From an uncultured Planctomycetaceae bacterium (GTDB taxonomy: Bacteria; Planctomycetota; Planctomycetia; Isosphaerales; Isosphaeraceae), in assembly GCA_963833985.1 (NCBI GenBank), contig CAWIAD010000002.1, forward strand, positions 4,064,001 through 4,128,000: a stretch of DNA of 64,000 bases, written 5' to 3'. Below, piece after piece: positions 1-64,000 of the stretch. Each line of letters opens with the position of its first letter. Position 1 is the first letter of the stretch. The notes beneath the pieces are model-generated. The model ran no database searches and was not told where the DNA came from. It saw only the letters and a program-made list of their open reading frames with translations. The position numbers and the translations under genes are program-made.

Positions 1-2467
1 ACCGCCGGGTTGTCGTCGGCGATCTGCTGCTTGATCTGCATGGCGGTGCGGAATGCGGCCTCGGCCTCGGGAAGCCGACCCGCCACGTTCAAGAGCAGGC
101 CGCCGAGGTTGTTGTAGACCATCCCCAGCCGGCGCCGGTACTCGGTGTTCGTGGGGTTTTCCTGGACCAGCTTCTCGTAGATCGCAAGCGCCTTGCGGTA
201 CTCTGCGCCGGCCTCAGCGGGCCGGCCTGTACGAGCCAGCACGTTACCGATCCGGTTGATTGTGTTGGCCAGTTCCCGACGCGCCTCGGGCGTTGCGCCG
301 GCAGCGTCGGCGAGGATTTCCTGGTCGGCACGAGCCTGGCGCAGGACCTCCAGACCGTCAGCCGCGTGGCCCGTGCTGTAGAGTAGATAGCCCAGCCGAG
401 ACCGGCAGTCGGCCAGTGCCGCCCGGACCTGCCTGGAGGCTGTGCCCGAGGCAGACGCCGACAGCGGCTGAGCCGCCAGCAAGAGCTCGGCTTTGCGGTA
501 GGTCGCCAGCGCCTCGCCGGTCGTGTGGATGCCCTCCAGCAGGCTTGCGATGGCTGTCAGGCTGCGGCCGATCTCGGCTCTTGCCTGAGGATCCGCCGTC
601 GGTTCGGCGACCAGCGCTCGCGCGCCGCCAGCACCGACCGATGTGCCGCCAGGGCTTCTTCCTTGCGGCCCACCTTGTCCGTCAGATCAGCCAGCTCGAA
701 GTTGGATGCCGCCAGCGCCCTGCGCGAGGCGAGGTCAGTCTCCTGACCAAGCAAGGCCGAGAGCTTGCCGTAAAAGTCCGCGGCCGACCTGAGCAGCCGG
801 TCGCGCAGCTCCCGGAACTGGTTCTGTTTCAGCAGGAAATCCTCGCTCACGCCCGTGTGAAACGTCTTGATGGCGTCGACGGCCAGATCGTAGCGCTCTT
901 GCACCTTTGTGTTGGCGGCGATGAGGTCGGAATTGGCCGTCGCCAGTGCCGTGTTCGCCCTGGCCAGTGCGGTGTTCGCTCGCTCGGCGCGGATCAGCCC
1001 CCAGGTGGTGCCGGCGATGCCCAGGATGAGCGAGAGCAACAGCAGCGCGGCCGCGGCCACCTGTCCGCGATGACGGACGGCGAACTTGCGCAGCCGGTAA
1101 CCGGCGCTGGGCGGCCGGGCCTCGACAACCTCGTTGCTCAGGTATCGCTGGATGTCGCGTGCCAGGCCGTTGGCCGTCTCGTAGCGCCGGTCGCGCGCCT
1201 TCTCCAGGCACTTCATCACCACCCAGTCCAGCTCGCCGCGCAGAATCGCGGTGAGACGGCGCGGCTCCATCTGACGCACGGCCGCCAGCGACGGCAGCGC
1301 CGCATCCGTGGAAAGCCGGGTGGACGGCTTTGACGGCTCCTCCTCGCGGATGATCCGGATCATCTCCGTGAGAGCGGCCTTCCTGAGCCGGCTGGCGTCG
1401 ATCGGCCGCAAACCAGTCAGCAGCTCGTAGAGCACCACGCCCAGCGAGTAGATGTCGGAGCGCGTGTCGATATCCTCGCCCGATAACCCGGCCTGTTCGG
1501 GCGACATGTATTCGAGCGTTCCCACCACGGCGCCGAACTGGGTGGCCAGCGATTCATCGGTCAGCTTGCCGGCGGCCGCGGTGGCCTTGGCCACGCCGAA
1601 ATCAATCACCTTGGGTACGGGCCTGCCGTCCACCAGGGTGACCAGGATGTTCGCCGGCTTCAGGTCGCGATGGACGATGCCCTTCTGGTGCGCATGCTGC
1701 ACCGCCTGGCAGATGGGGACGAAGAGCTCCAGCCGCTCCCGTGGCGTCAGTTTCAACTCGTCGCAGAATCTCGTCAGGGGCAAGCCGTTCACCAGCTCCA
1801 TCACGAAGTACGGCTGGCCGCTGGCCGTCATGCCGCCGTCGAGCACCCGGGCGATGTTCGGGTGGTCCATGAGCGCCAGCGCCTGGCGCTCCTGCTCGAA
1901 GCGCTGGAGCACCGCGCGTGAATCCATTCCAGGCTTGATCAGCTTCAGCGCCACCTGGCGCTTCACGGGCTCGGTCTGACGCGCGACCCAGACCTCTCCC
2001 ATCCCGCCCTCACCCAGCTTCTCCACGAGCGTGTACCGCCCCGCGATCGCAGCGCCGGCGTCGAGCCGGAAGCGCGCCCCGGCAGGGTCCACCATCGAAA
2101 AGGAACCAGCACCGGTCTGCGGACGGAGCTCCCCGGTGGCTGACGTTGCGTCGAGGTCCCGAGGGCCGGACGTCAGCGAGATTCTCCGTGTTCCGTGATC
2201 TCGCGCAGCAGCATCGGACGAGGCGGTGAACTCGCGGGTCAGCTCCGTACCGGCTCCGTCCGTCGCGGGCGAGGTGGAATCGGCGGACGCCTGGGGATGG
2301 GTCGGAGGGCTGAGCAGCGTCGCCCCGGCGGTCTCGTGTGCAGCCAGGAGAGTTTCGACAGCGCGGAGCAGTTCCGGCTTGCCGGCGCACGCCTGCTGGA
2401 GAAAATCGGCACGCTCTTGCGGGCTTGACTTGGCCAGGGCCTGATCAAGGAGCGTCTCTTCGTTCAT
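1..2467 (-). CDS. Ser/Thr protein kinase with TM segment and C-terminal TPR-like region (3' end beyond window; apparent frameshift near 615)
   Basis: GEGGMGEV, VALKLIK, HRDLKPAN, DFGVAK and GTLEYMSPE motifs in ORF 557..2629; likely start MNEETLL at 2467; restoring one G near 615 continues the frame (AREALVAEPTADPQARAEIGRSL) toward position 1. Confidence 0.88.
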
Positions 2468-2759
2468 CGTCGTCTCCAGCACGCCAGAGTGGGTGGGCAG
2501 CGAGATGTCCAGTGCTTCGTGTGAAGGGGTCAAACTGCCTCTTAGCATCCACACAATTCTTACGAGATGCAATTGCTTTGTTGGAGATTCCGCGTCGGGA
2601 CAGCCGCGCGATCGTCCACGGTCACTCATGACGACCAGGCCTGATCCCGCGGGCCGGGTGTGCAGGCGGTCAGATCGCCCACCGCTCTCGCGATCTTCAT
2701 CGGAACTGCGATAGAATACCTCCTTGTCGATCAGCCGTATTCATTCAATGAGGTCTGCC

Positions 2760-2963
2760 ATGCTCAGCGCCCGCAATCAGCTTCCCGCCGTTGTGAAATC
2801 CGTCACGCTGGGAAGCGTGATGGCTGAAGTCGTCGTCGAGGTCGCCGGACTGGAAATCGTTGCCGCGATCACCCGCGGCTCGGCGGAATCTCTCAAGCTC
2901 CAGGCCGGAGACCGTGTCAAGGCGGTGATCAAGTCCACGGAGATCCTCATCGACAAGTCTTGA
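2760..2963 (+). CDS. TOBE/Mop-domain molybdate-binding small protein
   Basis: MLSARNQL...SVTLGSVMAEV...AAITRGSAESLKLQAGDRVKAVIKST is the Mop signature; GAGG upstream. Confidence 0.9.
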   Translation: MLSARNQLPAVVKSVTLGSVMAEVVVEVAGLEIVAAITRGSAESLKLQAGDRVKAVIKSTEILIDKS

Positions 2964-3005
2964 GCCGGGCAGGTTGCCGGACATTCGTCCAAAAGGTTTG
3001 CGGAG

Positions 3006-5572
3006 ATGATGAAGCCCGCTCGCGTGTTCAACCCGTCCGGCGCGATCACGATCCGCGGCGCCCGGGTGCACAATCTGAAGAATGTCGACCTCGACGTGCC
3101 GCGCGATCGCCTGGTTGTCTTCACGGGTGTGAGCGGGTCCGGCAAGAGCTCGCTGGCTTTCGACACCATCTTCGCCGAGGGGCAGCGCCGCTACATTGAT
3201 TGCCTCTCCAGCTTTGCCCGCCAGTTCCTGGACCAGCTGGAACGCCCGGACGTCGACCTGATCGAGGGCCTGCCGCCCACGGTGGCCATCGATCAGAAGG
3301 CCGGCCAGGCCAGTCCGCGCAGCACGGTCGGCACCATCACCGAGATTCACGACCACCTGCGCCTGCTGTATGCCCGGCTGGGTACGCCGTTCTGCCCGCA
3401 CTGCCGCGTGGCCATCCACCGGCAGACGCCCGAGCAAATGGTAGCGCACGTCCTGGCTCTGCCGCAGGGCCGTAAGGTGATGCTCCTCGCGCCCTGGTGC
3501 GCGGTCGCAAGGGCCAGCACCTCGAGGTCTTTCAGTCCATCCGCCGGGCGGGCCTGATCCGCGCCCGCGTGGACGGCCAGATCGTCGAGGTGACCGATCA
3601 GCCGCCCAGGCTGGCGAAGGCGAAGGCCCACCAGATCGAAGCGGTCGTGGACCGGCTGGTCATCCGCGACGGCATCCGTACCCGCCTGACCGAGAGCCTG
3701 GACCTGGCCCTCAAGCTCGCCGAAGGCGTGGTCGTGATCACCGCCGAGACGGACCAGGGATGGGAAGACCAGGTGCTCAGCCGCGAGCTTTCCTGCCCCG
3801 CCTGCGGCGCAGGGTTGCTTCCGCTGGAACCGCGCGGCTTCAGCTTCAACAGTCCCCAGGGCGCCTGCCCGCAATGCGAGGGGCTGGGGACCGTTCCCAA
3901 CCCGGCGCCCACTCCCGGATTCGGCGATGAGAAAGTGATCTGCCCTGCCTGCGGTGGCACGCGTCTCCGGCCGGAGGCCCGCGCCGTGCGCGTCGGCGGC
4001 CGGTCCATCGACGAGCTCTCCGCCCTGGCCATCAGCGCGCTGCGGGCCGAGATCGAGCGCATACCTTTCGACCCGGCCGCCGAGCCGGTCGCGCGGCCGA
4101 TCGTCCGCGAGATCACCGGCCGCCTGGGTTTCCTGGAAGAAGTGGGACTGGGCTACCTGACACTGGCCCGTGGGTCCGACACGCTTTCGGGCGGGGAGCT
4201 CCAGCGCGCCCGGCTGGCCACTCAACTGGGCGCGGGGCTGGTGGGCGTTGGCTACGTGCTCGACGAGCCGACCGCCGGCCTGCACCCGTGCGACACCGAC
4301 CGGCTCATCGCCAGCCTGCGCAAGCTTCAGGCCCAGGGCAACAGCCTGCTGGTCGTCGAGCACGACGAGGCCGTCATCCGCGCGGCGGACTGGGTGATCG
4401 ACCTTGGCCCCGGTGCCGGTCCCGACGGCGGCCGGCTGGTGGCGGCCGGCCGCCCCGAGCAGCTTGCCATGGCTGCCGGCTCCATCACCGGCCGCTACCT
4501 GCGCGAACGCACAGCGCCATCGCCGGGCAACCGCACGCGCACCGCGCCCGACGATACGGGCGGCTGGATCGTCATCAAGAATGCACAGCAGCACAACCTC
4601 AAGGACGTCACCGCGCGGATCCCGCTGGGCCGGCTCACCTGCGTCACGGGCGTGAGCGGATCCGGTAAGAGCACGCTGGTGCACGACGTCCTGGCGCGGG
4701 AGTATCGGCGACTGGCCCGGCAGCAACCGGTTGATCGCGCTGCCTCTGCGGTGCTCCAGGGCATCGAGCAGATCACCATGCTCATCGAGGTCGATCAGGG
4801 TCCCATCGGCCGCAGTCCGCGCTCCACGCCCGCCACCTTCACCGGCGTCTTCGACGGCATTCGCAAGGTCTTCGCGGCGACGCGCCAGGCGAAGCTGCGC
4901 GGCTACGGCGCGGCGCGGTTCAGCTTCAATGCACGCGGCGGGCGCTGCGAGGCCTGCGAGGGCCAGGGCCGGCGCAGGGTTCCCATGCAATTCCTGCCTG
5001 ATCTTTATGTCACCTGCGCGGAGTGCCAGGGCCAGCGCTTCAACCGCCAGACTCTGGAGATCCGCTTCAAGGGCAAATCGATCGGCGACGTGCTCGACCT
5101 GCAGGTGGATGAGGCCCGCTCATTCTTCGCCGCGCAGCCGCGCGTGCTGCCGGGCCTGGACGCCCTGCATGACGTGGGCGTGGGCTATCTGACGCTGGGC
5201 CAGTCCAGCACCACGCTCTCCGGCGGCGAGGCCCAGCGCATCAAGCTGGCGGCCGAGCTTGCCCGGCCCGCCGCCGGCCATTGCCTGTACATGCTCGACG
5301 AGCCGACGACCGGATTGCACTTTGCCGACATCGACCGGCTGATGCACATCCTCAATCGCCTGGTGGACCAGGGCCACACCGTGGTGGTGATCGAGCACAA
5401 TCTGGACGTCATCGCCGCCGCTGACTGGCTGATCGACCTTGGCCCCGACGGCGGCGACGCCGGCGGCACCCTGGTTGCCATGGGCCCACCGGAAGTCGTC
5501 GCGTCTGTCCCCGCGAGCCGGACAGGACACTACCTGCGGCAGCGGTCCAGCGCAGCCACGCAGGCCGGCTGA
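3006..5572 (+). CDS. uvrA: Excinuclease ABC subunit A, compact paralog (frameshift near 3495)
   Basis: GARVHNLKN, two GVSGSGKS Walker A motifs, AEGQRRY, LSGGE twice, LDEPT twice, CxxC zinc fingers; split across ORFs 3006..3557 and 3497..5572. Confidence 0.92.
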
Positions 5573-5684
5573 CACCGTGCCGGCTTGGCTTCAGGCCGCC
5601 GTCGAAACCTGGTCCGCCCTCGCCACGCGAAGTTGCGGCGAGGCAGTCAAGGGCGCATCGAGCACCGTGGTGCCAGCCCGCAGA

Positions 5685-6469
5685 TCACGGCCTGACGGCC
5701 GCGCGGCCGAAGTCTTCATGCGGCAGCGATCCGCGCGTGCTCGCCGTGGTATCGAGGGCTTCCAGCAGCGCGTCCACGTCGGCGAAGGGGCGATCTCCGG
5801 CATGGACCCAGCGGACCGTGCCTTCGCGGTCGACGATGAACGTTCCATGCAGGGCTTCTCCGTCGTCCCTGGTGCCGCCGGGAAATGGCTTCCAGACCCC
5901 GTAGGAGAGGGCGACGGCATGGTCGGAATCACTCAGGAGCGGGATCTGGAAACTGCCGAACCGCCGCATACGATCGCGCGAAAAGTTCGGGCTGTCGGCA
6001 CTGACGGCCCAGACCACCGCGCCCGCGCGCGGATTCGAGGCATCGCCTGCTCCAGTTCCACCAGATGGGTCACGCATGCCATGCAAGTGGAACCGAGGTA
6101 AAAGACCAGCACCACCGGCCCGTTCGCGGCCACGGCGCCCAGGTCGTGCGGCTTCCCCCACGCGTCCTCCAGCACGAGCGGCGGGGCCGGCCGGCCAAGG
6201 AGCGGATGGGCCTGGGTAGGGATCCGGTGTCCAGTTTCGTCCTCAGACTCATTGAAGGTCGAGACGGACCGAATTCGCTCGTCCATGATCTGCCGCATGA
6301 GGTCCACCTGGACGACGCCCCGGGTGTGACCGGTGTCATCGACCTTCGACCGCTGGAATACTCCTGGTACCGGCCGCGCAGGCCGCTGGCCGTGGAGCGT
6401 CCACCACGCCCAGGCCGCCGAGACGGTGATGACCGCAATCAAGCCCGATGCGCGCGTGAGTCTCTTCAT
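5685..6469 (-). CDS. Membrane-anchored AhpC/TSA redoxin family protein (frameshift near 6025)
   Basis: N-terminal hydrophobic stretch; GRPAP...VVLVFYLGSTCMAC (CxxC); continues in the other frame as AVSADS...PLLSD...GTFIVDREG. Confidence 0.8.
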
Positions 6470-6491
6470 GGGAAGCACGGCCAGCCTCCGC

Positions 6492-6866
6492 TCAATCGAA
6501 GAACGGTTTCGACTCGCGCAGCAGATACGCCTCTTTCTCGGCCTCGCCCCAATCTCCGGCCTGGGCTTTCTGGATGATCTCCTGGAGATCCTTGTGGCTC
6601 GCATCGGAGAGCTCGCCCGCGTCGTGACGCTCCTCGATGCGCCTCATGTCCCTGTCCAGCTCGTTCTTGTTCCGCAGCGTGATGGCCGTCAGCAGCGCCT
6701 CGAGCTCGCGGCGGTTCTTGTACTCCCGTTCCGAAGGCTCGCCACAGCCGGCCAGCGTGAGTCCGACCGCGATCGCCAGAAGCCAGACCGTTCGCAGCCC
6801 CCGAACGCGTCCCCGGCGCTGATCCGGATCGCTGGACCGAGGCAGTCCCTCAATAGGCGTCAGCAC
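6492..6866 (-). CDS. Small predicted lipoprotein
   Basis: Hydrophobic segment ending in lipobox LAGC; overlaps the stop region of the upstream DUF1559 gene. Confidence 0.7.
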   Translation of the reverse strand: MLTPIEGLPRSSDPDQRRGRVRGLRTVWLLAIAVGLTLAGCGEPSEREYKNRRELEALLTAITLRNKNELDRDMRRIEERHDAGELSDASHKDLQEIIQKAQAGDWGEAEKEAYLLRESKPFFD

Positions 6867-7896
6867 TGATCACCTCCCCGTTGCTGCGGCTGCTCAGAGC
6901 GCTCCACGTCCTCAGGTTGATGGATTGCTTGATGAAACGGACCGATCCGTCGCCCAGCAGGACATTGGCCCCGCCAGGGTGGAGCGCGTACATCTCATCG
7001 GTGTGCCCAAGGGGGCTGTTCGGGGGATGGATGACGACCGGGTCTTCGTACAGCGAGGGGCCGCTATGAGCCGCCAGGATGGCGTTGGCGTAGTCGAAGT
7101 TGACCCCGAGCCCGCCCGTGCCCAGACTGGCGAAGGCATTGTAGGCGAAGTGCCGGTAGCCGGGGATGATGCCCACCCAGGTGGCGTCCGACAGGTAGGG
7201 CGTGCGCTCGCCGGCGAAGACCGTGTTGCTCAGGCCGTCGGTCACGCCGGCGAACCGGATGCGGCTGTTCCGAAAGATTGGCCCGTTGCAGCCGGTCACC
7301 GTGTTGTCGTAATTCACGGTCACCGGCATGCCCGAATCATTCCAGCCGACGTTGTAAACGTAGTTCGATCGCGCGAAGGACTGGTTCGCCACGGGCAAAG
7401 GGATCAGGTTCGCGTCGACCATCGCGCAGTTCGGCGACGGGTTGTTGGCCGAAGGGCAGACGAAGACGCTCATTTGCGTGATGACGGCCGTGCTGTTGCC
7501 GGCCACCCACGTGGGCAGGTTCACGTTGATCGCGTTCGAGAGCGTGCCCTGCTCAAGCTGGGGCAGCAACATCGCCAGCCAGCCCCAGCCGGGCCCGTTG
7601 TCGCCCGTCTGCGGGTCGGGGTTGTAACCCGGTACGCCCAGAACGGGCAGGGGACCGGTGACGCTGATGTATCCCGAAACGATGCAGCCGACGGCCGACT
7701 CGTAGTTCGCGATCGCCAGGCCAATCTGCTTCATGTTGTTGGTGCATTGCGCGCGTCGGGCCGCCTCGCGGGCCGACTGCACCGCCGGCAGCAACAGGGA
7801 GATCAGAACGGCGATGATGGCGATGACCACCAACAGTTCGATCAGGGTGAAACCACCTCGCCTTGCTCGCTGCAATCGACCTGAAAGCATTCTCAT
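6850..7896 (-). CDS. DUF1559 prepilin-type N-terminal cleavage/methylation protein
   Basis: GFTLIELLVVIAIIAVLISLLLPAVQSAREAARRAQCTNN, DGLSNT and HPGGANVLLGDGSVRF. Confidence 0.95.
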   Translation of the reverse strand: MRMLSGRLQRARRGGFTLIELLVVIAIIAVLISLLLPAVQSAREAARRAQCTNNMKQIGLAIANYESAVGCIVSGYISVTGPLPVLGVPGYNPDPQTGDNGPGWGWLAMLLPQLEQGTLSNAINVNLPTWVAGNSTAVITQMSVFVCPSANNPSPNCAMVDANLIPLPVANQSFARSNYVYNVGWNDSGMPVTVNYDNTVTGCNGPIFRNSRIRFAGVTDGLSNTVFAGERTPYLSDATWVGIIPGYRHFAYNAFASLGTGGLGVNFDYANAILAAHSGPSLYEDPVVIHPPNSPLGHTDEMYALHPGGANVLLGDGSVRFIKQSINLRTWSALSSRSNGEVISADAY

Positions 7897-7934
7897 CACT
7901 CCATGATCGACGTGGAAGCACGCGATCACGGAGA

Positions 7935-7963
7935 ATCCTAACGCAAGTCTTTTGGTGGTGCAA
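7935..7963 (-). promoter_or_regulatory. Putative sigma70 promoter of the DUF1559 operon
   Basis: Minus strand TTGCAC-N17-TAGGAT, about 40 bp upstream of the start codon. Confidence 0.55.
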
Positions 7964-7970
7964 TGGAGAT

Positions 7971-7986
7971 TTTTGGGTAACCAAAA
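7971..7986. promoter_or_regulatory. Palindromic operator candidate TTTTGG-GTAA-CCAAAA
   Basis: Dyad in an AT-rich patch, 7 bp upstream of the putative -35. Confidence 0.5.
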
Positions 7987-8057
7987 TTTTATCGCCTACT
8001 CTTGCGAACAATGAGATTCATGACGTCAAAGCGACGGACCCAGGGACCGTGGTGGCC

Positions 8058-9787
8058 CTACCGAGCCTTCTTGATCCGGAGGTTCCGGTATTCGACCACG
8101 TTGAGCTCGGACTGGAGCGCGAGCGGACCTTTGTCCGGGATGGTGAGGGTGGCTTCGAGCAGCTCGCCGTTACAGGTGCATCGCGCCTTTGTGCCGGTGA
8201 CGACCACCTCGATCGCATTCCAGTCGCCATCATTGTAGGACCTGAGGGTCTTGTAAGGGCCGACCCGCGGGTAGTCACGGATCTGAAGCTGGTGTGCGAA
8301 CGCCTTATCGCGCAGGTGCAGCCCGCTATTGGCGTTCCTGGAGGCGCGGAATTCCAGGCGGAGGGTGAAGTCGCCGTCATAAGACTCCACCGTGTCGATC
8401 TCGGCCATCTTGAGGGGCGTGTCCTTCGAGCCGTTGATCACGAGCATGCCGTCCCGGACCGCGAAACGGCGGTCCTCGGATGCCGTCTTCCCGGCCAGCT
8501 CGGTGCTGCCCTGCCGCCAGCCGGTCAGGTCCTTCCCGTTGAAGAGGGGCAGGAAACCCGGCTCAGCGGCGGGCGCGGCGGTGAGAGGAGCCGTGGCGAA
8601 GGGTCGCGCGGGTGCAGCTCCGGAGGGCGAGCCTGCGGAGGGTGCTGCGCCTGGTGCTGCAGCTGGCGGGCCCGGTCGCGATCCGGCGCCGCGGCCCTGC
8701 CCGATGGGACGGGGCGGGTTGGCGACGTGGGCGGCCACTTCCCTGGCGGCTCTGGTCTCCACGCCCGGTTTCTGGAGGAATCCGAGATCCCGAGCCCAGT
8801 CGATGAAGCGATACTGCCAGGTGCCGAAGGGTATGCCGTTGCGGTCGGTCAATCCGCCGGACATGCGGCTCCCATCCGGCAACGGGTCACCCGGGTGCCG
8901 TCCGTTCCCGTAAAGGTGCATCTCCACGTTCGGCACGCCGGCGGCCAGCATTGCCTGGTAGTAATCGAGGGTCCAGAAGGCGTGGACGCGGTCGCCGGCA
9001 CTGGCGCAGACGAGGAATGCGGGCGGGACGTCCTTCGGAACCACCGGCGCCGTGCGGTTGCGGGCGAAGGGCGTTGGGCCGGGGTAGATGAGGCCGACGA
9101 AGTCCGGCGCGAGGAAGTGCCGGCAAACGGGTCCGACGTGCCGTTGTTCGTCCTGTCCCAGTCGTCGTAGAGCAAGGCGGCCGGCGCAGCCAGCTCTGCG
9201 CCCGCGGAGAAGCCCATGACGCCGATCTTCCTGGGGTCGATGCCCCATTGCCTGGTGTAGGCGCGGACGACCCGGACGGCCTGCTGAGCGTCGTGGACGG
9301 CATCAACCTCGGCCACATAGCCGTCCGCGCGCAGCCGGTTCCGCAGGATGACCGTGTTGATGCCGTAATTGTAGAAGAAGGGGACGAAGTCGGCGGCCTC
9401 GCCACCCACGTTCAGCGTCCGGTGGCCACCTCCGGCGATGGCGATCACCGCGGTGCCCGTGTTGATGGACTTCTCCACGAGGTGGACTTCGATCGAGGGA
9501 TTGTGGATGGAGACGATGCTGGAGATCCGGCCGGGGACCGCCTGGCTCATGTGGTAAATCTCGGGCACGTGCAGCCTGTCAGCCTTCAGGTAGGGTGAAT
9601 CGGGCGGGAAGAGTGTGACCACGATGCCGCCGGGCAGGATGGCCTGGGGCGCGTACGGCCGGCCGGTGTCGGCCGCCGTCTTTGGCACGGACTGGGGTGC
9701 CGGCAGCGCGGGCAGCAAAGCCTTCTCCTGCGCCACCGCAGATGCGCCGAGGAAGGCGCAAACGGAGAACAGTGCTGTTCGTCTCAT
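8058..9787 (-). CDS. Secreted alpha/beta hydrolase fused to DUF1080 (3-keto-disaccharide hydrolase-like) domain (frameshift near 9110)
   Basis: Signal peptide MRRTALF...AQ; GIDPRKIGVMGFSAG nucleophile motif; Pro/Ala linker; LFNGKDLTGW...NSG...WN...LQSE...YRNLRIK. Confidence 0.85.
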
Positions 9788-9910
9788 CGGTTCTTGAACC
9801 TCTGTGTTTGTCGCAGTCGCCACACCACTGCCGCAGTTGCCGCGCAATGAGCACAGGGGTCATCTTACCGGGTCCTGGCTCGACCAGGGACACCCGGATG
9901 GCAACCAGAT

Positions 9911-12900
9911 TCAAGGCCGCTCGGCGACCAGACGGAAGCGGCCCTCGCCGTAGAGGAGGTAGTTGGCCCAGTCGGGGAGCTTCTGCTCCCGCAGCCTGGC
10001 GCGGGCGAGCGTCACGGCGTTTTCCAGCGTTTTGCCGACGGAGAGCTGTGTGTAGACCTCGGCGGAGAAGACCTGGGCGGCCTCGTCGTTCACGGTCCAG
10101 AAGGTTCCCAGGTAAGCCTCCGCGCCGGCACGCAGGAAGAACTCGGCGAACGAGGCGGCCTCGCTGGTCACCTCGCCGCGCACCCGGCCCGCCTGGCAGG
10201 CATTGACGAAGGCCACCCGCGGAAGTTCCAGGCCGTGCAGGTCGGCCAGGGTGAGCCGCTCGCCGCCGGCCAGCACCAGGCCGCTGCCGCTCTCGCCGGG
10301 ACCGGCGAAGTAGGCGTGTCCGCAGTAGTGCAGCAAGTCCGCTCCGGGCAGGGCCTCCCGCAGCGCAAGCTTGGTCGCCTCGCCTCCGCGCAGCACACGA
10401 AGCTTGACCCGTACCTGGAGTTGCCGGAGCAAGGCCTCGACGGCCCGGCCCTCCTCGTCGGCGCCGGGGAGGTTCTCCGTCGGGTCGATCACCAGCAGCA
10501 CGTGGAACTCCTGGGCCCGAGGCGGTCGTGCGAAGAGCCGGTCCACGGGTACTCCCGGCACGGCGAGCCTGCGGCTCAGGCCGGCGCCTGTGGCCGGCGC
10601 GCCAGAGCCCGGCGCAACGATCGTCTCGAACGGCAGGCGCGAAGACGCGACGTCGTGCACGATGACGACCCGGGCGCCGGCCGTGCGGGCGAGCATCTGC
10701 TCGGCCTGGTCGCCCAGGATCAACCGGGCCAGCGCCTGGCCGCGCGCTTGCAGGGAAGGTAGGTCCGGCGTACTCCGCTGGCCGGGACCGCAGCCCGCGG
10801 CCAGCCCGCAGAGCTCGGCTTCGCTCAGCGCCTGCCGCCGGAAGTCGACCACGGTACTGCCGGCCGGCGGGAGCACGGTCACCACAAGCTGGGCGTCTTC
10901 ATGGCTGACGTGCACGACGAGAGGCTCGTCGCGCGGGGGCTCGGCCAGCTCGGAGACCTCCTCGATCCGGGTGGTCAGCTTGACGCCCGGGTCGGCGGCG
11001 AGCAGATCGCGGAGGGCCTCGAAGCGCTGCACGTCGTGCTCGAACCAGGTGACGCTGGCGTGGCCGGCGAGCGCGCCCAGTGCGCTCAGCATCTCGCGCG
11101 CGGCCGGTCTGGCGTCCTCGGTGACGTTCCCGCCATAGGTCACCACGCCAACCCGCCGCAAGCCGTACTGCCGCGCCATGGCGGCCGTCTGGCGGGCCGC
11201 ATCGGCGACCTGTTTTTCGATGGCCCCGGCCTCCCTGACCGATCCCAGGGATGCCAGGTAGACCCAGTCGGCGTCGATACCCGAGCGGCTGGCGCTGACC
11301 AACCGTGAGCCGGAGCGGCGGACGGCGGACGCACGGCCGCCCGTGGCGCGATCGATCACGGCCGCGGCCCCTCCGAGTGGCACATCGTCAAAGCTGGCGA
11401 CGGCGATCGCGTCCAGCTCGTGCGCGCCAGCCACGCTGCCGTGAACCAGCTCCACAAGCAGCTTGCCGGAGGCGGCTCTGCTGTTCAGGTTCAGCAACCC
11501 GCGGAGGATGAGTGACGTGATGCGCACGGTGTCACGCGAGCGCAGGAGCTCTCGGTTCTGCGCCGCGGTCAGGCCGTTCCAGGCCATGGAAGCCTGGTCG
11601 GAGAGCAGGAGCGGGAGGCCGGCGGCCTTGATTGCCTGCGCCAGGCCTTCCAGAGAGACCGGGAGTCCGAGCTTGTCCCGGTACGGGTCGTGGTCCACGG
11701 TCTCGGCCAGGGTGCGAACGCGTTCCACGCCCACCCACGTGGCGTCCTTCATCCGGTCGGGAATCTCGCGGTCTTCCAGCAGGTCGGCCACGAGGGCCGC
11801 GGCCCCGCCGAAGCCGCCCACGACGTACAGCGGCTGGCCGATCTCGAGCGACCGCCAGGCCTCCTCGACCACACCCGGAAAGCGCCCCGTGTAGCCCTCG
11901 CCCGGCGGCTCGCGGCGCGGCTCGGCTGCGCCGCCGATGAGCACGCGCGCGGCGGTCGTCCGCGCCATCACGCGCCGCATGTCCGAAAGGTAAAGCGACG
12001 GGTGATGCGCGGCCTGCTCGCTGGCCGGCAGAATCGCCAGTGCGGCCACGTCGTCGAGTGACGCCAGGTGGTGCAAGGTCATCGGCACGCTCGACGGAAT
12101 CTCGTCGATGCGGCTGGACGCTGTGAGGTAGCTGTGAAGGAACTCCGCGGGGTGTGCGGCCGTCTGGTTGTAAGCCCGGATCAACTCGGCGAGCAGAAGT
12201 GTGTAGCCTTGCCCGGCGGCATTGTTCGTCACCATCGGGCGATAGTCGCCACCGTACGCGATGGCCGCCCCGGCCGAGATGAGCGTCCTGGCGATATGCA
12301 CGGTCAAGTCGACGAAGTGATGCCTGGTCCACCCTTCGGGCCCGTTCAGATCGGGACTGTCCGAGAGCGACATGGCCACCTGGAGCCCTTGCAAGGGTGC
12401 GAATCCCGGGCTGCCCGTGTCGCGGCTCAGCACATGACGGTAGGCCGTTGTGGGCGTGACGAGATGAAGGCGCGGATTGGCCGCCATCAACACCTGGCGT
12501 TCCTGGGTGGAAAGCTCCGGGTCCGGGTGCATCACAAGCTGGGGCGAAGCACTGCGCAAGGGGCCCTGGGCCATATCGAGCAGCTCGGGCGGGCGAATGA
12601 GGATGTCGGCTTCGGGCAGCCCGGCCGCCTCGCAGACGCGCACGGCCTCGCGCAGGAAGTGCACGGACCTCAGCCACTCGATCATGGCCTGGAGCACGAC
12701 CTGCCCCGCGGGGTCGTGCCCCTGGTTCCAGACCACGGTGGGGCTGTTCCCGCCGTAGGGGAGGCTCCTGCGCTCGCCCTTCTGGAGCAGCTCGACCGTG
12801 AGCGTGGGCAAGCCGTGCTTCTTGGCTGCGAGCAGCTCGCGCTGGCACCAGATCCGCGAGCTGTAAGAATCGCCCCGCACGGCGACGAACACGCCCCGGC

Positions 12901-13543
12901 TGGCCGCGAAGTCAATCTGTTCCTGAAGCGATTCGCCGGAGAGCAGCTCGGTCGTGTCGAAAAACGCGTTCGCCGTGGCGTTCGTCTTCGCGTAGTGGGC
13001 GATCTTCTCGGCGGCCTGCTGGGTGGGAACCAGGTCGGACTTGGCATGCGAGACGAACAGCGTGGTTTCCCTGCGGTCCCGGGACAGCAGCCGTGAGACC
13101 GCAAGCACGATCTCCAGCAGGGTCGACGCCCGGCGCGGCTGCGTCCCGTACAGCTCGGTGAGAACCAGCTTTCCGGGGAGCTCGGCCTCGGCGTTCCGCC
13201 AGACCTCGTCCACCGGTACGGGAAGCACGTGGCCAGGTCCGAGAAGCTCGTGCCAGCGGCGGATGCGCCGGATCGTCGCGTCCCGGTTCAGGGCGAAGGA
13301 GAACCTTCCCAGCACCGGGATCACCGCGACGGTTTCCGCGCAGTCCAGGTTCACGTGATCTGGATCAACCGCGCTGAGGATCGGGATTGATGCACCGAAG
13401 GCGAGCGGGTCCTGCACGGGACGCGTGAGGTTGTCGTAGAGGTCGAGCCCCAGGGAGGAGGCGGCGGCGCGTTCGCCCGGGTGGAAAGCGACGGTGAGAA
13501 CAACCAGGACGGGCCGCGCCGGAGCGTCGTTCGCTGTGGTCAT
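9911..13543 (-). CDS. Multidomain TIR-SLOG-macro-like-CHAT (caspase-like) protein, ~1210 aa
   Basis: TIR: LFVSHAKSD...FFDTTEL...YSSRIWCQRE. SLOG: IAYGGDYR...DMRRVM...VLIGG...PGVVEEA...PLYVVGGFGGAA. CHAT: LLHYCGH and VFVNAC-type motif (AFVNACQAG), YLGTFWTVND, W..YLLYG. One continuous ORF; start MTTAND at 13543. Confidence 0.8.
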   Translation of the reverse strand: MTTANDAPARPVLVVLTVAFHPGERAAASSLGLDLYDNLTRPVQDPLAFGASIPILSAVDPDHVNLDCAETVAVIPVLGRFSFALNRDATIRRIRRWHELLGPGHVLPVPVDEVWRNAEAELPGKLVLTELYGTQPRRASTLLEIVLAVSRLLSRDRRETTLFVSHAKSDLVPTQQAAEKIAHYAKTNATANAFFDTTELLSGESLQEQIDFAASRGVFVAVRGDSYSSRIWCQRELLAAKKHGLPTLTVELLQKGERRSLPYGGNSPTVVWNQGHDPAGQVVLQAMIEWLRSVHFLREAVRVCEAAGLPEADILIRPPELLDMAQGPLRSASPQLVMHPDPELSTQERQVLMAANPRLHLVTPTTAYRHVLSRDTGSPGFAPLQGLQVAMSLSDSPDLNGPEGWTRHHFVDLTVHIARTLISAGAAIAYGGDYRPMVTNNAAGQGYTLLLAELIRAYNQTAAHPAEFLHSYLTASSRIDEIPSSVPMTLHHLASLDDVAALAILPASEQAAHHPSLYLSDMRRVMARTTAARVLIGGAAEPRREPPGEGYTGRFPGVVEEAWRSLEIGQPLYVVGGFGGAAALVADLLEDREIPDRMKDATWVGVERVRTLAETVDHDPYRDKLGLPVSLEGLAQAIKAAGLPLLLSDQASMAWNGLTAAQNRELLRSRDTVRITSLILRGLLNLNSRAASGKLLVELVHGSVAGAHELDAIAVASFDDVPLGGAAAVIDRATGGRASAVRRSGSRLVSASRSGIDADWVYLASLGSVREAGAIEKQVADAARQTAAMARQYGLRRVGVVTYGGNVTEDARPAAREMLSALGALAGHASVTWFEHDVQRFEALRDLLAADPGVKLTTRIEEVSELAEPPRDEPLVVHVSHEDAQLVVTVLPPAGSTVVDFRRQALSEAELCGLAAGCGPGQRSTPDLPSLQARGQALARLILGDQAEQMLARTAGARVVIVHDVASSRLPFETIVAPGSGAPATGAGLSRRLAVPGVPVDRLFARPPRAQEFHVLLVIDPTENLPGADEEGRAVEALLRQLQVRVKLRVLRGGEATKLALREALPGADLLHYCGHAYFAGPGESGSGLVLAGGERLTLADLHGLELPRVAFVNACQAGRVRGEVTSEAASFAEFFLRAGAEAYLGTFWTVNDEAAQVFSAEVYTQLSVGKTLENAVTLARARLREQKLPDWANYLLYGEGRFRLVAERP

Positions 13544-14148
13544 TCCCACCCCCCGCGCCGGTATTCGGCGTCGCTGACGGAACGCGGCAGGCGCCGGCCT
13601 ACCGGTCTGGGCGCGTCCTGTCGCAACCATCCGGGGCCGGAGATGCCGAGATGGCTCCGCACCCCGGCACGCGTCCGGAAACCTCATAGAACGGTATAGT
13701 CGGACAGCCGATCGTGTCCAAGGAAAAACGCGCACGGTTTTCCGGTGCACGGTCTCTTTTCGGAGCCGCAACATGACGAGACGTGGTAGTCTGGCAGCGC
13801 CGGCACCAGGTGTGGAAGGTTGCGCTCCGGCCGTCGATCTCCTGTCGAGTTCGATCTGCCAGCGCGGCGCGGCCGAGGCACCAGCCGGGAATTTCGGACT
13901 GTGGACCTGTTTGTTGATTGCAGTTGTGTCTCTTCATCCGCGACCGTCCCGCGGCCCGCGCGATTGACGACCACCGGTCGGGGCCCCAGAATGATCATGC
14001 GCTGATCGCGTCTACCGGGGAATCGGGAGGATGCGTTCTGGAAAGCAAGTCCGCGACGACTCTGATCTCTGGGCGACTCCTCCGGTGAGTCTCTCCTTTG
14101 CTCCAGGTTCGAGCCACTCTCAATCTCATGAGAAAGATGGAGGTCCGA

Positions 14149-15131
14149 ATGATCGTGCGGCGCATCCTGGTTATCCTCGGCGCGGCCGTCCTCACCCTGA
14201 CCATGGTCCGGGTGACGACGGCGCAGAACGGCGACCAGAAGGCATCGGGTCTGGGGTTGTGTGCGAAGTGCGCCTTGCACATGACGCCGCAATGTCAGAA
14301 TGCCCTGGTGATCGACGCCGGCGGCCGGCGCCAGGTTTACCTGTTGAAAGACAACCAGGTCAGCAAGGCGTTTCACAAGGACGTGTGCAAGACCAGCGTG
14401 CCGATCGTGGTCGTGGGCCGGGTGGTCCGGGCTTCCGGGCCGCGAGCCGACGGCGTGGTGGTCCTCGGCGAGATCGAGCCTTCGAGCCTGGCCCTGGATG
14501 ATTGCGAAATCAACCCGGTGGTCACGCTGGGCGGCGTGGGCCAGTGCGCCAAGTGCAGCCTGAAGCAGTCCACGACGTGCGTCAACGTGATGACCTGCCA
14601 CCTGGACGCAAAGGACGTGACCTTCTGGCTGGCGGACAACGAGGTATCCAAGGCGTTCCACAAGACCATTTGCAAGTCCAGAGAGGTGATCCTCGCCACC
14701 GGCAAGCAGGAAGGGAAGGACGCTGCCGGCCACGAGATATTCACCCCGATCAAGCTTGAACGGGTCGTCTCCGAGCCAGCAAGCGTTCAGCCTTCAGCGG
14801 TCGAGCACGCAACGAAGCCGGTGGAAGCTCCTGTCGCGGCCGAAACACCGCTCCAGAAGTTGCAGTACGTGATGGGAAATGTCTGGTGCGAGCCTGCTTC
14901 AAGCACCGCGGACGTGATTGTCAGATCGTCGTGCAGTTTAGCGATGAAGGGAAGTGGCTGTATTACTGGCTGACCGATACGGACGCCAAGACGAAGATTC
15001 ACGCGGAGCTTTACGACGGCCAGACGCCGAGCAAGGCAGCATTCATGAAGGTGTCCGGAATCATCGTGCAGCCTGCCACCGAGCAGGCCGGCGGTCTGCT
15101 TTCCGCCTCGAAGTTCGAAGTCATCCACTGA
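14149..15131 (+). CDS. Exported protein with three CxxC...C...H repeat domains (DUF6370-like) (frameshift near 14890)
   Basis: GGAGG RBS and signal peptide; repeats GLCAKCALH..CQN..NQVSKAFHKDVC and GQCAKCSLK..CVN..NEVSKAFHKTIC; third divergent copy CxACFKH..CQ in ORF 14886..15131. Confidence 0.7.
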
Positions 15132-15192
15132 ACGATTCCGGGAGCGGTGGTTTCTGTTCTGTTCTTCCTTGTGTCCGAGGTCGAGCACGCTC

Positions 15193-16263
15193 ATGCGCAT
15201 CTTCATCAGCTACCGACGCGAGATCAGCCGCGATATCGCAGACAGGATCGATGAGCGGCTGGTCAGGAAGTACGGGCGCCAGTCCGTCTTCAAGGACGTG
15301 CATTCGATTCGCCCCGGGCAGGATTTCCGGAGCATCATCAACGGGGCCGTGTGTCGTTGCGACGTCCTGCTTGCGGTCATCGGACCGCGGTGGGTGACCG
15401 TCACGGACGACCACGGCAAGCGGCGGCTTGATTCCGAGAACGACTTCGTGCGACTGGAGATCAAGACGGCCCTGAAGGCGGGCATTCCGATCATCCCCCT
15501 GCGCGTCGACGAAGCGCCCGTGCCACGTGAGGAGGAGCTCCCCGCGACCCTCCAGTCTCTGGTCTATCGCAACGCGCTGCCCATTCGCCCCGACCCGGAT
15601 TTCGAGCGCGACATCAGCGATCTGCTGGGAACGCTCAAGAGCCTGGAGTCCGGCTCTCGAAATGTGGTGAAGCTGGTTGCGGCGTCTCTGGCGGTGCTTG
15701 CCTTGCTTGCGGCAGTGGCCCTCGCGGCCGTCTTCCACCCCTGGCAAGTCAGCGGAACGAAGGATCAATCCTCAGGGCTCCTCATCAAGACGACGGGCCG
15801 CGGTGACTCCGGGGGAGGAGCGGCTCCGGAGCTTCCCACCAGGGACCCCCAGCCACCCGTCCAGACGGCGGGGGAGAACGGTTCCACGGGTAAAACCGCG
15901 GCCATCCTGCTGGCGTCGGCAGCCGAGCTGCGGAAAGTGGAGGAGTCGATCGAGTGCAACGACCTGGGCGAGGCGCGCCACCTTTTGAAGGACCTGAAGT
16001 CGCGGTGCGCGGGCGACCCCCTGCCCACCTACTACGATGCCGTGGCTGTTCTCAAGCTCCAGGGCTGGACAGGAGAGCCGGAAAACCTGATCCAGGAAGG
16101 CCGGAAGCTGGAGCAGCAGGGCGGGGCATGCGGCGATCGGAGCAGGCTCGATCCGCTCCTCGAGAGCCTGCTGGCTTACCTCACTCCGGAAGACCAGTTG
16201 AAGCTCCAGGGCTTGCTCGGCAGGACGATCAAGTCATCCGCAACGCTCCCGGGCGCACCATGA
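15193..16263 (+). CDS. TIR-domain protein with single TM helix and C-terminal extracytoplasmic region
   Basis: MRIFISYRR...VFKDVHSIRPGQDF...VLLAVIGPRW...DFVRLEI (TIR_2 type, Glu present); TM LVAASLAVLALLAAVALAAVF. Confidence 0.88.
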   Translation: MRIFISYRREISRDIADRIDERLVRKYGRQSVFKDVHSIRPGQDFRSIINGAVCRCDVLLAVIGPRWVTVTDDHGKRRLDSENDFVRLEIKTALKAGIPIIPLRVDEAPVPREEELPATLQSLVYRNALPIRPDPDFERDISDLLGTLKSLESGSRNVVKLVAASLAVLALLAAVALAAVFHPWQVSGTKDQSSGLLIKTTGRGDSGGGAAPELPTRDPQPPVQTAGENGSTGKTAAILLASAAELRKVEESIECNDLGEARHLLKDLKSRCAGDPLPTYYDAVAVLKLQGWTGEPENLIQEGRKLEQQGGACGDRSRLDPLLESLLAYLTPEDQLKLQGLLGRTIKSSATLPGAP

Positions 16264-16286
16264 ATTGCCCTGCGTTTGCGAGACAT

Positions 16287-17816
16287 TCACCGCTCCAGGG
16301 ACTGGTCGACCTCCGGGAAGAGAGCAGCAATGCTCGGCTTGGTCACCTTGCCCATGCTGTTGCGCGGCAATTCGTCCAGGAGCAGTAGCCGGGTGGGGAT
16401 CTTGTAGGGAGCCAGCCGTTCGCCGGCCCAGGCCCGCAGCGCGGCCAGCGTGAACTGCTGGCCCTGGGAGAGCACCAGGGCCGCACCCACGCGCTGTCCC
16501 CATTCCGCGTCAGGCAGTCCCACCACGGCCGCCTCGCGCACCGCCGAGTGCCCGCGCAGCACTTCCTCGATCTCCAGGGCGGAGACCTTGTATCCTCCCG
16601 TCTTGATGATATCCACGCTGTTGCGGCCGAGGATCCGGAAGTAACCGTCCTCCACCTCGGCGATGTCCCCGGTACGGAACCAGCCGGCGCGGAACGCCGC
16701 GCTGGTGGCCTCGGGCCGGTGCCAGTATTCCCGGAAGACCGAGGGCCCCCGGACCTCGATCTCGCCGGGCGTTCCAGCCGCGACCTCCTGACCCTGCTCG
16801 TCCACGAGCCGGACGTCCACTCCGGGGAGCGGAACTCCCACCGAGCCCGCACGCCGTTCGCCGTGCAGCGGATTCGAAAGCGCCATGCCGATCTCGGTCA
16901 TGCCGTAGCGCTCCAGCAGCACCTGGCCGCTGATCGATTGCCACTCCTCGAGCAGGCTCACCGGCAGGGCCGCCGAGCCGCTCACCATGAGCCGCAGCGC
17001 GTGGCAGCCGGCCGAAAGCTCTACCTGCCGCGCGGGCTCGCAGGCATGCCAGGCGGCGATGAGCCGGCTATAAATGGTGGGCACAGCCATGAAGACCGTG
17101 AGCGCGCCGCCGGCGATGACCTCCCAGACGGCCTGGGCGTCGAACTGCGGGTGGATGGTCACGCAGGCGCCCGACCACAGAGCGCAGGTGAGCACGTTGA
17201 TGATGCCGTGAACGTGGTGCAGGGGCAGGACCAGAAGCGTGTGATCGGCAGCCTGCCACTGCCAGGCCTCGACCAGCGTGGCGACCTGGGCCTGAATGTT
17301 CCCGTGGGTGATGACCACCCCCTTGGGACGGCTCGTCGTGCCGCTGGTGTAGAGGATCAGCGCGTCTCGGTTCGGCGCGAGCACGGGCAAGGCCGGCGTG
17401 CCCGCATCGGCGTCCAGCAGCTCCGAGGTTTGCAGGAAGCGCAGGCCGCGCGGCGCGGCGATCGGCCCCAGCTTGCCGGCCAGGTCCGGAGTGGCGATCG
17501 CGACCGATGCGGCGGAGTCCTCGACCACATACGCCAGCTCCGCCGCGGGGTGCGAAACCGCCAGTGGCACGGCCACGCCGCCGGCCCGCCAGACGCCCCA
17601 CTGCACCGCCACGTGGTGGAAGCCGGGGGGAACCAGGAAGGCGACGCGCTCGCCCCGCAGATCGTCCGTTCCGGCGAGCAGCCGCGCCGCCACGCGGGCG
17701 CTTGCGGCGAGCAGGTCGGCGTAGCGATAGGTCCCCTCGGGCGCGGAGACGGCAATGCGGCTGGCCTGGGTTGCCGCACGGGCCGCGAGGGGAAAGCCAT
17801 CGGCATGGGCACTCAT
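16287..17816 (-). CDS. Acyl-CoA synthetase (malonyl-CoA synthetase MatB/ACSF3-like)
   Basis: YTSGTTSRPKG, ERYGMTE, WFRTGD, GYKVSALEIE and LPRNSMGKV. Confidence 0.9.
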   Translation of the reverse strand: MSAHADGFPLAARAATQASRIAVSAPEGTYRYADLLAASARVAARLLAGTDDLRGERVAFLVPPGFHHVAVQWGVWRAGGVAVPLAVSHPAAELAYVVEDSAASVAIATPDLAGKLGPIAAPRGLRFLQTSELLDADAGTPALPVLAPNRDALILYTSGTTSRPKGVVITHGNIQAQVATLVEAWQWQAADHTLLVLPLHHVHGIINVLTCALWSGACVTIHPQFDAQAVWEVIAGGALTVFMAVPTIYSRLIAAWHACEPARQVELSAGCHALRLMVSGSAALPVSLLEEWQSISGQVLLERYGMTEIGMALSNPLHGERRAGSVGVPLPGVDVRLVDEQGQEVAAGTPGEIEVRGPSVFREYWHRPEATSAAFRAGWFRTGDIAEVEDGYFRILGRNSVDIIKTGGYKVSALEIEEVLRGHSAVREAAVVGLPDAEWGQRVGAALVLSQGQQFTLAALRAWAGERLAPYKIPTRLLLLDELPRNSMGKVTKPSIAALFPEVDQSLER

Positions 17817-17849
17817 ATTCGCAGTTCGCTCGTCCGGGTCGAGGGTGAC

Positions 17850-18422
17850 TCAGCGCTCCAGCAAAACGACAACTTCTTCCTTCATGCCTCCGCCAAAATC
17901 CTTGAGGTGCGGATTGGACATCGCCTTGACCACCCAGCCCTGCCGGGCCAGGAAGTTCAGGGCCTCTTCCAGGCGGGCGACATCGAACTTGCCCTCGAAG
18001 AGCTTGTCGCGCGACCAGAGGACCTTGTATTCCTTGAACGGCGTGGAATGGTGTGCCTCGAAGGCGTGGGCGGCCTCGGCATGATCGTGGGGTGCAGGCT
18101 CAGCGCCTGCCTCGGCCTTGAACACCTCGGCCTGCGCGTACGTGGGAACCTCCCAGGCCGATGCGTCCAGGCCGTCAACGGCAATGCCGCCGTTGGCTGC
18201 CTCGGCGGAGGGCCGTGGCGCCTCGGGCACAGACGCAACAGCAGCTCCGGTCGCGGTGGCCGTCGCGGCCGCAACCGCTGCGGGCTCTGCACCCGGGGCC
18301 CTGGCCACCGCCGGCGCCACGATGAAGCTGATACCACACTTCTTGCATTTGATGCGGGCTCCCACCAGAGTCGGGGGAATCTTGCCCCGCTCACCGCATG
18401 ATGGACAGGCGACGTAAGGCAT
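17850..18422 (-). CDS. Zinc-ribbon + Pro/Ala linker + DUF4177-like protein
   Basis: CPSC...CKKC at N-terminus; C-terminal EYKVL...LEEALNFLARQGW. Confidence 0.7.
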   Translation of the reverse strand: MPYVACPSCGERGKIPPTLVGARIKCKKCGISFIVAPAVARAPGAEPAAVAAATATATGAAVASVPEAPRPSAEAANGGIAVDGLDASAWEVPTYAQAEVFKAEAGAEPAPHDHAEAAHAFEAHHSTPFKEYKVLWSRDKLFEGKFDVARLEEALNFLARQGWVVKAMSNPHLKDFGGGMKEEVVVLLER

Positions 18423-18814
18423 CGTCTCGGTCTCCCGGGGCCGGATCCGGCTGCGCGTGCCTGGTTCAGTGCATCGAAACATCAAGCTGTGCGTGGTCGC
18501 GCCCACTCGATGCAGGTGCAGCGCGCACGCGGCGGGCCCTGCGCCGCGCCCACGGTAACGCGCGGAAGCTCGCGTTTCCAAAGCTTTTCGGGACGAGGCC
18601 CTGGCGCTTCATGAACACGCGGCGAGAGCGCAAGTGTTGAGAAAAGTTAACGTGCGCAACACAGTCGAGCGAAAAACCTCGGGATTGCTTGACGCGACCC
18701 CATTACTTGATAGCCTTTACCAGATGAACGTACAAGCTGACCTTGACGCGACCCGGGCCTCGATCGGGTCAGCATGATCTCTTCCCGAAACCCAGCAGGA
18801 GTGGTTGAGGCCGC

Positions 18815-19054
18815 ATGGATTCCAACAAAGTTCTGGATCAGCTGGACACGCTGATCGACGATCTTCTCAATGACAGCGATCTGCCGGCGTCGTCGCTGGC
18901 GTCCATGCTGATGGCGGCGCACGACAGCGTCAAGGACGGCTATCACTTTGCGCTGGCGCGGCGCGTGTGCGATGCCAGCAATGCCATGCGGGACCGCTAC
19001 GCCGCGGATTACTGCGAGTTCAGTGCGGCGGCTGAGACCCTGGACGGCGACTGA
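18815..19054 (+). CDS. Small acidic hypothetical protein
   Basis: 79-aa ORF with protein-like composition and GAGG upstream. Confidence 0.65.
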   Translation: MDSNKVLDQLDTLIDDLLNDSDLPASSLASMLMAAHDSVKDGYHFALARRVCDASNAMRDRYAADYCEFSAAAETLDGD

Positions 19055-19223
19055 CCCCGTGTTCGGGCCGGTGGTTCGCGCGAGCGCCGGCGGGTGCGGG
19101 TCCCGGTCCGCCATGCGCTGCAATGGACGCCGGTTTCCCTTATGATGTGGCTGTGGAATGCCGGCGGGGCGGGCCTGGTCTTGACCGAGAGTCCAGGCGC
19201 CGCGCCAGATGCAGCGCAGCGGG

Positions 19224-20503
19224 ATGACATCAACCCTGTTCTCCTTGAGCATTCTGGCGGGCCTGGCAATCCTGGCCCTGGCCTCGCTTTCCGGGGTAGC
19301 CCTCGCCTCGGCGCATCGAGGCAAGCTCAGAGAACGAGCCGCGCGGGGGGATCCCGGCGCGGTGGCCGCGCTCCGCATCAGGGAGCATCCGGGGCCGTTT
19401 CTGGCGGCGACTCGGCTGGCCGCCGGGCTGGCGGTATGCACGGCCTCGGTCTGCGCGGCGCCTGGGCATGGGACGGCCTGGCACGCGCGGGCGCGGCATC
19501 GGGAGTCGTTCCCTGCGCGGTCCTGGCCGCTGTCGTCGCCGGCATGACGGCGGCCGTCTTGCTGCTGGGTGAACTGCTTCCTGGCAAGATCGCGGCGCAA
19601 TGGCCGGAGCGGGTCGCCTGCCGGGTCGCCCGGCCGCTTGCCCTGGCGGCCAGGGTGGCCAGACCGTTCTGGCGCAGGTTGCCCTCTATGCTTGGCTCGC
19701 GAGCGTCTCCAGCGTCCCGGAATGCCGAGGCTCGGCCGCGGTTAAGCGTGGAGGAATTCGAGGTCCTGCTCAGGGACTCGGTCCAGGCCGGTGCGTTCGA
19801 CGCAGCGGAATCCGAGATCTTCCGGCGGGTGCTCCGGTTCTGCGACCGCCGGGGCAGGGTGCTCATGACCCCTCGCGACAAGGTGGTCTGGATTGATGTC
19901 TCGGATGGCCCCGAGGAGATCCGCCGCAAGGTCATCACCGCACCCTACTCGAGGTTTCCCGTCTGCGATCAGAGTCTGGATAACTTGCTCGGGATCGTGC
20001 GGGTCAAGGACCTGCTCGCCCAGAAATCGGGGGCGCCGACGTTTCAGCTCAAGGGGCTGCTGACCCTCCCCGCCTTCATCTACGAGGGCGCGCGGGGACC
20101 GCAGATCCTCGAGAGCCTCAGAAGCTCGGCCGCGGAAACGGCCGTGGTGCTCGACGAGTACGGCTCGGTCGTGGGGCTGCTCACGCTCAGCGACATCCTC
20201 GCAGCGGTGCTCGGGGAATTGCCCGACCGGAACGGCGAGGACGACAGTCCGGCGAGTGTCCGGTGCGGCGACGGCTCGTGGCTGCTCGACGGCCGTCTCC
20301 CCCTCGACGAGTTCCGCGAACTGTTCGAGCTTGCCGGGCTCCCCGGCGGCGACATCCACACCGTCGCGGGACTGATCATCAGCCACCTGGGACACATTCC
20401 CCGCGTCTCCGAAAGCTTCGAGTTGCTGGGGCTTCGTTTCGAGGTCGTCAAGATGGACTCCCAGCGCGTGGAGCGCGTGCGCGTCAGCTCGTTGGTTCCG
20501 TGA
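19224..20503 (+). CDS. Hemolysin-family CNNM/CBS/CorC transporter-associated protein (frameshift near 19455)
   Basis: GELLPGKIA, MTPRDKVVWID, YSRFPV, VLDEYG, GSWLLDGRLPLD and TVAGLI. Confidence 0.88.
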
Positions 20504-20548
20504 TCGCAGAGCCATGCACCTTGACCGTCCCATTTAAGGAAATACAAC

Positions 20549-21511
20549 ATGTTTACAGTTGAGCTGGTCATTCTGGCCGCGATGGCGCTGGCGGAACCGT
20601 GCGCCGCCCTGGATCCGCCGGCCGACACGGCGGGCGGCTGGGTGAAATACGCCGGCAACCCCGTGCTGGGCGGCCAGTACGGGACCTGCTTCGACGTGGC
20701 CGTTCTTCGCGAGGCGGGAAAGTACCGGATGTGGGTGTCCTGGCGGCCCCGGCGCAGCGTGGCCCTGGTGGAGAGCACGGACGGGCTGAAATGGACGCCG
20801 CCCGAGATCGTCCTGGCGCCGGACCAGGTTCCCTGGGCCGACGATATCAACCGCCCCACGGTGCTCAGGCGATCCGACGGCTACCACATGTGGTTCACCG
20901 GACAAAAGGACAGCAAGTCCTCGGCTATCGGCTACGCCCGCAGCGCGGATGGCAAGACCTGGAACCTGGCATCCGCCAGGCCTGTTCTCCTGGTCGACCA
21001 CCCCTGGGAGAAGGTTGCCGTGATGTGCCCGCACGTCCTCAGGGACGAGCAGGGGCAGCGTTACCGTATGTGGTATTCCGGCGGTGATCAGGGCGAACCC
21101 GATGCGATCGGCCATGCCACCAGCCGGGATGGACTTACCTGGACCAAGGATGCCCAGAACCCGATCTTCACGCCGGATCGCGCGTTCGACTGGGAGAAGA
21201 ACCGCGTGACCGGCTGCCAGGTCGAGAAGCGCGGGGATTGGTACCTGATGTTCTACATCGGCTTCCGCGACGTCGAGCACGCGCAGATTGGACTGGCCCG
21301 CTCGCGCGATGGCATCACCGCCTGGCAGCGACATCCGGCCAACCCGATCATCCGCTCCGGCACGGGCCAGTGGGACGACGACGCCTGTTACAAGCCCTAC
21401 GCCCTCTTCGACGGCCGGCAATGGCTGCTCTGGTACAACGGCAGGCGGCAGAGCCTGGAACAGATCGGCGTGGCCAGCCACCAGGGCGAAGATCTGGGGT
21501 TTCCCCGTTGA
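20549..21511 (+). CDS. Secreted five-bladed beta-propeller glycoside hydrolase (GH32/43/130 superfamily)
   Basis: Repeated NPVL / YRMW / IGxAxSxDG blades; signal peptide. Confidence 0.8.
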   Translation: MFTVELVILAAMALAEPCAALDPPADTAGGWVKYAGNPVLGGQYGTCFDVAVLREAGKYRMWVSWRPRRSVALVESTDGLKWTPPEIVLAPDQVPWADDINRPTVLRRSDGYHMWFTGQKDSKSSAIGYARSADGKTWNLASARPVLLVDHPWEKVAVMCPHVLRDEQGQRYRMWYSGGDQGEPDAIGHATSRDGLTWTKDAQNPIFTPDRAFDWEKNRVTGCQVEKRGDWYLMFYIGFRDVEHAQIGLARSRDGITAWQRHPANPIIRSGTGQWDDDACYKPYALFDGRQWLLWYNGRRQSLEQIGVASHQGEDLGFPR

Positions 21512-21667
21512 ACTGCTGAACAGGTCCATGGCAACCGGCCAGGGAACCGGCTGCCGATCGTTGTGGCGCTCGGGATGATCGGTTCTGCTCAGGCATGGCA
21601 TGGAGAGGGGCCGATCGGTCCTGTCATCGGAAGGACGCATCGCGGTTCGTGAACAAGGGAGAATGCG

Positions 21668-22753
21668 ATGAGCTTCGGCTCTTTCAGAGGTTGCGTTGTT
21701 GCCACTGTCTGCCTGCTGCTCACCGCGGGGTCTGTCACGGAAGGTCTCCGCGGCCAGGAAAGTGATCCGGCGGCGCGCAAGTCGGGCCGCGGCCGATCAG
21801 CGGCAAAGCGAGCGCGGCCGGCGGCGTCCAGGGGAGCCCCGGATGGGCCGCCAGGAGTCCGCACGCTGCCAGGGCATACCGGCTTCGTGCGCGCCGTGCG
21901 GTTCTCTCCCGACGGCCGTCGCGTCCTCTCCGGCAGCGAAGACGGCACAGCGCGGCTCTGGGATTTCGCGAGCGGGCGCAGCCTCGGCGAGATCCAGAGC
22001 CCGGGCGGCAGCGTGCAGGCCGTGGCCTTTTTGCTGGAAGGCCGTGATGCGATTCTGGGGGATCGGAGCGGGAAACTGACTGTCTGGGACCTCAGCGCCG
22101 GAAACCAGGCGGGCGAGCTCAAGGGGCACGAGGGCGGGGTCAAGACCATCACCGTCTCGCCGGATAGCTCCTTTGCCATTGCCGCGGGCGACGGCCGCGC
22201 CATACGCGTCTGGGACATCGGCTCCGGCCGCACCATCGCCCGCCTCGAAGGACACGGCGACTGGGTCGGCGACGTCGCGCTGGCGCGTGACGGCCGCCAC
22301 CTCGTCTCGGCCAGTGGCGACAAGATGGTCAAGTTGTGGGACCTGTCGACTGGCCGTGCCATCAGTACGTTCCGCGGCTTCTCGCGCGAAGCAGATGCCG
22401 TCGCGATCACCCCCGACGGCCGCTTCGTGATCGGTGGCGGTTTTGAGGAGTCCGCCCGGGTCTGGGACGCCCGCACGGGGAAACAGACGAAGTCGCTGGA
22501 TGGCCAATCGGGCGGCAACTACTGCCTGTCTCTCTCGCGCGACGGGCGCTTCGTCGCAATCGGCTACGAGAAGAAAGGCGTCGGCATCTGGGACCTGGGG
22601 ACCGGCAAGTTGGTCCATCGCGAGAACCTGGAAGCCAGCGACACCGGAACCGAGGGAATCCTGTCCATCGATTTCTCGCCTGATGGCCGCAAGCTCGCCG
22701 CGGGCGGCCGGGCCAACCTCGTCTACCTGGTGACGCTGCCGAAGCTGCCGTGA
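21668..22753 (+). CDS. Secreted WD40-repeat protein
   Basis: About 7 GH...SPDG...WD repeats after a signal peptide. Confidence 0.92.
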   Translation: MSFGSFRGCVVATVCLLLTAGSVTEGLRGQESDPAARKSGRGRSAAKRARPAASRGAPDGPPGVRTLPGHTGFVRAVRFSPDGRRVLSGSEDGTARLWDFASGRSLGEIQSPGGSVQAVAFLLEGRDAILGDRSGKLTVWDLSAGNQAGELKGHEGGVKTITVSPDSSFAIAAGDGRAIRVWDIGSGRTIARLEGHGDWVGDVALARDGRHLVSASGDKMVKLWDLSTGRAISTFRGFSREADAVAITPDGRFVIGGGFEESARVWDARTGKQTKSLDGQSGGNYCLSLSRDGRFVAIGYEKKGVGIWDLGTGKLVHRENLEASDTGTEGILSIDFSPDGRKLAAGGRANLVYLVTLPKLP

Positions 22754-22921
22754 GCCAGGCCCCACCCTGGCGATCTGCCGGTACGCTCTTTCCTCCAGAG
22801 CCGACACCGATCATGATTTGCAGGGAAGTGTGGCGATGGCTGGAAAAGCGCGCAGGCTGCCGCTCAGGGCGTTGAAACCTGGGCTTCGACATCGCCGCGT
22901 TCCGGCAGGAGACGCTGACTG

Positions 22922-23857
22922 ATGAGACACCATGCTTTGTGCCTGACCGCGGCATCCGCGGTTGTACTCGGGGCCGCCTGGATTGCCGTTCTTCCCGTGC
23001 GGGCCGATGGGCCAGACTTCACCCGCAAGGAGGACGTGGTTTACGGCCGGAAATTCGGCACAGCCCTGACGATGGACGTCTTCACGCCCAGGGATCACAA
23101 GAATGGCGCCGCCATCGTCTGGGTGATCAGCGGTGGCTGGTTCTCCGCGCACGAAGCCATCAATCCGGGTCCCATCGCGGAATTCCTGAAGCGCGGGTAC
23201 ACGATCTTTGCCGTGGTACACGGCAGCCAGCCGCGTTACACCATCCCCGAGATCGTTGCGGATATGAACCGGGCGGTGCGCTTCATTCGCTATCACGCGT
23301 CCGACTACGGCATCGATCCCGATCGGATCGGCATCACCGGCGGTTCGGCCGGCGGGCACCTCTCGCTCATGCAGGGAACCGCCGGCGACAAGGGTAACGC
23401 CTCCGCCAGGGACCCGATCGACCAGACCTCCAGCCGCGTCCAGGCCGTGGCCTGCTTCTTCCCGCCGACCGATTTCCTGAACTACGGCAAGCCCGGCGAG
23501 AATGCCGTCGGCCGGGGCATCCTCAAGGGCTTCAAACCGCCGTTTGACTTCCACAAGCAAGACCCCGATACCAGTTTGTTCCGGCCCATCACGGACGAGG
23601 CCCGAATCCTCGAAATCGCCCGCCAGATCAGTCCCGTCTACCAGGTCTCGGCCGACGACCCGCCCACCCTCATCATCCACGGCGACGCCGACCAGCTCGT
23701 GCCCATCCAGCAGGCCGAACTCTTCTTGGACAAGCTCAAGCAAGCCGGCGGCCAGGGGAAGCTCGTTGTCAAGAAAGGTGCATCGCACGGCTGGCCCGAC
23801 ATTCAGAAGGACATGCCCATCCTCGCCGACTGGTTCGATGAGCATTTACGGAAGTAG
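22922..23857 (+). CDS. Secreted alpha/beta hydrolase (BD-FAE-like esterase)
   Basis: SGGW, GITGGSAGGHL, IHGDADQLVP and GASHG. Confidence 0.9.
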   Translation: MRHHALCLTAASAVVLGAAWIAVLPVRADGPDFTRKEDVVYGRKFGTALTMDVFTPRDHKNGAAIVWVISGGWFSAHEAINPGPIAEFLKRGYTIFAVVHGSQPRYTIPEIVADMNRAVRFIRYHASDYGIDPDRIGITGGSAGGHLSLMQGTAGDKGNASARDPIDQTSSRVQAVACFFPPTDFLNYGKPGENAVGRGILKGFKPPFDFHKQDPDTSLFRPITDEARILEIARQISPVYQVSADDPPTLIIHGDADQLVPIQQAELFLDKLKQAGGQGKLVVKKGASHGWPDIQKDMPILADWFDEHLRK

Positions 23858-23859
23858 TA

Positions 23860-24150
23860 GGCAGCAGGCAGTGGGCAGTGGGCAGTGAGTTTGTAGGGTG
23901 GGTCGAGCCGCAGGCGAGGCCCACCATGGCGGCAGCAGGCAGTGGGCAGTGAAGAGGAAGGGGAGTTTGTAGTGCGGCAGCGGGCAGCGGGCAGTTTGTA
24001 GGGTGGGTCGAGCCGCAGGCGAGGCCCACCATGGCGGCAGCAGGCAGTGGGCAGTGAAGAGGAAGGGGAGTTTGTAGTGCGGCAGCGGGCAGCGGGCAGT
24101 TTGTAGGGTGGGTCGAGCCGCAGGCGAGGCCCACCAGGGTCGCAGTGGGC
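23860..24150. repeat. 105-bp tandem array of GTAG-type REP palindromes with GGCAG(T/C)G heptamers
   Basis: GTAGGGTGGGTCGAGCCGCAGGCGAGGCCCACC at 23893, 23998 and 24103; lies between convergent genes. Confidence 0.9.
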
Positions 24151-24187
24151 GGGTGCGGGGGACGCGATTTGCGGGCTGGACTGTCCT

Positions 24188-24934
24188 TCAGTGGTGATCG
24201 GCCGCCAGCGTGAACACCCGCTGCACGAGACGATCGGCGAGGTCGGGACCGGGACCCAGCGTTTCGGGCGCCTGGCCGGAACGGACCAGGTGGATCGCGT
24301 GCGCGCCTGCAAGCACGGTTTGCAGGTCGTTCGCAACCGTCAGGTTCGCCTGGCTGGCACGGGCGGAGGTTTCAGCCTGGCGGATCAGCTCCGCGGTGGC
24401 CGCTCCCGAGAGCAGCTTGAAGCCCACGAGAAAGAGATCCGGGGCCCACTCGCGTACCAGGCGGATGACCTTGGGCGTGGGCCGGCAGCGGATCACGAGC
24501 TCGCTGGCGCTGGAGCTTAGCTTGCCGGCAACTTGCTCGGGCTCGTAGTCGGAGACGGCCATCGCCAGAAAAGCCACGTCGATGCGCTCGGTCGAGAGCA
24601 GCCGGCGCAGGGTCCCGGCATAGTCGGCAACCGTGCCTGTCTCCAGCGGCACAAGGTGCAGCCGGTCGCGCGTGAGCAGCCACTGCCAACGCAGGGATTT
24701 CAGGCGGTCGAACTCGGTGGCAAGATCCGCGCAGTCGAGATCGATCTGGGCCGACCGGAGCAGGGGGACCTGAGCCGAAGGTGCATGAACGTGCCACACG
24801 CGGGCCCCATGTGCCAGGCAGCTCTCCGAGATCGCGGCTGAGAACCGGCCCGTCGAAATGTTCGTGATGGTACGCACGTCGTCGATGGGCGCCCGGGTTC
24901 CCCCACCAGTCACAAGCACGTTCATGGGCGGCAT
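24188..24934 (-). CDS. coaB: Phosphopantothenate--cysteine ligase (CoaB-like, standalone)
   Basis: VLVTGGGTRAPIDDVRTITNISTG, MAVSDY, TPKVI, LVGFKL and VAND. Confidence 0.8.
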   Translation of the reverse strand: MPPMNVLVTGGGTRAPIDDVRTITNISTGRFSAAISESCLAHGARVWHVHAPSAQVPLLRSAQIDLDCADLATEFDRLKSLRWQWLLTRDRLHLVPLETGTVADYAGTLRRLLSTERIDVAFLAMAVSDYEPEQVAGKLSSSASELVIRCRPTPKVIRLVREWAPDLFLVGFKLLSGAATAELIRQAETSARASQANLTVANDLQTVLAGAHAIHLVRSGQAPETLGPGPDLADRLVQRVFTLAADHH

Positions 24935-25089
24935 GGTCCTTTCAGCGGTGTGTTTCTCTTGCATGAGCGGCTCGGCGTGGGCTAGGGTGAGGGTGGGCCG
25001 TGCGGCGAGGATCGGGCCCGGCCAGGTCCGCACGCACGGTGGGCACGCGTTTCGATTTCGATTGGCCCATGACAGCATCCGCCCGAACC

Positions 25090-26409
25090 ATGAGTGTCCC
25101 TTTCGATCCCCAGGCCCGCGAGCTCTACGACGTGCTGGCGAGCTGGCCGATCTTCGATCCTCACTCGCACATCGATCCGCATCGTCCCGCGGCACGGAAC
25201 CTCGATGAGATTCTGGGTTATCACTACTATACCGAGCTGGCACATGCCGCCGGCATGCCCGCGGAGCAGGTGAGCCCGGACTTGCGGCCCGAGGAGCGCG
25301 TGCAGCATCTTGCCGGGTTCCTCGAGCGAATGGACAACACGGTCCAGTTCTCCTGGTTGCTCGAGATCGCGAAGACGTTTCACGCCTGGGGCCATGACCG
25401 GCTCGATCCCGAGTCGGTCGGCGAGCTTTACGAGCGGGCGCACCGCGACACCGGCGGGGCGGGGCCGGAGTGGGATCGGCAGGTCTGGAAGCAATCGAAG
25501 CTCGAAGCCGTGTTCCTCACGAACGATTTCGACGACCCGCTGGAAGGCTGGGACACCGCCGCCTATGTCCCCTGCCTGCGCACGGACGACCTGGTGCTCA
25601 GGCTCCATGAGCCGAGCACCATCGAGCGTCTCCGGCGTTGCACGGACGTGGATGTTCAGGACCTGGCCGGTCTTCGCGAGGCGATTGGCCGCATCTTCGA
25701 GCGTTTTGTGAGCCGGGGCGCGCGGGCCTGCGCCATCAGCCTGCCGCCCGATTTCGTTCCCAGGCGGGCGACGCCCCGGCGCGCCGTCACTCCGGTTCGC
25801 CGCGCCATCCAGCACATGGACCTGCGCGGCGACGAGCATGAGGAGATCCGCACCACGGTCTTCTGGATGCTGGCGGAGTTCTGTGCCGAGTTCGGTCTGC
25901 CGTTCGACGTCATGATTGGCCCGGTCCGCAACGTGTACCCGGCGGGAGTTGCCGGTGGCCGCGATCTCTTCGATCGCCGCGTGAGCCTTTATGAGTATCG
26001 CGAGCTGTTCAACCACTTCGCGAACGTGCGGTTTCCCGTCTCCACGCTGGCGCCCGACGCCGGCGCCGAGCTGGTGGCGTATTCCTGGATTTTTCCCAAT
26101 GTGCTGCCCATGGGGCACTGGTGGTATTCCAACGTCCCGGCGTTCATCGCGGCCGACCTCAAGGCCAGGATCCAGGCCGTGCCGAAGGTGAAGCTGCTGG
26201 GTTATTACTCCGACGCCTACAAGCTCGAATTCATCTTGCCCAAGTTCAACATGTATCGGCGAATTCTGGCCGAGACGCTGGCCGAGGAGTGCGTGCGTGG
26301 CCGGGGCTGGTCGATCGACCGGTCGTTGCAGCTTGGCAAAGTCATCCTGCTTGACAATCCCCGCAGAATATTTGAGCGAAACCGGGCCGGTCAGACCCCG
26401 GCGATTTGA
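25090..26409 (+). CDS. Glucuronate isomerase-like amidohydrolase
   Basis: IFDPHSH, GYHYYTELAH, GHWWY and YYSDAYKLEFILPKF (UxaC-like). Confidence 0.75.
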   Translation: MSVPFDPQARELYDVLASWPIFDPHSHIDPHRPAARNLDEILGYHYYTELAHAAGMPAEQVSPDLRPEERVQHLAGFLERMDNTVQFSWLLEIAKTFHAWGHDRLDPESVGELYERAHRDTGGAGPEWDRQVWKQSKLEAVFLTNDFDDPLEGWDTAAYVPCLRTDDLVLRLHEPSTIERLRRCTDVDVQDLAGLREAIGRIFERFVSRGARACAISLPPDFVPRRATPRRAVTPVRRAIQHMDLRGDEHEEIRTTVFWMLAEFCAEFGLPFDVMIGPVRNVYPAGVAGGRDLFDRRVSLYEYRELFNHFANVRFPVSTLAPDAGAELVAYSWIFPNVLPMGHWWYSNVPAFIAADLKARIQAVPKVKLLGYYSDAYKLEFILPKFNMYRRILAETLAEECVRGRGWSIDRSLQLGKVILLDNPRRIFERNRAGQTPAI

Positions 26410-26545
26410 CCGGAACGGGAACTGCGGGCATGTTTTGGGTACGTGATGCGCTTTCTGCCGCGTTCGCAGTCCGCGAGCGACCGCTTCCGCTTCGACCCTG
26501 GTTGTTCTCGGTCCCGTGACCGAATGCCCTAGAGGATCGACTTCC

Positions 26546-28084
26546 ATGTGGCCTGCAATCGAACTCCCACGGTTTCCCGCGGTCCTGGTGCTGTCGCTGT
26601 CGCTTGCCCTTTGCCTGCCTCTGTCGCTCCAGGCCCAGGAACCTCCGGGGCTCTCCTCGGGAACCGGGCAGGGGACAGGAACGGGACGCTCGGCCGGCGT
26701 CCAGCACAGCGGCTCCGAATCCGCCTCGGGCTCAGGTCCCCAGGGCCGGCCCTCCGAGAATGAGCAAACTCCCGGACTCAACGTGGGACAGGACAGGGGC
26801 GGGCGCATGGGCGGACCGGGACAGGGGCGCCAGTCACCCGGGAGCCGCTCCATCCCCCTTGGGCCCGGGGTCAATGTCCGCTTCCCCGACGATCCTGCGC
26901 TCGGGCCGCTCCTGAGCGACGAAAGGCCCTCGGAGGCCGGTTCGGTCTCGCCGGCACAGGTGGCTCCGGATCTGATCCAGAACGTCCGCAGGATCACGAA
27001 CACGTATGACCGCAGCCGGGCCTTCCAGGAGCTGGCGCGTGAGGCCATCCTGAGTAACCAGTTGCTGGTCGCGCACCGCACCCTGGGCGAAGCCGCGGAA
27101 GCCGCGCTGAGCGAGCAGAACTCGCTCAGGCACGACCAGCTCATCATCGAGGTGATCACGACGACCGGGCTCCTGAGCGAGACCTTGATCCGCGAGGGCA
27201 GAACGCAGCTCACCATGCTGGAGGCGGCCGAAGGAACCAACGAGGCGCTCCCCCGGCGGCTCAATCCCAGGATGTCGATCCGCCTGGCGCGCCTGGAATG
27301 GCAACGGGCCGCCGTGCTGGCCCGCGTCATCATCAACCCCACCTATCGCTCCGAGTATCTGGGCCGCGTGACGGAGGGGCTGGGCCGAGACAGCTCCCGG
27401 ATCATTCTGGAATACGTGCGCCGCACCGATCTGGACAACGCCCCCCAGACAGAGAAGATGAGCGACTCGGATCTGAAGGAAATCGAGCAGTCCGCGGATC
27501 AGTTCCTGGTGGAAGCCGAGCGGGTCGCGGGCGAGATCCAGCGCCCGATCTGGAAGAATTCCGCACTCGAGCGGACGGCGATCAACGCCGGCGAGTCGCA
27601 GCAGTACGCGCGTGCCTTCTCCATCGCCCGCAGCATCGAGAATGCCGAGGCCCGCTCGCAGGCGCTCATCCTCGTCGCCGAGTCTCAGTGCCGGCACCGC
27701 CAGACCGAGGCAGCCACCAAGACCTATTCCGAGGTGGCCGAGGCCGTGGCGCGCATCGACCAGGCGGGCCTCCGCGGTGTGCTGGCTGGCTACCTGGTCG
27801 ACAGCCTGATCTCCACCGGCCGGTTCGAGGACGCGCGTGCCTGCCTGGTGCTTTACCCCACGGAATCCGAGCGCTACGTGGCCCTGGGGGCAATCGCCGA
27901 GAACGAGGGCAGCCGCGGCTCACCCGACAGCGCTCGCGAGTGGATCACGCGCAACGTCCGGCCCGAGTACCGTTCGGCCCTCTTCCGCCGGGTCAACAAC
28001 GGCGTGCTGTCGCGCATCCGCAACTCGCGGCAGAGCCTCTTCTCGGGACGCGAGGGTCCTTCCATGTCATTGCCGGCGCAGTGA
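26546..28084 (+). CDS. Exported helical-repeat hypothetical protein
   Basis: Signal peptide (...LQAQE), Gly/Ser/Pro-rich linker, alpha-helical TPR-like C-terminal half. Confidence 0.7.
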   Translation: MWPAIELPRFPAVLVLSLSLALCLPLSLQAQEPPGLSSGTGQGTGTGRSAGVQHSGSESASGSGPQGRPSENEQTPGLNVGQDRGGRMGGPGQGRQSPGSRSIPLGPGVNVRFPDDPALGPLLSDERPSEAGSVSPAQVAPDLIQNVRRITNTYDRSRAFQELAREAILSNQLLVAHRTLGEAAEAALSEQNSLRHDQLIIEVITTTGLLSETLIREGRTQLTMLEAAEGTNEALPRRLNPRMSIRLARLEWQRAAVLARVIINPTYRSEYLGRVTEGLGRDSSRIILEYVRRTDLDNAPQTEKMSDSDLKEIEQSADQFLVEAERVAGEIQRPIWKNSALERTAINAGESQQYARAFSIARSIENAEARSQALILVAESQCRHRQTEAATKTYSEVAEAVARIDQAGLRGVLAGYLVDSLISTGRFEDARACLVLYPTESERYVALGAIAENEGSRGSPDSAREWITRNVRPEYRSALFRRVNNGVLSRIRNSRQSLFSGREGPSMSLPAQ

Positions 28085-28118
28085 CGCGAACCCGCTCTGG
28101 CCGGGCTGTGGCTCAACG

Positions 28119-28898
28119 TCAGGACACCGGGAAAAACGCCCCGTAACGCTGCCTGGCCAGGCGAATCCCCGCATTCACCACGGACGTGTCGGATGCCACC
28201 ACGAAGAGCTGGCACCCCAGCGCGCGCATCCGCTCGGCGTACTCCGGCCCGCGCGAGTAAACACCCCACGGCATCTTCGCCTCGGCGCAGGTGCGGGCAA
28301 TCGTCGCGATGGCGTCCAGGCAGCGCGGGTTCTCGAAATCGCCCGGCACGCCCAGCACCTGGCTCAGGTCGGAGGGGCCGACAAACAGCAGATCGACATC
28401 CGGCACCGCGGCGATCTCGGCGATGCCCGTGAGCGCCTCGGCCGTCTCGATCTGGATGCCGACGAACGTGGAGGCATTGGCGGCGGCCATGTATTCGGGG
28501 ATCGGCGTCAGGTTGAACCGGCCGTCACGATTGCCGCCGTTCAGCCCGCGCTGGCCGCGCGGCCAGAACTTGGCCCAGCGCACCGCCTGCTCGGCCTCGG
28601 CCGCCGAGCGGACCATGCTGATCATCACGCCCCCCGCGCCCGCTTCAAGAGGCCGCATCACCGAGGCATAGTCGGTGGCCGGCAAGCGGACGAAGTGGTC
28701 GATGCCGTACGCCTTCGCCGCCAGCGTGGCCAGCTCGATGTCCCGCAGCGTGATGCCCGCATGCTCGAAGTCGAGCCAGAGGGCATCGAACTGGCCGTGC
28801 TCGCCGATCATCTCGACCAGCTTGGGACTGAGCAACTGCCCCAGCGCGAAGACCCGGACCACCTCGCCCCGGGCCAGCAGCTCCTTGATTCGCGGCAT
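28119..28898 (-). CDS. HpcH/HpaI aldolase family protein
   Basis: WLDFEH, P.GQRG, IQIET and LFVGPSDLS. Confidence 0.92.
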   Translation of the reverse strand: MPRIKELLARGEVVRVFALGQLLSPKLVEMIGEHGQFDALWLDFEHAGITLRDIELATLAAKAYGIDHFVRLPATDYASVMRPLEAGAGGVMISMVRSAAEAEQAVRWAKFWPRGQRGLNGGNRDGRFNLTPIPEYMAAANASTFVGIQIETAEALTGIAEIAAVPDVDLLFVGPSDLSQVLGVPGDFENPRCLDAIATIARTCAEAKMPWGVYSRGPEYAERMRALGCQLFVVASDTSVVNAGIRLARQRYGAFFPVS

Positions 28899-29082
28899 CG
28901 TCCCAACCTCTCTTGACGCCCGTCGATCAGGGCAAAGGACCAAGCTTACCTGCCGGAGAGCCGCGAACCAAGCCCCGTAAGGCACGCTATTGCGTGCCGA
29001 GGTGGAAATGGCAGTCGATCGCAAAAGGCAGGAGCCTTGACGTGACGTGGAATCGAGATGACGTCGAAGCCGTGAGTCACGT

Positions 29083-29475
29083 TCAGGCTCGGGGAAGATG
29101 CGGCACGGAATAGGCAAGCATCGTGGCGTCGACCGTGAGGATCGTCAACTCATGCTGGATTGCCTGGGCAATGAGAATGCGGTCGAATGGGTCACGATGC
29201 AGCAAAGGCAGGCTCGCAAGATGGGTCATCGCTTTCTCATCAATGGGCAGGCTGGCGATTCCATGAGCGTTCCTTTGCTCCGGCAGATACTCAGCCGGCG
29301 AACCAGGAAGTGGAAGGTGACCGAGCCTGTGCTTGATGATCGCTTCCCAGATCGAGGCGACACTCAAATACACCTCGTTCGCCGGCTCCCGAATGGCTGT
29401 GAGAAACGTGGCGGGGAGATTCGGGTCGGCAGTGATGTACCAGAGAAAAATGTGGGTATCGAGAAGCAGCCTCAT
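29083..29475 (-). CDS. vapC: PIN-domain toxin (VapC)
   Basis: MRLLLDTHIFLW, SVASIWE and HRDPFDRILIAQA. Confidence 0.93.
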   Translation of the reverse strand: MRLLLDTHIFLWYITADPNLPATFLTAIREPANEVYLSVASIWEAIIKHRLGHLPLPGSPAEYLPEQRNAHGIASLPIDEKAMTHLASLPLLHRDPFDRILIAQAIQHELTILTVDATMLAYSVPHLPRA

Positions 29476-29711
29476 CACCCCTCGAAATCGCGGAGAACCT
29501 GGTCCGGCAAAGGTGTATCGAAATCGGCCGGAACCGTGAAAGCCCCAGCCGCCAGACCGAACGGCCGAAGCTCGCGGGCGGGAGGGGAGAGCGGGCACAA
29601 TTCTGCCACCGGTCGGCCTTCGCGCGCGATCACAAGGTGTTCTCCTGCCTCCACGCGGTCCAGGAGACCGGCCACGTCTTTTTGCAAATCCTGAGGGCTG
29701 ATGTAGTCCAT
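29475..29711 (-). CDS. Phd/YefM family antitoxin
   Basis: LLDRVEAGEHLVIAREGRPVAEL...RPFGL...DFDTPLP; TGATG overlap with the toxin gene. Confidence 0.9.
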   Translation of the reverse strand: MDYISPQDLQKDVAGLLDRVEAGEHLVIAREGRPVAELCPLSPPARELRPFGLAAGAFTVPADFDTPLPDQVLRDFEG

Positions 29712-29835
29712 AGAATGAGTTTACCTCACGTGGTCGGTTGTGTAGGAGGCCGATCCGACCCCTGGTCGACATGGCGAGGCCCACCAGACAGCTTTATTGC
29801 GTGCCGGGGCAGAGTTCGGCATGCAGCAGCATGCC

Positions 29836-32800
29836 CTACTTTGTGCTGGATATCGTCAGGAGGTGATCCACTTCCGCCCAGAGCTGCTGCCACGCCTTGC
29901 GTTCGGGCTCGGGAAGCTTCGCCAGCGCGGCGGAGTCGCGAATGCCGGCCAGGTCGGAATCGACTCGCCAGTGCTGGAGCGTCGGCCGTACCAGCGTGCG
30001 CGCCTGGGCATCCCCCACATCCAGCACCTTCGTCCAGGCGGCCAGCTCGGCTTTCAGCCAGTCGAGGGCCTGGGCGCGGAGCCTTGCCCGGGTGGCGTCG
30101 TCGGGCGGCGGCTCGTCCTTGTCCGCTCCGGCACCGGCCAGGGCCGCAGCGCAGGCGGCGTTGTAACGATGACCGTTCTGGCGGTCATCGCCGAGTTTGG
30201 GATCGGCCGCCAGCGCCTCGGCCCAGAACCGGGCAGCGGAAGCGTGGCGCTTCGTGTCGTAGCACATCTGGGCGATGGCCAGGCGGTCGACGTTGTCGCG
30301 GGGTTTTTCTTCGCCCCTGAGCAGCGCCGGCAGCCGATCCGCCAGCGCCGCCAACCGCTCTGCCTGCTGGACCCACTGCGCCGAGGGGTATCGCCAGCCG
30401 GGCTGCCTGGTACCCAGCTCGTGCCCCTTGCGATATTCCGCGAGCGACCCGTCGTAGTCGCCCTGGCTCCGGAGGCAATAACCCAGGTTGCAGTGGGCCT
30501 CGGCATAGCCGGGCTGGAGCCGGATCGCGGTGCGGTATGCGGCGATGGCCTCGTCCAACTTCCCCTGGGCACTCAGAGCGATGCCGAGGTTGTAGTGGGC
30601 CCCGGCGAGGTCGGGCTGGAGCCGGACCGCGGTGCGGTATGCGGCGACGGCCTCGTCCCACTTCCCCTGGCCCCTCAGAGCGAAGCCGAGGTTGTTGTGG
30701 GCGTTGGCGAGGTCGGGCTGGAGCCGGATCGCGGTGCGGCATGCGGCGACGGCCTCGTCCCTCTTACCCTGGTTCGCCAGGGCCAAGCCGAGGTTGTTGT
30801 GGGCCAGGGCATAGTCGGGCTGGAGCCGGATCGCGGTGCGGTATGCGGCGCTGGCCTCGTCCCACTTACCCTGGGCCGCCAGGGCGAAGCCGAGGTTGTT
30901 GTGGGCCGCGGCGAGGTCGGGCTGGAGCCGGATCGCGGTGCGGTATGCGGCGACGGCCTCGTCCCTCTTACCCTGGGCCCCCAGGGTGTTGCCCAGGTTG
31001 CAGTGGGCCTTGGCGAGGTCGGGCTGGAGCCGGATCGCGGTGCGGTATGCGGCGACGGCCTCGTCCCTCTTACCCTGGTGCGCCAGGGCGATGCCGAGGT
31101 TGTAGTGGGCCCCGGCGAGGTCGGGCTGGAGCCGGATGGCGGTGCGGAATGCGGCGACGGCCTCGTCCAACTTACCCTGGTCCGCCAGAGCGGTGCCGAG
31201 GTTGTTGTGGGCCAGGGCATAGTCGGGCTGGAGCCGGATCGCGGTGCGGTATGCGGCGACGGCCTCGTCCCTCTTACCCTGGTTCGCCAGGGCCAAGCCG
31301 AGGTTGTTGTGGGCCAGGGCGAGGTCGGGCTGGAGCCGGATCGCGGTGCGGTATGCGGCGACGGCCTCGTCCAACCTACCCTGGTCCGTCAGAGCGGTGC
31401 CGAGGTTGGCGTGGGCCACGCCGTCGTCAGGCTTCCGCTGTATCGCCGTGCGGGCGGCGTTGACGGCCCGCTCCAGGATCGGCGCCGCGTCGTCGGCCCG
31501 GCCATTCTCCTTCAAGTAGTGCCCCAGGCAGGACAGGTGCCCCGCGTTCTCCGGCCGTCGCTCCGTCAGGTCGCGGAAGACCGCCTCGGCCTCGGCGCCG
31601 CGGCCCATCCGCTCGAGCAGGTGGGCCAGCTCATGGGCCGTCTCGGGGCGCAGCGCGCGGGCCGCCGTGTAGTACCGCACCGCCTCCTCGCGCGGGCGGC
31701 CGCAGACTGTCCAGGGCAACAGCCAGTGAGTAATTGACCCAGACGTCGCCGGGATGGCGGCCGGCCGCGGCACGCAGCAGGGCCACGGCGGATTCGGCCT
31801 GGCCGATGTCCGCCAGGGTATTGCCGAGCAGCACGGCCGTGGGTGCAGGTAGCCCGGCCGACTCGGGAGCGCTAGCCAGGGCCTTGAGCGCCTCGGCCTG
31901 CGGCTTGCGGTCCTCCGCCAGCAGGATCGTGCGCACGCGGTCGCGATACGGCTCCGGGTCCGCCAGCCGCGCTGTCTCCATCGGCTGCCGCCAGGCGGCC
32001 ACGGGGCGATGCGCCCCGCGGCGCACGGCCGACCAGTCGTCGAGAAAAGCGCTCACCTCGACCACGACGGACTCGGCCTGACGCCCCAGCCGCCGGGCGA
32101 ACTCGGCGGCCTCGAGCTTCTCCAGGTCCAGTTCCGCGGCCTGGAAGGCGGTGGCGTAAGCGGCGTCTGTCCCCTCAAGGCCGACGTCCTGTTGATTGGC
32201 CCGGATCTCGACCAGCTCCTGCCGCAACCTGGCCGTCCGTTCGGCCGCGTCGAGCCCGGCCTGGAGCTCGGCGTGCAGGGCCTTAACCTCCGGCCCCTGC
32301 TCCTCGACGCGCTCCAGCGCCGCCAGGGCGTCGTGCCACGGGCCCGGGTCGGCGGCATCGCTCCGGGCCTTGCGCAGCAACGCCGTGGTCTCGGCGAGCA
32401 ACTGGTTCTTGTGTGCGGCGCGGGCCTGTCGCTGCTGGAACAGGTACGTGAAGGCCAGTCCGCCGGTGGTCGTCAGCACCAGCAGCGAGGCCGCCAGGCC
32501 CACCTGGAACCGCCGCGCCCGGCGTTCGGCACGAGCGCGGCTGTTCGCCTCGGCGGCCGTGCGGGTGGCCTCTTCGGCGCGTGCCGTCTCGGCGGCGCGG
32601 GCCAGTTCGGCGGCACGCAGCCGGTCCTGCACGCCGGCCAGATGATCACCCATCCGCTCGGCCACGGCCGAGGCGGTATGCGGCCGACCTTCCGGCTCGA
32701 CCGCCAGGCAATCCCGCGCCAGGGCAATCAGCTCTGCGTCCGCGCCGCAGCCGGCCAGCCGGCCCAGCGCATCAGCGGTATCGCCCCGGCCCGCCTTGCG

Positions 32801-33802
32801 GAGGATCTCGCCCGAAGTTCGCCCCGTGAACGCCGGCGATCCGGTGAGGATCTCGCAGAGGATCGAGCCCAGCGCGAAGACGTCAGCCCGCTCATCAACC
32901 TGGTCGGTCTCGCCGCGGGCCTGCTCCGGCGCCATGTAGTTGGGCGTGCCCATCACCGAGCCGGCGTGCGACAGGTCCGAATCCGAACCGCTGCGTGCCG
33001 TGGCGATCATCGTTTCCGGGGGCTTCTCCTTGCCGGCCTTGGCATCGTCGACCACGCCGCCACGGGCCAGCACCTTGGCCAGGCCCCAGTCCATCACCTG
33101 CACCTCGCCGAAGCTGCCCACCATGACATTCGATGGTTTCAGGTCGCGATGGATCACGCCGCGTGTGTGCGCGTAGGCCATCGTCTGAGTTATGGCCACG
33201 AAGATGGACAGGAACCGGGGCAGGTCGTCGGCCGGGGTCGCACGCTCCGCCAGCAGGTCGGCGAGTGTCTGCCCTTTCACCAGCTTCATGCAGAAATACG
33301 GGCGCTGGTCGGCGAACATCCCCAGCTCGTAGATCGGTACCAGGCCCGGGTGCTGCAACTGGCCGCCGATCTGGGCTTCCTCGACGAACCGGCGGACCAG
33401 CTCGTCCTTCTCGCGCAGGTCGTCCCGCAGCACCTTGATCGCGACATCGCGGCCGAGGTCCGGGTCGCGGCCCTTGTAGATGGTACCCATGCCGCCCTGG
33501 GCAATCTCGCCGTCGATGCGGTAGCGGGTCGATCCGTCCCCGTCCGTGACCGGCCGGATCACTGGCGATGGTGTCTCGCCCAGGGCCGTGTCGCGGAGCA
33601 GAACCCGAGGCACCGTGCCGATGGTCGCGGCGATCGAGTCCAGAACGCTGGCTGCTCCGCGGCCGAATTCGCCGGTCAGACCGGTGGAGTCGTCCGGAGC
33701 AGCGGACCCCGGCCCATCGATTCCCAGCCGGAGCAGGCAGCGCGGGCAGACACCGTCAGAACGCAGGGCACCGCACTCGGGGCAGCGGTCTTGCGGGGAC
33801 AT
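29836..33802 (-). CDS. Ser/Thr kinase with TM and TPR array (frameshift near 31695)
   Basis: CPECG/CPRC N-terminus, GGMG, HRDLKPSN, DWGLAK, GTPNYMAPEQ; TPRs in ORF 29836..31773; RYNAACAAALA C-terminal motif. Confidence 0.9.
30480..31410 (-). repeat. About nine near-identical 102-bp TPR-encoding repeats
   Basis: Unit AHNNLGxALxxQGKxDEAVAAYRTAIRLQPDL, conserved at DNA level with period 102. Confidence 0.92.
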
Positions 33803-33974
33803 GATGCGACCTCCAAACAACGGAAAGACGTTTCTTCCGGTTTCTGTTCCGGCCACAACAGAGAATAAGGAGCCGGTGGCGAAACGTTACAGCAGCCTGA
33901 AAAAAATCCACGACCCGACAGAAGGCGAGGAAACGACCCGATCGGGCCGGACGCGGCTGTCGTCACTCTCCAAG

Positions 33975-34370
33975 GCAGGAAGACCATGGAACCACAGGGA
34001 TCACAGAGAGCACGGAGAGATGACCATGGACGAGAGGAGGAATGATCGACGACGAAAGTTCAACACTCTAAAAGTCTGGAGAAGACCATGGAACCACAGG
34101 GATCACAGAGAGCACGGAGAGATGACCATGGTCGAGAGGAGGAATGATCGACGACGAAAGTTCAACACTCTTAAAGTCAGGAGAAGACCATGGAACCACA
34201 GAGATCGCAGAGAGCACGGAGAGAAGACCATGGTCGAGAGGAGAAATGATCGACGGCGAAAACTCAACACTCTTGAAGGCAGGAGAAAACCGTGGAACCA
34301 CAGAGATCGCAGAGAGCACGGAGAGATGACCATGGACAAGAGGAGAGATGATCGACGACTAAAGTTCAAC
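33975..34370. repeat. 102-bp purine-rich tandem repeat, about 4 copies
   Basis: ACCACAG(G/A)GATC(A/G)CAGAGAGCACGGAGA at 33991, 34093, 34195 and 34297, with conserved intervening sequence. Confidence 0.92.
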
Positions 34371-34471
34371 GGGATCATGGGCCGGCCGAGGACCCGGGAG
34401 TTCGGGCAGGGCCAGGTCGGAATGAACGCTGGTCTCGATCCGATGCCCAGCGGCGTTCTCTCAGCCTCTTC

Positions 34472-34782
34472 GGTGGGTTGCGCTGCGCTGAGCGACCCGA
34501 CGAGTTCGCACTCTGTGGTCAGTTGTGTGCTTGACCGTTCGCGCCCGCGCCCTCTCTCCACGCAAACACCGGTAGGGTGGGTCAGCGCAGCGCAACCCAC
34601 CAGTTCGCAAACCTTTACGGTGGGTTACGCTGCGCTGACCCACCGTACGAGTTCGCTCTCTGTGGTCAAGTGTATGCTTGACCCTTTGCGCCCGCGCGGT
34701 CATCGGCAGGCTGGGTCAGCGCAGCGCAACCCACCGGTTCGCAAGCTTTTGCGGTGGGTTGCGCTGCGCTGACCCACCCTAC
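34472..34782. repeat. Cluster of five GTAG-family REP elements in alternating orientation
   Basis: GTAGGGTGGGTCAGCGCAGCGCAACCCACC or its reverse complement (some degenerate) at ~34472, 34572, 34619, 34706 and 34753. Confidence 0.85.
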
Positions 34783-34826
34783 GAATTCGCACGGTTTCTT
34801 GGCGCTGTGTCGTGTCATTGAATAAA

Positions 34827-35561
34827 TCAGTGCCCCAGGACCTCGAACAGCGCTCGGAGCTCGTCCTCGACGGCTTCCTTGCTGGGGTCGCGGAGCGTGG
34901 CGGCCACTTCGGTCCGGAGCGCGGTGGCAAACCGCTTGCGCATCCGGTGCAACGTGACGCGGAGGTTGCTCTCGGTCATGCGCAGCTCCGCGGCGATGGC
35001 GGCGCGGGCGGGTGCATCGGGGTCAGCGGTCAAGAGCGGGCGGAGGCGGTAAACGAGACGCGACCGGCCGGAGTTTTCGTAATGCGTTTCCAGCGCGGAG
35101 TGAACCCGGGTGAGTACCGCGAGTGCCCAGGCACGCTCGAACAGTCGATCGGGCGCTTGCTCGTACGCAGGTTCACTCTGGTAGCGGCCCTCGGCGTCGC
35201 GGGCGTCGATCGGCACCACCGGCCGGCCGCCCCCGCGCTTCAGTGCCCGATCGCGGTCGCGGCGGTCTGCCAGGAAGAACGAGCAATCCGCCAGCAGGAA
35301 CGAGCGAAACCGGCCCTTGATCGGGTCGGCCGCGGCGATCGTGCCTTTTTCGAGCAGCCGGGCGAAGTAGTCCTGGGTCAGGTCCAGGGCCGCATCGGCA
35401 TCGTGGCCCTTGCGGCGGATCAAGGCGTAGATCGGGTACCAGTAGGCCGCACAAAGCTCCGCGAGCGCCGCGTGGGCCTCGGGCGTGCGCGGACTTCCGG
35501 CCCTGGCCACGAGGCTCCAGCGGGTGGATGGGAAGCGGGCCGGCTGTGCGGAATCGTTCAT
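34827..35561 (-). CDS. ECF sigma-70 factor (planctomycete kinase-associated type)
   Basis: FPSTRWSLV, LCAAYWYPIYALIRR, DLTQDYF, GRFRSFLL, KRGGG, FERAWA and LHRMRKR. Confidence 0.92.
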   Translation of the reverse strand: MNDSAQPARFPSTRWSLVARAGSPRTPEAHAALAELCAAYWYPIYALIRRKGHDADAALDLTQDYFARLLEKGTIAAADPIKGRFRSFLLADCSFFLADRRDRDRALKRGGGRPVVPIDARDAEGRYQSEPAYEQAPDRLFERAWALAVLTRVHSALETHYENSGRSRLVYRLRPLLTADPDAPARAAIAAELRMTESNLRVTLHRMRKRFATALRTEVAATLRDPSKEAVEDELRALFEVLGH

Positions 35562-35827
35562 CACTACCGCCTGAGATTGAGATGGGGCACTCGCTCGGGA
35601 CCGCCGAGGTGACGATTCATTGTATTGTAGCTTCCTCCAGGATCGAATCCGACCAGCGCGTGCGTCCGGCACAAGCGGTTCCCAGTCGCGATTCTCTCCG
35701 AGCCTCTCGAAGACGGTGGTGATCTTGCCGTAGACTGTCTGTCCAGGGCCCGTGCACGCTTTCAGCTTGTGGCCTGGTGAAGGCGGCTCGTGCGTTGAAA
35801 TGGACCGATGCTTTCGGGGAGACCGCC

Positions 35828-36814
35828 ATGCCCGTGCCTGGGCAATTCACTGTGCTGGTTGCCGACTTTCTTGATGAATCGACGGTCGAGTCGGCGGTGT
35901 TACGCGACATCGCTGACCTGGTCCTGTGCCGCGCGACGCACGAGGACGGCCTGGCCGACGACCTGCCCAATGCCGACGCGATCATGCTGTACCACGACAT
36001 ACCGCACCTGGGCGAAGCCAGCTTTGCGCGGGCGCCGCGGTGCAAGGGTGTGGTGCGGGCGGGGGTGGGGTATAACAATATCGATCTGGAGGCTGCCGGC
36101 CGTCATGGCGTGATCGTTTGCAATGTTCCCGACTATGGAACCGAGGAGGTCGCCGATCACGCGATCATGTTCCTGCTGGCCCTGGTGCGCCGGCTCGTAC
36201 CCTGCCATCAAGCCATCCGCGCGGGCACCTGGCATTACCAGTCGGCCATCGGCACGCCCCGGCTGCGGGGCAAGACCCTTGGGCTCATCGGCTGCGGGCG
36301 GATCGGCACGGCGACGGCGGTGCGGGCCAAGGCGCTGGGGCTCGATGTGGTCTTTTACGACCCCTATCTCCGCCAGGGCATGGACAAGGCGCTGGGGATC
36401 CGCCGCGTCTACCGCCTGGAGGATCTTCTCGAGCAGAGCCATTTCGTCAGCCTGCACTGCTACCTGGACGCGGCGACGCACCACCTCATCAACAAGACGA
36501 CGATCGCCCGGATGCGTACCGGGGCGATGCTCATCAACACGGCGCGTGGGCCTTGCGTGGACGAGGAGGCCCTGATGGACGCGCTCGATTGCGGCAAGCT
36601 CGCGGCCGCCGGGCTGGACGTGGTCGAGCATGAGCCGCTCCGGAACGCCCGCCTGCGCGATCATCCCGGAATCCTGTTCACGCCGCACTCGGCGTTTTAC
36701 AGCATCGAAGGCTTCATCGAGCTGCGGACCAAGACCGCGGAGGAAGTCCGGCGCATCCTGCTCGGCGAACCGCCCCGCAACCCGGTGCAGTGCGTGATGC
36801 CAGCAAACCACTGA
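35828..36814 (+). CDS. D-isomer 2-hydroxyacid dehydrogenase (CtBP-like)
   Basis: RAGVGYNNID, NVPDYGTEEVAD, GLIGCGRIG, INTARG and TPHSAFYS. Confidence 0.92.
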   Translation: MPVPGQFTVLVADFLDESTVESAVLRDIADLVLCRATHEDGLADDLPNADAIMLYHDIPHLGEASFARAPRCKGVVRAGVGYNNIDLEAAGRHGVIVCNVPDYGTEEVADHAIMFLLALVRRLVPCHQAIRAGTWHYQSAIGTPRLRGKTLGLIGCGRIGTATAVRAKALGLDVVFYDPYLRQGMDKALGIRRVYRLEDLLEQSHFVSLHCYLDAATHHLINKTTIARMRTGAMLINTARGPCVDEEALMDALDCGKLAAAGLDVVEHEPLRNARLRDHPGILFTPHSAFYSIEGFIELRTKTAEEVRRILLGEPPRNPVQCVMPANH

Positions 36815-36874
36815 TAGTTCGTTCAAATAGGAATATTAGAGAGATCATGGTTCGCTGGTCTCGCGGGGCGTTGC

Positions 36875-39373
36875 TTACTCGCCGCGGTCGATCCAGCGGG
36901 CCAGGGTCTCCGGTGACAGGGCGCCGGAGGTGAGCCGCAGCGTGTGCGGGGACCCGGCCCGGTCATAGGCCGTCGTGGGCCAGCTTCGGTCCATTCCTGC
37001 CGCGGCGTGATCGATCCAGAGCGACCCAGGCGCCGCGAGGGCCGCAGCCGCCTTGAAGCCGCCGAACTGGAAGAGGCCCGGCAGGTCGAGGGCAGGGGGG
37101 AGCGTCCGGGAGCCGTCGCTGTCTTTCCAGCCGGCCATGTCCACGGCCGTCCGCGCCAGTCCTTCCAGCAAAGGCCGGGCCAGCAGGACCTGAGGGCCGG
37201 CGAGCCCCTGACCGACAAGGTTGACCTCGCGCACGTCCGGCTGTGCGCGTGCCCAGGCCAGCACGGTGGCAAGGTCCTGCATCTGGTCGGCCGCCAGGCT
37301 GGGGTTGTAGGTCTCGAAGTGCACGGTCTGCGGGCGGTGCGGCACGGGCCGGGCAGGGTCGATCGATTCGCCAACGAGCAATGGGTCGAAGCCGACGACG
37401 CTCTGGCCGGCCGCCAGCAGGGCACGGACTGTGGCGGCCGGTTCGCCGGCGGCCGTGGCCAGGCCAGCCTTCCCCCGCGAGTCGGCGATGACCGTCAGCC
37501 GGCCGGTCGCGTGGATGGGTATCAACTGCACGACGGGGATGGCGTCCCCTTGCCGTTTTCGACCGATCTGCGAATGGATGATCGTGAATCCTTCCCGGCT
37601 CATCCGCCTGACCTCATGATGCACAATCGATTCCGGAGGCGGGTTCACCAGCCCCACGCGGTGTCTCAGGCTGACCATCAAGGACCGCCGTGCCGCCTCC
37701 CAGCCCGCGGGGTTCTGCCGTACTGGAGCCAGCGCGTCGATCTGGCCGCCAAGCTGGCCCACCAGGTCGGCCTCGAGCTGCTCGGGCGTCTTGCGACTGG
37801 CCGGCGCGGGATGAGATCGATCGAAGGTCCGCAGATCGTCCGGCTTCTCGGTCTGCTGCTGGCCCTCGCGGGTGCCCGCGGAATCACTGATCCCCAGCAG
37901 CCAGCGGCCCATGAAGGCGTACACAGCGTTGCGGCTGGTCTGGTTGTAGTTGTGCGGGAAATCGAAGACCGCGGCCTCGATCCGGTCTGTAGAGCCCACA
38001 AGCGAGTACACGCCGCGGATGGTGGGGAACGCCCGGGTCATGGTCTTGGCCGTCCAGTCGCCGGTGGCGCCGACCAGGATCATGGGCCGGGGCGCGCACA
38101 GGGCCGCAATCTCCACGTTGTCGGTTCCCAGTCGGAGGCCGGCGGCGTTCTCGCACACGCAGCCGCCCTGGAACCAGTCAGAGACCATGACCACGGGCGC
38201 GGCAACCTTGATGCGTTCGTCCACGGCGGTGAGCAGGAACGTCTGCGTGCCTCCGCCGGACTCGCCCGTGCAGCCAATGCGCTCGGGGTCCACGTCGGCC
38301 AGCGACGTCAGCCAGTCGAGCGCCCGGATACTATTCCAGGTTTGCAGGGTGGGCAGGCTGAACCCCCAGCGCCGCAGGCGATCGTTCAGGAACACATGAG
38401 GAAACGGCTTGCTATCGTTGTAGCCGACCATGTCGTACATGAAGACCACGCAGCCGAGCTTCGCCCAGCGGATGCAGCGTTGCTGGACGTCATCGTGAAC
38501 TCGGCCATCCTGCCAGTGGCCATGCGGGCAGAGCAGGCCGGGCAGGCGGCCCGTTCGGCCGGCAGGACGGTACAGGTTGCCGCTCAGGGTGAACCCGGGC
38601 ATGGTCTCGAGCACGGCCTTCTCGATCGTGTAGCCATCCCTCGTGACCTTGCCGTACACCTGGGGATTCAGGAACGTCTTCGGCGGCATGGGCCAGAGGC
38701 CAAGAGCCACGAGCAACTGCTGGCGGAGCGTTGCCGCACGATCACGCCAGGCCTGCGCGTTCGGAGGCGGCTCGAAGTCGGCGCCTTGCTGGTTCGTGCG
38801 GACCTCGGTGCGGCGCCGATCCGGCGTGGGCGCGACCGTATCGAAGCGGCCGCGGACGAGATCGAGCAGCCGGCCGGGCTCCGCGTGCGTACCGGTCGTG
38901 AGCACGAGCAAGGCCGGAACCGCGGGCGGCTCGTCCTGCGTGCCGCTTTTCGGCGCCGGCTTCGAGGCCGCTTCGTCCCCGGCCTGCGACGGGCCGCTCT
39001 CGTGTTTCGGTGCGGGCGCGACCACGATCCTCAGTGGCTGCCCCGCCCGCAGCGCGACTTTCCCCAGCGTCTCCCAGCGCGGGGCGGGATCGCCGGGCTT
39101 CGTCTCTGCCTGAAGGCTCACGGTGTCGCCCTCGTGTCCCAGCCGCCAGAACTGGTTCCCCGGCGACCAGACATGCAAGACCGCATCAGCCTGTGTTCGC
39201 AGCGCGATTCCATCGCGAAGAGCCGGGAAGTCGCTAGCGGTGAAGACCAGCGCGGCATCCGCGGCCGGGCCGGGCGCCTGCCCACCGGTCACGCTGCCGC
39301 ACAAAGAGAAAAGCAGTGCGGCCAAGCTGGACGCCACGATCCAGCCCACCGGAGGGCGAAGCGATGAAGTCAC
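36875..39373 (-). CDS. Secreted acetylxylan esterase-like alpha/beta hydrolase
   Basis: CPHGHW, GCTGESGGGTQT, GGCVCEN and HNYN; start uncertain (GTG at 39373). Confidence 0.82.
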   Translation of the reverse strand: MTSSLRPPVGWIVASSLAALLFSLCGSVTGGQAPGPAADAALVFTASDFPALRDGIALRTQADAVLHVWSPGNQFWRLGHEGDTVSLQAETKPGDPAPRWETLGKVALRAGQPLRIVVAPAPKHESGPSQAGDEAASKPAPKSGTQDEPPAVPALLVLTTGTHAEPGRLLDLVRGRFDTVAPTPDRRRTEVRTNQQGADFEPPPNAQAWRDRAATLRQQLLVALGLWPMPPKTFLNPQVYGKVTRDGYTIEKAVLETMPGFTLSGNLYRPAGRTGRLPGLLCPHGHWQDGRVHDDVQQRCIRWAKLGCVVFMYDMVGYNDSKPFPHVFLNDRLRRWGFSLPTLQTWNSIRALDWLTSLADVDPERIGCTGESGGGTQTFLLTAVDERIKVAAPVVMVSDWFQGGCVCENAAGLRLGTDNVEIAALCAPRPMILVGATGDWTAKTMTRAFPTIRGVYSLVGSTDRIEAAVFDFPHNYNQTSRNAVYAFMGRWLLGISDSAGTREGQQQTEKPDDLRTFDRSHPAPASRKTPEQLEADLVGQLGGQIDALAPVRQNPAGWEAARRSLMVSLRHRVGLVNPPPESIVHHEVRRMSREGFTIIHSQIGRKRQGDAIPVVQLIPIHATGRLTVIADSRGKAGLATAAGEPAATVRALLAAGQSVVGFDPLLVGESIDPARPVPHRPQTVHFETYNPSLAADQMQDLATVLAWARAQPDVREVNLVGQGLAGPQVLLARPLLEGLARTAVDMAGWKDSDGSRTLPPALDLPGLFQFGGFKAAAALAAPGSLWIDHAAAGMDRSWPTTAYDRAGSPHTLRLTSGALSPETLARWIDRGE

Positions 39374-39551
39374 AATAAAGCTCCCATTCCAGGGATCGAG
39401 GTCCAGCAGGCCGGGTACGGCAAGGCGAGGCAGGAGTCGGCAATCCACCCGACCCAGCCGTCCCTTGCCCTCTCGTGTCGTCCCACCCCATCCTATCTCG
39501 CCCGGCACGCGGCTCAAGCGGTTACCCAAAGCGGCGGGGTACGGCCGGCAA

Positions 39552-40417
39552 TTAGCTTTCGCGAAGGAGATCAAGGATGCGCGTGGACCCGAGCAGCGAC
39601 TCGACGGTCACGGGCTCGGTGGTGGGAAACAGGCAGTAAGCCGGCAACGGGTTGGTTCCGTCGATGATGATCTGGCGGTGATTCGCCTGGCGAAACCCCT
39701 CATCGCAGGGCTGGTGGCCGGTGACGAACCAGTCGGCGTCGACCATGGCGGCGAAGCGGTCGGCCGTCTCGGGCGTCGTGTCGCGGCCCCAGGTCAAGGC
39801 ATAGATTGTGCCGCCCCGTTTCATGGCCTCTTCGGGCCATGTCTCGGCCTGGAGCAGGGACAGGTCCAGGTCGTCGAGATAGCGGGCATCCGGCAGCGTG
39901 TGGCAGATGAACACCCGGTTGGACGTACGCACCGCCAGCGGCAAGGCCGCGAAGAGGCCCAGGTATGATTCGTACACGTCATGTGTCCGGGGACCGTAGG
40001 CCAGCTCCATGCCCTGGCGAAACTTCAGGTTCAGGGCATGGCCATCCTTGCCGATGATGCGGCCGGTGAGTCGGAAAGCTCGTGGTTCCCGAGGATCAGG
40101 TGAACGCGCTGGGGATACTGGCACTTCAGCGCCGAGACCAGGTCCACCAGCCGGTGCGAGCGGTCGGGCCGTTCGTCGTCGTACTTGTTCGTCTCGTGAA
40201 CCAGCTCTTGCAAGACCAGATGCCGCCGGGGATTCCGTTCCAGGCCCGCAATCGCCAGGGCCTCTCGAAACGCCGGCAGGTTGCCGTGCAGGTCGCCCAC
40301 GACCATAACTTCGTCGGCATCCTCGAGAGTGATCACCGAGCCGCGGCGTCCCGGTGTCGCTCGCATCAGCTCGGCAGCCTTGCGAACGGTGGCGACAATT
40401 CTCTGAGGGTCAGGCAT
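39552..40417 (-). CDS. Calcineurin-like metallophosphoesterase (frameshift near 40070)
   Basis: VGDLHGN, LGNHE, LTWGRD and TGHQ across two ORFs. Confidence 0.85.
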
Positions 40418-40695
40418 GGGAGGACGCCGGGCCGGAGGACGAGAGGGAACTTGCGATATACTTGGCGTTCTATTCTAGCTCCGATTCGCCTTTCGCGAAG
40501 GATGGTAGGAGCCGGATTTCCTCCGCGACACGGTGAGTCTCAATGTGGGTTGCCGCGAGGGAAGAGCGTCCGTGGGGCGAACAGGTCATGCGGAACGGGG
40601 AGTTTTTTCAGGGTTTTCCTTCCACCGCTGCCTTCCTGATGGTAAAACGACATTTGTAGTGGACCCGAGGCAACACAGCAAGAGGAGGTCCCCGG

Positions 40696-42072
40696 ATGGG
40701 CATTTCATGCAGGTCGATCGTTCTCGCGAACGCCGTTGCGATGCTGGTTGGGGCCGCTGGAGCACGCGCGGGAGACTGGCAGCCGCGTTACGAGCTGAAG
40801 CCGGGGATGGAGCTTTCCTACAAGGGATCAAGCACGTTCCGGCACCAGAGCGGCATGCACCTGACCGGCGACGAGATCACCGCCTGGGTGCTCCGCCGCA
40901 ACACCGACGGCAGCGTGCGGGTGGTGCTGCGCCAGGGGAGCCGGTTCACGGCAACCTCGGTGGCCGACACGGTCAAGAATCTGATCAAAAAACAGAACTC
41001 ACCGCCCATGGACTACAACTTCGCCGCCTTCGACCTCTTTCCCGACGGCCGCCTCGGGCCAGGCGCCCAACTGGGTTACCGGATCACGCCCTCGAGTGTC
41101 TTTCCGCGCCTTCCCGAGAGCGCATCGCAGGCTCAACTGGGCTGGGGGCAGCGCGAGGAGCCGATGGCTCAGGAGCGCCGCTACTCGGCTTTGAAATCCG
41201 AGCCCGACGGCTGGGTCTTCCATGGCGAGCGCGTCGGACCGGAGAACAAGCTCTATGGCATGACCGCGGCTTCCACCATTCACTTCGACGCCCACCGCGG
41301 CGTGGTGCGGCGGATCGATCATAAGTTCACCCAGGAATACGGCTTCAAGGGGAAGGGGACCGGTTCCATCGAGCTGACCGCCGTGGAGACCCGGGACGCC
41401 GCCTGGCTGGCATCGTTCGGGGCTGCGGCCGACCGCTACTTCGCCGCCAGCAAGGCGTACGAGCAAGCGACCGAGGCGGCCTCGAAAGATGCAGCCCGTT
41501 CGAAAACGCTTCTGGCCGAGGCCAAAGCCGCACTCGTGACGGCGCGTGAATCCGTTGCCGAACCGATCTTCCGCTCACAGCTTGACCGCGAGATTGCCGG
41601 GCACGAGAGCATGGCCAGCTACTACGCCGATGCGGCAAGGCGCCGGGCCGAGGTCATCGACAAGCCGGCCGCGGACTGGAAGCTGCAAGGCCTGGATGGC
41701 AAGCCGCACGCCCTGGCGGACTATCGCGGCAAGGTGGTGATCCTTGACTTCTGGTACCGCGGCTGCGGCTGGTGCATCAAGGCGATGCCACAGCTCAACG
41801 CCCTGGCTCAGGAGTTCGCGCAGCGCCCGGTTGCCGTGCTGGGCATGAACACTGACCGTGATGAGGCCGACACGAAGTTCGTGGTCGACGCGATGGGTCT
41901 CAAGTACGAGACCTTGTGCGCCGCGGGCGTCCCCGAGAAATATGGCGTCCAGGGTTTCCCGACATTGATCCTCATCGACCCGCAGGGTAAGGTGCGCGAC
42001 GTGCACGTGGGCTACTCGCCCACCCTCCGCGCCAGTCTGACCAGGCAGATCGAGGGTCTTCTGCCGAAGTGA
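40696..42072 (+). CDS. Exported TlpA-type thiol-disulfide oxidoreductase with large N-terminal domain
   Basis: GKVVILDFWYRGCGWC and YGVQGFPTLILID. Confidence 0.85.
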   Translation: MGISCRSIVLANAVAMLVGAAGARAGDWQPRYELKPGMELSYKGSSTFRHQSGMHLTGDEITAWVLRRNTDGSVRVVLRQGSRFTATSVADTVKNLIKKQNSPPMDYNFAAFDLFPDGRLGPGAQLGYRITPSSVFPRLPESASQAQLGWGQREEPMAQERRYSALKSEPDGWVFHGERVGPENKLYGMTAASTIHFDAHRGVVRRIDHKFTQEYGFKGKGTGSIELTAVETRDAAWLASFGAAADRYFAASKAYEQATEAASKDAARSKTLLAEAKAALVTARESVAEPIFRSQLDREIAGHESMASYYADAARRRAEVIDKPAADWKLQGLDGKPHALADYRGKVVILDFWYRGCGWCIKAMPQLNALAQEFAQRPVAVLGMNTDRDEADTKFVVDAMGLKYETLCAAGVPEKYGVQGFPTLILIDPQGKVRDVHVGYSPTLRASLTRQIEGLLPK

Positions 42073-42115
42073 CGCGGGCAGGCCCTCGAATCAGGGTTTC
42101 ACCGAGGATTGTATC

Positions 42116-43571
42116 GTGAAGAAGGGCGAGCATGTTGGGCCGTTGCAGTTCAATCTTGTGCGGCTGGTCACGGTCTCCGTGATGCTCGCGGCCGCCGGGG
42201 CACCCGCTCAGGAGGCGCAGCCATCGGCAACGGCCGTCCAGCCGCTTCGTGCCGATCTCTACAAGGAAACGCTGCGGCCCCAGTTCCACTTCACCGCGCG
42301 GCAGTGGACCACGCACAAGCTGAACCCGGGAATGCGCGAGGAGGGCTGGCTCAACGATCCCAACGGATTGGTGTTCTTTGATGGTGAGTATCACCTCTTC
42401 GCCCAGCGCTGGAACAAGTGCTGGATCCACGCCGTGAGCCGCGATCTGGTGCACTGGACCGAGTTGCAGCCGGCCTTCTGGGAAGACGACCGCTTCGGCT
42501 CGGGCGTGCAGTCAGGTGGGGCGGTGGTTGACTGGAAGAACTCATCGGGCCTGGCGCCCGCGGGCGGTCCGCCGCCCCTGGTGGCGTTCTGGGCGGGCAA
42601 CGACAACCGCAGCCAGTGCATCTCGTACAGCATTGACCGCGGCCGTACCTGGACCAAGTATGCCCGGAACCCGGTGCTGGTCCACCCCGAGCGCGACCCG
42701 AAGGTGTTCTGGCACGAGCCCACGCAGCGCTGGGTCATGGTGCTGTACGGCGGGGGTTCCTACCTGCTGTTCACCTCGGAAAACCTGCTGAGCTGGAGCG
42801 AGCTGAAGGATTCGATCCCGGAGAGCTATGAGTGCCCGGATATGTTCACGCTTCCTGTGGACCATGACCTGAATCAGAAGAAGTGGGTGCTGGTGCGCGG
42901 CAATGGCAAGTATTCGGTGGGCGAGTTCGACGGAACGAGATTCGCGCCCGAGACTCCCCAGCTACCCTGCGACCTGGGCCCGAACTTCTACGCCACGCAG
43001 TCGTGGGGTGAGATCGCGGGCCAGGAAGGCCGGCGCGTGCAGATTGCCTGGATGCGCGAAGGCAAGTACCCCGACATGCCATTCAACCAGCAGATGACCT
43101 TTCCCTGTGATCTGACCCTGCGCAGGGTCAACGGCTCGTACCGGGTGTTCCGCGCCGGTCCGCGAGATCGAAAGCATTCAGGGTCGCGAGCAAACCCGGA
43201 ACGACCTGCCCCTCACGCCCGGCCAGACGTTGCATCTCGATCCGCCGGGCAGTCTGTACCGCATCCTCGCCGACGTCGAGATCCCGAGCGGCTCAACGCT
43301 GGTCGTCTCCATCCGCGGCGCTTTGGTGCGACTCACTCACGGGGCCCTTGCGTGCCGGAGCGACCCCGCCGCCGTGATCGGGCCACTGCGATCGGTCGAG
43401 ATCCTCGTCGACCGGACCTCCATCGAGTGCTTCGGCAATGACGGCGAGGTCTCGCTCTCGGCCTGCTTTCTCCCCGCGAACGACCGGCTCGAGCTCGCCT
43501 GCGAGGGAGGGCCCGCGAGGGTCAGCCGCCTTCGCCTCATCGAACTGAAGTCGATCTGGAGCACGAGGTGA
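42116..43571 (+). CDS. Glycoside hydrolase family 32 (levanase/beta-fructosidase-like) (frameshift near 43152)
   Basis: WLNDPNG, RDPKV, ECPD and FYATQS; C-terminal VDRTSIECF in ORF 43230..43571. Confidence 0.9.
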
Positions 43572-43593
43572 GCGACGGGCACCGATTGCCTGG

Positions 43594-44475
43594 CTATCCC
43601 CTTCCTGTTTCCTGCGCCGATCGCAGCTCCCATACCTTTCCGTTTTTGATGAACACAAATCTCCAGTAAACTCCCGTCAGTCCAGCGCAGTTAATCCCAC
43701 AATCAACGAGAGCAGAGTTTAAATCATCCGAGAACACAATCGACTCAAAATCGATCCGGGGCTCGGGGTCGGAAGAGAAGAAGTTTCTCTGGCGAGCGGT
43801 CGTCCTCACGGCCTCGACAAAGTCAGTTTCCTTTACCTCTTGTTTAGGAACATAACGGCGTCCTTTGGGGAAGAGGTCAGCGTCGCCGGGGTCGCCAAGA
43901 AGTTCGAGCCAGCATAGGGCACGATCGCCGACGTGGGTGTCAGAGATGATGCGTCGCATCGCCGGGCGAAATCGCTTTTGATTACTGAAGAAGAAGCCAA
44001 AGGCTTGATCAAAATCCTCCGATGCGAGGATCTCGCGCAACCCCTGGTCGAACCTGGGCCCCTCAACGTAGGACAGTGAATGAAGCTTTTCCCGATCGAG
44101 CTGGGCCTCAATGGTAAGGTCACCATTCTCCTCTCCGAGGGTCACCAACATCAAGATACCATCATGCTGTTTCTTGATCCAGACGTCGACCTCCTTTTGA
44201 TCGTTGACCGCCGGGATTGAGAAGCGGCCATCCGGCCCTGATTGTACGGCCAGCTTTTTACCCATCTGACGATCGCCAGGCTGCTCGACCACCTCGATTG
44301 TCACGCCTGCGAAGGGGCGGCCGAGTCCATCGACGACCCGGCCAGAGAATTGCCGTTGTTTCGCGGCCGCCGGCCGAGCGGCCTCCTGAGCCTGGACGAG
44401 TTGAAACGGGGTCAAGGCCGTCACGAGCAGCCAGGCCAGCACGAAGGTCAGGGTGCTCCGCGCGTCCGGTTCCAT
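43594..44475 (-). CDS. Exported hypothetical protein with carboxypeptidase-regulatory-like domain
   Basis: Signal peptide; SGRVVDGLGRPFAGVTI...DGRFSI. Confidence 0.7.
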   Translation of the reverse strand: MEPDARSTLTFVLAWLLVTALTPFQLVQAQEAARPAAAKQRQFSGRVVDGLGRPFAGVTIEVVEQPGDRQMGKKLAVQSGPDGRFSIPAVNDQKEVDVWIKKQHDGILMLVTLGEENGDLTIEAQLDREKLHSLSYVEGPRFDQGLREILASEDFDQAFGFFFSNQKRFRPAMRRIISDTHVGDRALCWLELLGDPGDADLFPKGRRYVPKQEVKETDFVEAVRTTARQRNFFSSDPEPRIDFESIVFSDDLNSALVDCGINCAGLTGVYWRFVFIKNGKVWELRSAQETGRG

Positions 44476-44883
44476 GATGGCCCCCTCAAAGCATATGACT
44501 GTGGTCGGCAGGGCGTCAGTTCACTGCGGAGATCTTACTCACCAAACGGTCCTCGATTCCACTAAAATGAGTGCAGCAGCGCCCTGGGGCGGAACACGAG
44601 GAGCCGAAGCATCGCAGTGAGGTTCGCGGTAGGCTCAGCGGCCTCGCCTCAGAGTCTCCTTCACCCGATTATCGCACAGGCTGTGTACGCCACCCGCCCG
44701 CTGGCTGCCCGCATGAGCATGTGAACGTAGAGTTTATCATCGACTTTACAATGGGGAGAAAGCCTTTTGTACTTGCGAGGCGTTCCCCGCTTGCAGGAAC
44801 GACCAGCAAGCCCGAACGGGAGGAGGCCGTCTGCCTTTCTACCCCCGAGTGCCGTCGAATCCGGCGCAGGCCGGACTTTTTTG

Positions 44884-44913
44884 TTGACAGCGAGTGCGGG
44901 CCCGCGGTTCAAT
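44884..44913 (+). promoter_or_regulatory. Putative sigma70 promoter of the blaI-blaR1-like operon
   Basis: TTGACA-N18-TTCAAT about 36 bp upstream of the ATG. Confidence 0.4.
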
Positions 44914-44949
44914 AGCCAAAGACACGAAGGTTTTGATGCGATATCGGTC

Positions 44950-45360
44950 ATGGCAACACCTCCGAGCGATGTGACTGACACGGAGCTGGCGATCCTGGAG
45001 ACTCTCTGGGAGCGCGGGCCGTCGACGGTTCGTCAGCTTGCAGAGCGGATCTATCCGGGACGCGGGCCGGCGGCCAACCCCACGGTGCAGAAGCTGCTTG
45101 CGCGGCTGGAGGCCAAGAATTATGTCTCCCGCGACAGGAGTGGCGACCCGCATCGGTATTCGGCAACGGTCGATCGCGGCACATTGATCAGCGCCCGTCT
45201 CAGGGCTGTCGCCGAGGATCTGTGCGGAGGCTCAATGGGCTCACTTGTGACGCACCTGGTACAGACCGAAGCATTGAGTGCGGAGGACCGGAACGCCCTG
45301 CACCGGCTTGTGGACGAGTGGAAAGCCCGCAAGAAACCAGGTGACAGACGTGATTCTTGA
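44950..45360 (+). CDS. BlaI/MecI/CopY family transcriptional repressor
   Basis: TELAILETLWERGPSTVR, TVQKLLARLEAK and GGSMGSLVTHLV. Confidence 0.92.
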   Translation: MATPPSDVTDTELAILETLWERGPSTVRQLAERIYPGRGPAANPTVQKLLARLEAKNYVSRDRSGDPHRYSATVDRGTLISARLRAVAEDLCGGSMGSLVTHLVQTEALSAEDRNALHRLVDEWKARKKPGDRRDS

Positions 45361-45375
45361 TCTCGGGAGCCGGCC

Positions 45376-47824
45376 ATGGACACGGTGTTCCGCATCGTTC
45401 TCTCTAATATGGCTGTGTCACTGCTTCTCTCGCTGGCGGCAGCCGCGGCCGGGTTCCGCGGCCGGCGTCCGGCGCTGGCTCACGTGCTCTGGATCCTGGT
45501 CCTGGTGAAGCTGATCACTCCTCCTCTGGTCTGGATTGATCCGGCGGCCTGGCGATCGGCCGGATCCGCACATGCAACCGCAACGACGTCCCGGTCGTCA
45601 GACTTCACCCCGAGCCGGGTGGCCGCAGCTCCGTCGAAACAGGGTGCGTACCAGCCTGTGCTCTTCGGCTCGCCGGAATCGGAACGGAGGCTGCGATCAT
45701 CGCTTCCCGAGCGGCCGCGTGATTTACGGCGTACGATCGCTACCGGAATTCATTCCTCGGGCCGTTTCTTGACACTCGTACTCTGCCTGGCGATCGCATG
45801 TTTGTGGTGGACGTGGGTTGCGCGGCGGATTGCCGTGTTTCTGCGTCTCCTGCGCTGGGCCAGGCCGGCGCCCCGGGAAGTGCAGGTACGCGCAGGGCGG
45901 CTCGCTCAGATGTTGGGTCTGAACCGGTTGCCGGAGGTCTGGCTTGTGCCTGCCCAGATTTCGCCACTGCTCTGGTCAATTGGCATGCAGTCGAGGCTCT
46001 TACTGCCGGAGGCCCTCTGGGAAAGGCTCACCGAGGATCAGGCCGATACCCTCCTGGTTCATGAGCTTGCCCATTATCGCAGACGCGACCACTGGGTCCG
46101 CTTGCTGGAGATTGCCGTTGCCGGACTGCACTGGTGGAACCCGCTGCTCTGGTGGGCTCGGCGTTCGCTCCGCGCCGCCGAAGAGCAGTGCTGCGACGCG
46201 TGGGTCGTGCGCGTTTTTCCCGGACATGCCGAGGCGTACGCGACGGCGATCCTGGCGACCGTCGATCACCTTGCCGACGCCAGGGATCCGGCTCCGCTGG
46301 CAAGCACGGGACTGACCTCCGCGAACGAGCTGAAGCGACGGCTGCACCGCATCCTCAATGGCGCCCAGTCCGGACCAATCTCGCGGCCCTTGACGATTGT
46401 CGTCACGGGCCTTGCCCTCGTGGCTTTCGCGCTGGGCCCGACTTACCCAGGCCGTCCCTACTACAAGGCGACGAACCTCGATGGGTTCGGGAGGGAAGGA
46501 CTACCGGGGCATGCACTGGTCGCCACTGCGCTGAACGACCAAGGACAGGTGGCCGGGGGTTGGGCGAACCAGGACCCGCGCTTCCTGAACAGAACCGGTT
46601 TTCAGATCTGGCATCCGTTCCGAACACGCATTGGCGACGCGGCTGTCACTTCGAAGACCGATGACCTCTCACAGCTCTTCGTGGAACAACAGCGCACCTG
46701 GGTTCACGGGATGACCGCTCGCCTGAATCATCGAGGACAGATGCTCATCGAGGTCTATGGTCGAGTCGATCGCGAGGTCGGCCGCACCCCGTACTGGCAG
46801 GCGGAGATCCGACGCGGGTTCGTGATCGAGGGTCACCGAGTTCTTGAGCTTGCACCCGGAATGCACGTGAGCCCTGCGGCGATCAATGCCTGCGGCCAGA
46901 TCGTCGGCGCGGTCCGGATCGTTCAGGAGCGGCCGGTGCAACCAGGCAGTAGACCGGAGCAGCCTGGGCGTCTTCCCAGGACCTCCAGGGCGGCTTTTCG
47001 TATTCCTCCGGGAAAGACGCTCGATGTCTCCAGAGACAGTCTCGGGCATCTGGGCGGGCATCACCCGAAACTCGGGACCTACGCCTCCCGGGCCACGGAC
47101 ATCAACACGCTCGGGCAGGTGGTGGGAGATTCACTGGTTCCTGGCCCCGGTCCGCTCGTTGCACATGCATTCCGCACAGCTCCCAACGAGCCGATCAACC
47201 CGCTCACCGACGATCTGGGTGCATACGGGCCGGGCCTGAGTAGCTCGGCGAACGCCATCAATGACCTCGGTCAGGTGGCAGGATGGATCCAGATTCCCGA
47301 CCCTCAGCATGGCTTCGTCCAGCACGCATTCCGGACCGGCCCGAATCGACCGATCAGCCCATTGACCGACGACCTCGGGACCCTCGGCGGTCTCATCGAG
47401 CTCCGCACTGGACATCAACAATCGCGGCGACGTGGTGGGGTCATCGGACGTGGATAGCGTTGAAAGGCACGCCTTCCTCTACACCGGATCGGGCTTGATC
47501 GACCTGAACGACTGCATCGAGCTCGAACCCGGCTGGCATCTCGAATCTGCCTTCGACCTCATGGACGACGGCAGGATGCTGGCATCGGCCTCGAACAGCG
47601 AGGTTCGGCCCGGGCAGCCCGACCACCGCTCGTACCTGCTGACCCCAGCGCCAGAGCCCATCTCGATACTCGCCCTGTTCATAGGTATGGCCGCCACTGG
47701 ATCGAGCGCGGTGGTTCGAGCCGGCGCGTGCAAGGTCGACGCGCTACGTCGGCGAGCGGCCAGCCGTGCGGTCGCCTGCAACGTGCCACGCCCGCCATCG
47801 AAAGGAGGAAGCAGCTTCTCATGA
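45376..47824 (+). CDS. BlaR1-like M56 peptidase fused to HAF-repeat domain and PEP-CTERM-like tail (frameshift near 47393)
   Basis: LWILVLVKLITPP, HELAHYRRRDHW, EEQCCD; IN.LGQVVG...HAF repeats; LLTPAPEP + hydrophobic stretch + RRR in ORF 47432..47824. Confidence 0.82.
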
Positions 47825-48101
47825 TGAAATCGAGAATCCTGGAACGTGACTTCGGAACGGTCCCGTCAGGCTGACTTGTTCTCGAGCCAGGATTCTATTC
47901 ACAGCAGCCTGAGGATGGGCTCCCGCGCCGCAGATGCCGGTGCGACCGAATTGCGCCGTCGTTCGCTGACCGCGCCGGCGAACCCAGACCCGTGAAGCGG
48001 GCCCAGTCGCGGTGCGCGCTGCGCTTGTTCTCTGTTTCCCAGCTCCTTCCTTTGCGTGATAAGACAATTTCTCATTTGATCATCATCCAGGAGTTTTACG
48101 A

Positions 48102-50150
48102 ATGCTAGTCTTCAATCAAAGCAGGTTTGTACGTCCACGATCAATCATTCCAGGCTCGCGCATTCTCCGACAGCCCCGGCGGTCAGCGCGAGGCTTCACG
48201 CCGATTGTGGCAGCTCTTGAGGACCGCACCTTGCTGAGCACGATCACAGTCACAAGCGATGCAGACAGCGGCCCCGGTTCGCTTCGCGCGGCGCTGGCTG
48301 GTGCGACGTCAGGAGACTCGATTCAGTTTGCCGCCAGCGCCCGTGGAACCATCACGCTTTCAAGCGGTCCTCTGGAAGTGGCGACAGACGTCAGCATTAA
48401 CGGACCGGACCACGGCCAGGTCACGGTGAGCGGCAACGGTGCGTCGGGAGATTTCCTGGTCGACCAGGGGGTGTCGCCCACCATCAAGGGGTTGACGATT
48501 GCTCAGGGCAGCTCGCAGACCGGTGGGGGCGGCATCACCAACAATGGCACGCTGAACGTCGTTCGCTGCGATTTCGAGGGCAACAGCGGGGCAAACGGCG
48601 GCGGCGTCTACAGTACGGGGTCGCTCATGGTCAGTGGTTCCACATTCCAGGAAAACATCGGGACAGTCTACGGAGGGGCGGTGAACAGCACGGGGCCATT
48701 GGACGTCTCGGGCTCGCTATTCATCGGCAACTCGGCGATCCTCGGAGGGGCAATCGCAAGCTTATACGACGGAACCACCGTGACGAATAGCACCATCGAG
48801 GGGAACTCCGCGGGCGACGGAGGGGGTATTTACAGTACGGCGAGCTTGACGATCTCCGGCAGCTCCGTTGACAGTAACATGGCGGCCGGTGCCGGCGGCG
48901 GCGTTGATTCGGGGGGCGCACTGACGGTCGAGAACAGCTCGCTTGACAGGAACACGGCCAGCTCTCTCGGCGGAGGGATCAATCAGTACGGCGCCAACCT
49001 GACAGTGACGGATAGCTCGATCAATAACAATGCCGTGATCGCTCCCAGTGAAAACGCGTCGGATGGCGGCGGTATTTTCTTCTCGACTTCGGCCGCCGGC
49101 GGAAGCGCATCAATGACCGTCTCGAATTCGGTCTTCCGCGACAACCTGGTGCAGGGTGGATTTGTCTTCGGCGGCGCGATTGGAGTGCCGAGCTTCCTCA
49201 ACGCCGTCGTCTCGATCAGCCAGAGCGTTTTCCAGGGAAACGTGGCCAGCGGCGACCAGGGCAGCCAGGGCGGCGCGGTCGCCCTGGGAGCGTTTTACTC
49301 CCAGGCCACGATCAGTGATAGCATCTTCACCGGTAATCAGGCCGTCGCCACGTCCGGCACCACGAATCCCGGTGTGATCTCGAGCGGAGGCGCCATCTTC
49401 AACTCGGCCGGGCCTTTGTCCATTCGCAACAGTACGTTCACGAGCAATGACGCGATCGGCGGTCCAGGAGGTGGAGACGCCTTCGGCGGCGCAATCAATG
49501 ATATCTCGCCATCCGCACCGATCACGATCTCCTCATGTCTGCTGGCCAGCAACGCAGCCATTGGCGGCGATGGCTCGGTTTCCGGACCCGCGACTGCGGG
49601 CGGACTGGCCGTCGGGGGCGCGATGATTCTCGAGCTGGATTCACCGACGATCAGCAATACGACTTTCGTGGCCAACCAGTCCATCGGGGGCAATGCCAGC
49701 GTGGCCGGAGCGTACGCGGGTGCCGGCTTCGGAGGCGCAATTGGCAACGGATCATCGGGGCTCAAGATCCACGGCTCGACATTCTTCGGGAACCAGGCGC
49801 TCGGCGGCAACGGCTCGGGCGGGGCCACCGGCGGCGACGCGCAGGGAGGCGCCATCCAGAGCCAGGGCCCGCTGAGCATTGCCAACAGCAACATCCTCGC
49901 GAGCCAGGCCATCGGCGGCAACGGCGGGGGCAATGCCCAGGGTGCGGGTATCTACACCGCGGACACCATGGTCCTCACCAACGTGTTGATCACGGCCAAT
50001 GAGGCCATCGGCGGCGACGGGGGCCAGGGGATCGGCGGCGGTTTGTACATCGCGGGCGGATCGACGACGCTTTCAGGGCATACGCGAGTCAAAGGCAATC
50101 ACGCCTCGACCTCCCACGACAATATCTACGGCGCCTACACCACGAACTGA
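48102..50150 (+). CDS. Planctomycete extracellular beta-helix (Pmp/pectin-lyase-like) protein
   Basis: LEDRTLLS motif, DSGPGSLRAA and many GGA(I) / FxxN repeats. Confidence 0.85.
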   Translation: MLVFNQSRFVRPRSIIPGSRILRQPRRSARGFTPIVAALEDRTLLSTITVTSDADSGPGSLRAALAGATSGDSIQFAASARGTITLSSGPLEVATDVSINGPDHGQVTVSGNGASGDFLVDQGVSPTIKGLTIAQGSSQTGGGGITNNGTLNVVRCDFEGNSGANGGGVYSTGSLMVSGSTFQENIGTVYGGAVNSTGPLDVSGSLFIGNSAILGGAIASLYDGTTVTNSTIEGNSAGDGGGIYSTASLTISGSSVDSNMAAGAGGGVDSGGALTVENSSLDRNTASSLGGGINQYGANLTVTDSSINNNAVIAPSENASDGGGIFFSTSAAGGSASMTVSNSVFRDNLVQGGFVFGGAIGVPSFLNAVVSISQSVFQGNVASGDQGSQGGAVALGAFYSQATISDSIFTGNQAVATSGTTNPGVISSGGAIFNSAGPLSIRNSTFTSNDAIGGPGGGDAFGGAINDISPSAPITISSCLLASNAAIGGDGSVSGPATAGGLAVGGAMILELDSPTISNTTFVANQSIGGNASVAGAYAGAGFGGAIGNGSSGLKIHGSTFFGNQALGGNGSGGATGGDAQGGAIQSQGPLSIANSNILASQAIGGNGGGNAQGAGIYTADTMVLTNVLITANEAIGGDGGQGIGGGLYIAGGSTTLSGHTRVKGNHASTSHDNIYGAYTTN

Positions 50151-50186
50151 CGCGTTATCCGGTTCACCGGCTCTTCGAAGACAGCG

Positions 50187-50218
50187 AGCGCTCTGGGGAC
50201 GTTGCTCCCCAGAGCGCT
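50187..50218. terminator. Hairpin between convergent genes (possible bidirectional terminator)
   Basis: Perfect 13-bp stem AGCGCTCTGGGGA/TCCCCAGAGCGCT with 6-nt loop; no strong U tract. Confidence 0.55.
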
Positions 50219-50281
50219 TCGCCTCACCACGTCTTACCGCGGTCCGGCGGTCAGGATGCTCGCCTGGGTCAACTGTTACCG

Positions 50282-52822
50282 TCAGGGGAAGACGCGGAAC
50301 TCGCGCAGCGAGTGGCCGTACGCCGTACCGCGTGATCGGCCGTTATAGCGCACCCAGCGGGCGTCCACGGGCGGGAAGCGCAAGACTTCCGTGCCCCCTC
50401 GGCCGGCGCTGGTGTGGTACACCTCGGTCCAGTTCTGGCCGTCCCGCGAGATCTCGATGGCGTATTCCTTGCCGAAGGCCGGGTCCCAGAGCAGCTCGAC
50501 GCGGCTGACACGCGTCACTGTTCCCAGGTCGACGGCCAGCCATTGCGGATCGGAGAACCGGGACGACCAGCGGGTCTCGGGCTTACCGTCCACCGCGGCC
50601 TCGGGAGACGTGGCGCCGTCCTGGAGCAGATTGGAAGACGCCGTCACCGTACGCCCGACCGCGAGACCGAGACGCGCCTTCAGATCCGCCTCGTTGAGAA
50701 CCTGAAAGTCGCGCAGGCTGTGTACGCGCTCACCGTCGGGTCCGGTGAGGGTGGCTTCCCACTGGTAAGGTCCCAGCTCGGTGGGGATGCTCAGCGCGTA
50801 GACCAGCTTCGTGCCGCCGAGCGCGGCAAGCTGGGCCTCCTGGCTCAGCTCCAGGACAGGGCTCCCTTCGTGCAGCAGGCGCAGGTGCACCGCTCCCCGC
50901 CAGGGCTGGTCCAGGTCGTTGATGACCAGAACAGGAACCTTGAGGTTTTGACCCGCGGGATACGCGGAGTTCCAGGCGTCGATCATGAGCCCCACCGGCG
51001 CGAAGGAGTCGCGCACGTGGCGGACGAACTCCGGCTCCCACTCGAGGCGGCCGACATCGAGCCAGTGGTCGCTGGTCTGGCCGTCGGGCCGCGAGTACCC
51101 CAGAGTGGTGAAGTGCAGCACGGCGGCCACCTTGCGATGGCAGCGCCAGAATTCGGTCTCGGCGGCGGTGTAGCGGGCATAGAGCTGCCGGCGCTGCGGG
51201 GTCGTTGCGTCCTTGCCGAGCAGGTTCTCGTACAGCTCGCGCGTGAGCGTGGTCGGCGTGCCGTCGCGGTTCAGCCAGAGCCAGCCGTACTCGTTGATGA
51301 TCACCGCGTGGCGCGCATGGCCCGGCGCGGGGCTGCTCTGCGGATCGGGACTGGACTCGACCAGGTCGCCGAGCTTGAACTGAGGGTTCTGGAAATGGTA
51401 CGGGTGCAGCTCCAGAGAATCACCGGAGAGGGCAGGGGGCATGTAGCTGTTGTCCCAGGGGCGGTGCGACAGGTCGAGCCCGCGCACCAGCGCCACGGCG
51501 GCCGAGGTCTCCGGCGAGGTCGTCTCATTGCTGGCGTCCCAGACGGCCACGCAGGGATGGTTCCAGCGCTCGCGCATCCACTCCGCGTACTCGCGGGCCA
51601 GCTCGTCGCGGTTCAGCTCGGGCGGCCAGGTGGACCAGCCCTTGCCTCCATGCCAGATCGGGAACTCGTCCTGGATCAGGATGCCCAGCTCGTCGGCGAC
51701 GTCATACCAATGCTCCGGAGGGAAGCCGATGCAGTACCTGAGGCTGTTCCAGTGCATCTCCTTGACCCGCTGATGGAGCAGCCGCACCCAGTCCGCATTC
51801 CACGGGCGGTCCTTGCACTCGGCGTCCTCGAAGAAGCGGTAGAGCGTGATGTTGCTGCCTCGCATGGGATAGGGCCGGCCGTTGAGCACCGCGCGGCCGG
51901 ATGCCGGATCGAATCGGAATTCGCGCATGCCGAACCGGACCTGGGCGCGGTCCGCTCCGCTGTCGGCCTCGATCACGTACAGGAAGGGATCCTCCGGCGA
52001 CCAGAGCCGGCAGCCGGCAAGCGGAATCCGCGCGTCGATGGTGGTCTCGTGGCCTTGTTCCAGAATGCCGGCCTGTTTTTCGATGTGGCCGGCAACCCGT
52101 CCCGAGCGGGCCTCATGCACCGTGAGCGCGAGCGTGGCGTTCGCATCCGGACTGTCATTGCGCAGTACGGCCCGCACGTGAACCTGCATGGCGGCGATGT
52201 CGGGGATGGCCTGCACGCTAAGGATATGGGGCGTGCCACTGGTGATGAGCTCGACGGAATCGAAGATGCCGGGGATGTAGCGGTCCTTCTCGTAGTCGAA
52301 GCCGGAGGGAATGGCAGGGCCCACGGCAGCGCGATCCGCCCCGACGCGAATCATCAGCAAGTTCTCACCGGTCCTGAGCGTTGCCCTGGCATCGAAGTAC
52401 CCGGGTGTGAAGCTTGGCCGATGCTCCCCCAGAGGCGTTCCGTTCAGAAAGACTTCCGACCCGAACATGGCCTTGTGCACCTTGATCCGGGTCACCGCCG
52501 GCACCGGTCCCTCGAATCGAAAGGCGCGGCGATACCAGAAGGCGTCGCGCCTCGGGTCTTTCTGGGCAAACTGTCTCCGGTCGCTCACCCTGGGACCGGG
52601 CGGGCTGGCAAACGGTGGATTGGCCAGCGACGCCAGGCCAGGGACCGGCACGGTGTGATCGAAGACCGCCGGTGCCAGGTCCATGCGCCCTTCGGCAATT
52701 TGCCAGGTGCCATCCAGCGAGATCACCTGACGTGGCCTGGCGGCCTGTACGGTGAAGGAGGAATGGAGCAAGAGCAGGAGCAAGACGCTCGGAAGCAGCG
52801 CGCGAAGGGGCGGGCGGATCAT
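50282..52822 (-). CDS. Glycoside hydrolase family 2-like with C-terminal F5/8 type C (CBM32) domain
   Basis: ISLDGTW, LWSPEDPFLY, FGMREF, WNHPCVAVWDASNE, INEYG; AVDG..TRWSS...WLAVDLG. Confidence 0.88.
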   Translation of the reverse strand: MIRPPLRALLPSVLLLLLLHSSFTVQAARPRQVISLDGTWQIAEGRMDLAPAVFDHTVPVPGLASLANPPFASPPGPRVSDRRQFAQKDPRRDAFWYRRAFRFEGPVPAVTRIKVHKAMFGSEVFLNGTPLGEHRPSFTPGYFDARATLRTGENLLMIRVGADRAAVGPAIPSGFDYEKDRYIPGIFDSVELITSGTPHILSVQAIPDIAAMQVHVRAVLRNDSPDANATLALTVHEARSGRVAGHIEKQAGILEQGHETTIDARIPLAGCRLWSPEDPFLYVIEADSGADRAQVRFGMREFRFDPASGRAVLNGRPYPMRGSNITLYRFFEDAECKDRPWNADWVRLLHQRVKEMHWNSLRYCIGFPPEHWYDVADELGILIQDEFPIWHGGKGWSTWPPELNRDELAREYAEWMRERWNHPCVAVWDASNETTSPETSAAVALVRGLDLSHRPWDNSYMPPALSGDSLELHPYHFQNPQFKLGDLVESSPDPQSSPAPGHARHAVIINEYGWLWLNRDGTPTTLTRELYENLLGKDATTPQRRQLYARYTAAETEFWRCHRKVAAVLHFTTLGYSRPDGQTSDHWLDVGRLEWEPEFVRHVRDSFAPVGLMIDAWNSAYPAGQNLKVPVLVINDLDQPWRGAVHLRLLHEGSPVLELSQEAQLAALGGTKLVYALSIPTELGPYQWEATLTGPDGERVHSLRDFQVLNEADLKARLGLAVGRTVTASSNLLQDGATSPEAAVDGKPETRWSSRFSDPQWLAVDLGTVTRVSRVELLWDPAFGKEYAIEISRDGQNWTEVYHTSAGRGGTEVLRFPPVDARWVRYNGRSRGTAYGHSLREFRVFP

Positions 52823-53089
52823 GGCTTTCTCCCGTGACGGCAACAGCGCCGATGGTCCGGATGCAGGGTGGGAATGGCGGCGTCGAGGCTGACCCGACTC
52901 ACTCATTGTCGCGCGGGCCGGACCGCTTCGCAATCCGTCACCCCGGGCTAGGCCGCGTCAAGTCCTGCCACCGGCCGCCTTATGCCCGCGCCGACGCCGA
53001 AAAAGAGCGCGCCGGGGACGAACCGGCGCGATGTCCTGGTGTCGGATTCATCAATACCACCAGACGTCTTCCTCAAAGGAGAACACACC

Positions 53090-53413
53090 ATGGCCCGACG
53101 TAAGCCGCTCGCTCGCAAGTTCTTTGGCCTTGAGTCGCTCGAGGTCCGGAACGCACCCTCGCACGTTGGACTGATCTCGCACGCGATTGCCGCGGTGCAT
53201 CCCGTGCACGCCACGGCGCACGTCACTCACCTGAGCCCCGCGAAGATCACCGTCAGGCATGATGCGCCCGAGGTGAAGACGGCCGCGGACAGGAGCGTGG
53301 ACGCGACCAGGACCGATACGAGCAGCCCCGATACCCACAGCCCCAGCACTCCCGGCAGCACCGACCCCAGCAGCCCGGATGCCAGCACTGTCGACCGGAC
53401 AGGCCGCTCCTGA
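53090..53413 (+). CDS. Small protein with planctomycete export motif
   Basis: AGGAG RBS; LESLEVRNAPS motif; His-rich then Ser/Pro/Asp/Thr-rich tail. Confidence 0.7.
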   Translation: MARRKPLARKFFGLESLEVRNAPSHVGLISHAIAAVHPVHATAHVTHLSPAKITVRHDAPEVKTAADRSVDATRTDTSSPDTHSPSTPGSTDPSSPDASTVDRTGRS

Positions 53414-53555
53414 ACGGCCCGAGTTGCCCGCAAGCCGCAGTCTGCTGAAAGCAGCGGAGAGCACGCCGAGGGTATCGCGGCATTGCCCCATGCCTCGATC
53501 CCGGCGTGTGATCCGCTGCATTGTTACAAATGAATGACAGTGGGGGCTGAGCGAT

Positions 53556-56055
53556 TCACGGCTGCCCCAGATGCCTGACCAGTTCACGAGCTTCCTCGTG
53601 ACCCATCTCGAGAGCAGCCCGGGCATTCTCCGCGGATGCCTGTTGATTGCCGCGTGCCCGGTGAACCAGTGCAAGGCTATAGTGGATCACCCCGAGCGTC
53701 GACCGGGTTGACGTGGTCGCACGCGCACGCTCCAGATCCGCCAGGGCTTCGGTGAATTGCCCCTGCCGGTAGTGAAGCAGCCCCCGGTTCAGAGCGGCAT
53801 CCGTCAAGTCAGGGTTGAGCGATAAAGCTCGGTTGTAGTCGGCGATGGCCTCTTCAAGCTCATCGAGCGCCTGGTAGGCAAGGGCTCGGTTGTAGTAACA
53901 CTCGGCCGTTTCCGGTGAGAGCGCAATGCAGACCCGGAACGCGTTCGCGGCCTGTTCGAATTGCCGGCTGCGATAGGCACAGACGCCCTGGTAGAAGTTC
54001 AGCCAGAAGTCCTGCGGCCGCAGGTCGAGCCCAAGCTTGAACTGCCTGGCGGCGCGCTCGAGCTTTCCGGTGCGCAGGTAGGACCTTCCCAGGTCGTAGT
54101 ATTCCCAGGCCGTAACCGGCCTGACCTTGGGGACAAGATCGGAGCTCGCCAGCCCGAGCGCCTTGGTGTAGACGCGATGATCGCGCCGCAGCGCGGGACT
54201 CGGTCCCAGGAGCGCCTCCGCCTCGGTGAGCATTTGCAGTGCCTCACGTCTTGCGTCCCCGGCCTCCGCCGCGACCGCGAACCGCACGCGGAAAGCGGCC
54301 CAGACCACGGCAAGGTCGAGCAGGTCGGTTCGAACCGTGGTGTCGAAGTCGCTCCCGGACTGGCCGGAAATGGCACGCGTGAGCAGGTCGCGTTCCTTCC
54401 AGATGGTGGGCACAAGGCGGAGGAAGACCTGTGCTTCCTCGGCGGGTGGCTCAGCCAGGCCGTAGCGGAACCGGACGAGCTCGGCCAGACGGTGCAGCTC
54501 ACCTGCCTTCGCTTCCCGGATGGCCCGGGCCAGCTCGTCGCGCAGCAGTTGTCTCAGCGGCTCTGTCCCTGGAACCTCACCCGCGGACATCAAACCGTGC
54601 TGGAACACCTGGGCGGCCTCGATCGGATGATGGCTTTTCAGGTTCGCCCGGCCCTGCACCAGCGCGGTCTCGAGCTCGCGCAGTCTTTGGCGGTGGACGA
54701 ACCAACCGGAGAGCGTCATGGCGGCAAGGGAAGCGGCCGAGACGAAGAGGATCAGCACGCGGGAGAGTGCAGCGGGCCGCCGGCGCCGCCATTTACGCCA
54801 GCGCCTCCAGCACGCTGCGATTGTGCACTCCGCGCAAGGGCAGGTTCCCCAGGTGTCTGCGCAGATCGGCAGCCAGCAGTGCCGCATCCGTATAGCGGTT
54901 CCGGGGATCAGCGGCGAGAGCCTTCTCGAGGATGTCTGAGAGGCCGCTGCTGACCCTCGAGTTGCATTGTTCCAGGGCTGGCCAGGACTTGCCGGCGGGC
55001 TTATCCTTCGGTCCACCAAGTGCCTGGTAGAGCGTCAGTCCCAGGGAATAGATGTCCGCGCGTCCGTCAACCGCCTGGTGGATCGCGCGGCCCGCGCTCA
55101 CCGCGGCCACGGCGGTCTGCTGTTCGGGCGCCATGAATTCGGGCGTGCCGCCAAGCCAGCAGGGAGCTTGCTGCCCCGCGGCGATCGGTCCCCGAGCCAG
55201 GTGAAAATCCAGGAGCATGGGCTGGCCGTCGCCCGCCAGAAGCACGTTCGAGGGTTTGATGTCCATATGCACCAGCCCCCGGTCGTGAGCATACTGCAAT
55301 CCGTCCGCGAGACAGGCGCCGATCAGGCAGATGGCCTCGACGTGGCTACAGCGCGAGAGAAACTGGCGCAGCGGGCCCCGGTTCGGCAGGACGATGGGAT
55401 GCCGGGCTTGAACCTGGTCGAGCGCCTCGATGAGCTGCTTGCCGGTGAGGTCCGTGGGCGGGTGATGGCTCAGCAAATCCATCACCTGCGCGAGTGTGGC
55501 GCCGGCCAGGAAGGGCATGCAAAGGAGCCGCAGGTTGCGGGTCTTCAGGACATGCTCGGAGTAGAGCGGAACGATGTTCATGTGCTGGAGCTGTGCCAGC
55601 GAGAGGTGCTCCCTGAGGCCGCGCGGCGTGACCTTCAGGACCACGGGGCGATCCGCCAGCGAGGGCTGGGCCGCCAGAAAGACCCTGCCAGTCGCGCCTC
55701 GACCCAGCTCCGCCAGCAACCGGAATCCGGCAAGCAGCTCTCCGGCCTCGGGATAGGCTATCTCGGGCCTGTGCGAATCGAGCAGGCGCTGGCACTCGAG
55801 AAGGACGGCCAGCCTGCCCTGCCAGCGTGGGAACCGCAGTGCAATCTCGGCCGGTTCCATCTCCAGCCCGGCTTCCCGGCGGAGGGCGACTTCCTCGTAG
55901 ATGAGACGGATTGCCGCCTCCGAGTCAAGCTCGGGATGGCGGGCCAGGATCTCCTCGGCGTGCACGGGTTCGCCCCGGCGCCAGGACGCAACCATCTGCT
56001 CCACCTGATTGGTCGTCCAGGAGCCGCATTCGTCGGGCGGGAAGAGAGCGCTCAT
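53556..56055 (-). CDS. Ser/Thr kinase with TM and TPR domain (frameshift near 54805)
   Basis: LGRGATGRV, HMDIKPSN, DFHLA, GTPEFMAPEQ and DIYSLG; TPRs in ORF 53556..55019. Confidence 0.85.
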
Positions 56056-57128
56056 GGTTCCGCCAGGCTCCACTGACCCGTGAATCGGGCGAATCGCGCC
56101 TCGTCGTCCCGGGCGTACCCGGCCGGGTCGTCGAGCTGGCGTGGACGCGACCTGCGGCGCTGGAGCACGAGCTCGACGGCAACAGCCGCCAAGGCCGTAG
56201 CGGCTGCCAGAGGCATCAGGCTTGCCGTCCCATGCAGGTCGGTCAGCCCGGCGCCCAGGTTCTCCAGCCGCGCGAGCGATTCAGCGATCGAGCCTTCCAG
56301 AAGCGATCGGTCCAGGGGCAAGAACCTGGTGAGCAAGTCTGCACGCCAGGGCGGTGCCGCCACCTCGTCCGGGGAATCACTTGCAGTCGAGACTCCGTCC
56401 GCCGCACCGCCCGGCCCGCCGCGAAGCTCGGCGCGGCTGCCGCCCGGGACCGCCGGGGTGCTGGCGACGACGGGCAATGGCGAAGTCAGGCCACAGGTTG
56501 GTAGAGCCTGCTCCTGCAAGGCCATTCTCGACGAGCCCGCCAGGTCGCGCCCGGCCGGCGCCAGAACCGCCGCAGCCGGCGCGCTCGACCCGGCACCTGG
56601 GGCCGGCGCATTGACCCAGCCTGCGGCCACACCCGGTGGCGTTGCGGAGAACATGTTCGCGGGGGTGCCCGTTGCGGGGGCCCCGTCCCCGGAGCTTCGT
56701 CCCGACGCGTTCGTGCTTGTTCCCGGTCCGCTCATTCCTGCCCCGGCCGCTGCCGGTTGCAACAGCAGCGCGAGTGGACCAGCAGGCGTGGCCAGCGGAC
56801 TGCTGGCCGCACTCGCGGCCTCAACCAGGTAGGAAACCGGCGCGGATGCCTGCGACGGGACGAGGGCCGATTCTCCATCGCTTGTGACCGTGTCGTTCCC
56901 TTTTTCCAGAGCCGTGGCCCCATCCCCCAGCGAGTCTGAACCGGTGGCATCCGCCCGCGCACTGCTCGCGGTTGGGGCCACCGCGGCAGGCCCCAGGAGC
57001 GGGCTGCTGCCCGCGGATAGTGACTGTTGAGCGCCGGGGCCGCTCAGGAGCCTCCGATCCTCCAGGCATTCCAGCCGGATCGCCAACGGCAGAACGGGGC
57101 GGAAGGACGTGCCACGACGCACTCTCAT
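56052..57128 (-). CDS. Low-complexity exported protein with LEDRRLLS motif and C-terminal TM
   Basis: LECLEDRRLLS; Ala/Ser/Pro/Gly-rich body; LAAATALAAVAVELVLQRRR; ATGA overlap with the kinase gene. Confidence 0.75.
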   Translation of the reverse strand: MRVRRGTSFRPVLPLAIRLECLEDRRLLSGPGAQQSLSAGSSPLLGPAAVAPTASSARADATGSDSLGDGATALEKGNDTVTSDGESALVPSQASAPVSYLVEAASAASSPLATPAGPLALLLQPAAAGAGMSGPGTSTNASGRSSGDGAPATGTPANMFSATPPGVAAGWVNAPAPGAGSSAPAAAVLAPAGRDLAGSSRMALQEQALPTCGLTSPLPVVASTPAVPGGSRAELRGGPGGAADGVSTASDSPDEVAAPPWRADLLTRFLPLDRSLLEGSIAESLARLENLGAGLTDLHGTASLMPLAAATALAAVAVELVLQRRRSRPRQLDDPAGYARDDEARFARFTGQWSLAEP

Positions 57129-57633
57129 GGATGATCCCTCGTGGAAAGCCAACATATCAACTATGTTTGCTTACAAGCAGCGGGTCCGTGCTGTTCCTCA
57201 CTATTATTGTCCGCTTGTCTGTAATTTCGAAGAGCGATTCCGAGAACGGTCACGTATTCGAACATTCGCCATGGTCTCGGGAACCAGTCAGGCTGTGGTG
57301 CGAGCCGGCGGCCTGCCGCGATGTCGTGACCGGGGACTGACTTGCTTCATGTCACCAGGACAGCGCCGGGCGCAGGCGGCGTGGAGCATCCAGACAGCAC
57401 GGGCAGCATCTGAACCTCGATGCAATGCCGTGTGCGATGTACGACATTCCTGCATGAAGAATTGAGAATAGCGCGCGCAGCCGCAGAGCCGGCGCGATGA
57501 CCTCTCGTGTTCAGCCCTGTGGGGCAGCAAGTCTCGGAGAGCGATCGCGACAGGGGCCAGCCAGTGCCTCTGGTCGCACGAGCAAACTGGATCGCCCCGG
57601 TTGTCTACGCTTTATCGAGAGGTCTGTCAAGTC

Positions 57634-58893
57634 ATGGATTTGCAGAGTGTGGTTAGCGTTGGCTTCTGGCGATGTGGCGGCTGCGTGGCACTTGCGGCCT
57701 CGCTCTGCCTCTCGGTGGGGCACGGAGCTCAGCGAACCGCGCACCCCGGCTTCGACGGACATCCCCGCGCCGTGGCTCGACAGAGTGAGGTGGAGAGCAT
57801 CATCAGGGCCGGGGGACAGGTCGAGAGCACGGTGCATACGGTGATTCGATGCACGCTGGAAAACCTGAGCGGGCGGACGGCGGCAACGTCCATCCTCGAG
57901 CTTGCACCCGAAGGGTCGATCGTCGCGCAGGGAGACGTGATCTGCCGGCTGGACGCCTCGGCCCATGAAGAAATGGAACGGCTGCAAGAGATCGCCGTTG
58001 CCCAGGGTTGCGCGGATCAGCGGCGCGCTCAGCTTGACCTGGAGGTCGCCATCACGGCCCTGGACGAATATCAGGCCGGCCTGAGCCGGCTCGAGAGCCA
58101 GGCGTTCGAGGGGAGACTCGCACTGGCCCAGGCGCAGGTGGTCCAGTCCAGCGATCGACTCGACTGGTCACGGCGGATGCTCGCGAAGTCATACATCTCC
58201 AGAGCCCAGGCGGCTTCCGCGGGAGCCGAGCTGGACCGTGCCAGGTTCACCCTGGCTCAGGTTCAAACCGAGTTGCGGAACTTCCACGACTACCAGGTGC
58301 CCAGGACCATCCTGGAACTGCAAAGCCGGATCGAGTCCGCCAGGTCGAGATCCAGTTATGAGGCGATGCGTCTCCGCGGGCTGCAAGAGCGGCTCCACAG
58401 GCTCCGCGCACAGGTGGACGCCTGCACGATCCGGGCACCGCACGACGGCCTGCTCATCTATGCCCACAAGCCCAAGCGCGACCTGCGGATCGAGCCTGGC
58501 GTCTGGGTTCATCAGAACCAGTCGCTGCTCTACTTGCCCGACCTGTCCCGGCTGGAAGTCCAGGTGCTGCTTCATGAGACGGTGGTGCGGCGGGTCAGAC
58601 CGGGGATGCGCGCATCGATTCGACTGGAAGCCAGCGGGGCCACCGTGAGCGGCAGGCTCTCGTCGATCGACACCCTGCCGGTGGCCGACCGCAGCAAGAG
58701 GTCGAGCGGCGAGGTCAAATACTTCATCGGCCGGGTCCGGCTCGATGATGTCTCGGTGAGTTTGCTGCCCGGGATGACCGCCGAGGTGCAAATCTTGACG
58801 GATGCACCCCCCAGGCCGCGCGCGGGCTCGATGGCAGAGCACGAGTCCCTGCAAGATCACGAAATCGCCAGAACTACGGGACGACAACCATGA
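57634..58893 (+). CDS. HlyD-family periplasmic adaptor subunit
   Basis: PEGSIVAQGDVICRLD, coiled coil, TIRAPHDG and LLPGMTAEV. Confidence 0.85.
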   Translation: MDLQSVVSVGFWRCGGCVALAASLCLSVGHGAQRTAHPGFDGHPRAVARQSEVESIIRAGGQVESTVHTVIRCTLENLSGRTAATSILELAPEGSIVAQGDVICRLDASAHEEMERLQEIAVAQGCADQRRAQLDLEVAITALDEYQAGLSRLESQAFEGRLALAQAQVVQSSDRLDWSRRMLAKSYISRAQAASAGAELDRARFTLAQVQTELRNFHDYQVPRTILELQSRIESARSRSSYEAMRLRGLQERLHRLRAQVDACTIRAPHDGLLIYAHKPKRDLRIEPGVWVHQNQSLLYLPDLSRLEVQVLLHETVVRRVRPGMRASIRLEASGATVSGRLSSIDTLPVADRSKRSSGEVKYFIGRVRLDDVSVSLLPGMTAEVQILTDAPPRPRAGSMAEHESLQDHEIARTTGRQP

Positions 58894-60224
58894 AGAACCG
58901 CCACGATGCAGCCATACACAACGATCAGGGAACATCCCCGGCACCGCACTTCGAGACCCCATCGCGAAGACGGCGTGTGGTGCTCTACTCGCACGACACG
59001 ATGGGTTTGGGCCACATGCGGCGCAATTTGCTGATTGCCCAGGCGCTGGTGCATTCCGCCTCGCCTCCCATCATCTTGATGGTGACTGGGGCCCGCGAGG
59101 CGGGCTGCCTGCCGCTCCCACCCGGTGTTGACTGCTTGACGCTGCCCGCACTGACCAAGGACGTCGCGGGACATCATCGGGCTCGCGACCTGGACCTGAC
59201 GCTCTCCGAGATGACCCACATCCGCTCCCGGTCCCTGGCGGCGGCGATCGAGGCCTTCGAGCCCGATGCACTCATCGTGGACAAGGTGCCCCGCGGAGCC
59301 TCACGCGAGCTCGACCTGGCCCTGGCCGCGGTCAAGGCGCGTGGCTCGACGCGCTGCATTCTGGGACTGCGCGACATCCTGGACGAGCCTGAGACCGTCC
59401 GCCGCGAGTGGTCCGATGCGGCCTGTGATGAAGCCATCGAGGCGTACTACGACGCGGTCTGGGTGTACGGCGATCCCGCCTTTTATGACCCCGTGCACGA
59501 GTACGGTTTCTGCCCTGAAGTGGCAGCCAAGGTCAGGTACACGGGTTATCTCGACCAGCAGATGCGGCTGATTGATGATCGGCCGGACGGGGATGATGCG
59601 CACGCCGGAGGCGAGCTCCCTGACGGTAGGCTCATCCTCTGCGAGCTTGGCGGAGGGCAGGACGGTGCTGTCCTGGCCGAGTCATTCGTTCGCGCCCGGC
59701 TCCCTGAAGGGAGTGCTGGAGTGCTCTTGACCGGACCTTATCTTGACCCCGAGGTGCGGTCGAGGATTCGCCATCTGGCCGCGCAGCAGCCTCGCTTGCG
59801 GGTCCTCGAGTTCCTCGCCGAGCCCAGCCGGTTACTGCGTCGCGCGGAGCGGGTCATCACGATGGGCGGGTACAACACGGTCTGCGAGATCCTCTCGTTC
59901 CAGAAACCGGCGCTCATCGTTCCGCGGATCCATCCCAGGCAAGAGCAGTGGATCCGGGCGGTACGGCTGCGCGATCGCGGTCTGGCGGACGTCCTCCATC
60001 CCGGCGAGCTGACGCCCGAGGCGCTCGGCAACTGGATGGCGCGCGACTTACCACCGGTCCTGCCGGTGCGCGATCGACTCAACTGGAACGGCCTGGCAAA
60101 CCTGCCACGGCTGCTGGATGAACTCCTTGCGTCTCCGTCCCGTCGGGTGCGGAATCTTGAACCTGCGTCTTATGAGGGATCCCCATGCAATTCGCTGACG
60201 GCTACCGCATCGGTTATGTTGTGA
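58890..60224 (+). CDS. Predicted glycosyltransferase (GT28 C-terminal-like)
   Basis: YSHDTMGLGH.RR, LGLRDILD, GGGQDG, MGGYNT and EQWIRA. Confidence 0.88.
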   Translation: MKNRHDAAIHNDQGTSPAPHFETPSRRRRVVLYSHDTMGLGHMRRNLLIAQALVHSASPPIILMVTGAREAGCLPLPPGVDCLTLPALTKDVAGHHRARDLDLTLSEMTHIRSRSLAAAIEAFEPDALIVDKVPRGASRELDLALAAVKARGSTRCILGLRDILDEPETVRREWSDAACDEAIEAYYDAVWVYGDPAFYDPVHEYGFCPEVAAKVRYTGYLDQQMRLIDDRPDGDDAHAGGELPDGRLILCELGGGQDGAVLAESFVRARLPEGSAGVLLTGPYLDPEVRSRIRHLAAQQPRLRVLEFLAEPSRLLRRAERVITMGGYNTVCEILSFQKPALIVPRIHPRQEQWIRAVRLRDRGLADVLHPGELTPEALGNWMARDLPPVLPVRDRLNWNGLANLPRLLDELLASPSRRVRNLEPASYEGSPCNSLTATASVML

Positions 60225-61460
60225 AGCGCTACCCCCGTTACTCGGAAACGTTCGTCGTGCGCGAGATCCTGGCACATGAACAGGCCGGGGCAGACATCGA
60301 GATCTTCTCGCTACGGCCGTCCAACGACGGCCATTTCCAGGACCTGATTGCCCGGGTGCGGGGACGGGTCAACGCGCTGTACTTCCCCGCCGACGGCCTG
60401 CTTCCGGAGGCGCTGGCGGCAGCCTCCATGACCGCGAGCCACTTCTGGAAGTCGGTTGGCGAGGCGGCCTCGGTGTTGCCCGAGCTCTGGTCGGAACTGG
60501 GGGCGGTGATGGATGAGGAAGCCCGCCACGTGTACCAGGCCCTGGCCCTGGCCTGCGCGGTACGGCGCCGCGGTATCCAGCACCTGCACGCGCCCTTTGC
60601 GAGCGAGGCCGCGACCGTGGCGCGGCTGGCCGCCCGGCTCGCCGGCGTCACCTACAGCTTCACCGCCCGCGCCAAGGATATCTTTCACGAGAGCGTGCAA
60701 TCCGCGGATCTGGAACGGAAGCTCGCGCGATGCCTCCGGCGTCGTCACCATCAGCGACTTCCACCTCGATTACCTGCGCTCGACTTACGGTCACCTGGCG
60801 GACCACGTGATCCGCGTTTATAACGGCCTGGACCTCGAAGAATACCCTTACACGGAGCCGCGGCAGAGGCCCGCGGTCATCCTCGCCGTCGGCCGGCTGG
60901 TGGCGAAGAAAGGATTTGCCGACCTGATCGACGCCTGTGCCTTGCTGGCACGGCGGGGCCGGTCCTGCCGGTGTCGCATCATCGGCGCGGGCACGTTGCA
61001 GGGCGAGCTCCAGTGGCGGATCGAGTCGCTGGGGCTGCGCGAATCCGTCGAGCTGGTCGGCCCACGCCCGCAGAACGAGGTCATCCAGGAGATGCGGAAT
61101 GCCGCCGTGCTGGCAATGCCCTGCGTGGTCGCCGCCGACGGCGACCGCGACGGCCTGCCGAACGTGATCCAGGAAGCCCTGGCGCTGGGAACACCCGTGA
61201 TCTCGACGGACGTCACCGGCATTCCCGAGGTCGTTCGCGACGAGGAGACGGGGCTCCAGGTCCCGCAGCGAGATCCGGCCGCCCTGGCTCACGGGCTGGA
61301 GCGGCTTCTCGACGACCCGGACCTGCGAGTCCGGCTGGCACGCGAGGCCCGGCGCATGATCGAGGCGGAATTCGACATCCGGCGCAATACCGCGCGGCGC
61401 CGGGCCCTGTTCCGCGGGGAAAGCCGTGCAAGCCGCAACGGGCTGGTGGGGGTGCACTGA
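60185..61460 (+). CDS. Glycosyltransferase family 4 (frameshift near 60725)
   Basis: KRYPRYSETFVVREI, VGRLVAKKG, DGLPNV..EA and GIPEVV. Confidence 0.88.
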
Positions 61461-62653
61461 TGCGTATCGCTTATATCTGCATGGACCAGGGCATACCGGT
61501 CTTCGGCCGCAAGGGCTGTTCGATCCACGTGCAGGAGGTCCTTCGCGGCCTGATCCGGCACGGCGCCGAGATCGAGCTGTTCACGCCCCGCCCGGAGGGA
61601 AGCCCGCCCGTCGACCTGCGATCCGTACGGGTCCATCCCTTGCCCATCCCGGCCCACAAGCATCCCCCCGCGCGGGAGGCTGCGGCCTTCCGGTTCAATA
61701 CGGAGCTGCGCCAGGCCCTGGAGGACGAAGGCCACTTCGACCTCGTCTACGAACGTTATTCGCTCTGGAGCCATGCGGGAATGGACCATGCCCAGCGGCG
61801 CGGAGTGCCCGGGCTGCTCGAGGTCAATGCCCCGCTCATCGCGGAGCAGGCCCAGCACCGCATCCTCGTCGATCGTGCCCGCGCCGAATGGGTGGCGCAT
61901 CGCGTCTTCGGGAACGCCACGGCCCTGATCGCGGTCTCGCAGGGGGTTGCCAGCTATCTGGAGTCCTATCCTTGCACCGAGCAACGTGTTCATATCATCC
62001 CCAATGGTGTGAATTCGGATCGCTTTCCCGCAGACGTCCGCGCCAGCCTTCCGCCCGCGCCGGGAGTTTTCACGATCGGCTTCGTGGGAACGCTCAAGCC
62101 CTGGCACGGGCTCCAGGCTCTGGTCGATGCGTTCGCCCGGGTGCATGCCGTCGATGCCACGGTGCGCTTGCTGATGGTCGGCGAGGGACCGCAGCGCGCC
62201 CCGCTCGAGGCGGAACTGACCGCCCGGGGACTGCGTGATGCGGTTCACTTCACCGGCTCGGTGGACCCCGCGGACATTCCCGGCCTGCTGGCCTCGATGG
62301 ACGCGGCGGTGGCGCCCTACTCGTGCCTTCCCCACTTTTACTTTTCACCGCTGAAGGTCTATGAATACATGGCCGCGGGCCTGGCCGTGGTCGCCAGCCG
62401 GATCGGCGAGCTGGACGGCCTGATCGATCACGGCGTTTCCGGGTTGCTGTGCGCACCCGGCGACCCTGTGGAGCTGGCCTGTTCCCTGCTGGAGTTGCGT
62501 GCCGATCCCGCACTCCGCACCCGGCTGGGACAGGCCGCTCGAGCGAAGGTGCTGGAGGCGCACACCTGGGACTGGACCGTGCTGCGCATCCTTGATCTCG
62601 CGGGACTGGCCCCGCACGACCAGTTCCTGGCGGTGCAAGGAGCGAATGCATGA
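61460..62653 (+). CDS. Glycosyltransferase family 4
   Basis: MRIAYIC.D.GIPVFG.KGCSIHV, YERYSLW, FVGTLKPWHG and SPLKVYEYMA. Confidence 0.9.
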   Translation: MRIAYICMDQGIPVFGRKGCSIHVQEVLRGLIRHGAEIELFTPRPEGSPPVDLRSVRVHPLPIPAHKHPPAREAAAFRFNTELRQALEDEGHFDLVYERYSLWSHAGMDHAQRRGVPGLLEVNAPLIAEQAQHRILVDRARAEWVAHRVFGNATALIAVSQGVASYLESYPCTEQRVHIIPNGVNSDRFPADVRASLPPAPGVFTIGFVGTLKPWHGLQALVDAFARVHAVDATVRLLMVGEGPQRAPLEAELTARGLRDAVHFTGSVDPADIPGLLASMDAAVAPYSCLPHFYFSPLKVYEYMAAGLAVVASRIGELDGLIDHGVSGLLCAPGDPVELACSLLELRADPALRTRLGQAARAKVLEAHTWDWTVLRILDLAGLAPHDQFLAVQGANA

Positions 62654-64000
62654 CACGGCCACGCACCTTGCAGGAAAGCTTGCCCGGGCTGCGGCATATG
62701 CTCTCGTTCTTCTGGCAGCGGCTCAGGAAGCAGCGCAGGTTGATGACAGTGTCAGTGGCGGCGCTGCTCGCCGAGGTGGTCCTGGGCACCCTGGAACCCT
62801 GGCCCCTGAAATTCATCTTCGACCACCTGCTGGGAGCCAGGCACCGGGGCCGGCTGGCCGTCCTCCCGGCGTTTGAATCGCTCGATACGTCGACCGTCGT
62901 CACCGCCTCGGCGCTGGCGATCATCCTCATCTCCGGCTTGCGAGCATTGAGCGACTTCACGAGCACCATCGGGTTTGCGCGCGTCGCGAGCCGGGTGCTG
63001 GCGGAGCTTCGCGCCGATCTCTATCGCCACCTCCAGGGCCTGTCGCTGTCGTTCCATCACAAGGCGCGGAGCGGTGATCTGCTGCTGCGGCTCATGAACG
63101 ACGTGAACCAGCTGCGTGACGTCGCCGTGACAGCCTTCCTTCCCCTGGTGGCCGATGGGCTCGTGCTCGTGGGCATGGTCGGCGTCATGATCTGGATGAA
63201 CGCGAAGCTGGCGTTCCTGGCCCTCGCGATGCTGCCTCTGTTCTGGCTCTGGAGCGTGCGGCTCACCGGCCGGATCCGGCAAGCGGCGCGGAGTCAGCGG
63301 CAGCGTGAATCGGCCATGGCCTCCACGGCCGCCGAGACGATCGGCGCCATCAAGGTGATCCAGGCGCTCTCGCTGGAGGCACGCTTCGCACAGTGCTTTC
63401 TGAGCCGCAATCAGGAAAGCCATCAGGAGGACGTGCGCACGGCGCGATTGACGGCGGCCCTGGGCCGCAGTGTGAGCTTCCTGGTGGCCATCTCGACGGC
63501 CCTGGTATTGTGGTACGGTGCGCGGCTGGTGATGCGCCACGAGCTCACTCCCGGAGAGCTCCTGGTCTTCATGACCTACCTCAAGAATGCCTTTCGTCCG
63601 GTGCGCGACCTGGCCAAGTACACCGGCCGGCTGGTGAAGGCGACGGCCGCGGGGGAGCGCGTGATCCAGTTGCTCGACCAGGCACCCGAGGTCCGCGACC
63701 TGCCCGGAGCCGTGGCGGCTGCGCCGTTCCGGGGCGCCTTGCAATTTGCAGGAGTGGACTTCGGGTACGAGCCGGGGCGTCGTGTCCTCAGCCAGCTTAG
63801 CTTCAGCGTGGAGCCCGGCCAGCAGGTGGCCCTGGTGGGCCCCTCGGGCATCGGTAAGTCCACGCTGGCCAGCCTGATCCTGCGGCTCTACGACCCCACC
63901 CAGGGACAGGTTCGGATCGACGGCCGCGACATCCGCGAATACACCCTGGCCACGCTGCGCCACAGATCGGCGTGGTGCTCCAGGAGACATTGCTGTTCGC
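62650..64000 (+). CDS. ABC transporter fused permease/ATP-binding protein (partial)
   Basis: MTRPRTLQESLPG...LEPWPLKFIFD, TM helices and Walker A GPSGIGKST; runs off the window. Confidence 0.9.
   Translation, partial: MTRPRTLQESLPGLRHMLSFFWQRLRKQRRLMTVSVAALLAEVVLGTLEPWPLKFIFDHLLGARHRGRLAVLPAFESLDTSTVVTASALAIILISGLRALSDFTSTIGFARVASRVLAELRADLYRHLQGLSLSFHHKARSGDLLLRLMNDVNQLRDVAVTAFLPLVADGLVLVGMVGVMIWMNAKLAFLALAMLPLFWLWSVRLTGRIRQAARSQRQRESAMASTAAETIGAIKVIQALSLEARFAQCFLSRNQESHQEDVRTARLTAALGRSVSFLVAISTALVLWYGARLVMRHELTPGELLVFMTYLKNAFRPVRDLAKYTGRLVKATAAGERVIQLLDQAPEVRDLPGAVAAAPFRGALQFAGVDFGYEPGRRVLSQLSFSVEPGQQVALVGPSGIGKSTLASLILRLYDPTQGQVRIDGRDIREYTLATLRHRSAWCSRRHCCS

What the first reader, a model, noticed from the sequence alone, without database searches (positions are those of the whole stretch)
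9911..13543. Single-chain TIR-SLOG-macro-like-CHAT protein: candidate all-in-one nucleotide-signalling caspase defence system
Seen in sequence: one uninterrupted ORF with a TIR domain retaining the Glu in WCQRE (~13060-12700), a SLOG domain (YGGD, MR..M, GG, PG..EE, GGFGG; ~12400-11500), an alpha/beta segment resembling a macro / M17-N fold (LVHGSV...DAIAV...GGAAAVID; ~11460-10970) and a CHAT domain with the His (HYCGH) and Cys (NAC) dyad. Established: TIR domains cleave NAD+ into signalling molecules; SLOG and macro domains bind such signals in Thoeris types I and II; type IV Thoeris links a TIR protein to a separately encoded caspase-like protease. Inference: signal generator, one or two nucleotide receptors and a protease effector are fused in one chain. 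I do not recognise this architecture as a described system.
Basis: partly seen in the sequence, partly recalled or inferred. Interest (0 to 1): 0.9.

Follow-up and report, generated by a model that had tools for sequence, protein, structure and literature searches.

The report
Nucleotide-gated protease fused to TIR
One large bacterial protein joins an NAD-cutting immune enzyme, two nucleotide-binding folds and a caspase-like protease; it belongs to a conserved family we found no description of and probably acts as a signal-triggered switch in immunity or cell death.

Summary

The strict 'all-in-one' reading is weakened. The TIR Glu is missing in 24 of 78 diverse members (at least 20 changes on the tree). 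The SLOG Arg/Glu residues (174-175 of 176) and the CHAT dyad (175 of 176) are near-invariant, and the macro lacks catalytic motifs. Best reading: a SLOG-gated CHAT protease whose own TIR is accessory. It is not a member of any Thoeris type or of SAVED-CHAT, and was not found in PADLOC, NCBIfam or nine paper searches; the key 2015 survey was unreadable. No activity was tested. The scan noted a thematically similar locus on other DNA (e1-4064148).

The parts
9911..13543 (-). Gene for the 1210-aa TIR-like/TIR/D3/SLOG2/macro/CHAT protein (P0001)
   Evidence: ORF and translation; 112 of 119 listed homologs cover at least 98%
13079..13516 (-). N-terminal α/β domain, res 10-155; probably a degenerate non-catalytic TIR-like fold (inferred)
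   Evidence: Strand/helix order like the TIR in a high-pLDDT part of the model; ESM Atlas leads to TIR_2 clusters at 0.88-0.90; profile-profile comparison with the TIR not significant
12668..13072 (-). TIR domain, res 158-292; catalytic-position Glu236 (codon 12836-12838)
12419..12631 (-). Small conserved α/β domain (D3), res 305-375, of no named family
   Evidence: Conserved RPPELLD and HPDPEL motifs; model; also present in the stand-alone TIR-SLOG2 family
11474..12394 (-). SLOG cluster2 domain, res 384-690; near-invariant R523, E560, E561
   Evidence: Pfam LD_cluster2 E 1e-38; R523 175, E560 175, E561 174 of 176
10979..11470 (-). Macro-fold (M17-N-like) domain, res 692-855; predicted non-catalytic
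   Evidence: Foldseek and VIA matches; loop-1 Gly725 in 166 of 176; Asp at 703 in 47 of 176, Ser in 94; no NAAN
10520..10936 (-). Pre-catalytic part of the CHAT region, res 870-1008 (HD...PFE motif)
   Evidence: Pfam CHAT match starts at res 933; E973 in 176 of 176
9929..10519 (-). CHAT catalytic domain; His1076 (10316-10318) and Cys1116 (10196-10198)
   Evidence: Pfam; His and Cys each in 175 of 176; best PDB profile match 8tl0, E 4.5e-7
14098..14973 (+). Divergent neighbour: DUF6370 protein with an N-terminal hydrophobic segment; link to the finding unknown
   Evidence: lies in the stretch not matched in 5 congeners
15193..16263 (+). Neighbour: TIR (Glu kept in DFVRLE), one membrane helix and a C-terminal domain; candidate in-trans signal source
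   Evidence: Pfam TIR_2 E 1.5e-12; hydrophobic segment; one of only 5 other TIR_2 sites in the 10.2-Mb genome; similar TIRs lie downstream of relatives L008 and L024

Best explanation
It is a nucleotide-gated cysteine protease used in immunity or programmed cell death. Shown: domain order, folds, residue conservation, fusion history, patchy distribution and neighbourhood. Inferred steps: (1) an invasion or stress cue activates a TIR, either the chain's own or a separately encoded one such as the neighbouring membrane TIR, which turns NAD+ into an ADP-ribose-type messenger; (2) the SLOG2 domain binds the messenger and drives oligomerisation or a conformational change; (3) the macro fold relays this as a non-catalytic hinge or second binding site that came in with the CHAT; (4) CHAT cleaves substrates, plausibly the co-encoded or fused pro-effectors (C14 caspase, class-3 lipase, patatin, amidase), as SAVED-CHAT activates PCaspase. 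The chain's own TIR is an accessory amplifier or a second, NAD-depleting output, and can be lost.
For: CHAT His and Cys each in 175 of 176 chains, and SLOG R523/E560/E561 in 174-175 of 176, against TIR Glu in 147 of 176; 54 of 78 among 50%-identity representatives; at least 20 state changes on a 175-tip tree. 16 of 29 scanned loci have a separate TIR, C14, CHAT, lipase_3 or patatin gene within about 6.5 kb, against about 3% expected from the density in this genome. A C14 caspase is nearby in 6 of 29 loci and fused in 4 proteins. Distribution is patchy: 0 of 100 family genomes full-length, 1 of 300 phylum genomes. Precedent: SLOG binds the TIR signal in type I Thoeris (10.64898/2025.12.03.692087, passages); ligand-gated CHAT activates PCaspase (10.1101/2023.06.23.546230, abstract).
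Against: No ligand binding, protease, NADase or defence activity was tested. None of the four TIR-dead loci I could inspect (L026, L048, L052, L056) showed a separate TIR gene among the neighbours scanned, so a trans signal source is not visible there. SLOG domains can be hydrolases as well as sensors (PMC9503650, passages), and the conserved Arg/Glu fits either role. 13 of the 28 non-Glu rows on the tree (29 before a duplicate was dropped) carry Asp, which may keep some activity, and very divergent rows may be misaligned. The neighbourhood control is one genome, and several loci are kin. The window itself has no caspase or lipase partner nearby.
Confidence: 0.45

Rival explanations
1. Strict all-in-one system: the chain senses the invader, its own TIR makes the messenger, SLOG and macro both bind it, and CHAT kills the cell. 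No other gene is needed.
For: Single chain, with TIR Glu kept in the query's clade and in 147 of 176 chains. The gene often stands without immune neighbours: 9 of 29 loci have none of any type scanned. nSTAND1 and ParA-like sensor modules are fused at the N-terminus in some members.
Against: TIR Glu is missing in 24 of 78 diverse members while SLOG and CHAT are kept. Macro catalytic and adenine-binding motifs are eroded. 8 of 29 loci and the window have separate TIR genes nearby.
Confidence: 0.2
2. No diffusible messenger gates the protease. The two TIR folds are homotypic adaptors that assemble the chain with other TIR proteins, or an upstream protease activates it. SLOG is an enzyme (signal-degrading or base-releasing) and a co-effector. 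CHAT is switched on by proximity or cleavage.
For: Top structural matches of the TIR include adaptor TIRs (MyD88, MAL/TIRAP, IL-1 receptor family). The N-terminal TIR-like domain lacks Glu. TIR-dead loci often have a caspase or trypsin upstream, or a fused lipase. Lipase-macro-CHAT proteins mostly have no NAD enzyme beside them (3 of 15 with SIR2).
Against: Fold ranks among TIRs do not separate adaptors from enzymes. The Glu, Ser165, Asp170 and Cys233 pattern is kept in most chains. The best-studied defence SLOG is a receptor.
Confidence: 0.2
3. Not anti-phage: a developmental or stress-signalling protease of large-genome bacteria (Planctomycetota, Verrucomicrobiota, Myxococcota) that responds to NAD metabolites.
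For: In this genome the gene lies among metabolic genes, with no PADLOC-level system. A relative gives a weak hit to the CHAT protein HetF. The genome has 11 CHAT matches.
Against: Patchy presence with no conserved synteny, and rapid swapping of lipase, caspase, STAND and phosphoesterase modules, are typical of conflict systems.
Confidence: 0.15

Closest known systems
Thoeris type I (ThsB TIR + ThsA SIR2-SLOG)
   Same: TIR with catalytic Glu, and a SLOG domain joined to an effector
   Different: One chain instead of two genes; SLOG cluster2, with no ThsA/STALD profile hit; effector is a CHAT protease, not SIR2
Thoeris type IV / Tianpeng (TIR + caspase-like protease; 10.1101/2024.10.24.620036 and 10.1101/2024.12.27.630466, passages)
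   Same: TIR coupled to a caspase-fold protease
   Different: There the protease is a separate gene without SLOG or macro; here it is a CHAT behind SLOG and macro in one chain, with no Peptidase_C14 hit
Thoeris type III (ThcB proteins)
   Same: Several TIR folds with a SLOG; weak ThcB4 profile hit over res 106-251
   Different: 30 bits against a cut-off of 220; type III is multi-gene with an SMF/DprA-type SLOG (PMC13276650, passage) and no CHAT is described
SAVED-CHAT / PCaspase cascade (10.1101/2023.06.23.546230, abstract)
   Same: Nucleotide-binding domain fused to CHAT; C14 caspases sit beside or are fused to some relatives; best PDB profile match is a CHAT protein, 8tl0 (that this entry is SAVED-CHAT is recalled)
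   Different: No SAVED and no CRISPR link seen; the putative ligand is NAD-derived, not cyclic oligoadenylate
Stand-alone TIR-like/TIR/SLOG cluster2 proteins (Pfam PF18163)
   Same: Identical N-terminal 680 residues in architecture; also found as a two-gene form (L013, L014). I recall that the Pfam text, after Burroughs et al. 2015, mentions one active plus one inactive TIR and patatin; not seen in any call
   Different: No macro-CHAT half; the fused proteins form a separate clade (support 0.915)
α/β-hydrolase/M17-N/CHAT proteins
   Same: Same macro-CHAT C-terminal half, dyad intact in 14 of 14
   Different: A lipase-like domain (FHA in one case) replaces TIR-SLOG; I found no description of these either

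Membership tests
Thoeris (any type) | TIR domain with catalytic Glu | tested here: met
Thoeris (any type) | TIR and effector encoded by separate genes of an operon | tested here: not met
   Single ORF, conserved full-length in 112 of 119 listed homologs; the systematic Thoeris survey removed stand-alone TIR proteins (section 5 read)
Thoeris (any type) | TIR-made messenger activates the effector; phage protection | not testable with these tools
   Needs biochemistry and a phage challenge
Thoeris type I | SIR2-STALD(SLOG) effector | tested here: not met
   No SIR2 and no ThsA profile hit at E up to 1
Thoeris type II | Transmembrane helices plus ligand-binding macro | tested here: not met
Thoeris type III | ThcB profile membership and SMF/DprA-type SLOG | tested here: not met
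   ThcB4 30.3 bits against cut-off 220; SLOG is LD_cluster2
Thoeris type IV | Separate caspase-like effector without SLOG or macro | tested here: not met
   CHAT in the same chain; no Peptidase_C14 hit
SAVED-CHAT | SAVED sensor domain | tested here: not met
   No SAVED hit in Pfam or PADLOC
CHAT proteases | CHAT profile above cut-off with His-Cys dyad | tested here: met
   113 bits against 24; His1076 and Cys1116 each in 175 of 176
SLOG cluster2 (PF18163) | Profile above cut-off | tested here: met
   133.7 bits against 25.3
Macro superfamily | Macro fold | tested here: met
Macro superfamily | ADP-ribose-binding motifs (adenine Asp, NAAN, two Gly loops; motifs recalled) | tested here: inconclusive
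   Gly loops largely kept; Asp703 in 47 of 176 (Ser in the query); NAAN absent
Borvo (BovA) | Full-length profile match | tested here: not met
   Only 19.6 bits over about 120 residues of the CHAT

The most novel reading that the evidence does not exclude
A self-contained, single-polypeptide immune signalling circuit. The chain's TIR makes a new ADP-ribose-derived messenger read by SLOG cluster2 and the macro fold, which switches on a CHAT initiator protease that cleaves interchangeable pro-effectors (caspase, lipase, amidase, patatin). This would be a bacterial TIR-to-initiator-to-executioner cascade and the first ligand for SLOG cluster2.
Probability: 0.2. Interest if true: 0.88.

Novelty: new variant of a known kind. 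Interest (0 to 1): 0.68.

Why it matters
I found no report of a SLOG- or macro-gated CHAT protease. The family offers a direct handle on open points in bacterial TIR signalling: the ligand of SLOG cluster2, whether signal maker and receptor can work within one chain, and whether TIR signals feed caspase cascades as cyclic oligoadenylates do in SAVED-CHAT. Natural variants (TIR-dead, lipase-, caspase-, STAND- or phosphoesterase-fused, split two-gene forms) provide ready-made comparisons. The large Thoeris screen excluded stand-alone TIR proteins by design, so this class may be a blind spot. An NAD-metabolite-gated protease could also serve as a reporter.

Tried and rejected
Assembly-chimera explanation: rejected, because full-length homologs come from many sources and taxa. 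No sequencing run was listed for the gene, which is no evidence either way.

Profile-profile tests of the N-terminal domain or D3 against the TIR gave nothing significant (probability about 1% or less). The fold searches of res 1-385 were filled by the TIR or by poorly superposing Rossmann folds, so the folds of res 10-155 and 305-375 are not independently determined. Single-sequence PDB searches of the SLOG and CHAT segments found nothing meaningful. SLOG and CHAT were not modelled.

No empty-site synteny could be shown: the flanking genes are scattered in congeners.

The comparison 'TIR Glu 21 of 21 in stand-alone proteins versus 147 of 176 in fused' was not used as proof. The stand-alone set was selected on TIR score, and two of the 21 are truncated members of the fused clade.

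Macro as a proven second receptor: not accepted.

Nine paper searches found no description of the architecture. Burroughs et al. 2015 (NAR) and Burroughs and Aravind 2020 were not held, and the type III Thoeris primary paper was not found. These papers and their supplements, and the closed bioRxiv supplements (e.g. Table S1 of 10.64898/2025.12.03.692087), could list this architecture. Proteins longer than 2118 aa were not searched by the homolog tool.

Full report
Observation. Window 9911-13543 (minus) is one open frame of 1210 aa. Pfam gives TIR_2 at 163-242 (below cut-off), SLOG cluster2 at 384-666 and CHAT at 933-1199. PADLOC and NCBIfam give only weak single-domain hits (BovA, PDC-S66, ThcB4 at 30 bits against 220), so it is not a catalogued system in those releases.

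Family. Of 138 hits, 120 were listed, and 112 of the 119 non-self rows cover at least 98% of the query at 40-64% identity. Named records include Planctomycetota, Verrucomicrobiota, Myxococcota/Deltaproteobacteria, Gammaproteobacteria and Acidobacteriota, so an assembly join is excluded. The gene is rare. None of 100 same-family genomes (5 of them congeners) has a full-length match; one matches the CHAT part only. In 300 same-phylum genomes, 6 match the N-half and 1 of these has the full-length type. The stretch of about 9750-16330 (this gene, a DUF6370 gene and a membrane-anchored TIR) has no DNA match, bar one 33-base hit, in 5 congeners, while the genes on either side do match, at unlinked places. 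The host looks like a planctomycete from DUF1559-type neighbours (inference).

Origin. Both halves exist apart. The N-half is a stand-alone family of about 680 aa, and also a two-gene TIR + SLOG2 operon (L013, L014). The C-half occurs behind LCAT/PGAP1-like hydrolases or an FHA domain. On a FastTree tree of the TIR-D3-SLOG region, rooted on a stand-alone member, all fused proteins and three shorter nested ones form one clade (support 0.915), consistent with one fusion event. Members have gained further modules: class-3 lipase (with amidase in one), C14 caspase, DUF7379, nSTAND1 or a ParA-like ATPase at the N-terminus, and a calcineurin-like phosphoesterase at the C-terminus.

Which parts are indispensable. 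In 176 chains holding D3, SLOG and CHAT (including the query and one duplicate pair), CHAT His1076 and Cys1116 are each kept in 175, SLOG Arg523 and Glu560 in 175, and Glu561 in 174. The TIR Glu is kept in 147; Asp, Ala, Gln and others replace it, often with decay of the surrounding motifs. Among the 78 full-length representatives at 50% identity, 54 keep it and 24 do not. Parsimony needs at least 20 changes on the 175-tip tree; shuffled labels average 26, so the losses are scattered. The macro keeps its glycine loops but lacks NAAN and has Asp at the adenine position in only 47 of 176 (canonical motifs recalled). The conserved core is therefore SLOG to CHAT, and the chain's own signal enzyme is dispensable in many lineages. 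Caveats: Asp may keep some activity, and alignment error is possible in the most divergent rows.

Context. I scanned a chosen subset of neighbouring ORFs (55 + 71 sequences) for 29 of the 31 full-length loci; L003 and L009 were left out for lack of flank. Sixteen have a separate TIR, C14, CHAT, lipase_3 or patatin gene within about 6.5 kb: 8 a TIR, 6 a C14 caspase, 4 a lipase_3. Four more have a STAND-nuclease, a DUF7379 lipase-like gene or an FtsH-type ternary system; nine have none of these. The window's genome has 22 other matches to five such families in 10.16 Mb, about 3% per 13 kb. This is a one-genome control and some loci are kin. The window's TIR neighbour at 15193-16263 is one of 5 other TIR_2 sites in the genome, so its position 1.6 kb away is unlikely to be chance. 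Against a simple trans model, the four TIR-dead loci inspected show no separate TIR, and only 3 of 15 loci with macro-CHAT behind a lipase or FHA domain have a SIR2 neighbour.

Mechanism. Most likely (0.45), an NAD-derived messenger binds SLOG2 and switches on CHAT, which cleaves co-encoded pro-effectors or general targets; the own TIR is an amplifier or second effector, and the macro a non-catalytic relay. Rivals are the strict all-in-one circuit (0.2), adaptor or proteolytic activation with SLOG as an enzyme (0.2), and non-defence signalling (0.15). All functional steps are inferred from Thoeris and SAVED-CHAT precedent.

Literature seen. Passages: 10.1101/2024.10.24.620036, 10.64898/2025.12.03.692087 (section 5 read; 'CHAT' occurs 0 times; stand-alone TIR proteins were removed from its screen), PMC9503650, PMC7159879, PMC13276650, PMC8195603, PMC6459960, 10.1101/2024.12.27.630466. 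Abstract: 10.1101/2023.06.23.546230. None of what I saw describes this architecture, and nine searches found none. Burroughs et al. 2015, which defined the SLOG clusters, was not readable; I recall that it already notes the TIR-TIR-SLOG2 half, and its supplement might list the fusion.

Verdict. A real, conserved and apparently undescribed fusion family: a new variant of nucleotide-signalling defence built from known parts. It works like a Thoeris or SAVED-CHAT effector but is a member of neither. Interest 0.68.

Noticed in passing
L034, L035, L038, L041-L044, L046, L047, L049, L053: A separate family of about 1050 aa, α/β-hydrolase + M17-N (macro) + CHAT, with the dyad intact; next to SIR2 genes in L038 (SIR2-CHAT), L047 and L053. 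No description found.
   Followed up: partly
P0227, P0230-P0259 (stand-alone, about 680 aa); L013:15093-17239; L014:1-2243: Stand-alone and two-gene TIR-like/TIR/D3 + SLOG2 forms with no PADLOC or NCBIfam membership; in L013 and L014 they lie in the same island as the full-length gene.
   Followed up: partly
L048:1814-13498: A lipase-fused, TIR-dead member lies just downstream of an FtsH-type ternary system (fvmX7, MoxR, ivWA).
   Followed up: no
L056:7448-13339: A 1964-aa amidase-lipase-TIR-SLOG-macro-CHAT protein in a record titled Akkermansia muciniphila (MAG).
   Followed up: no
L008:3747-7357: The homolog is broken into separate frames (frameshift or pseudogene) inside a cluster of three TIR genes and a kinase.
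   Followed up: no
L018:2858-19802: Island with two Roc-COR proteins (one with TIR), patatin, lipase and three tandem FGE-sulfatase-like genes around the homolog.
   Followed up: no
window 29836-31773 (-): TPR protein with a TPR-S (sensor) Pfam hit at its N-terminus, 16 kb from the finding.
   Followed up: no
G000:C2:4222288-4223800: Another TIR_2 match directly followed by a CHAT match with an internal TGA, elsewhere in the same genome.
   Followed up: no
G000:C2:1829872-1836575: The genome's only C14 caspase match lies about 5 kb from a CHAT match; possible protease pair.
   Followed up: no
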